This document shows positions 1 through 32,000 of a DNA stretch of 32,000 nt, one piece after another; position 1 is the stretch's first letter; every line of letters begins with the position of its first letter. Made by a program: the position numbers and the translations under genes. This stretch comes from Wallemia ichthyophaga EXF-994. Its lineage: Eukaryota > Fungi > Basidiomycota. The notes under the pieces are model-generated. The model had not been told where the DNA came from. It searched no databases and saw only the letters and a program-made list of their open reading frames with translations. The DNA lies in assembly GCF_000400465.1 (NCBI RefSeq), contig NW_008806282.1, forward strand, positions 390,001 through 422,000, written 5' to 3'.

Positions 1-189
1 CTAACACCTATCGTCGTATATGGCGCTTTGAATGCCTATATATACTTTCAGTATGTTGAAGGTTTTCAAATTGTCCACTATTACCTGTAATGTGGGGGCC
101 ATTTGAACCCATTCACCAATATTTGCACCTCTCTGCATAATAATTATGGAGATGTACAATGCAGATTTTGCGATGGTATGTTTCGTACC
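1..189 (-). pseudogene. Decayed fourth copy of the secreted 10-Cys protein family; runs off the window edge
   Basis: Shares a 17-nt exon/donor block (75-91 = 3230-3246, ccactattacctgtaat) and an 11-nt pre-ATG block (190-200 = 1003-1013). Reads CKYW*MGSNGPHITG|intron|IQSAIYDDRC*: the second Cys codon is TGA, a TAG follows the third Cys, and there is no ATG at the homologous position. Confidence 0.7.
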
Positions 190-614
190 CTTGATCGAGT
201 ACTTCGTAATGCTCAGTCACCATCCTTCCTGGTGTCTCTGAATACTTTACAGTTTATATCACTGAAGCAGCATTAACAGTGAGAGTGGTTAAGGCAATGG
301 CAATTAGTTTTGAAAAGATTTTGTTTAAAGATCTACAAGGAAAAACTATCATTTATAGCTCTGACACCTGTCATTGCGTCGATACGTCGTCACGGTAGAC
401 AAAGCTGAGACAGGTTGTATAATTCAGGTTGTAGCATTAATGCGCTCGAAAAGCACTATTTCTACGGCATTTATTCACTTTCAGCAAACGAGGTCAAATT
501 CTGACAGCAGAGATCATTTAGTTACCAATCAAGCTATCTTCTTATTCCTGAGACGAATACCTATTCATCGCTTTTGTTTGTTTTTACACATTACTCCTCA
601 TTAAGACTATTCCT

Positions 615-1002
615 CTAGCAGTATTGGTTATCTATCCTGGTAGAGCAATTTTCAATTTCCCATTCCCCTCCTTGATGGTTGCACCACTCTTTAAAACCTT
701 CAATATCTCTTTGGTTTCTGTTAGGCCCGCTTTCTGTCAGACGGCAGAAGTCACAGTTGTAGCCGAATATGTTGCAACTGTGACAAGCATGCGAGGAGCA
801 GTAGCTGTCTGGTATACCGTTTTGAACTCCTAGATAATTGTAAGAAGATCAAAACTTCGAAGGACTGTTTCTTACCTGTGATTCGCGTTTCAAATTTATC
901 ACGGCTATAGCACATGAAGGAGCATTGTGTATTTCTATGACGATTGCGAGCGTTTACTGCGAGAAACACTGAGAAAATAGCGACAAGCTTCGAAAACAAC
1001 AT
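615..1002 (-). CDS. Small secreted cysteine-rich protein, copy 1 (113 aa, 10 Cys; exons 1002-876 and 829-615)
   Basis: Splicing a 46-nt GT-AG intron (830-875) gives MLFSKLVAIFSVFLAVNARNRHRNTQCSFMCYSRDKFETRITGVQNGIPDSYCSSHACHSCNIFGYNCDFCRLTESGPNRNQRDIEGFKEWCNHQGGEWEIENCSTRIDNQYC*. It has a hydrophobic signal peptide and is paralogous to copies 2 and 3. Confidence 0.88.
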
Positions 1003-1035
1003 CTTGATCGAGTGAAAAAAGGCCATATTCACAAC

Positions 1036-1043
1036 TATTTATA
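1036..1043 (-). promoter_or_regulatory. TATA box of copy 1
   Basis: TATAAATA 34 nt upstream of the ATG, at the same position as in copies 2 and 3. Confidence 0.6.
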
Positions 1044-1701
1044 CTTCTGTCATACGTCATTACCTCGGCACAGGCTCTCTCACAAGTGTATGACAATTGA
1101 ATGAACTTACGAAATGTCAGACTGAAACAGGAAAATCGCAATAGTTCTGCAGTACCGAGCCTAAGTTTTTGCCCTCAACTTTCGGTAAACGATGTCAAGA
1201 TCTTTGACAGCATATTAATAATTTGCCAACAAAGCTAAATTCACCGATGATTCGCTTATTTCAGGTTGTTCGAATGCTTTTGGCTGTGATGTTTCTAGAC
1301 CATGTCTTAACTTTTTGCGTGGCTAACATATTATATGCAAAGTCCCAGGTATATGTTCTGATCTCATTGTCATAGTCATTGTATAATACGTCATTGATGA
1401 AGCTTTAAATTGAGTTAAAGTTTCTGTGATTAAGTCCGATAGAATTATGGACACTATACTAAAAATGCAGCTCGTCATTACGGTAACTAGAGCTGAATCG
1501 TGTTGTACGATGTTGAAGCAAGAGCTTCAGGTGCAGCATTCACTATAAATACTTTCGAAATACACTATCTACGCTACAATCAATCCACTTTTGGCCAACG
1601 AGGTCAAATGTTTGATATTTAAGATTAATGATTTAGTTCGTATTTATGGACAAATTTATTTACTCCTTGTTCTATTATTCTCCAATTGTAGCATCCTTTA
1701 T

Positions 1702-2096
1702 TTAACATTCTCTGCTGTCATTGTATCCGCAATTGTGTTCTGCTATTCTGCCTCCTTTATTTTGACACCAATTAGTCACACGTGTAATATCTATTGAATT
1801 CTTATTTCCGTTAGAAGTGTCGCTCCCGGGTGCATAGTCCTCGAAGCGGCAGTACGTGCAGGCTGATGCGACAAAGTTACAACCGTGGCAGCTATACCAT
1901 GCGCAACTATCTTCCGGAACAGGACTTTGAATTCCTGGCTCTTATTATCAGAAAATATTAGTTTATATTTCTCATCATTACCCTTTATAACTTTGCCAGT
2001 ATATTTGTCGTTGCATTGATAGTTGCATCTGTATTTTCTTTCAGCGCTAACAGCAAGTGCAATTGAGACGATAGTGACGAGCTTTGAGAGATACAT
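1702..2096 (-). CDS. Small secreted cysteine-rich protein, copy 2 (115 aa, 10 Cys; exons 2096-1982 and 1934-1702)
   Basis: Splicing a 47-nt GT-AG intron (1935-1981) gives MYLSKLVTIVSIALAVSAERKYRCNYQCNDKYTGKVIKGIQSPVPEDSCAWYSCHGCNFVASACTYCRFEDYAPGSDTSNGNKNSIDITRVTNWCQNKGGRIAEHNCGYNDSREC*. Confidence 0.9.
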
Positions 2097-2125
2097 CTTG
2101 GTTAAGTGTAAATGAAATGTACAAC

Positions 2126-2132
2126 TTTTATA
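2126..2132 (-). promoter_or_regulatory. TATA box of copy 2
   Basis: TATAAAA 30 nt upstream of the ATG, within a ~65-nt block conserved with the copy 3 promoter. Confidence 0.65.
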
Positions 2133-2564
2133 CCTCTGAAACCTTGGCATGTGTCAGAACATTTTTATCAAAGCTGAGGTAAGGATGAATCAACTTAATG
2201 CAAAACACACCCAACTTATTGTATGATATTATAAGTATAACGTCAAATTCAGATCCTAATCGTATTCCACCTTCCAAATTTTATTTGACAATCGGAGCTA
2301 TTGACCAGTCGATCAAATCAAATACGTCAACGACACACGCTTAACTTCCGACATAATGTCTGAAGCACGTCAAGAGTCGAATACAATGTCACCGTCATCA
2401 AATACTTGGTAGAGGAAAGATCAACCTCGTAAAAATTGAGTGGATGGTAATAAAAGGGTCTTTTGGAAACGCTAAAAGCATATGATTATAAGGACTTTTG
2501 AATTCAATTCAATTAGAATTACATCAGAAAATAGATGATTGAGGGAATATCCAGAAATGCGGAC

Positions 2565-2597
2565 GAAGTTAATGAGAAGTTAATGAGAAGTTAATGA
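2565..2597. repeat. Tandem 11-mer x3 (gaagttaatga)
   Basis: Three perfect copies in the spacer between copies 2 and 3. Confidence 0.9.
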
Positions 2598-2976
2598 GAG
2601 GAGAAGTGAAATGCTTGAATCCCAGTTGAATTTTTGTGTGCTGTATCGTACAAGTTTTCAATACTTCGCTTTCCTGTGCTCATCTTCTCACTTCGTTGAC
2701 CATATTGCGGGGTGAGCTGAGCAGATAGATACTGTCGATTTAGCGGTAATTCAGAGAGCTTCTTGAACTGATTTTTCAATAAAAACTCTCTGCTATTTCA
2801 GTATCTCGGTATGAGGTTATCATTGCGCTGTACGTATAGGCCCATTTCTATTCCAGACAATCACACAAGGCAAGACGTTCTGCGACAGATTTGCGAGCTT
2901 TGAAATCTTCGACTGTGATGTGAAAATGTATTCCTTATTCCATTTTAATACATTGGCTCCGACAGAAATTTTTTAT

Positions 2977-3351
2977 CTAGCATTCATGGCTATCATTATC
3001 GCCGCACTTGTGTGTTACTATTTTACCTCCTTGCTTATTACACCAATCAGTTACACCGACAATATCTCGCTCGTTTCCAATCTTTGAGTATTTCTTAGTT
3101 GTGAGGCGGCAGTAATCGCAGTTTGCTCCGGCGATGTTACAACTGTGGCAGCTTTGCCAGGTGCAAGCATTGTTCGGTACACCCTTTTGGATTCCTATAT
3201 CATTTTAACAGTATAAAAAGTCCAATAGGCCACTATTACCTGTAATAAGCTTGCCGTTTTTGTCGTTGCACTGATAGTTGCATCTGTATTTTGATTTAGC
3301 GCTGACAACAAGTGCAATTGAGGCAATTGCGATGAGCTTTGAGAGATACAT
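2977..3351 (-). CDS. Small secreted cysteine-rich protein, copy 3 (109 aa, 10 Cys; exons 3351-3240 and 3194-2977)
   Basis: Splicing a 45-nt GT-AG intron (3195-3239) gives MYLSKLIAIASIALVVSAKSKYRCNYQCNDKNGKLITGIQKGVPNNACTWQSCHSCNIAGANCDYCRLTTKKYSKIGNERDIVGVTDWCNKQGGKIVTHKCGDNDSHEC*. Confidence 0.9.
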
Positions 3352-3385
3352 CCTAATTTAAGGAAGTTGAGAAAGAAACTGAGAC

Positions 3386-3392
3386 TTTTATA
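3386..3392 (-). promoter_or_regulatory. TATA box of copy 3
   Basis: TATAAAA 35 nt upstream of the ATG; flanks conserved with copy 2. Confidence 0.65.
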
Positions 3393-3413
3393 CTTCTGAA
3401 ACATTGACATATG

Positions 3414-4331
3414 TCAGAACATTTTCATCGCAGCTGGAGTAAGAATGATGAAAGGAAATGGAGGACATGAGCAATAAAGCGACGATGAGTTAATGTGGCA
3501 TTCATTAAGGCATTTGTAGCCATTTCTTCGAAACGCATTGTTTTCACTTCACTACAGCTTCCTAACTCACCTTTGTCTCCCTCTGCTTTCTGCCATGCAT
3601 GTCAAACCTATTCTGACAGTCGGAACCATTGAGATGCCGATCAAGATGGATATGAAAACAAAGCTTGTGTCGACTTCAGCCAATAGAATGAGAGTGCGGC
3701 TGCCCCAGTTTGTGAACTTCCGAGTGCGATCGATGCCATAGTTCGCGACTATATCATGAGCTGAAAACGCGGGTCTCGTCCAAAACTGCGTTACCTGCGT
3801 AGTCGATGAAAGGCTGCAACTCTCATGAAGTTTTTACCAGGTTTGTCCAGTCTCAGCGCCATGCAGACAAGGTTGGAGGCACCTGTGAAGAAGGCATAGT
3901 TGAACAGTGCTCCATGAAAGCTGCCATATACTGCAAAAGTGATGAAATAAGTGTCTGGGGGAGAAGGAGCTCTTTAATACCCCCACAGAACGCGTATGAA
4001 TGCCTTAACATAACCGATAGCGGATGATAAACAGTGCAAATGCATATATAACACATCAGAACCAACTATAATAGCCAATTGTGGTTGTGAGAAGGTTCTA
4101 AGGCAGCAATTCCTAAGCTGCTTCTGTCTGCTTCGAATGCAGCTAACTTGGCAAGTGATGCAGGGGATGTAGGGGATGCTGGAAATGGCCGACAGAGATG
4201 ATTCAAGCAAGAAGCGGGACGGTCATGTACACAAAGCCAGAACGCCCAATGCTTGCACATATCACCAATCCACATGCACTTGGTTACGCAGCAAAAAAAT
4301 CCAAGTAAAGGAAATGAAGAGATTTGAACAT
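3414..4331 (-). CDS. Probable multi-exon integral membrane protein (possibly a pseudogene); boundaries unresolved
   Basis: Hydrophobic exon-like segments (VIYAFALFIIRYR|APSPPDTYFITFAVYGSFHGALFNYAFFTGASNLVCMAL; TLILLAEVDTSFVFISILIGISMVPTVRIGL) are joined by plausible ~43-nt introns, and there is a strong AG|GTGAGT donor near 3530. The best model has an in-frame TGA at 4056-4058. Confidence 0.3.
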
Positions 4332-4411
4332 TTAAAGCTTTTAATATTTGTAAATATCGTAGTGTCGATTGCCGAATCGAAGCCGCTTACATCACAACTA
4401 CCACTTGCAGT

Positions 4412-6586
4412 ATGAGCAAGCAGCGCGTATCCAGAAAATCGCTGAGACGGCCAACGACATTCTATGGCGCAAGTGAAGAAATCCCGCCGATGCCTCGCCA
4501 GTCGATGACGCAGGAGGATCTCCCAGCGACCACCAAAGCAGCGGCACCGATAGGGGCGAAGAAATACAAACCAAAGGCACACGCAAAGGATAGAAAGGAA
4601 GGCAAAGATAGTGAGAATGATAGCAAGACGAGATTAGGCGAGAAGCTCAAAAAGAGGCTGTCCGTCAAGTACACCTATCAGCAGCCAAAGACGAGGACAG
4701 TTGGCAGCGCACCACCTGTGCCCTCCCTCCCGAGCACTCATATACCCAACCAGAAACAGACGCCGCAGACGGAAGATGTCAGAGAGAGCTTACTTGAGGA
4801 TATCGACGAGAACCGAGTCAGCCAAGTGAGCCAAGTGGATGCCGATATTGATATCATCAACAGAGAGTGGCTCCAGCAGCCAGACTTTGATGCTCAAGCT
4901 TGTGAGTGCGCTCATGTCTTTCTATTCACGTCTAACTCCGATAAGACATTCGTACACACCTCGCTAATGCCAGTGAGGACGAGGTGGAACACTTCAAGCA
5001 GGCCCTCACTGATGCTATGCAGTCTACCAATTTGCAACTCGAACAGAGTGCATTCAAGAAGTATGTGGATCGTTTTCTATGTTGTCTTAGCTCACACTCT
5101 CAAAGTTACGCTGACTTTATCGCCATTTCAAAGGAGATTGGCGCTCTCGAGACAGAGGTGCTCGAGCTGCGCGAGCTGCTTGGGGAGTGGAGAAGCCTCC
5201 CGGAAGCATTCGGTGTTGAGAACGTAGAGTCTGATCTGGAGACAACAAAGAAGAAGAGATCATCAGTTGCAGATCTTGCAGCCGTGTACAGGACCCAGCT
5301 GCAGACGCTACACTCTACAGTCGAGGGTTCGTTGAAACACGTACCTCATGCACCAGGCAGACATGTCGTGACGACTGCATCCAAGTTCGTTGAATTGAAC
5401 GCTGCGACTTACAGAGTAGCGCAGTCTGTCGAAATGGTCTTGCTGAATGACACCCTCCTTATAGCCAGCAAGAGAAGACGTCAAGCTAGTGGCGGTCGCG
5501 AGAAGCTCATCGCCGATCGTGCTTGGTCTTTGTCTGAAATCAATATCCAGGATCTCCGAGATTCGATTAAGGTGACGAATTCTATCAAAGTTAAGCATAA
5601 CAAGCAATCGTATGTGTATATGGCTGAGTCGCCGAGCGATAAAAATGTCTTCTTGAATGCCGTTAAGCAAGTCGCAGAAGAATACCAAGCGCAAATGGAG
5701 CAGCAGCAACATAATCAAGAAGGAGATCTCTCGCCTAATTTCATTATCAGTCCTTCGATAGCGTCAATCCAATCGACGAATTCGCCTTTAAGAACGCCTA
5801 TATCCTCTTCTAACAAACACTTGCAATGGATGGAAGACTTTATCGATGAGCTGTCAGTTAGTGTCGCCGTCAATGACCACCATGCTGCTGTCGAGCACGT
5901 GGAGCAAGGACGGAAAATGCTCAGAAGCACCGATGACAAAAGTGAACGGGAGGCACTACAAGCCCAAATAGCGCACCAAAAGGGTATACTAGTGAGAAAC
6001 CTGCTACGCGTTGTCGACGACTTTTCAAGACTTCGGGAGCATGTTCTAGTTGATGTTATCTCGCTGTTGCACAGATTGGATGAAGCAGGCGCCGGCAGAG
6101 ACACCTACTTGAACAGTCGCAAAGAGCTCATCAAGCATAGGTCGAGGCAGATGGTGTTTGATGGAGACGTAGTCAACTACGTTGCTGAATTAGCAGTCAT
6201 CACCTTTACGATAATCAAGCAGTCGGCAGAATGGTTCAGGGCTGCATTCATTAATACGAACAAAGCAAGCGGTGAGTGGGACGCATTAAATCTCGCCAGC
6301 CAAACTGATCACCATCAGGATATGGAAACTGGGCATCTGAGCAGATTAAAACGTTTGCAGTCATGTTCAGACGACAGGTATATGGCTCGCATCTGGGGAA
6401 GAGCATTATTGAGCGTGCGATTCAAGTAACACACGAGCAAGGACAGAGAGTAGGTGATGGATAAGAAGGTAACGCTGCGCTGACTGACTGATTGCACAGA
6501 TACTGAAAGAGGTGCAGACGTCGACAGACCTGTGTGTCATACTTAATAAGCAGATGGAGGAGCAAGTATCGCCTAGTCTGATTTGA
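4412..6586 (+). CDS. EXO84: Exocyst complex component Exo84
   Basis: ORFs 4412 and 4984 join via intron 4902-4945 (DAQAYIRTHLANASEDEV). A Vps51-like helical region is followed by a PH-like segment (FVELNAATYRVAQSVEMVLLNDTLLIASKRR) and a helical C-terminus (WASEQIKTFAVMFRRQV). Two further 3' introns; the stop position is approximate. Confidence 0.82.
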
Positions 6587-6690
6587 TGGAAAATGATTTA
6601 CATTGATATACTGATTATAATCACATGGAGAGTGTTGCGTAAGGTATAATAAATAATGGCCAAATAATAGGTTGTTTGCGATAATTATAC

Positions 6691-7116
6691 TCATTCGAAA
6701 TGTGAGTAATGCCCCTTGACACCTAGTTTGCACTTGTGACAATCCGCTCGAGGACCCATAGTGAATCTGATTTTACGCTGTTTAGCTTTCTTGTCGTTGT
6801 CGATGAGGGAGGTGGAGTCTCTCATCGATGTGTCATGCATGTGCAGCGTCTCTGTGGCCATGACGATGTCTGGAGGATGAGAAGGAGGAGTGGGAGGGAC
6901 TGGATTTGAATTTAAGCTTAATTTGGGATCAGTAATCGTCGTATTCGATGTATTCCTCTCAGATTCGTTTCCTTTCCTCTTTGTGGTTATCGGGTTGTTT
7001 GCCAGGCTCGACGGGCTCAGTTTGCGCTTCTTCTTTGAAAATGGAGGGGAAATGAGCGGTGGGCTGTCGTAAGAGGTCACCATTGGCTTATACGGCAGAT
7101 CTAAATCAATCTCCAT
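6691..7116 (-). CDS. Hypothetical protein with C-terminal RFTMGPRADCxxC..GHxxH motif
   Basis: Intronless 141-aa ORF with a low-complexity body, an NLS-like KKKRK, and C-terminal CHKC...GHYSH. The motif resembles uncharacterised fungal proteins (from recall, not searched). Confidence 0.7.
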   Translation of the reverse strand: MEIDLDLPYKPMVTSYDSPPLISPPFSKKKRKLSPSSLANNPITTKRKGNESERNTSNTTITDPKLSLNSNPVPPTPPSHPPDIVMATETLHMHDTSMRDSTSLIDNDKKAKQRKIRFTMGPRADCHKCKLGVKGHYSHFE

Positions 7117-7605
7117 CGCGTGTGAGCATTCGAAGTTGGTGGTGAGGTGCGAGGGATCAATTGGCGAGCAGTGAGGGTTTAGTGGGATAATTTTAAAGGT
7201 GTTTTGAAGGAAAATATACTTTTATGCCCACAGATGCCTCCACTTCTCTGTATGAGGCGTGGATGCCGTGACTGTCTCCCGATAACGCCCAGTCACGAGA
7301 AATGGCAGTCGTATAGCAGAATCAGCGTCTATGGCATCATAAATACTTATTAACACCCAAAAGACTTCCTATCGGTGGATATCGTGAGCTGGAATCGTTG
7401 ATACACCGCTAACGCTGATAGCGGGATATACAGCACAGAGAGAAACGCAAACAAGCAGCGGAAATAAATTTCATCTAAATACACCTCACGCACCCACTAG
7501 CACCCGCTTCACTACATCCACAAACAAATTCTTTTGGTCTTCCTTCTTCACTCTTCATCACGTACATCCAACAGCGCAGCGCGTTGAAAAATAAGAAGCA
7601 GCAAA

Positions 7606-8179
7606 ATGTCAGCAGATCACTCCAGAGACCCATGTCCGTATGTAATTCTCAATGATTTCGGTGGTGCGTTTGCGATGGGTGCGGTCGGTGGTTCAATCTG
7701 GCACGGTATAAAGGGAGCGAGGAACAGTCCCCGTGGAGAGAGGTTGCCTGGTAGTTTAGCGGCAATCAAGGCTAGAGCGCCTGTACTCGGTGGTAACTTT
7801 GGTGTATGGGGTGGTATGTTCTCATCGTTTGATTGTGCAGTCAAGGGCGTTAGGCAGAAGGAAGACAGCTGGAATGCAATTATTTCTGGTTTCTTCACTG
7901 GTGGCTGCTTGGCTATCAGAGGTGAGTAGCCTGTTGCTTGCCACAGTTGCACCACAAGCTAACAAGACACAGGCGGTCCTAAGGCGGCGCTCGGTGGTGC
8001 TGTCGGATGTGGTATCCTTCTCGGTGTCTTTGAAGGTGTCGGTGTGCTCATTAACAAGGCCATGAGCGATTTCAGCAAACCTCAAATGCCAATCGGTGAG
8101 TTTTCTTGGGTTGATCGACGTCATTGACACAGTCACTGTAGCTCCTGAACAACCACCAGCCGCTGCAATCTCACATTAG
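7606..8179 (+). CDS. TIM17: Mitochondrial inner membrane translocase subunit Tim17
   Basis: [22 protein letters not shown] and [22 protein letters not shown] signatures; introns 7922-7972 and 8096-8141. Confidence 0.95.
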
Positions 8180-8265
8180 AAGGATGACCACCTCCGTTTT
8201 GCATAGAATAAACCCTCAACCCACTCACCCCTGACTTCTAATCATCTTCTTCATAAATACATCTG

Positions 8266-11200
8266 CTACTTATCGACTACATTATTTTGCGTGTTGAACA
8301 GTTTACCACGACAGTTCGGTGCCCCACAGAAACATTCTGGTACGGCTTCCTCTAAGATACTGTCATCATCGTCTAGGACTCTCTTTGCCTTCTTTGACCT
8401 TATCTTTGTCTTCTTCTTTTTCCTGCTGAGTGCTTGCTCAACATCCTCTTCGTCGCTGTCGACACCCATGTATCTAACAACAGTTAGCTTCCGGTAACAT
8501 TTCAGCGCTCCACTCACGATATAGACAGCTCCTCGTTTTCTCTGATATCCCGCAAGGCATAGAATCCCAAGAAAGGAAGATCGACCGAGGTTTGCACAGT
8601 GTAGACGGGCTATGGGGAAGTAGGAGTGAGTGGAAGATTTTTAGCGCTCTACGAACTCACCTGCACAATTAAATTAGGCTTGCAACAATGGTTGATAAAT
8701 CGGGTGAACTACTTTGTGTCAGTTTACTGAAGGAGATGTGGCTATGTGACCTACATTTCCGATGAAAAAGGCATCAATGGCTATTAAAGTGTTAGCCATA
8801 TGCAATACTCCACACCAGCGTAGATATCACCCACTGTAATAGGATTGTAAATCAAAGTCAATATCACGGTACTGTTGCAGTTCCTTCTGCGGGCTGATGA
8901 GCGACTGAAGTGGTCTGCCAGCTTCGTTGGCAGTACCTGTACTTGTATTACCAAGTACATCGCCACTATCTTCACTCAGTTTCTCAAACCGCTTCTTGTT
9001 GCATTGCGTTGCCTTAGCATACATTTTTTTATTCCGCAGATGGTAAAAATCGATATCAAAATCGTATTTCCGGTTGACCCTGTGTTACGCTGTGTGAGAA
9101 AGGGTGGGGTATGATGTTGATGGGGAGTACCACTTACTTATCATATATACTAGGATGGTTTAGAGTGTACCTAAAAATGCGCGCACTTGACTCACTCTGA
9201 TCTATGTATAGCCATATCGTTTGTGATATATTCTCCAGAGTACACAGCAATAAACTGTCCTTTCTGTATCTTTCTTCGAGTCCGCACACCTGTTCGAGTT
9301 TGTTAGTATGTGCAACCTAGCTATAATCACTTCAACCCACCCCATCCCATCTTCTCCTTCTTGAATATTTCCAAGTTGAAGTTGGTCGGTTTACTAGTGA
9401 CCTGAGAAAGTTTAGAGGGTGAATGATTGGAGGGAACCTCAACGTACTTTATTCTGACAGCTATCGTCACACCCGCAAAGCTCATTGCATTCGAATATCG
9501 GCAAGTCTCTTGTATTTAGCAGTCCGTCATCGTCGTATGCTGGTGTGGTGGTTGTGGTAGTGTTACCGTATGAACAGTGCTCAACACCCATCTCACTCAC
9601 CACAATAACGATCGCAGAAGCCTTCAAAGATGTACTTCTGGCGCTGGAAACATTCACATGTCGACGGATCGCATTTACCATTGCATCCACACCGCCGTTG
9701 ACCTTTTTCGTTGTTCTTGGGCACACCGCTGCCATACTGGTGTGTGTAATATTTCAGAATTAGGTCAGATCAACTAAAATTTCACCTACACATGGTTTGT
9801 TGTTGTAGATAAACTCGACAGGCGGACAAGGATCGCTGTCAACCTGAGATGAAATTGAGAAGGGGTAAAAAAAAACGGCAAGCAACCCACGCACATCATT
9901 ACGAATTGAGAATGTGTTTCTGTTATCCATAAGTGTCTCAGCCTGCTCTATATGAGCGAGGAATGTATGCTCGAGGGATTTGCTGTTCAAAACCTCTCCT
10001 GTTCTAGGATGCCTTCTTAAGCTACCGACAAACTTCAACCCAACAAATTTATCAGGTTTCTCGGCTAATTTCCACGCTTCAAGCTCCGACGCTTTATCTA
10101 TTTCTTCCTGACTATACTGCTTATCGTCATATCTTTTGTATGCCTCCCGCTGCTCACGTGGCATATTGATGAAAACGGGTTTGATGATTTGTTCAATTGT
10201 AGCTGGTTTTTTTGCAGGGCCTTCAATGACTTGGGTTGTGTTTACGCGTGATTCTCGCTCAAGTGTCACCAGCTGAGCGCGTTTTCGCTGCTCAAACGAT
10301 GCATTGGGGTCGTGGAAACTGTGTTCATCCTCCGTTATCTGTAGCATCGCTTCGATCGTCTCATCATTGACTCTATCGGTGATCATCCGCTCATTGAACG
10401 GCTGCTTGAATTGCTTGAATGGTTTGATATCTTTACATATTCTGTTGCGACCATTTTGGAGTGTATTGGTATTAGTGTTGGCGTGTATTGAGTCGCACGT
10501 TTTCCTGTTGTTCGTACCTTGCATACTCTGCATACACTCCTCCAACATGGGCTTCTCCATGTAGTTTGGTGGGAGAACAGGTTTCGTTTCAGGTGGAGAG
10601 TATTTGCGTGTCTTCTTTCTATGCCCGGTCGAAGAACGCTCAGGTATAGACGTCGGTGGAGAGCAAGACGAAGAGCTAGATGGGATGGCTTTTGTAGTGG
10701 CCTCCACCTCATTTTCGCTATCAGAGGATAATTCTATAATGTTGCTGTTTAAGTTTTTGCCCAAGTCTCTACTCAACGTCTTGCTCAAATTTCTGCTCAA
10801 GTTTCTGCCCAAATCTCTGGTGAAATCTCTGCTCATCTTTATCTCTTCATCCACATTGTGAGGTTGCGGGTGTGGTTGCAGTTGTGGTTTTGATTTTGGT
10901 TGCGGCCGTCGTTGTGATTTTTGCAACTTAACTTCAGTCTGTCGCATATTATTGATTAGTTTGGGTTTCTCTTTCTCTCTCTCCTTCTCCTGCTCGCTCT
11001 TGCTCACCTTCTGCGGTGTGGAGTGGTTATTGGCGGTGTCAGGTCTGAAGTCGCGCACGCCTCTGAAGCTAGGTAATGATCCTTTCTTGATAGGAGGGAG
11101 AGGGGATTTCTTTGGCAGCAGCGACTCATGCGAGCTGTCGGCAGAGCTCATAGTGGGGTTGATAGGGTTGATGGGGTGAACGGGAGTAGCGAGATTTTTC

Positions 11201-11807
11201 CTTTCCGACGCGTGCATCGCGTGTATCAATGGCCGTGTATTGTCGCTCTTATTCTCCGTCTCACGAGGCTGCGTCCGAGAACGTTTAGAAAGCTGCGACG
11301 GCGACGGCGACGGCGATGGCGATTCTCTGAGCGACTTGCGCGAGCGGGTGACAAAGTCGTCAGACGTGTTAATTGAAGTGGGAGAGTTGGCTGATGTGCC
11401 AGAAGTGGCAGAAAAGCCACCACTAAACCCGTCTCTCCTCTTTCTCTTAAATTTCTTGTTGCTGTTGTTATCGATAGAGAGGAGGCGCTTCTCGGACTTT
11501 TTCCTGATCGCCGTGCTTGTTGGTGTGGCTGCGTTTGTGATAACGAAGTGAGATTTGCATGGATAGATACGCGGAGTAACTCACACCCAGTATGAAACAA
11601 TCCTCTCAGCTTATCGCTTGATTTCTGCTGGTATATTACGCCGCCAGGTTGAACAGGTCGCGTTGAAGTTGGTGGAGATGGCGCAGATGGCGCAGATGGC
11701 GCTTGTGCTGTTGGCTGCGGTAACACGGCCATCTCAATACTCTCCATCTCTAACTCATCTTCACTTGGGAATAAAGACGTCTCGTCGGCGTCCATCGATT
11801 CCATCAT
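8266..11807 (-). CDS. Clr4/DIM-5/SUV39-type histone H3K9 methyltransferase (pre-SET, SET, post-SET); multi-exon
   Basis: VDSDPCPPVEF; pre-SET CGCNGKCDPSTCEC and IFECNELCGCDDSCQNK; SET motifs GWGVRT, YSGEYIT, YDFDIDFYH, GNFTRFINHCCKPN and RDIRENEELSISY; post-SET CFCGAPNCRG. The long low-complexity N-terminus joins via an intron near 11520-11575. Confidence 0.85.
10751..10836 (-). repeat. Degenerate 12-nt coding repeat (about 7 units) encoding (L/F)(S/G/T)(R/K)(D/N/T) tetrapeptides
   Basis: MSRD FTRD LGRN LSRN LSKT LSRD LGKN in the N-terminal region of the SET protein. Confidence 0.8.
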
Positions 11808-11889
11808 GACTGGACGTGAACAACAGACAAAGACAAGAAAATTGGCATTTGTTTTGACATTTAGATGTAAATGTATAAATATTTATATT

Positions 11890-13207
11890 CTACTTGTCCC
11901 CTTCAAGCCACCTACCAAAGTCATTCAACCTGTGTTGCTCGTCTTGTTCAGCTGTCTCAGTGTATTTGTTGGTGCTTTCAGTGGTTTTAAACGTCTCCTT
12001 GCCATCGTAGAGGTAGCTGACCACTCTCCTGCCTGCAAAGTATCTACCTTCGTATTTCTACGCTGAGTTAGGTGGATAGGAGTACGTAGATGATTATCTC
12101 ACCAACACACACGCCTGTGCTGCGATATGATCTGAGAACTTGACAGTCATGATTCCATCTGGCTCAGCCTATGGGGAGTGAAGGTGTAAGCAAATATTCA
12201 CCGCCAAGTGCACTACCAACTCACATCGTAAAGCACCACGCTTGTCACCTTTCCAATTTGCTCGGCGTCTTCGCGTACATCTTGCTTCAAATCGAGCAAC
12301 AGCGTTGGATCCTCTTTCAGTTCACCGGGAGTAAACATATGCCTCAGTACGACGACTCTTGAGGTAGTATTCGAGGGCAACCGATCAGCCAGGCCAGACT
12401 CATCTTCGCTATCCCAATCGTTAAGTTTCTCATCCAATTTCCTGAACTTTGTCTGTTTCCTCCTTTTTTCTTCTTCAGTGAGAGGTTTAGCGGGTTTCTG
12501 TGTGGTGTGCTTGCTATTGGTGTGATCACTAGCCTCAGGCTTGAAATCTGCGACAGAGACTCTAATAGCACTGCCATCGCCATACCTAAGCTCGGTATCG
12601 TCGAGTAGTTGCACGGCAAGACTAACGCTGTCCTGCTTATAATACACCACCAAAGCCTCACCTTTGAAATTACCAAGATCGTCTGTATAAAGCTTTACTT
12701 TCGGGCTGCCATCGTCGTTGGTGAGGAGAACGCCGTACTTGGAGAAGACGTCTGCAATTTCATCGACGGTGACGTCAGGAGGGAGGCCAGTGACGAAGAC
12801 AGCAGTTTTTGGTGGAGGAGGTTTATCTCTTTTGGCGTTACTATCGTTGGGCTTGTTCGATGTGAAATCCTTGCGCTTCTTCTCGTGTCGTCTGGCTACG
12901 ACGTCTGCCGGAGTCTGTGGAGGAATGAGAGTGATCGTGGGTAGACAGCAGCCACACTAACGCTCTCGTCAACGCCACTAACACCGTAAGCAGCCTGTTG
13001 AGCAGATAATTGGTCTAAATCAGCCTAAATCGGAGTGAGCGTGGTGTGCACTGAATCCAATACACCTCCACGCACCACAGAAACGAATCGTTGAAATTTA
13101 ACATCCCACTCCATCTCGCTGCCATCATCGCCCTCCAAAACCCAATTCTGTTTTGCTTTATCAAAGGAAATACGCGGATCATCGAAATTTGGTGTGTCGC
13201 TAGTCAT
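11890..13207 (-). CDS. CUS2: U2 snRNP-associated RRM/UHM protein (Cus2/TAT-SF1/Uap2 family)
   Basis: RRM1 (AVFVTGLPPDVT...KVKLYTDDLGNFKGEAL.VYYKQDSV.LA) and UHM (VVVLRHMFTPGEL...LDLKQDVRED...GKVTSVVLYD, RYFAGR); several introns. Confidence 0.85.
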
Positions 13208-13317
13208 GGTGGGGGAGTTGAGAGGAGAAACACCCGCACTGAATATAAATATCAAGATAAATTTATCATGTATAATATTTTCACTTTATTTTTCATTCAT
13301 CGTTATCAACGACGGTC

Positions 13318-14403
13318 ATGGCCTCACCCACCCCGGAATCATTCAAGCCATTATTGAAGAAGCTGGCAACTGATTCTATCAGCTTCACGGAGGAGGATAT
13401 GGCAACTTCATTTGAGCACATAGTATCCACCGATGCCCACACACCCGCGCAGATAGCAGCATTCCTCACAGCGCTCAAATTAACCGGCAACGACGAGAAA
13501 GCCGAGTATATAGCAGCAGCTGCGACTGTTATGCGCGCCCACTCTGTCCAGATACCCGGTTTAGACAGTATCCCCACATGTGATATCGTTGGTACGGGTG
13601 GTGATGGTCTCGATACGTTCAACGTTTCCACCGCTGCTGCTGTTGTTGCGGCTGGTGCTGGTGCCACTGTAACCAAACACGGTGCACGCTCAGCCTCTTC
13701 TGCGTCTGGCTCTGCAGATCTTCTCCTGTCCCTCAACTGCTCCCTCTCGATCCACCCTTCCCGTCTTCCCGCTCTCCTCTCTTCCAGCAGATTCGCATTC
13801 CTCTTTGCCTCCAATTACCACCCTGCCATGGCCCACGTAGCCCCTCTCCGCCGCGAAATGGGTTTCCCCACCATATTCAACTTCCTCGGTCCGCTCATGA
13901 ATCCAGCCAGGCCGACGCGCATGGTGGTTGGTGTCGCTAAGCGCAGCTTGGCGGGTGTATTCGTCGATGCCCTCCAGCGTCTTGGCGTCCAACGCGCCAT
14001 GGTCGTAAGAGGGAAGGAGGGCATGGACGAGATCAGCCCAGCGGGCGAGACGGAGATTTGGGAGCTGTGCGACGGTCGCGTAAAGGAGTACACCGTTTCT
14101 CCATTCAATTTCGGCGTTAAGGCCCACCCACTCTCCTCCGTTAAGAGCGGCAGCCCTACTAACAACGCTAATCTTTTCAAATCCATTCTCGCTACTTCTA
14201 CGCCCTCCTTTGACGATATTCCAGAGGGTGTTGAACTCGCTGCGCTCAAGGATTGGATCCTTATCAACGCAAGTGCCCTGCTCGTCGTCGCAGGTCAGGC
14301 TACCAACTTTGGCCAGGGCGTTACTAAAGCCAGAGAGGCCATCGAGGGGCTCCACGCTAAGGCTGCGCTGGATGCTTTCAAGAAGGCGGGAAGTGAGCAG
14401 TGA
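13318..14403 (+). CDS. TRP4: Anthranilate phosphoribosyltransferase
   Basis: DIVGTGGDGLDTFNVST, KHGARSASS.SGSAD, TIFNFLGPLMNP and GMDEISP motifs; intronless, 361 aa. Confidence 0.97.
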   Translation: MASPTPESFKPLLKKLATDSISFTEEDMATSFEHIVSTDAHTPAQIAAFLTALKLTGNDEKAEYIAAAATVMRAHSVQIPGLDSIPTCDIVGTGGDGLDTFNVSTAAAVVAAGAGATVTKHGARSASSASGSADLLLSLNCSLSIHPSRLPALLSSSRFAFLFASNYHPAMAHVAPLRREMGFPTIFNFLGPLMNPARPTRMVVGVAKRSLAGVFVDALQRLGVQRAMVVRGKEGMDEISPAGETEIWELCDGRVKEYTVSPFNFGVKAHPLSSVKSGSPTNNANLFKSILATSTPSFDDIPEGVELAALKDWILINASALLVVAGQATNFGQGVTKAREAIEGLHAKAALDAFKKAGSEQ

Positions 14404-14480
14404 GCAAGCGTGTGCTACCTGTGGGTGTGTGCCATTATAGCATTTGTAATGACAATAGACGTGGTATAGAATCAACGCAG

Positions 14481-15741
14481 TTAGTGTACACGATAATAAG
14501 ACACGGCGAGACCTAGACTGAGGGCGAGCAAGGCTCCGCGCGTACTGCTCCGCCAGCCCACCAAGTAGAGGGCGAGCCAGGCGTAACCGATGAGCAAATC
14601 AGCTGTTGTGCCCAGTAGAGCCTTGAAGTGGGCGTGACGGTCGTAAGCGTTAATGTGGTTGTGGTTGCGACTGTCCATCTCCATCACATGGCTACACTCA
14701 CCATCCACACACACCATCGCCGTGATAGGCTTGTGGTCGCTGATGGTCACCTGTGGAAAAGAGTCGTAAAAGACGCAGCGAGTCGCTGCGGCAGACGCAA
14801 AGAGGACTCTGTCCGTCCAGCTGGGGTCGCGACGCGCATCGACACCGTCTACGCTACCCACTGTGTATTTATAAGTGGGCAGGAAAGCGCTAAAACAACC
14901 CTCGCGCAGTCCGTTCATCACTCGCCCACCACGCATTTCCCGCGCCAGCTCGTCATGAGAGGCTAACGAATCAAGGTCGATAATTTTCTGCTCTAGCTTG
15001 CTGTTGCTAGAGCTGCTGCTGTCGCCGTACAGCCTGTAATTGAGGTCACCAAAGACCAAGAGGTGGGTGGAGTCGTATATGGATGGTTTGATGCGCGACA
15101 CAAGTGATCTGTAGTCTGTGATATGTGATATGCACACTATGTCAGTATGAAGCACCTAATCAAGACACCCATCTCACCCCAATTGCGCCGCGCAACATTC
15201 TCCTCCCCTTGGTGCGCGGCGAGGTGAGCGTTTACGAGGGTAAGAATACCGCCGCTGGGGAGGTGAATGCGCGTAGAAATCGCGCCCTTATTACCCATCA
15301 CGCCGCCAACGCCTAGACCGACGTGCGTGGAGTGTGTGTGTGTTTGTTGGCTTGCGATGTGGGGGCGGGCGTAGACGAGCATTGTAAGACCAGCGAAGGA
15401 TGACTGATGGATGCAAGTGTATATGACGTCACTGTTGTTATCTTTGCTATCACCAACACCCGCATACTTGGTCAGCGCCCTGTGCACCGTCGACGCCGTT
15501 CCGCGGAGTTTGTCAGACGCGTTCCAGCCGCTGACTGAGGAAACAGCGTCAGATATATTCATAGACCACTCGCTCACCCACGCGCTTCGGCCAGTGGCTG
15601 CGTTTCCTGTGTACCGACAACAAGCAGATCGGGAAGATCGGAGAGACGCGGAGATGGAAGAAGCCAGTCAGCCAGCTCGTGTGGCTTGACGCTGCCCAGC
15701 GATCTCTCGTGGACGTTGAAAGATGAGATTTGAATTTTCAT
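14481..15741 (-). CDS. Inositol polyphosphate 5-phosphatase with C-terminal membrane anchor (Inp54-like)
   Basis: MKIQISSFNVHE...PDLLVVGTQE, GNKGA, NAHLAAH, FGDLNYRL, PTYKY and PSWTDRVLF motifs, plus a hydrophobic C-terminal tail; at least two introns. Confidence 0.85.
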
Positions 15742-15825
15742 TCAATTTCGCCGTGGTGGTTGTAGCTAAGCTGGATTCTGTTGGCAGTCGACAGCCATCA
15801 TCACCTCGAGTAGAAAAGCAGGAGA

Positions 15826-17216
15826 ATGAAAAACTTGGAGAACAGCGTGGATATTTGTGCGTGTGGTGTATACTACCCAGCCATCCTTACCTTGTCCCAG
15901 CGCAGCCGAAATTCGATCAGTCGACGTACATGGGCCGTGTCAGGCACTTTATCGCGGCTGTCTCCCCCCTCACCCTATTTGCTTCGGCCGATCGTCTCCA
16001 GGATGCCCACAAAGACGTTCTCGCTGTCCAGGAACGTGTCCAGAAATCCCCCGGTGGTGTATTCGTTAAGCCTGAGGACGCGCAGAAGTATTGGAAGAAC
16101 AAGCAGCTCGTAGACAGCTCTATACATCCGGGTGAGCGTCGTTGCTGGTTGCTGGTTGCTAGCTACTGGCTGTACACTCCCCCTTCTAATCTGTCTCATT
16201 AGACACCGGCGAGCCTATAGTACTTCCATTTAGAATGTCAGCATTCATGCCTACCAATTTGGTTAGTGGCGGTCTTGCTATCCTTTCAATTGGCTTTAAC
16301 GCCCACTCAGATCATTATCGGCGGTATGCTCGCACCTAATCCCTCTGTAGGCATGGTCTTGTGTGCTACACACCTCGCTCACCTGGCTATCAGCTCGGAT
16401 CTGTCATTTTCTGGCAGTGGATGAACCGTGAGTAAGGTTTATCAAGTTTTTCACCCACTCACAACTCCCAGAATCACTCAATGTCTGCGTCAATGTGGGT
16501 TAATAGCAGGCTGCTTATAGCCACTGTATAACACCACACACAGTCAGCCAATGCGAACAAATCCACTCCACTATCCACAAAAGAACTCGCCATGTCTTAC
16601 CTCGCAGCCACAGCGTCGTCTGTCGGCATAGCAGTGACCTTAACCAAGGGGGTTCCCAAGCTGAATGTCTCGGCAGCCACCAAAGCCTCACTCGGGCGCA
16701 TGGTAGTGGGTGATAGTGATAAGCTATCGACAAAGCTAACCCGCTCCCCAGCCATTCGTATCAGTTGTCACAGCCGGATGCGTGAACATTGCCGCTATGC
16801 GCTACAAGGAGATGCGCGACGGGATAGCGGTGACGACGAGTGAAGTAGACGGGGAGCCTCTACCAGATAACCAGAAAACCACACTAGACGCCTCCTCACG
16901 CATTGCGGGTGCTGTGGCAGTATCGCAAACGGCAGCTAGCAGAGTCTTTACTAACATCCCCACACTTATCTTCGTCCCTCTCATCCAGGCTGCGTTGACC
17001 AAGAGAGGTGCATTCGCTGGTAAACGCGGACCTTTACTGGAACGTATCGTGTCGCTGGGTCTTGCCGGGACAAGTATGATAGTGTTTTTGCCTCCAGCTA
17101 TCGCCGTCTTCCCCCAGAAAGCTACTCTTGGTGCGGATACCGTCTTTGGGGAGGACGCACCGACGGATGAGAAAGGCAGGAGAGTTACGCGGGTGGAATT
17201 CAATAGAGGTCTCTAA
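15826..17216 (+). CDS. FSF1: Sideroflexin (mitochondrial tricarboxylate/serine carrier, Mtc family)
   Basis: SQPKFDQSTYMGRVRHF, SSIHP|DTGEPIVLPFRMSAFMPTN, FWQWMNQSLNV and FNRGL C-terminus; about 6 short introns. Confidence 0.92.
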
Positions 17217-17277
17217 CGGAGTTATTTGCGTTGTTCTTGTAGAAATCAATTTGTTATCTCTAACGGTCATCATCGAG

Positions 17278-17873
17278 ATGGAATTTGTGAGTAGATGGTG
17301 GAGCGAGAGTGGTGAGAGTGGTGAGAATGGCAGCAACGGCGACTACACCAAACCACCCAAATACAATGCCAGCATGGATACGCCCAGGGATCTGCCCAGC
17401 GTCGGCACAGACGAGAGTGACAAGGAGAAAGAGAAAGAGAAGCAAGCCAACTACTCGCCGTACACACCGTATACACTAGCGTGGGTTATAATTAAGAAAT
17501 ACAAATGGCTTCATCTCATTGAGGACATGGCAGCCCAGATTCAGGCACAGATTCCGCTCAGCACGTCGACATGCGCAGACGAATAGGACAAACGAGTCTG
17601 GAGAACTGCAGTGTGATAGAAGGAATGTTGTCCGAGTGTATAAACCGGGGATCTTTCAAGGATAAGCGGGTAAGGGGATGTGACTGGCTGAGAGAGCAGT
17701 TTTACGCTTGCTTGGGGGAGCAGCGCCATGCACTGACTGAATTGGGATACGCCTTACCCCAGAATACACCCCAGAAAGACGATAAGATACGCAGCCTGGC
17801 TGACAGACTCGCTCAGGACAGAGAGAAGGAAGCTGAGGAGGGTAGAGTGCCTTTGAAGGAGAAGACCAAGTAG
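17278..17873 (+). CDS. Conserved fungal hypothetical protein with twin CX9C motif
   Basis: An intron at about 17480-17532 (GTGGGT...GGCAG) joins the two ORFs. It contains CSVIEGMLSEC and CDWLREQFYAC followed by LGY...ADRL. Confidence 0.7.
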
Positions 17874-17922
17874 AAAGAGAGAAATGCATTTGTTTTTACC
17901 CTGTTTTACCCGTTTTACCCGT

Positions 17923-18492
17923 TTACCTCCCTGTTGCTGTCGATAAGCACTGCTGAACAACGTCGATAAGGTGGCCATTTTCGAGCGCTGCTGCAACTCT
18001 CTCCTTATCGTTGAGCTGCTTGTTGATCGCCGCCTCCTGCATATGCGTACCTTCACGCACACGCACGTCCACTTTGAAGCGTGGCGGGAGAGACCTGATG
18101 AGCCGCACGCGCAGACACAGGCCAATGAGAGTGGACATGGAGCAATGGGGGATGGTTGGCGTGAAGAGGATTGTAGCCTCGTTCTGCTCGTCGTCCACGG
18201 TGATCTGCGCCTTGCTCACAACTGCAAGTTGCTCGAGTGTGAGTGGGTGCTCTGGGTCGTTGATGTCTTTGAGGAGGTGGAATAGCTCGTCAGCGTCGAT
18301 GGCTTGCGCGGGTGTTTTCTCCAGTGTGGCGTTGGCGTTGGCGTTGGCGTAATCTGGATTGATATCCCCCACTTGCGCATCAGGTGCTAGGAAATCTGTG
18401 CTCCACGGATCGCTATCACTGTAAACATTCCTCTCGCTCTCCTCTACTGTCTGGTGTATTATCGGATTAGCGTTGATCTTCTCTGCGTCCAT
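17923..18492 (-). CDS. CIA2: Cytosolic Fe-S assembly factor Cia2/MIP18 (FAM96, DUF59)
   Basis: [13 protein letters not shown] start; [29 protein letters not shown] and [17 protein letters not shown] motifs. Confidence 0.95.
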
Positions 18493-18526
18493 TCTGATTG
18501 GTTGGTCGTTATCTATCAAGAAAAAT

Positions 18527-19573
18527 ATGAGATTAGCCACACGGATTAGATTGATGAGGTCATTTAAATTCAATGGCTGCACTGGCTGTACTGGCAGGAG
18601 GGGATTTGCGCAGGCTATTGACGGATATCGCATTCCATCGCAGCGCACTTGGAAGGAGGAGATACATTCAGCGCTACAGGCACACAAGGCACACTCCGCA
18701 CACTCCGCACACTCAAACTGCACGCCACTCGCCGCTCTTCTCGCACAGCTCCATCGCCGCCAACTGAGAGATCTCCGCGTCGGCCTCAGTTACGAGAGCA
18801 CACCGGAGAGCGGCCGAGCAGTGCGCACGACACAGACGCCCACCAACGAGGTCCTCCTCGTCGCCCACGCAGCCCCGCCAAACCGTTTGTCTCTCTCTGG
18901 CGGTTTCGCGGTGGCCTGCAACGGCGATGACGAGCAGCCGCTGGTTGTGAGCTGCGTGCACACTCTGAGTGGTGGTATCGGGAGTGTGAGCCTGAGTGAG
19001 CCAAATAGCGCAAGTGCTCGCGCGAATGGAAACGGAAACGACAGCGCCACTCTCCTGATAAGCTGCGCGGGGGGGAGGATAACGGACATACGATACGCAG
19101 AGGCAGTGCACTCGAGCCAGCCCCAGAGCGATCTCGTCTACTACAAGCCCTCTGCGAGTATTATTGGAGGCGTATCCGGCGTATCCGGCGTATCCAGCGC
19201 ACACAGCGCACCGCTGCGAACACTCCCCATCAACCCCTACCCGCCCCCGCCAGGGACAGAGGTGGCGGTGTGGAGGCCTCCGGCGACGCCCGGAGACACA
19301 CCCGCGTGGACACACGGCTCTATCCACCGCTATACCACGCCCAACGGAAAAATGGCACAGGCTGGCACGTACGACCACCTCGCGAATGTCGAAATCGACG
19401 GCGTACTGCCAGAACTAGGTGCTAGCGGATCGCCTGTGGTGGAGCGAGAGTCTGGGGCAGTGTGCGCTGTCGTTAGAGGATCCGTGGGTGGATTGAGCGG
19501 GGCTAAAACTTGGGGTACGCCTGCAGAACATCTGTGGGAGTGCTTTGACCTCCCTGGGATGCCAGTGGGATGA
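18527..19573 (+). CDS. Trypsin-like serine protease domain protein with a putative mitochondrial presequence, no PDZ domain
   Basis: Candidate triad His (VSCVHTL), Asp (QSDLVYY) and Ser (GASGSPVV); Arg-rich N-terminus [12 protein letters not shown]...RRGFA. The start could instead be 18554. Confidence 0.65.
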
Positions 19574-19771
19574 CAAAAGAGGGTATTCATGTGTGTATAA
19601 TCTATTTTCTTTGTTTGTTTGTGTGTTTTGCTTGTAGCCACGCGACTAGGAACGAGGGTATTCGAGAACCAGCTGTTAGGCTTTAGACTACTTGAATACA
19701 CCGACAGCCTTGAAATCAAGTAGCTGGCTTTGTCTTTCGGACCTCAACCACCAAGACGAAGCAGTCCGCAG

Positions 19772-20797
19772 ATGAACAACGCACCCACCAGCGACCACAA
19801 GCTGCGCGCCGTCGTACGCAAGTTGCCGCCAAACTTACCAGAGGACGTATTCTACTCGGCCGTCCAGGCGTGGGTGAACGGCGAGACCACAGCGCACTCC
19901 TACTACGCCAAAGGGAAACTGCGCGGGGCAGACTCGAGCAAAGAAAGCGTAGCATCGAGAGCATACATCACCTTCAACGAGCACACGCAGCTCCTCAACT
20001 TCCACGCAGCATTCGACGGACACACTTTCCGCGACAAGCAGGGACGCGAGAGCAAGGTGTCTGTCGAGTACGCCCCTTTCCAGAAAACACCGGCAGCGCG
20101 ACACAAAGTCGACGACAGACAGGGCACGATTGACCAAGACGGTGACTTCCTCTCGTTTCTCCAGTCCCTACAGGCCACACCGACTAAACCTGATTTCGAG
20201 GCTAATTGGATAGCGTCGCGAGCTGCTGAGAAACCTAAGACTACACCACTACTCCTTCACCTCGCACAGCGCAAGGAGAAGTCAAAGGCGAAGCGCGATA
20301 AGGCGCGTCAGAAGCAGCAGCGAAAGGCTGCCGAGAGAGGGGGTAGTGGCACTGGCGCTGGCGTTGGTGGCAGTAGTGGCAACGGTAGTAATGCACCACC
20401 TACCAAGTCTCCTGCTGACCCCTCCTCCTCAGCGTCGAAAACACCCGCTCAACCCAGAGGCAAGAAGACTAGGGGGGAAAAACGAGCAGCGAAGAAAGTA
20501 CGCGAGGGCATTTCGTCTCCAAGTACCCCGAAGAGTACTCCAGGCACTCCAGGCACTCCAAGTACCCCTCCTATCAAGATTCTCGCTCGTCCAGACGCGC
20601 CTGATAAGCCAGCCGTGGCACCTTCTGCCCCTCCTGCATCTGTCACTAACAGTAATAATAACTCTCACACTCAATCACCCACACTCGACGCTCCCAAAGG
20701 GCCAAGAGGCGGTAAGCCCCAGCGAGGTCGCCCTCCCCGCTCGCCGCGTGGTAGAGGCAGAGGTAGAGGTGGCAAGCAGGCAGCTACGCCGACGTGA
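19772..20797 (+). CDS. UPF3: Nonsense-mediated decay factor Upf3 (Smg4/UPF3 family)
   Basis: KLRAVVRKLPPNLPE, SRAYITF, FDGHTFRDKQG and VEYAPFQK motifs; basic, low-complexity, RGG-rich tail. Confidence 0.9.
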   Translation: MNNAPTSDHKLRAVVRKLPPNLPEDVFYSAVQAWVNGETTAHSYYAKGKLRGADSSKESVASRAYITFNEHTQLLNFHAAFDGHTFRDKQGRESKVSVEYAPFQKTPAARHKVDDRQGTIDQDGDFLSFLQSLQATPTKPDFEANWIASRAAEKPKTTPLLLHLAQRKEKSKAKRDKARQKQQRKAAERGGSGTGAGVGGSSGNGSNAPPTKSPADPSSSASKTPAQPRGKKTRGEKRAAKKVREGISSPSTPKSTPGTPGTPSTPPIKILARPDAPDKPAVAPSAPPASVTNSNNNSHTQSPTLDAPKGPRGGKPQRGRPPRSPRGRGRGRGGKQAATPT

Positions 20798-20977
20798 GGC
20801 ATGCAATGGATGTGATTAGTGATTGGTGATTGCTGGATGATTATGTTTAGATGAAAATTTGCAATATTGATACATTGATCTTTTCAAAAGTGGTTTGAGC
20901 TGGTTAGTTGGTGAGGTCAACTCAATGAACAGGCTGGTTGTGTGCAAATACTTCTACTGTCATTTGGAATATCGCGC

Positions 20978-20989
20978 AATGACGTCATT
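20978..20989. promoter_or_regulatory. Palindromic CRE-like site (aaTGACGTCAtt)
   Basis: Perfect 12-bp palindrome containing the ATF/CREB consensus, about 55 nt upstream of the MDR gene ATG. Confidence 0.5.
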
Positions 20990-21043
20990 CTGAATCGACT
21001 GACTAATCTAGCTGATGCGCCCCCTTGACACGCAACTACGAAG

Positions 21044-22224
21044 ATGACTGCCCTACCAATCCAAACCAAGAACGTTGTACTCGGCGACTCCTCTGCTAAG
21101 CCGGGTCTTTCTACGTGGTATGATATTCACATTGAGGATCGCACTATCAATCAAGTGAAGCCACACGAGGCTGTTCTTAAAGTAAACGCTGTGGGATTCA
21201 ACCACCGCGACAAATGGATCCGCAACGGCCTCTACCCGGAGACAGAAGGTGGTCAAACAATGGGATCGGATGCAGCTGGTGTGGTTATAGCCGATGGGGA
21301 AGGCGAGAAGAGTGCTCTAATCGGACAGCGCTACTTCATCAACCCATCCCGCGGCTGGTGAGTAGGATACACGCTGACTTGTCAAGCCTAATACACGCAG
21401 GTTCTCCAACAAGAAACACAGCGAGGAGCGCTTCATTCTGCCTGGCGGTTGCAAAGATGCAGACGGAGTGTTTGCGACGGCTGTGAAGGTCGACAAGAAA
21501 TACCTCATCCCAACTCCCGCCCACCTCACCGACGAGCAGGCAGCTGCTTGGCCATTGGCCGCCGTCACCGCGTGGAGGGCGACATTCGTCAAAGCTGAGG
21601 TCGAGAAAGGTGACAATGTCCTCATTACAGGTATTGGCGGTGGAGTTGCGTTGCAGGCCTTGCAATTCGCAGTCGCCAAGGGCGCAAACGCTTACGTCAC
21701 CTCGAGCTCCCCCGATAAGCTGACGAGAGCCGTGAAGGAATTCGGAGCGAAAGGCGGCGCTAATTACAAAGATGCAGATTGGCCAGCTCAGTTGAAAAAA
21801 CAGATGCCTGCTGAACACGCCTATCTCGACGCTGTTGTCGATTCCGCTGGTGGTGATATAGTCGCTAAAGTGGGTACGTCTTGGCGGTGATTAACTCGCA
21901 CTAACATCACTTGCTCAACAGGTCAACCCCATCCTCCAGCCTGGCTCGTCTATCGCCATCTACGGCATGGCTGCTAGCTCTCCCAAAACCACTATCACCA
22001 TGATGGACGTCATCAAGAACTTTAACCTCAAAGGCAGCACTATTGGAAGCTTGGATGAGCTCAAGCAGGCAACCGAGTTTATGTCAGCTCACAAACTCGT
22101 TCCAGTCGTCGACCACCCAGTCATCAACGGTCTCGAGAATGCTGAAGAGGGTTTCCAGAGACTCGCAAATGGCTCGCAAATGGGCAACGTCGTCATTAAT
22201 GTCGGTATGTCATCCAAGTTATAA
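21044..22224 (+). CDS. MDR-superfamily NAD(P)H oxidoreductase (quinone reductase-like) with C-terminal SKL
   Basis: GFNHRDKWIRNGLYP, MGSDAAGVV, AAAWPLAAVTAWRA, VLITGIGGGVA and GSTIGS motifs; introns at about 21358-21400 and 21871-21921; ends GMSSKL*. Confidence 0.88.
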
Positions 22225-22285
22225 ATGAATTGACTTGCAAACGCTGTATGGCAAATACAATATAAATACGAAAATATACATTATT

Positions 22286-23533
22286 TTACCGCTTGTACGG
22301 AGGGTGTGTGGGTATCTTCTTGTGCATCTTAGGTCCTAATGCTAGTAGGGAGTTTGAAGGTATAGCGGAGTGAGTGGGTTGTTTAAGTGTGTTGCGCGAT
22401 ATCGACAAAACCTTGGGACCTTTTTTAGGTCCTGATACTGGTCCCTGAGTAACGCCAGCCCCCGTAGCACGCTTCTTCACTGCGAATGAGGGTAAGGGTT
22501 CGTCGAGAGCGAGATCGACGTCGTCGTCGGGTGGTAGAATGAGCACGTCATCTGACTTGCGTTTGTTGGTGCGTTTCAATTTGTTTTGTGCAATGGGAGA
22601 TTCTACTTCTGCGTCGCTCGAATCGATGTGGATGGCTTTAGATGTGCAAGTGCTTGGTGTGACATTGTTTGAAGCGCTATCACTGCCACCTTTCTCACCC
22701 CCGTTACCCCTCTCATCTTTCTTTTTCTGCAATTTGTCGTATTTCCTCTTCCATTCCGTGATATTACTCTTGAATCTATTCTGTGCTGTCTCACTATCGC
22801 TGAGCAAACCACGTAGTCTGCTCTCATTTCTCTCCATCTGCGCCAGTCTATCATCCTTCATTGTGATATGTAAGCTGTGATCTTTCTTAACTTTGGCGTT
22901 ATCAGCCAGAGATTTCTCGTAGCTGTGGCGGAGGTGTACCTCCTCAGCGGAGATTCTAGCCAGCTGTTTAGTGTGATCGAGTTTAAGTTTCCCTATTTCC
23001 TTTTTCTTGTGTGCGTCGAATGTGGCTAGTAGATCACTAAGCGACGCTATCTTATCGTTCAACTCAGCTACCGTCCTGCTCTGATCAAGACGCTCATTCA
23101 AACCTCTAAGTTCTTTTGAGAGAATCCTGAGTAACTTTGCTGTATTTTCATCGTTTATATCGCATCCACTGACGATCTGCAGAATATCTTCGAATATCAC
23201 TCTTAGACTGCCTTGATCGCGTTTGAGAGTGAGTGAGTGGATCTTGCGTGATATATCCAAGAGCTTCTCCACTTTCACATCCCTGCTTTCATCGCTATCG
23301 CCGAGGTGGAGCTTTATGAGGTCGTGTTGGGTGTGAATGGCGTATCGACACGCTGGACAGTGTTTATTGGAGTGAGTGTGTTGCAACCACTTCTGTATGC
23401 ATATCAAGTGGAATACGTGTCCTGTTTTTGTCCTGTGAGCTTGTTCTGCCTACTATCATCGCTACTACACACCACATTTCACTGCTGCTGTTGTTCCACT
23501 TGATAAACTATCGAAGCATATTGAGCAGTCCAT
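22286..23533 (-). CDS. RING-H2 E3 ligase with long coiled coil, TRAIP-like
   Basis: After one intron: MDCSICFDSLSSGTTAAVKCGHVFHLICIQKWLQHTHSNKHCPACRYAIHTQHDLIKLHL, then a heptad-rich coiled coil and a basic disordered tail. Confidence 0.8.
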
Positions 23534-23688
23534 TAGTTGGTTGTTGTGAGCCGTTCGGCTGCTAATGACGTCGTCTGTTCAACCTTTGAACGGGAATGGA
23601 ATGCAGAATTTTCACTTTTATTTGTTGCTTTCACTTTTTACATTTGTGTTTATAGCAGCGTACATAATGTATTTAAACCTCTTTGTCG

Positions 23689-23749
23689 ACGCGTCTTTGT
23701 TATTTGGATCGAGTGAATGAAACGCGAGGTTGAGTTACGAAACGCGAAA
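23689..23749. promoter_or_regulatory. Cluster of MCB-like elements (ACGCGT and two ACGCGA)
   Basis: ACGCGT at 23689-23694, ACGCGA at 23722 and 23742; 155-215 nt upstream of the RING gene ATG. Confidence 0.55.
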
Positions 23750-24119
23750 TGGATCAATTGGCTGTGTGGATTCTTTGCCCATAACGCCCTCACCCCCAAT
23801 TACTTGAAATGCCTCGCAGCTTTCCAACAACAGGACAAAGCAGCAAAACGCGAAAATAATCTATTTAGAGCGCTTGATAGGGGTGCATGGAGTGGCAAAT
23901 CATGCTCATGCGCACACATACGTACTCATAACGCCCAATATATCCAAACACGAATTAGGTCAGTTGAGTGCATCGCACATATCGACCAATATCCTCATCA
24001 CACCAAACAAACAACGCAGTACACACACACACACCACAGCTGACCTCCATTGCCCTATGCACCGCGTCAAACGAGTCGAAGAAATGGAACATGAGACATT
24101 CGACATGAAACATGCATAA
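23717..24119 (+). CDS. Possible small spliced His-rich hypothetical protein
   Basis: An open frame (KIIYLERLIGVHGVANHAHAHTYVLITPNISKHEL) is followed by a GTCAGT...CACAG intron and a terminal exon ending KHA*, then AATAAA. The start is unresolved. Confidence 0.25.
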
Positions 24120-24196
24120 AATAAATTGCTTTTAACTTGATTTAGTTAGTTGATTTTGGTCACTTGAGTTACCGCCTTAACACCACATCAACCCAC

Positions 24197-25412
24197 TTAA
24201 TTCAACACACGTGCCAACTTTTGCACGGAATTGAGGAGGTTATCGCCCCCAGCTACGACACCTTGATAGCTACCCACACGGGCATCTTTGCGACTGCTGA
24301 CGACAACATTGGCCACGCTATCGAGTGTGCAGTTGAGACGACCGGCCGGGATAAGAGAGGAGAATTCCTTGTGAACGAAAGCGTCACTCACGCCGAAAGT
24401 GTTAGCGAGGTGAGAGATGTTGAGTGATTTGTACGACTCCAGTAATTGTCCATAAGCTCTAATACGTATTTCGCGCGAGTAGAACCGCGCATGACCACTC
24501 CAGTACCGAGAAGGAAGAAGATAGGTCTCCTCAACCCCCGCAAGCGATTTGAAGAGAAGGGCGTAGTTGCAATCGTATAAACTGTTAGCGAGATTCTTAA
24601 TCAAGGCGTTGTTGTGCATCAATCCAACTACCTCCGGACTCTCTATAATGCGCTGCTTTAATTGCACTCTGTCCAATGTAAGGAGGGATACTATGACGGT
24701 GTAGATGATAAATTCGTCATACTCGAGAAGCTCGTAAGAGGTGAAAGTGGAGAGAGTATCGAGGAATTGAGTGGTGGCTTTGTGGAAATCGCGCACCATG
24801 AGCGCATAAAGACCAACGTAGACTTTAAGACGATTACGTCTATCCCAGTCACCGCCTTGGTCAACGAGGGTTTGAGCAGCGGCGATGTGCTGGGTGATCA
24901 GACGGTGATCGTTGGTGAAAAGCCCCAGTCTGATAAGAAGCAGATTAAGATCAATCTTGTGACCGATACCGGCTGTTTTGTTGATTGCCTCGGTGATGGC
25001 TGGAATGGAAGCTGGTTTATCGCCAATACGCACGTAATGAACAGCGAGCTTGCGGAGGTTATCGCTGATTTCAGACTCGCCTTCTTCAGCTTGAGCTTTG
25101 GTGATAGCGTGGTGAATTTCATCGACTGTGCTTTGGTTGCGTGGCTGGTGGGTGCTTACGAGTGCGTCTTTCTCGCTCTGTGGGAGGATGGAGGATGGGA
25201 GAGAGGCAGCAAAAGGGGCCATTTCTGGGAGTTCGAGTGAGTATTGTGAATAAGCCACAGGAAATCAACTCACCGTCCCTATTTATCGCCTCAATCAGCG
25301 TCTTACGCGTAGAGTCATGGATATGGGCTAGAGATGGCTGCTGAAGTACAAATACACACTGCGCAAGCGCCAGATTTGGTATCGCAGGTACAGCGTCGTT
25401 ATCTAAAGACAT
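24197..25412 (-). CDS. RPN7: 26S proteasome lid subunit Rpn7 (PCI domain)
   Basis: PAIPNLAL, |EMAPF, GGDWDRRNRLKVY, FLDTLSTFTSYEL and YSREIRIRAYGQLLESYKSL motifs; one intron near 25225-25273. Confidence 0.96.
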
Positions 25413-25539
25413 GATGGGTGATGACGATGGGGAATTGGTTGTAAGGTGTGTCATGGCAGGGAACATATAAATTCCTTTAAAACCTTTGAAAACACTTAAA
25501 AACACCTGAAATACATTTTATCAAATACAAATACATCCC

Positions 25540-26809
25540 TTACCCACTCGATCCATCCAATGAAATTTTCTCATTCTTAGCATGTGTATCACTAAGGACA
25601 TCACTGTCTCCACCGACATCGCACAACGTCAGCGTTGCTCTTTCACCTATCTTGACCCTCGTACAGACGATACAGTTGTCCAACTTTGCGCCATCTCTGA
25701 TTACCACGTTATCCGCGATGATACTGCCGATAATCTTACACCCCTTCCCAATAACGACATTGTTGCCAATAATGCTCATCTTGATTAAAGACTTTTCACC
25801 AATTTTAACGTTGTCTGCGGTAATCACACTTTTTGCTGGCTTTTGCGTACGAAGAATCTCTCTATTCAGTTCAGCATAGGTACCGAGAGTATTTGCGCGA
25901 GCTATTAAGCCATCGTTGGGATTGTGGATGAAATACTGCACGCGTAGGCGATGTTCTGGGGAATTTGAACAAGACTGAGTTGTGGAGTGAGTGAGTGCAT
26001 CGATAAATGGGTCCTGTGCAAGATGAAGGAGATGTGACCACTTATCACCTAGGCCTTTCTGATAGCTCCACTTGCAGAGCCATGGAAGCAGATCTTCTCT
26101 GATACTCGATATCTGTGGTCTCTGTATGAGTAAATCTAAGACACCCTTCCTTACAATGTAAACGTGAGCATCGAGGAGTTTAGTGGAGAGAGACAGATTA
26201 GGGAACTCCCAGAGCAATCTAGTCTTCAAATCGACACCATCTAAAGAGTCACTTGGTGGAATTAGTAGTGTGTTTGAAGATTTGTCGTGGATACAGGTGA
26301 AAGGAGCAGGACCTTCACGAGTACCGTAATCCAAGTGGTTATAGTATAACAAACAAGTGATTAGAGTGTTGTAATGAGATGTTTTGTGTTGTTGTAAAAG
26401 AGAAGACAGAGGTAAAGAGGGTGGAGGAATGATATCGCAAGGGAGAATGATGAAATCGGAGTTTATGAGGTGAGCAAAGTGCCTTAACCAATCAGCAGTC
26501 TCCCAGTTGACGCAGGTGTCGTCGTCTACGGAGTTGTAGTGGACAGAATGCGATTTGAGAAGAGGAGTGAGTTGATTAGAGAAAGAAGCCGGCGAAAGGA
26601 CAAGGAGATCGTTGAGCTGTGACTGATGGCACCATTCAATCACGTAGCTTATAACTGCTTTGTTTCCAACGCTAACGACGGGCTTTGGGGTTGATTCAGT
26701 GAGAGGGAAGAGTCTGGAGTGGCTGATTAGAATGTTAATAGCCACTCTAATTCACCACCCACTTCTGCCCAAATCCACACACAATAATCCCCTTGAATTG
26801 ATTTGACAT
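25540..26809 (-). CDS. GCD1: Translation initiation factor eIF2B gamma subunit
   Basis: Exon 1 is MSNQFKGIIVCGFGQ, followed by LFPLTESTPKPVVSVGNK (nucleotidyltransferase-like), KLLDAHVYI, SIREDLLPWL and a C-terminal left-handed beta-helix (IGEKSLIKMSIIGNNVVIG). Exon 2 has no early in-frame ATG. Confidence 0.87.
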
Positions 26810-26821
26810 TTTTCTTGTTTC

Positions 26822-26835
26822 TTCTAACGTTAGAA
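26822..26835. promoter_or_regulatory. Perfect 14-bp palindrome (ttctaacgttagaa) in the 25-nt gap between divergent start codons
   Basis: Self-complementary by inspection; a regulatory role is inferred only. Confidence 0.4.
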
Positions 26836-29582
26836 TGCAACAGCCAGGATTAAAATTATCGTGAGTTTGTTTATTATTTACTGACAACGACGCTTATAAA
26901 TTTGTAGCTTCTCCCCTTCAAAAACATTCAAACCCATCCACACCCAGGGTTCTGTTGATGTTAGTAGCGATGGCTGTTATCTGGCCACTACGCTAAACAC
27001 GCAGGCTATTGTTTATAACCTCAGCACTAGTAATCTGATAGCAAAATCTAATTCTGATGGAAATCACATTTCTACTCTCTGCTGGGCGGGTCAATTGCTT
27101 ATAACGACTACAACCAACGCAATCACTATCCACTCACTGCACAACAACTCACTTTCACCCACTCGCATCATCAACAAACCCCACGACTCCCCTATCCTCG
27201 TCTCCTCCGTTGAATCCTCCTCCAACGCCTTCCTCGCTACTGGCTCTGCAGACGGCGTCGTTAAGGTTTGGGATATCCACAGAGGCTACACCACCCACAT
27301 CTTCAAAGGCCACGCTGGTCCTGTCTCTGCTCTCTGCTGGCGTCGTCAAGGCTCTTCTTTCCAGCTCATCACGGGCTCTACAGACACGCACATACGAATC
27401 TGGGATTTGAACCACCCAAACCACAACAAACCAAAGCACATTCTACAAGGCCATGTTTCTATTGTCCGTGGTTTGTCTCTCCTCGACAACAACACCCTTC
27501 TCTCCGGCGCTAGAGACCGCGTTGTACTCAAATGGGACATTTCATCCACACCCAAGCTAATGCGCACCTTCCCCACACTCAACGCCATTGAAGCCGTAGG
27601 TGTATTCCCCTCAAAAGACGCCTTCTTCACTGCTGGTGAGGCTGGTTTAAAGTCGTATAATGTTGTCTCAGGCGAGCAGCAGCACGACTACGGTGGCGGA
27701 GTAGTCAAGTCGACACGAGTCGACAGCAACGACGATGACGATGATGGTACTGGTGGGCTAGCTACTGCGCACCTGGTCAATATACAATCAACCCCGCACA
27801 TCATGTCGGTGGGGCACGACCAGCTAATCTCCTTCCACCCCCTTTCTTCCACTCCAGCTCCCCCTAGACACATCATTGGCTATCCCGACCAGATTATTGC
27901 CGCCGTCTATGTCTCCCCCACCGACATCGCCATCGCGACCAACGCGCCGCAGATCTTCATCCTCAACAAACACACTCTCCCGTACACGCAGCAGATTCTT
28001 ACCGGACACACAGACACAGTCCTTAGCTTAAAGGCGCTGCCGCAGCGTGGATTGCTCGTTAGTGGGAGCAAAGACGGCAGTGTGCGCGTATGGAAGAGGT
28101 ATGCTGCCCAATTCCACTGTGTAGCTATAGCGAGTGGACACGGGGAATCGGTGGGTGCAGTGGCCATATCGCCCTGTGCGCGCTACCTGATCTCCGCAAC
28201 GCAAGACCGAATCATCAAGCTGTGGGATCTGAGTGTGTTAGGTGGGGTAGTAGATGAGGTTAAGGAAGATGAGGGTGATAGTGCTGCGCCAACTTCAACA
28301 ACCAACCCACATCTCCTCTCCTCATACACCACGCAGCGGATCCACGAGAAAGACATCAACGCACTCGATATCTCCCCCGACAGTCGCTATCTTGCAACAG
28401 GATCCCAAGACCGTACAGCGAAATTGTTTGAGGTGACATTCGACCCGAGAGGGCAACGCGCGAGTGTGAATCTACGCGCTACACTCAAGGCACATAAGCG
28501 CGGTGTATGGGGGGTGCGATTTTCGCCCTATGACCGCCTTTTTGCTACTGCGGGCGGTGATCGCGCCGTTAAGGTTTGGTCACTACGCGATTTCTCCTGC
28601 ATCAAGACACTTGAAGGACACACTAACAGTGTCTTGGATTTGGCCTTCTTGAGTAACGGCCAACAGATGCTCACTGCTGCCGCTGACGGCTTGCTTAAAC
28701 TGTGGAACCTCCACACAGAGCAGTGTGTAGCGACGCTCGATGGACATGAGGATAAGGTGGGTGGGGTTGTGTAAAGCGGGTGATGTTATCACTCTCAGTC
28801 TCACTGTAAACTCACACTCACTTCAGGTTTGGGCACTCGACATCAGCCCCGATTCGACAGAGTGCGTATCGGGTGGGGGTGACAGTTTGCTGACTTTCTG
28901 GGACGACGCCACGGAGACAGTCGAGGAAAGCCACGCGGCCGAGCGCGAAGAGGGTGTAATTCAGACGGAGACACTTGCCAACCTTGTCGCTGTGAAGGAC
29001 TACCAGAAAGCCATCTCACTCGCTATCAGCATGGACCAGCCGCGCAGGTTGTATCAGCTTTTCGAGACAGTGTGGCGGGAGGTAGGAGCGCGTGGCGAAA
29101 CGAAAAATAGCTCCACTCTCGGCAGCAGCGTTGACGGCGCAGTGGGCGCACTTGACGCACACGACCTTCGCAGACTACTGCTGCATGTGCGCACATGGAA
29201 CGCTCACAATCGCTCATCTGCCGTTGCACAGGTGGTGTTGCACGTCGTGCTTAGGACGCACTCGGGTGCGGATATTCGCACGGCTTTTGACGTCGCAAGG
29301 AAGGAGGATGAGCAAAAGGGCCGCGATCCAGGGTACGATGCAGCTGGCGAGTTTGTCCCTCATACCGTTCCTACTACCCTCGGCGGCGAGAAGAAGGCGG
29401 CTGAGGAACACGCATCGCTCAAGGAGATCATCGAGGGCCTCCTCCCCTACACTCAGAGACACCTCTCTCGCGCTGACAAACTCGTCACTGAGAGCTACGT
29501 CGTCGATTTCATTCTGCAGGAAATGGATGATGGGTTGGGGGATGTTGCGGATGTGGATGTGGGTGAGATGGATGTGGATTAG
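26835..29582 (+). CDS. UTP13: U3 snoRNP/SSU processome WD40 protein Utp13 (TBL3)
   Basis: N-terminal LKLS|FSPSKTFKPIHTQGSV, multiple WD repeats (LATGSADGVVKVWD, HEKDINALDISPD, HKRGVWGVRFS) and a C-terminal Utp13 domain (LLPYTQRHLSRADKLVTESYVVDFILQEMD); introns near 26861-26908 and 28759-28827. Confidence 0.93.
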
Positions 29583-29879
29583 TCAGACATTACATTGGAA
29601 TGGTTATATAGATATATTTATTGCACATATCAAGTTTAAAGGGTATAATTCTTCATTACAATTGCTGCTACACGCGTGTTTTTTTTTTCTTTTTTTCTCA
29701 AATTGTACATCAAGAGAAGGCTTATACCAAGAAGAAAAATGCTATATCTTCACCTCAGACAATCCGAGTAGATGGAATTCGAATTGCAAGTGTAAAAGTC
29801 TGATTTAAAAGGAATATCATTTATTTAAGGTACAATGTTGATGCAGTTGGTTCTACAAATACAGGTGATGGGTGATAGC

Positions 29880-30302
29880 TTAAAGGTCTTGCGAGTCGAT
29901 GCCCTCGCCCTTCTTGGTCTTGGATGGGAGGAGTTCCGTGTGGATGTTTGGAATAACACCGCCTTGTGAGATGGTTACATGGCCAAGGAGCTTGTTGAGC
30001 TCATCGTCGTTTCTGATGGCCAATTGCAAGTGACGAGGGATGATACGCGATTTCTTGTTGTCGCGTGCAGCGTTACCAGCCAACTCGAGGATTTCTGCAG
30101 CGAGGTATTCCAACACAGCAGCCAAGTAGACAGGGGCACCAGCACCGATACGTTGGGCGTAGTTGCCATTCTTCAAGTGTCTGTGGATACGTCCGACTGG
30201 GAATTGGAGACCGGCCTTTGAGGAACGGGAGCGACCTCCGTCGATTGCGCCTGCCTTGCCGCCAGATTTACCGCCAGATTTGCCGCCGACTTGTTGAGAC
30301 AT
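29880..30302 (-). CDS. HTA1: Histone H2A with C-terminal SQDL (gamma-H2A-type motif)
   Basis: [17 protein letters not shown]...[26 protein letters not shown]; intronless; true ATG at 30302. Confidence 0.98.
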
Positions 30303-30350
30303 GTTTTGATTTAATAAGTTGAGTGTCGAGAGAAGAAGGGAGCTGTTGCA

Positions 30351-30628
30351 GTATTTATACTCCACCGAGGAAATCAAAATCGACACGCGCTTCTGATTTT
30401 GGAAATTGATGGTTTGATCTAGAGTGGGTAGCAGGTGGAGGAGTGCGCGTAAAACTCTGAAAAGCACATGAAAAAAATCCTCATAAATCTGGCTAAATTT
30501 TGGTGTGCTTTTTACCCACTGTTACCCCCTTGATCACGGAGATCACTCAACATCAGGCCGGATTTAGAATTGACAAGAATGTTGAATCGCGTGACGTGAA
30601 CAGTTTGGGCTTTGTATAAAATACGCGT
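30351..30628. promoter_or_regulatory. Bidirectional H2A/H2B promoter with TATA boxes and four ACGCG cores
   Basis: TATAAATA on the minus strand at about 30352-30359; TATAAAA on the plus strand at about 30615-30621; ACGCG/CGCGT at 30385, 30446, 30588 and 30623 (ACGCGT). Confidence 0.6.
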
Positions 30629-30675
30629 TGACAATCCTGGTTAAATCCATCAACCATCTCATTTAATCCATAAAA

Positions 30676-31107
30676 ATGGCACCAAAATCAGCAGAAAAGA
30701 AGCCCGTCTCCACCGCTGGTAAAGCCCCAGCCTCTGCCACCAAGCAACCTCAAGAGGGTGGTAAGAAGACAGCTAAGGCTCCAAAGGCCGACGGGGGCGA
30801 CAAGAAAAAGTCGAACAAGTCCCGCAAGGAAACATACTCGTCGTATATCTACAAGGTCCTTAAGCAAGTCCACCCAGACACTGGTATTTCCAACAAAGCC
30901 ATGAGTGTCCTCAACTCGTTTGTCAACGACCTCTTCGAAAGAGTTGCTTCGGAAGCCTCCAAGCTCGCATCCTACAACAAGAAGTCTACCATCTCATCCA
31001 GAGAAATCCAAACCTCTGTCCGTCTTATCCTCCCTGGTGAACTTTCAAAGCACGCCATCTCCGAAGGTACCAAGTCCGTTACCAAGTTCTCCTCATCCAA
31101 GGCTTAA
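30676..31107 (+). CDS. HTB1: Histone H2B
   Basis: [27 protein letters not shown]...[19 protein letters not shown]; intronless; divergent from H2A. Confidence 0.98.
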
Positions 31108-31300
31108 GCGTCTTGTACACTTTTTGTATTTATAAATTGTATTCACTTATTGCTCTTACGCTATTGAACATGTTATTGTGAGACAATTAATGTCATTGGT
31201 AGAATTGGCATAGGTGACGGAATAGACTATTCAGCGTCCTTGTTGGTTTAAATAAGCATTCCCTTGATGTATTCAACCCTCAGTCAACTTGATTCAATCT

Positions 31301-31362
31301 CCAAGCAATCCAAGCAATCCAAGCAATCCAACCAAGCGTTATCAAGCGTTATCAAGCGTTAT
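31301..31362. repeat. Two adjacent tandem repeats: ccaagcaat x3 and caagcgttat x3
   Basis: Perfect copies at 31301-31327 and 31333-31362, in the convergent gap between H2B and eIF2B-epsilon. Confidence 0.9.
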
Positions 31363-31407
31363 CAATGTTTTTGCTGTATAATGCATTTCCATATATCGTA
31401 CACGTGT

Positions 31408-32000
31408 TTACTCGCTCTCACTCTCCTCACTCTCGCTCTCCGCTTCGAGCAATGCCTCGATGAATCTTCTCGACTTATCCCACAACGACTTAATCCCTCC
31501 ATCTGCCCTTGCCTGATCGAGTTTGTACCACGCGAAGAAGGCGTCCTCTGTAACGATTTCGTATTCGTAGAGAGCCCTCAACACGGCGAGGAAGATGTTT
31601 GCATGAGAAGCGTGGTGGATAGCGCAGAACTGCTGTGCTAATAGGACAGTGTGTGTCTGGTCCTCCTTGGTCATTTCGACGACGAGCGGCGCCCACCTGC
31701 CCAGCACATCTTCGACAGCCTTGTACGCCTGCACACCCTCACCAGCCTCCGTCTCCACCTTGCTGAGACAGAAGTCTACTACCACCTTGCGCACCTCCCC
31801 GAGAGGCACATTAGACGCCATGCGTAGTGTCTTCAACTCGATCGCGGCGTTCTCGGATGTGTGGCCCTCTTCGAATGCCCGCTCGAGGGACTGCGTGCAC
31901 TCGTGGGCAAAGTCAGCCGCGGCGCCAACTTTGCCGGCGTTTTCGAGCGTAAGGTTGTCAGTGGCGTGGTGGAGCTCGTCGTCGTCCTCCTCACTCTCGT
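31408..32000 (-). CDS. GCD6: Translation initiation factor eIF2B epsilon subunit, 3' part (W2/HEAT domain)
   Basis: FAHECTQSLERAFEEGHTSENAAIELKTLRMASNV, LYEYEIVTEDAFFAWY and an acidic tail; the 5' part lies beyond the window. Confidence 0.9.
   Translation of the reverse strand, partial: ESEEDDDELHHATDNLTLENAGKVGAAADFAHECTQSLERAFEEGHTSENAAIELKTLRMASNVPLGEVRKVVVDFCLSKVETEAGEGVQAYKAVEDVLGRWAPLVVEMTKEDQTHTVLLAQQFCAIHHASHANIFLAVLRALYEYEIVTEDAFFAWYKLDQARADGGIKSLWDKSRRFIEALLEAESESEESESE

Follow-up and report, generated by a model that had tools for sequence, protein, structure and literature searches.

Judged by the conservation of their sequence, the four intact copies of a tandem array in the halophilic basidiomycete Wallemia ichthyophaga are real, conserved and unannotated genes, and their predicted products belong to a new orphan family whose general type, the secreted cysteine-rich proteins, is well known. 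The window, that is, the whole 32,000-nucleotide stretch of DNA analyzed here, corresponds to scaffold KE007232.1:390001-422000 of strain EXF-994. The array consists of five copies, four intact and one decayed, and is larger than the three genes first reported. Copy 5 is intact and adjoins the window but lies outside its limits.

The earlier note proposed three spliced genes encoding proteins of 109-115 aa, each carrying a predicted signal peptide and having ten cysteines in a fixed spacing, and this was borne out when the genes were reconstructed on the minus strand. Gene g1 (615-1002, ATG at 1002) comprises exon 1 at 876-1002, a 46-nt intron at 830-875 (GTAAGA..CTAG) and exon 2 at 615-829 including the stop codon, and it encodes a 113-aa precursor (about 95 aa mature). 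Gene g2 (1702-2096, ATG at 2096) has exon 1 at 1982-2096, a 47-nt intron at 1935-1981 (GTAATG..CCAG) and exon 2 with the stop codon at 1702-1934; its precursor has 115 aa (about 97 aa mature). Gene g3 (2977-3351, ATG at 3351) is made up of exon 1 at 3240-3351, a 45-nt intron at 3195-3239 (GTAATA..ATAG) and exon 2 at 2977-3194, again including the stop codon, giving 109 aa in the precursor and about 91 aa in the mature protein. All three genes lie on the minus strand and all three introns are in phase 1. As had been described, the intron interrupts the Gly codon of ITG/IKG in 3/3 genes, and [IV]Q then follows. The intron of g2 contains a branch-point-like CTAAT, and the lengths of the family introns (45-47 nt) match those in the adjacent annotated gene EXO84 (44, 45, 47 and 50 nt). 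Splicing at these predicted introns is supported by such comparative evidence. In g1 a second in-frame ATG occurs 24 nt upstream, at 1026; the start at 1002 was favoured, since it agrees better with the homologous copies and with the position of the TATA-like box.

Alignment of four upstream regions revealed conserved blocks with a TATA-like box, also on the minus strand, at 1003-1125 for g1 (GTATAAATA), at 2097-2215 for g2 and at 3352-3470 for g3 (GTATAAAAG, about 35-42 nt before the ATG). The g2 block together with exon 1 shows 80% DNA identity to its g3 counterpart. Copy 4 is a pseudogene whose 5' two-thirds occupy 1-352 of the minus strand, where it leaves the window at the left edge. It retains a signal-peptide remnant (IFSKLIAIALTTLTVNAAS, at about 263-322) and an intron-like segment (36-84), carries in-frame stops and has no ATG at the homologous position. 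Its exon 2 starts with GIQS...C, followed by TAG. In strain L001 the remaining exon 2 of this copy keeps WNSCHICN..CDDCRL..WC, lacks the last cysteine and has more defects.

No array copy is annotated in any of the seven annotated genomes, those of six population strains and the reference; the earlier remark that these genes are easily missed was apt. The array occupies a seemingly empty stretch of 5.8 kb within a low-GC island; coding sequence makes up 74% of this genome. The open reading frames had been described as showing only out-of-frame fragments of the genes, and this was essentially correct: exon 1 is in frame but runs into the intron, and exon 2 is covered by out-of-frame ORFs only. 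The sole family fragment called in public ORF sets was the unspliced g2 ORF of another strain (P0001). No match to Rfam was obtained for window positions 1-4500.

The copies could also be non-functional, either the decaying remains of something once acquired or accidental ORFs with imagined introns. The missing annotation in seven genomes, the location in a low-GC island and the clear pseudogene fit this idea, as does the finding that no spliced protein or transcript-derived product of the array genes was present in a collection of 15 billion proteins drawn in part from assembled public sequencing runs. The pattern of variation argues against it. Between the reference and strain L001, polymorphism was 0.67% in coding sequence, against 2.7% for introns and 3.2% for intergenic DNA (Fisher p = 2e-8), which means that the exons vary roughly 4-5-fold less than the introns and the flanking DNA. 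The reading frames and the GT..AG splice sites of all four intact copies are preserved in nine strains; the g1 protein is identical across them, and g3 is intact in all nine, with one haplotype carrying S74A/T86N/I96L. In addition, the old paralogues have dN/dS values below 1, the promoter blocks are conserved, and all ten cysteines are kept, even in the distant homologue P0002 described below. We consider it very improbable that the array is a relic or an artefact. Its genes look functional by these comparisons.

The non-cysteine residues are strongly diverged, as had been noticed. The most diverged copy is g1, with 38-49% identity to g2 and g3, and tblastn between paralogues gave E-values of 5e-24 to 4e-33, a similarity that chance cannot explain. 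This divergence reflects old duplications under purifying selection (paralogue dN/dS 0.17-0.51, with synonymous sites near saturation). Positive selection was considered as its cause and found no support, since every dN/dS value that could be obtained was below 1.

The cysteine spacings are 3,21,4,2,6,2,20,11,8 in g1, 3,20,4,2,6,2,27,11,7 in g2 and 3,19,4,2,6,2,22,11,7 in g3, and the pattern claimed for the family matches them exactly. The final cysteine is the C-terminal residue in all three proteins. The CHxCN, CxxCR and DI..WC..GG motifs were found to be invariant in g1-g3, and the YxC is indeed doubled after the signal peptide in g2 and g3; [YF]-x-C directly after the signal peptide occurs in all members. 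An extra cysteine in copy 5 creates C-N-C. A putative signal peptide was recognized by eye in every member from its n, h and c regions and the -3/-1 rule: a Lys-containing n-region is followed by a hydrophobic core of 11-12 residues and by small residues at -3/-1 (VSA|K, VSA|E, VNA|R, VQA|E), so that cleavage is predicted after V-x-A at residue 18. The mature proteins would have a mass of 9.9-11.2 kDa. They are strongly hydrophilic (GRAVY -0.80 to -1.06), and the paralogues differ in net charge, from -1 up to +6 in g3, which has a pI of 8.8. The ten invariant cysteines, an even number that includes the C-terminal residue, suggest that the mature protein may contain five disulfides.

Profile searches placed these proteins in no characterized family. 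Pfam-A returned 0 families at E<=10, first with the three proteins and then with six members, and sequence-profile searches of the PDB gave nothing but a chance cytochrome match (E = 3.2). Two profiles used in a word-indexed search of 5.8 billion proteins recovered only P0001 and P0002. A full HMMER search of 1.84 billion representative proteins detected P0002 at E = 1.7e-13; the other candidate from that search, P0003 (a repetitive 1518-aa protein, E = 4e-5, 32 residues covered), was rejected as spurious. No relatives emerged when JGI metagenomes, the viral contigs of IMG/VR and the bacterial and archaeal genomes of GTDB were scanned by pattern and tblastn. The earlier suggestion to search proteomes with a family profile thus led to a single distant homologue, P0002.

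The suggestion to combine AlphaFold with Foldseek likewise produced no significant fold match. A first AlphaFold2 model built from three sequences was too poor (pLDDT 56.6) for its Foldseek matches to have any meaning and was discarded. The model based on five sequences is of moderate confidence (mean pLDDT 77.3, pTM 0.69) and shows strands at residues 5-12, 47-51 and 76-84 with a helix at 61-73. Searching this model against PDB and BFVD with Foldseek gave nothing at E<=0.001, and the weak matches were ferredoxin-like alpha/beta sandwiches. The best of them, 1fvq, a ferredoxin-like copper-binding domain, was non-significant (E = 0.13, TM 0.36-0.41).

The proteins might instead bind metal or act in redox reactions, with not all of the cysteines in disulfides. 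All members share C-x4-C-H-x-C-N-x5-C-x2-C with an invariant His, and the C-H-x-C and C-x2-C knuckles, 6 residues apart, could together with this His hold zinc, copper or iron, for example in extracellular scavenging or buffering. The copper-binding nature of 1fvq points in the same direction. So does the site of the array, where related Wallemia species have a multicopper oxidase of which W. ichthyophaga keeps only a remnant, although this may be coincidence. However, 1fvq is a non-significant match and the metal-binding motif of its family is absent here; the Pfam and PDB sequence searches retrieved no metal-binding family; the signal peptide leads into the oxidizing secretory pathway; and an even cysteine count with a C-terminal cysteine is typical of disulfide-locked domains. 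We regard a metal-binding function as quite unlikely.

Several known groups of small cysteine-rich proteins resemble the family in part. Hydrophobins are amphipathic and have eight cysteines in the order C-CC-C-C-CC-C, with two CC doublets. The Wallemia proteins, whose spacing was noted earlier not to match hydrophobins, are indeed not hydrophobins, because they have ten single cysteines with no CC doublet in any member and are hydrophilic, in agreement with the empty Pfam result. [quoted passage not shown] HFS proteins differ in their 219-280 aa and their eight-cysteine pattern C-CXXXC-C-C-C-C-C (PMC8596622), compared with the ten single cysteines and the hydrophilicity of the Wallemia family. 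Neither Pfam nor Foldseek gave a sequence or fold match to hydrophobins, cerato-platanins or HFS.

Killer toxins are the next comparison. The HM-1/WmKT toxin, about 88 aa when mature, has ten cysteines in five disulfides and an all-beta, beta-gamma-crystallin-like fold, and it inhibits beta-1,3-glucan synthesis. It is similar to the Wallemia proteins in mature size, number of cysteines, their predicted secretion and, for g3, basic character. In contrast to its all-beta fold, the Wallemia model has a 13-residue helix (61-73) packed on a sheet. HM-1, whose solved structure should be in the PDB, was matched neither in the PDB-chain sequence search nor by Foldseek. KP4, KP6 and SMK are small, secreted, disulfide-bonded alpha+beta proteins, as the Wallemia proteins are predicted to be, but they are virus-encoded, whereas the Wallemia genes are chromosomal and predicted to be spliced. 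The earlier note held that the spacing does not match KP4, and the Pfam and PDB-profile searches gave no match to KP4, KP6 or SMK. None of KP4, KP6 and SMK was among the top 50 PDB Foldseek matches (all non-significant, E>=0.13, TM about 0.4), although, the model being of moderate confidence, a very remote fold kinship may exist.

The Y/F/WxC effector candidates are a motif-defined class of powdery mildews and rusts, plant pathogens that form haustoria. The family shares with them the [YF]-x-C after the signal peptide, but in the Wallemia proteins this motif falls within the first beta-strand of the model, the strand that holds the C-x3-C pair, and the Y/F/WxC class denotes a motif, not homology. 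Cysteine-stabilized alpha-beta defensins of fungi, plants and insects, of about 40-60 aa, pair a CxxxC in a helix with a CxC in a strand. Identity with this group was rejected: the C-x3-C of the Wallemia family is present but lies in a predicted strand, CxC is absent in 4/5 full-length members (copy 5 with its C-N-C being the exception), and the domain spans about 90 aa.

The only relative outside the species, P0002, is an intronless 101-aa protein from contigs of 18% GC, and all ten of its cysteines are in register with the Wallemia proteins. It is encoded beside a bacterial-type peptidase fragment on a unit of about 1.35 kb, which may be a circle or a tandem array, and a search of the PLSDB plasmids with P0002 gave no match. 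The family was not found at the syntenic site in three other Wallemia lineages. The proposal that it is lineage-specific agrees with this absence from the syntenic site but must be qualified, given a clear homologue in an unrelated 18%-GC organism. The family might represent a new disulfide-rich fold and a high-salt toxin or antimicrobial family that moved horizontally between a halophilic basidiomycete and an unrelated, extremely AT-rich organism and gained its intron in the fungus; we find this scenario doubtful.

For the mature proteins, the role that we consider most likely is that of secreted disulfide-rich agents of defence or competition. The array would have arisen by old duplications of a unit of about 1.1-1.25 kb containing the promoter, two exons and the 3' flank. 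Each gene would be transcribed from its own TATA-type promoter, the single 45-47 nt phase-1 intron would be spliced out, and the precursor of about 110 aa would be directed into the ER by its N-terminal signal peptide. There the ten cysteines may form five disulfides to give a compact, hydrophilic alpha+beta mini-protein that is then secreted. Outside the cell, the mature proteins could act as antimicrobial or killer-type agents on microbes of hypersaline habitats. The paralogues would diverge in charge and surface while a conserved patch (G-[IV]-Q, C-H-x-C-N, D-I, W-C, G-G) is kept. We put this whole account forward tentatively, from a functional, unannotated and spliced array to a secreted disulfide mini-protein used in defence or competition.

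Circumstantial observations in line with defence or competition are the birth and death of copies, including the pseudogene, the wide charge range with the cationic g3, the patchy phyletic distribution, and a hydrophilicity that speaks against a hydrophobin-like role. In the youngest pair, moreover, the signal peptide is better conserved (dN 0.11) than the mature part (dN 0.35). On the other side, the mean dN/dS is below 1, with no sign of the arms-race diversification seen in many toxin families. W. ichthyophaga grows at 10-30% NaCl, a salinity that would screen any killing based on charge, and Foldseek returned no structural match to a known antimicrobial or killer-toxin fold.

A structural function in the cell wall or at the surface is another reading. 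W. ichthyophaga has expanded wall proteins (hydrophobins) and remodels its wall with salinity (PMC3849046), and proteins of this secreted cysteine-rich kind could reside in or on the unusually thick wall of its multicellular clumps. There they would help to build the wall, to adhere or to tolerate salt instead of harming other organisms. The overall purifying selection and the scarcity of variation within the species fit such a housekeeping-like structure, and it would also suit the N-D-S glycosylation sequon that g2, g3 and copy 5 share close to their C-termini. But the sequences lack a GPI signal, a Ser/Thr-rich linker, repeats and any motif known to anchor proteins in the wall, the GRAVY values are not those of amphipathic proteins like hydrophobins, and the three Wallemia lineages with no cluster at the syntenic site are thick-walled as well. 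A wall or surface role is rather unlikely, in our view.

Small, secreted and stable proteins under purifying selection, with a few conserved surface residues suited to receptor binding, might instead act as extracellular signals or developmental factors, pheromone-like or morphogenetic, in clump formation or sporulation, with paralogues for different stages or conditions. This seems improbable, as signals are not usually encoded by five copies in tandem and the window contains neither linkage to a mating-type locus nor a receptor gene. The effector role also proposed in the earlier note is, if host-directed, unlikely in a free-living halophile such as W. ichthyophaga.

Because orphan cysteine-rich secreted families are common in fungi, the novelty of the family is, for the present, of an ordinary kind. 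In conclusion, our results correct the annotation of a reference extremophile genome by placing four intact genes and one pseudogene in an "empty" stretch of 5.8 kb. Since the array genes were missed in 7/7 annotated genomes, gene counts for this group probably fall short in small, spliced genes for secreted proteins. The sole homologue, in a very different AT-rich organism, raises a checkable question of horizontal transfer. Apart from this homologue, the family has no detectable relative among billions of proteins, and its model gave no fold match; if its members are stable and active at high salt, they would be a new scaffold on which to build antimicrobial or binding proteins that tolerate salt.

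Two window ORFs, located by exact look-up, put the window at 390001–422000 of scaffold KE007232.1 in assembly GCA_000400465.1, which belongs to W. ichthyophaga EXF-994 (PMC4987115). All GT..AG introns 3' of each ATG were tried, and for each of the three minus-strand genes g1, g2 and g3 one model restored a long frame with a C-terminal Cys. g1 (615–1002, 113 aa) has exon 1 at 876–1002, a 46-nt intron at 830–875 and exon 2 with the stop at 615–829. The corresponding parts are 1982–2096, 1935–1981 (47 nt) and 1702–1934 in g2 (1702–2096, 115 aa), and 3240–3351, 3195–3239 (45 nt) and 2977–3194 in g3 (2977–3351, 109 aa). All three introns are in phase 1 and interrupt the Gly codon ahead of [IV]-Q. 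The Cys spacings listed in the earlier note were reproduced exactly on the reconstructed proteins. A second in-frame ATG of g1 is located at 1024–1026 (minus strand), 8 codons ahead of the one at 1002; because it lies only ~10 nt past a TATA-like box and is not present in the paralogues, it is probably unused.

The earlier note described a tandem family of three genes. g1–g3 were confirmed, but the array is larger: contigs from two other W. ichthyophaga strains (L001 and L002) and the reference locus (L019) reach beyond the left window edge and reveal two more copies, five altogether. Copy 5 is intact at L019 17709–18082, 0.6–1.0 kb left of window position 1. It encodes 107 aa with an eleventh Cys (F-G-C-N-C), and its 47-nt phase 1 intron contains a perfect CTAAC branch point. 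Copy 4, whose 5' portion is at window 1–352, has decayed: a signal-peptide remnant is left, the homologous ATG is missing and stops interrupt the frame, but its intron and G-I-Q are still recognisable. Copies have been both born and lost in tandem here. The g2–g3 spacer contains, at 2565–2598, a short tandem repeat made of 3 copies of the 11-nt unit GAAGTTAATGA.

The five copies all fall in the 5.8 kb separating the ATP synthase OSCP gene from EXO84 (start at window 4412; annotated as 'Exocyst complex component EXO84 [Wallemia ichthyophaga EXF-994]'). No gene was called in this interval (window 1–4411 plus 1.4 kb leftward, KE007232.1 about 388,600–394,411) in the EXF-994 annotation or in six annotated population genomes, which are strains of PMC6738226, and four intact genes lie inside. 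The remark that such genes are easily missed was borne out in all seven annotations, and the sole trace in public ORF sets is P0001, the out-of-frame ORF of unspliced g2. No spliced family product was found in large protein collections. The 9.6-Mb genome of this obligately halophilic basidiomycete is 74% coding, encodes 4884 predicted proteins and has introns averaging 61 bp; the supplements of the genome paper give no coordinates for its ~200 'novel transcripts' (PMC3849046).

A divergent histone H2A/H2B gene pair was recognised from ORF translations at 29880–30467 (minus) and 30676–31107 (plus). At the equivalent of window about 7,500–14,500, three population annotations (L023, L025 and L027) contain overlapping or fused models that look like annotation artefacts: an RRM/SET model of 1485–1490 aa overlaps the Tim17 gene, and a phosphatase model of 739–743 aa overlaps the anthranilate phosphoribosyltransferase gene on the opposite strand.

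Five lines of evidence, drawn from sequence comparison, indicate that g1–g3 and copy 5 are real genes. Nine strains were compared (the reference, L001, L002 and the population genomes L023–L028; the L002 contig stops short of copy 5), and each intact copy within contig reach keeps its open frame and GT..AG. The g3 protein (window 2977–3351) has two haplotypes differing at S74A, T86N and I96L (strains L001, L002 and L028). The remaining copies are nearly invariant within the species: no replacement occurs in g1, a single one in g2 (in one strain), and two single ones in copy 5. Comparison of the reference with the divergent strain L001 gave 9 differences in 1344 coding nt (0.67%), versus 5 in 185 intron nt (2.7%) and 136 in 4296 intergenic nt (3.2%; Fisher test, p = 2e-8). 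This contrast shows that selection acts on the exons but not on the predicted introns. Synonymous divergence among paralogues approaches saturation (pS 0.45–0.8) and dN/dS of the mature part, where computable, is 0.17–0.51; by these estimates the copies are old duplicates under purifying selection. That the family has no function is very improbable.

The family introns are of the same size class as those of EXO84, which measured 44, 45, 47 and 50 nt when the annotated protein was fitted to the genome. A conserved block extends ~110–125 nt 5' of each ATG, with a TATA-like box 35–42 nt ahead of the start, and the 3' flanks of the copies also have common blocks, so the duplication unit brought its own regulatory DNA along.

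The N-termini read M-[YL]-[LF]-S-K-L, 11–12 hydrophobic residues and V-x-A, and, judged directly from the sequence, look like classical signal peptides with predicted cleavage after residue 18. Such a precursor would be imported into the ER and lose its signal, the ten Cys would form five disulfides, and a compact alpha+beta mini-protein would be secreted. Among the 36 invariant columns of the alignment are the ten Cys, both the His and the Asn of C-H-x-C-N, the Arg that follows C-x-x-C, and the pairs D-I, W-C and G-G. The C-H-x-C and C-x-x-C knuckles could bind metal, although we consider this unlikely, and a signalling role equally so. The mature proteins (9.9–11.2 kDa) are strongly hydrophilic (GRAVY −0.8 to −1.06), with net charges from −1 (g1) to +6 (g3).

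No characterised family was matched. Six members gave no match in Pfam-A at E ≤ 10, and PDB sequence profiles returned no meaningful hit. For mature g3, an AlphaFold2 model built on an alignment of five sequences (pLDDT 77.3, pTM 0.69) predicts strands at 5–12, 47–51 and 76–84, a single helix at 61–73, and a long disulfide-pinned loop region housing G-I-Q and C-H-x-C-N. Foldseek with this model found nothing significant: the best E was 0.13 in PDB, where the hits were ferredoxin-like sandwiches at a TM of about 0.4, and 0.49 in BFVD. Hydrophobins, already discounted in the earlier note, are ruled out by both Cys pattern and hydrophobicity. Killer toxins of the KP4, KP6, SMK and HM-1 types were not matched in the tests run, nor were CS-alpha-beta defensins. 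The YxC noted after the signal peptide is a real [YF]-x-C motif, placed by the model in the first strand; [YF]-x-C is a motif class and not a family.

The mature-domain profile recovered a single true relative, P0002 (E = 1.7e-13), in a full HMMER search against 1.84 billion representative proteins, and an enriched family profile found none beyond it. P0002 and its allele P0004 are intronless 101-aa proteins with a putative signal peptide and ten Cys all in register, and preserve G-I-Q, C-H-G-C-N, C-D-Y-C-K, R-D-I, W-C and Q-G-G. The contigs with P0002 (Logan L013–L018) are short, have 18% GC and come from several unrelated sequencing runs (SRR28063813, SRR32745550, SRR32745544, SRR33854216, SRR33854193 and DRR860105). 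They are rotations of a single ~1.35 kb circle or tandem unit, which also bears a truncated N-terminal piece of a pyroglutamyl peptidase gene of bacterial type, 73–80% identical in DNA to those of Fusobacterium and Enterococcus. No relatives were found in JGI metagenomes, IMG/VR, GTDB genomes or PLSDB.

In W. mellicola, W. hederae and a third Wallemia (EXO84 identity 84%), a multicopper oxidase gene adjoins EXO84 on the array side, and in W. mellicola it lies intact between EXO84 and OSCP. tblastn found no family copy in the readable syntenic stretches of the three lineages; for W. hederae and the third Wallemia, the readable sequence on that side is short. In W. ichthyophaga the array stands in the place of the oxidase, which is reduced to a ~190 bp remnant at window 3757–3940 (tblastx E = 6e-16). 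The array occupies a low-GC island (window 1–4000, GC 0.39–0.40 versus 0.44–0.57 in the remaining window). Together with the distribution of relatives, these observations suggest that the W. ichthyophaga lineage gained or expanded the array at this site, with the oxidase lost meanwhile. The claim of lineage specificity agrees with these Wallemia stretches but not with the P0002 homologue in an AT-rich organism, and horizontal transfer to or from such an organism is possible. Protein-based searches are blind to spliced unannotated genes in other fungi, so restriction to W. ichthyophaga is provisional.

The array architecture, charge diversification of paralogues, patchy distribution and hydrophilicity lead us to favour, tentatively, extracellular defence or competition. 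A wall or surface role for the proteins is less probable. The effector role suggested earlier, if host-directed, is unlikely in a free-living halophile. In conclusion, the family is real, of secreted type, unrecognised and unannotated, though not strictly lineage-specific, and it is a new orphan family among the small secreted cysteine-rich proteins, a class familiar in fungi, with extracellular defence or competition as its tentatively favoured function.
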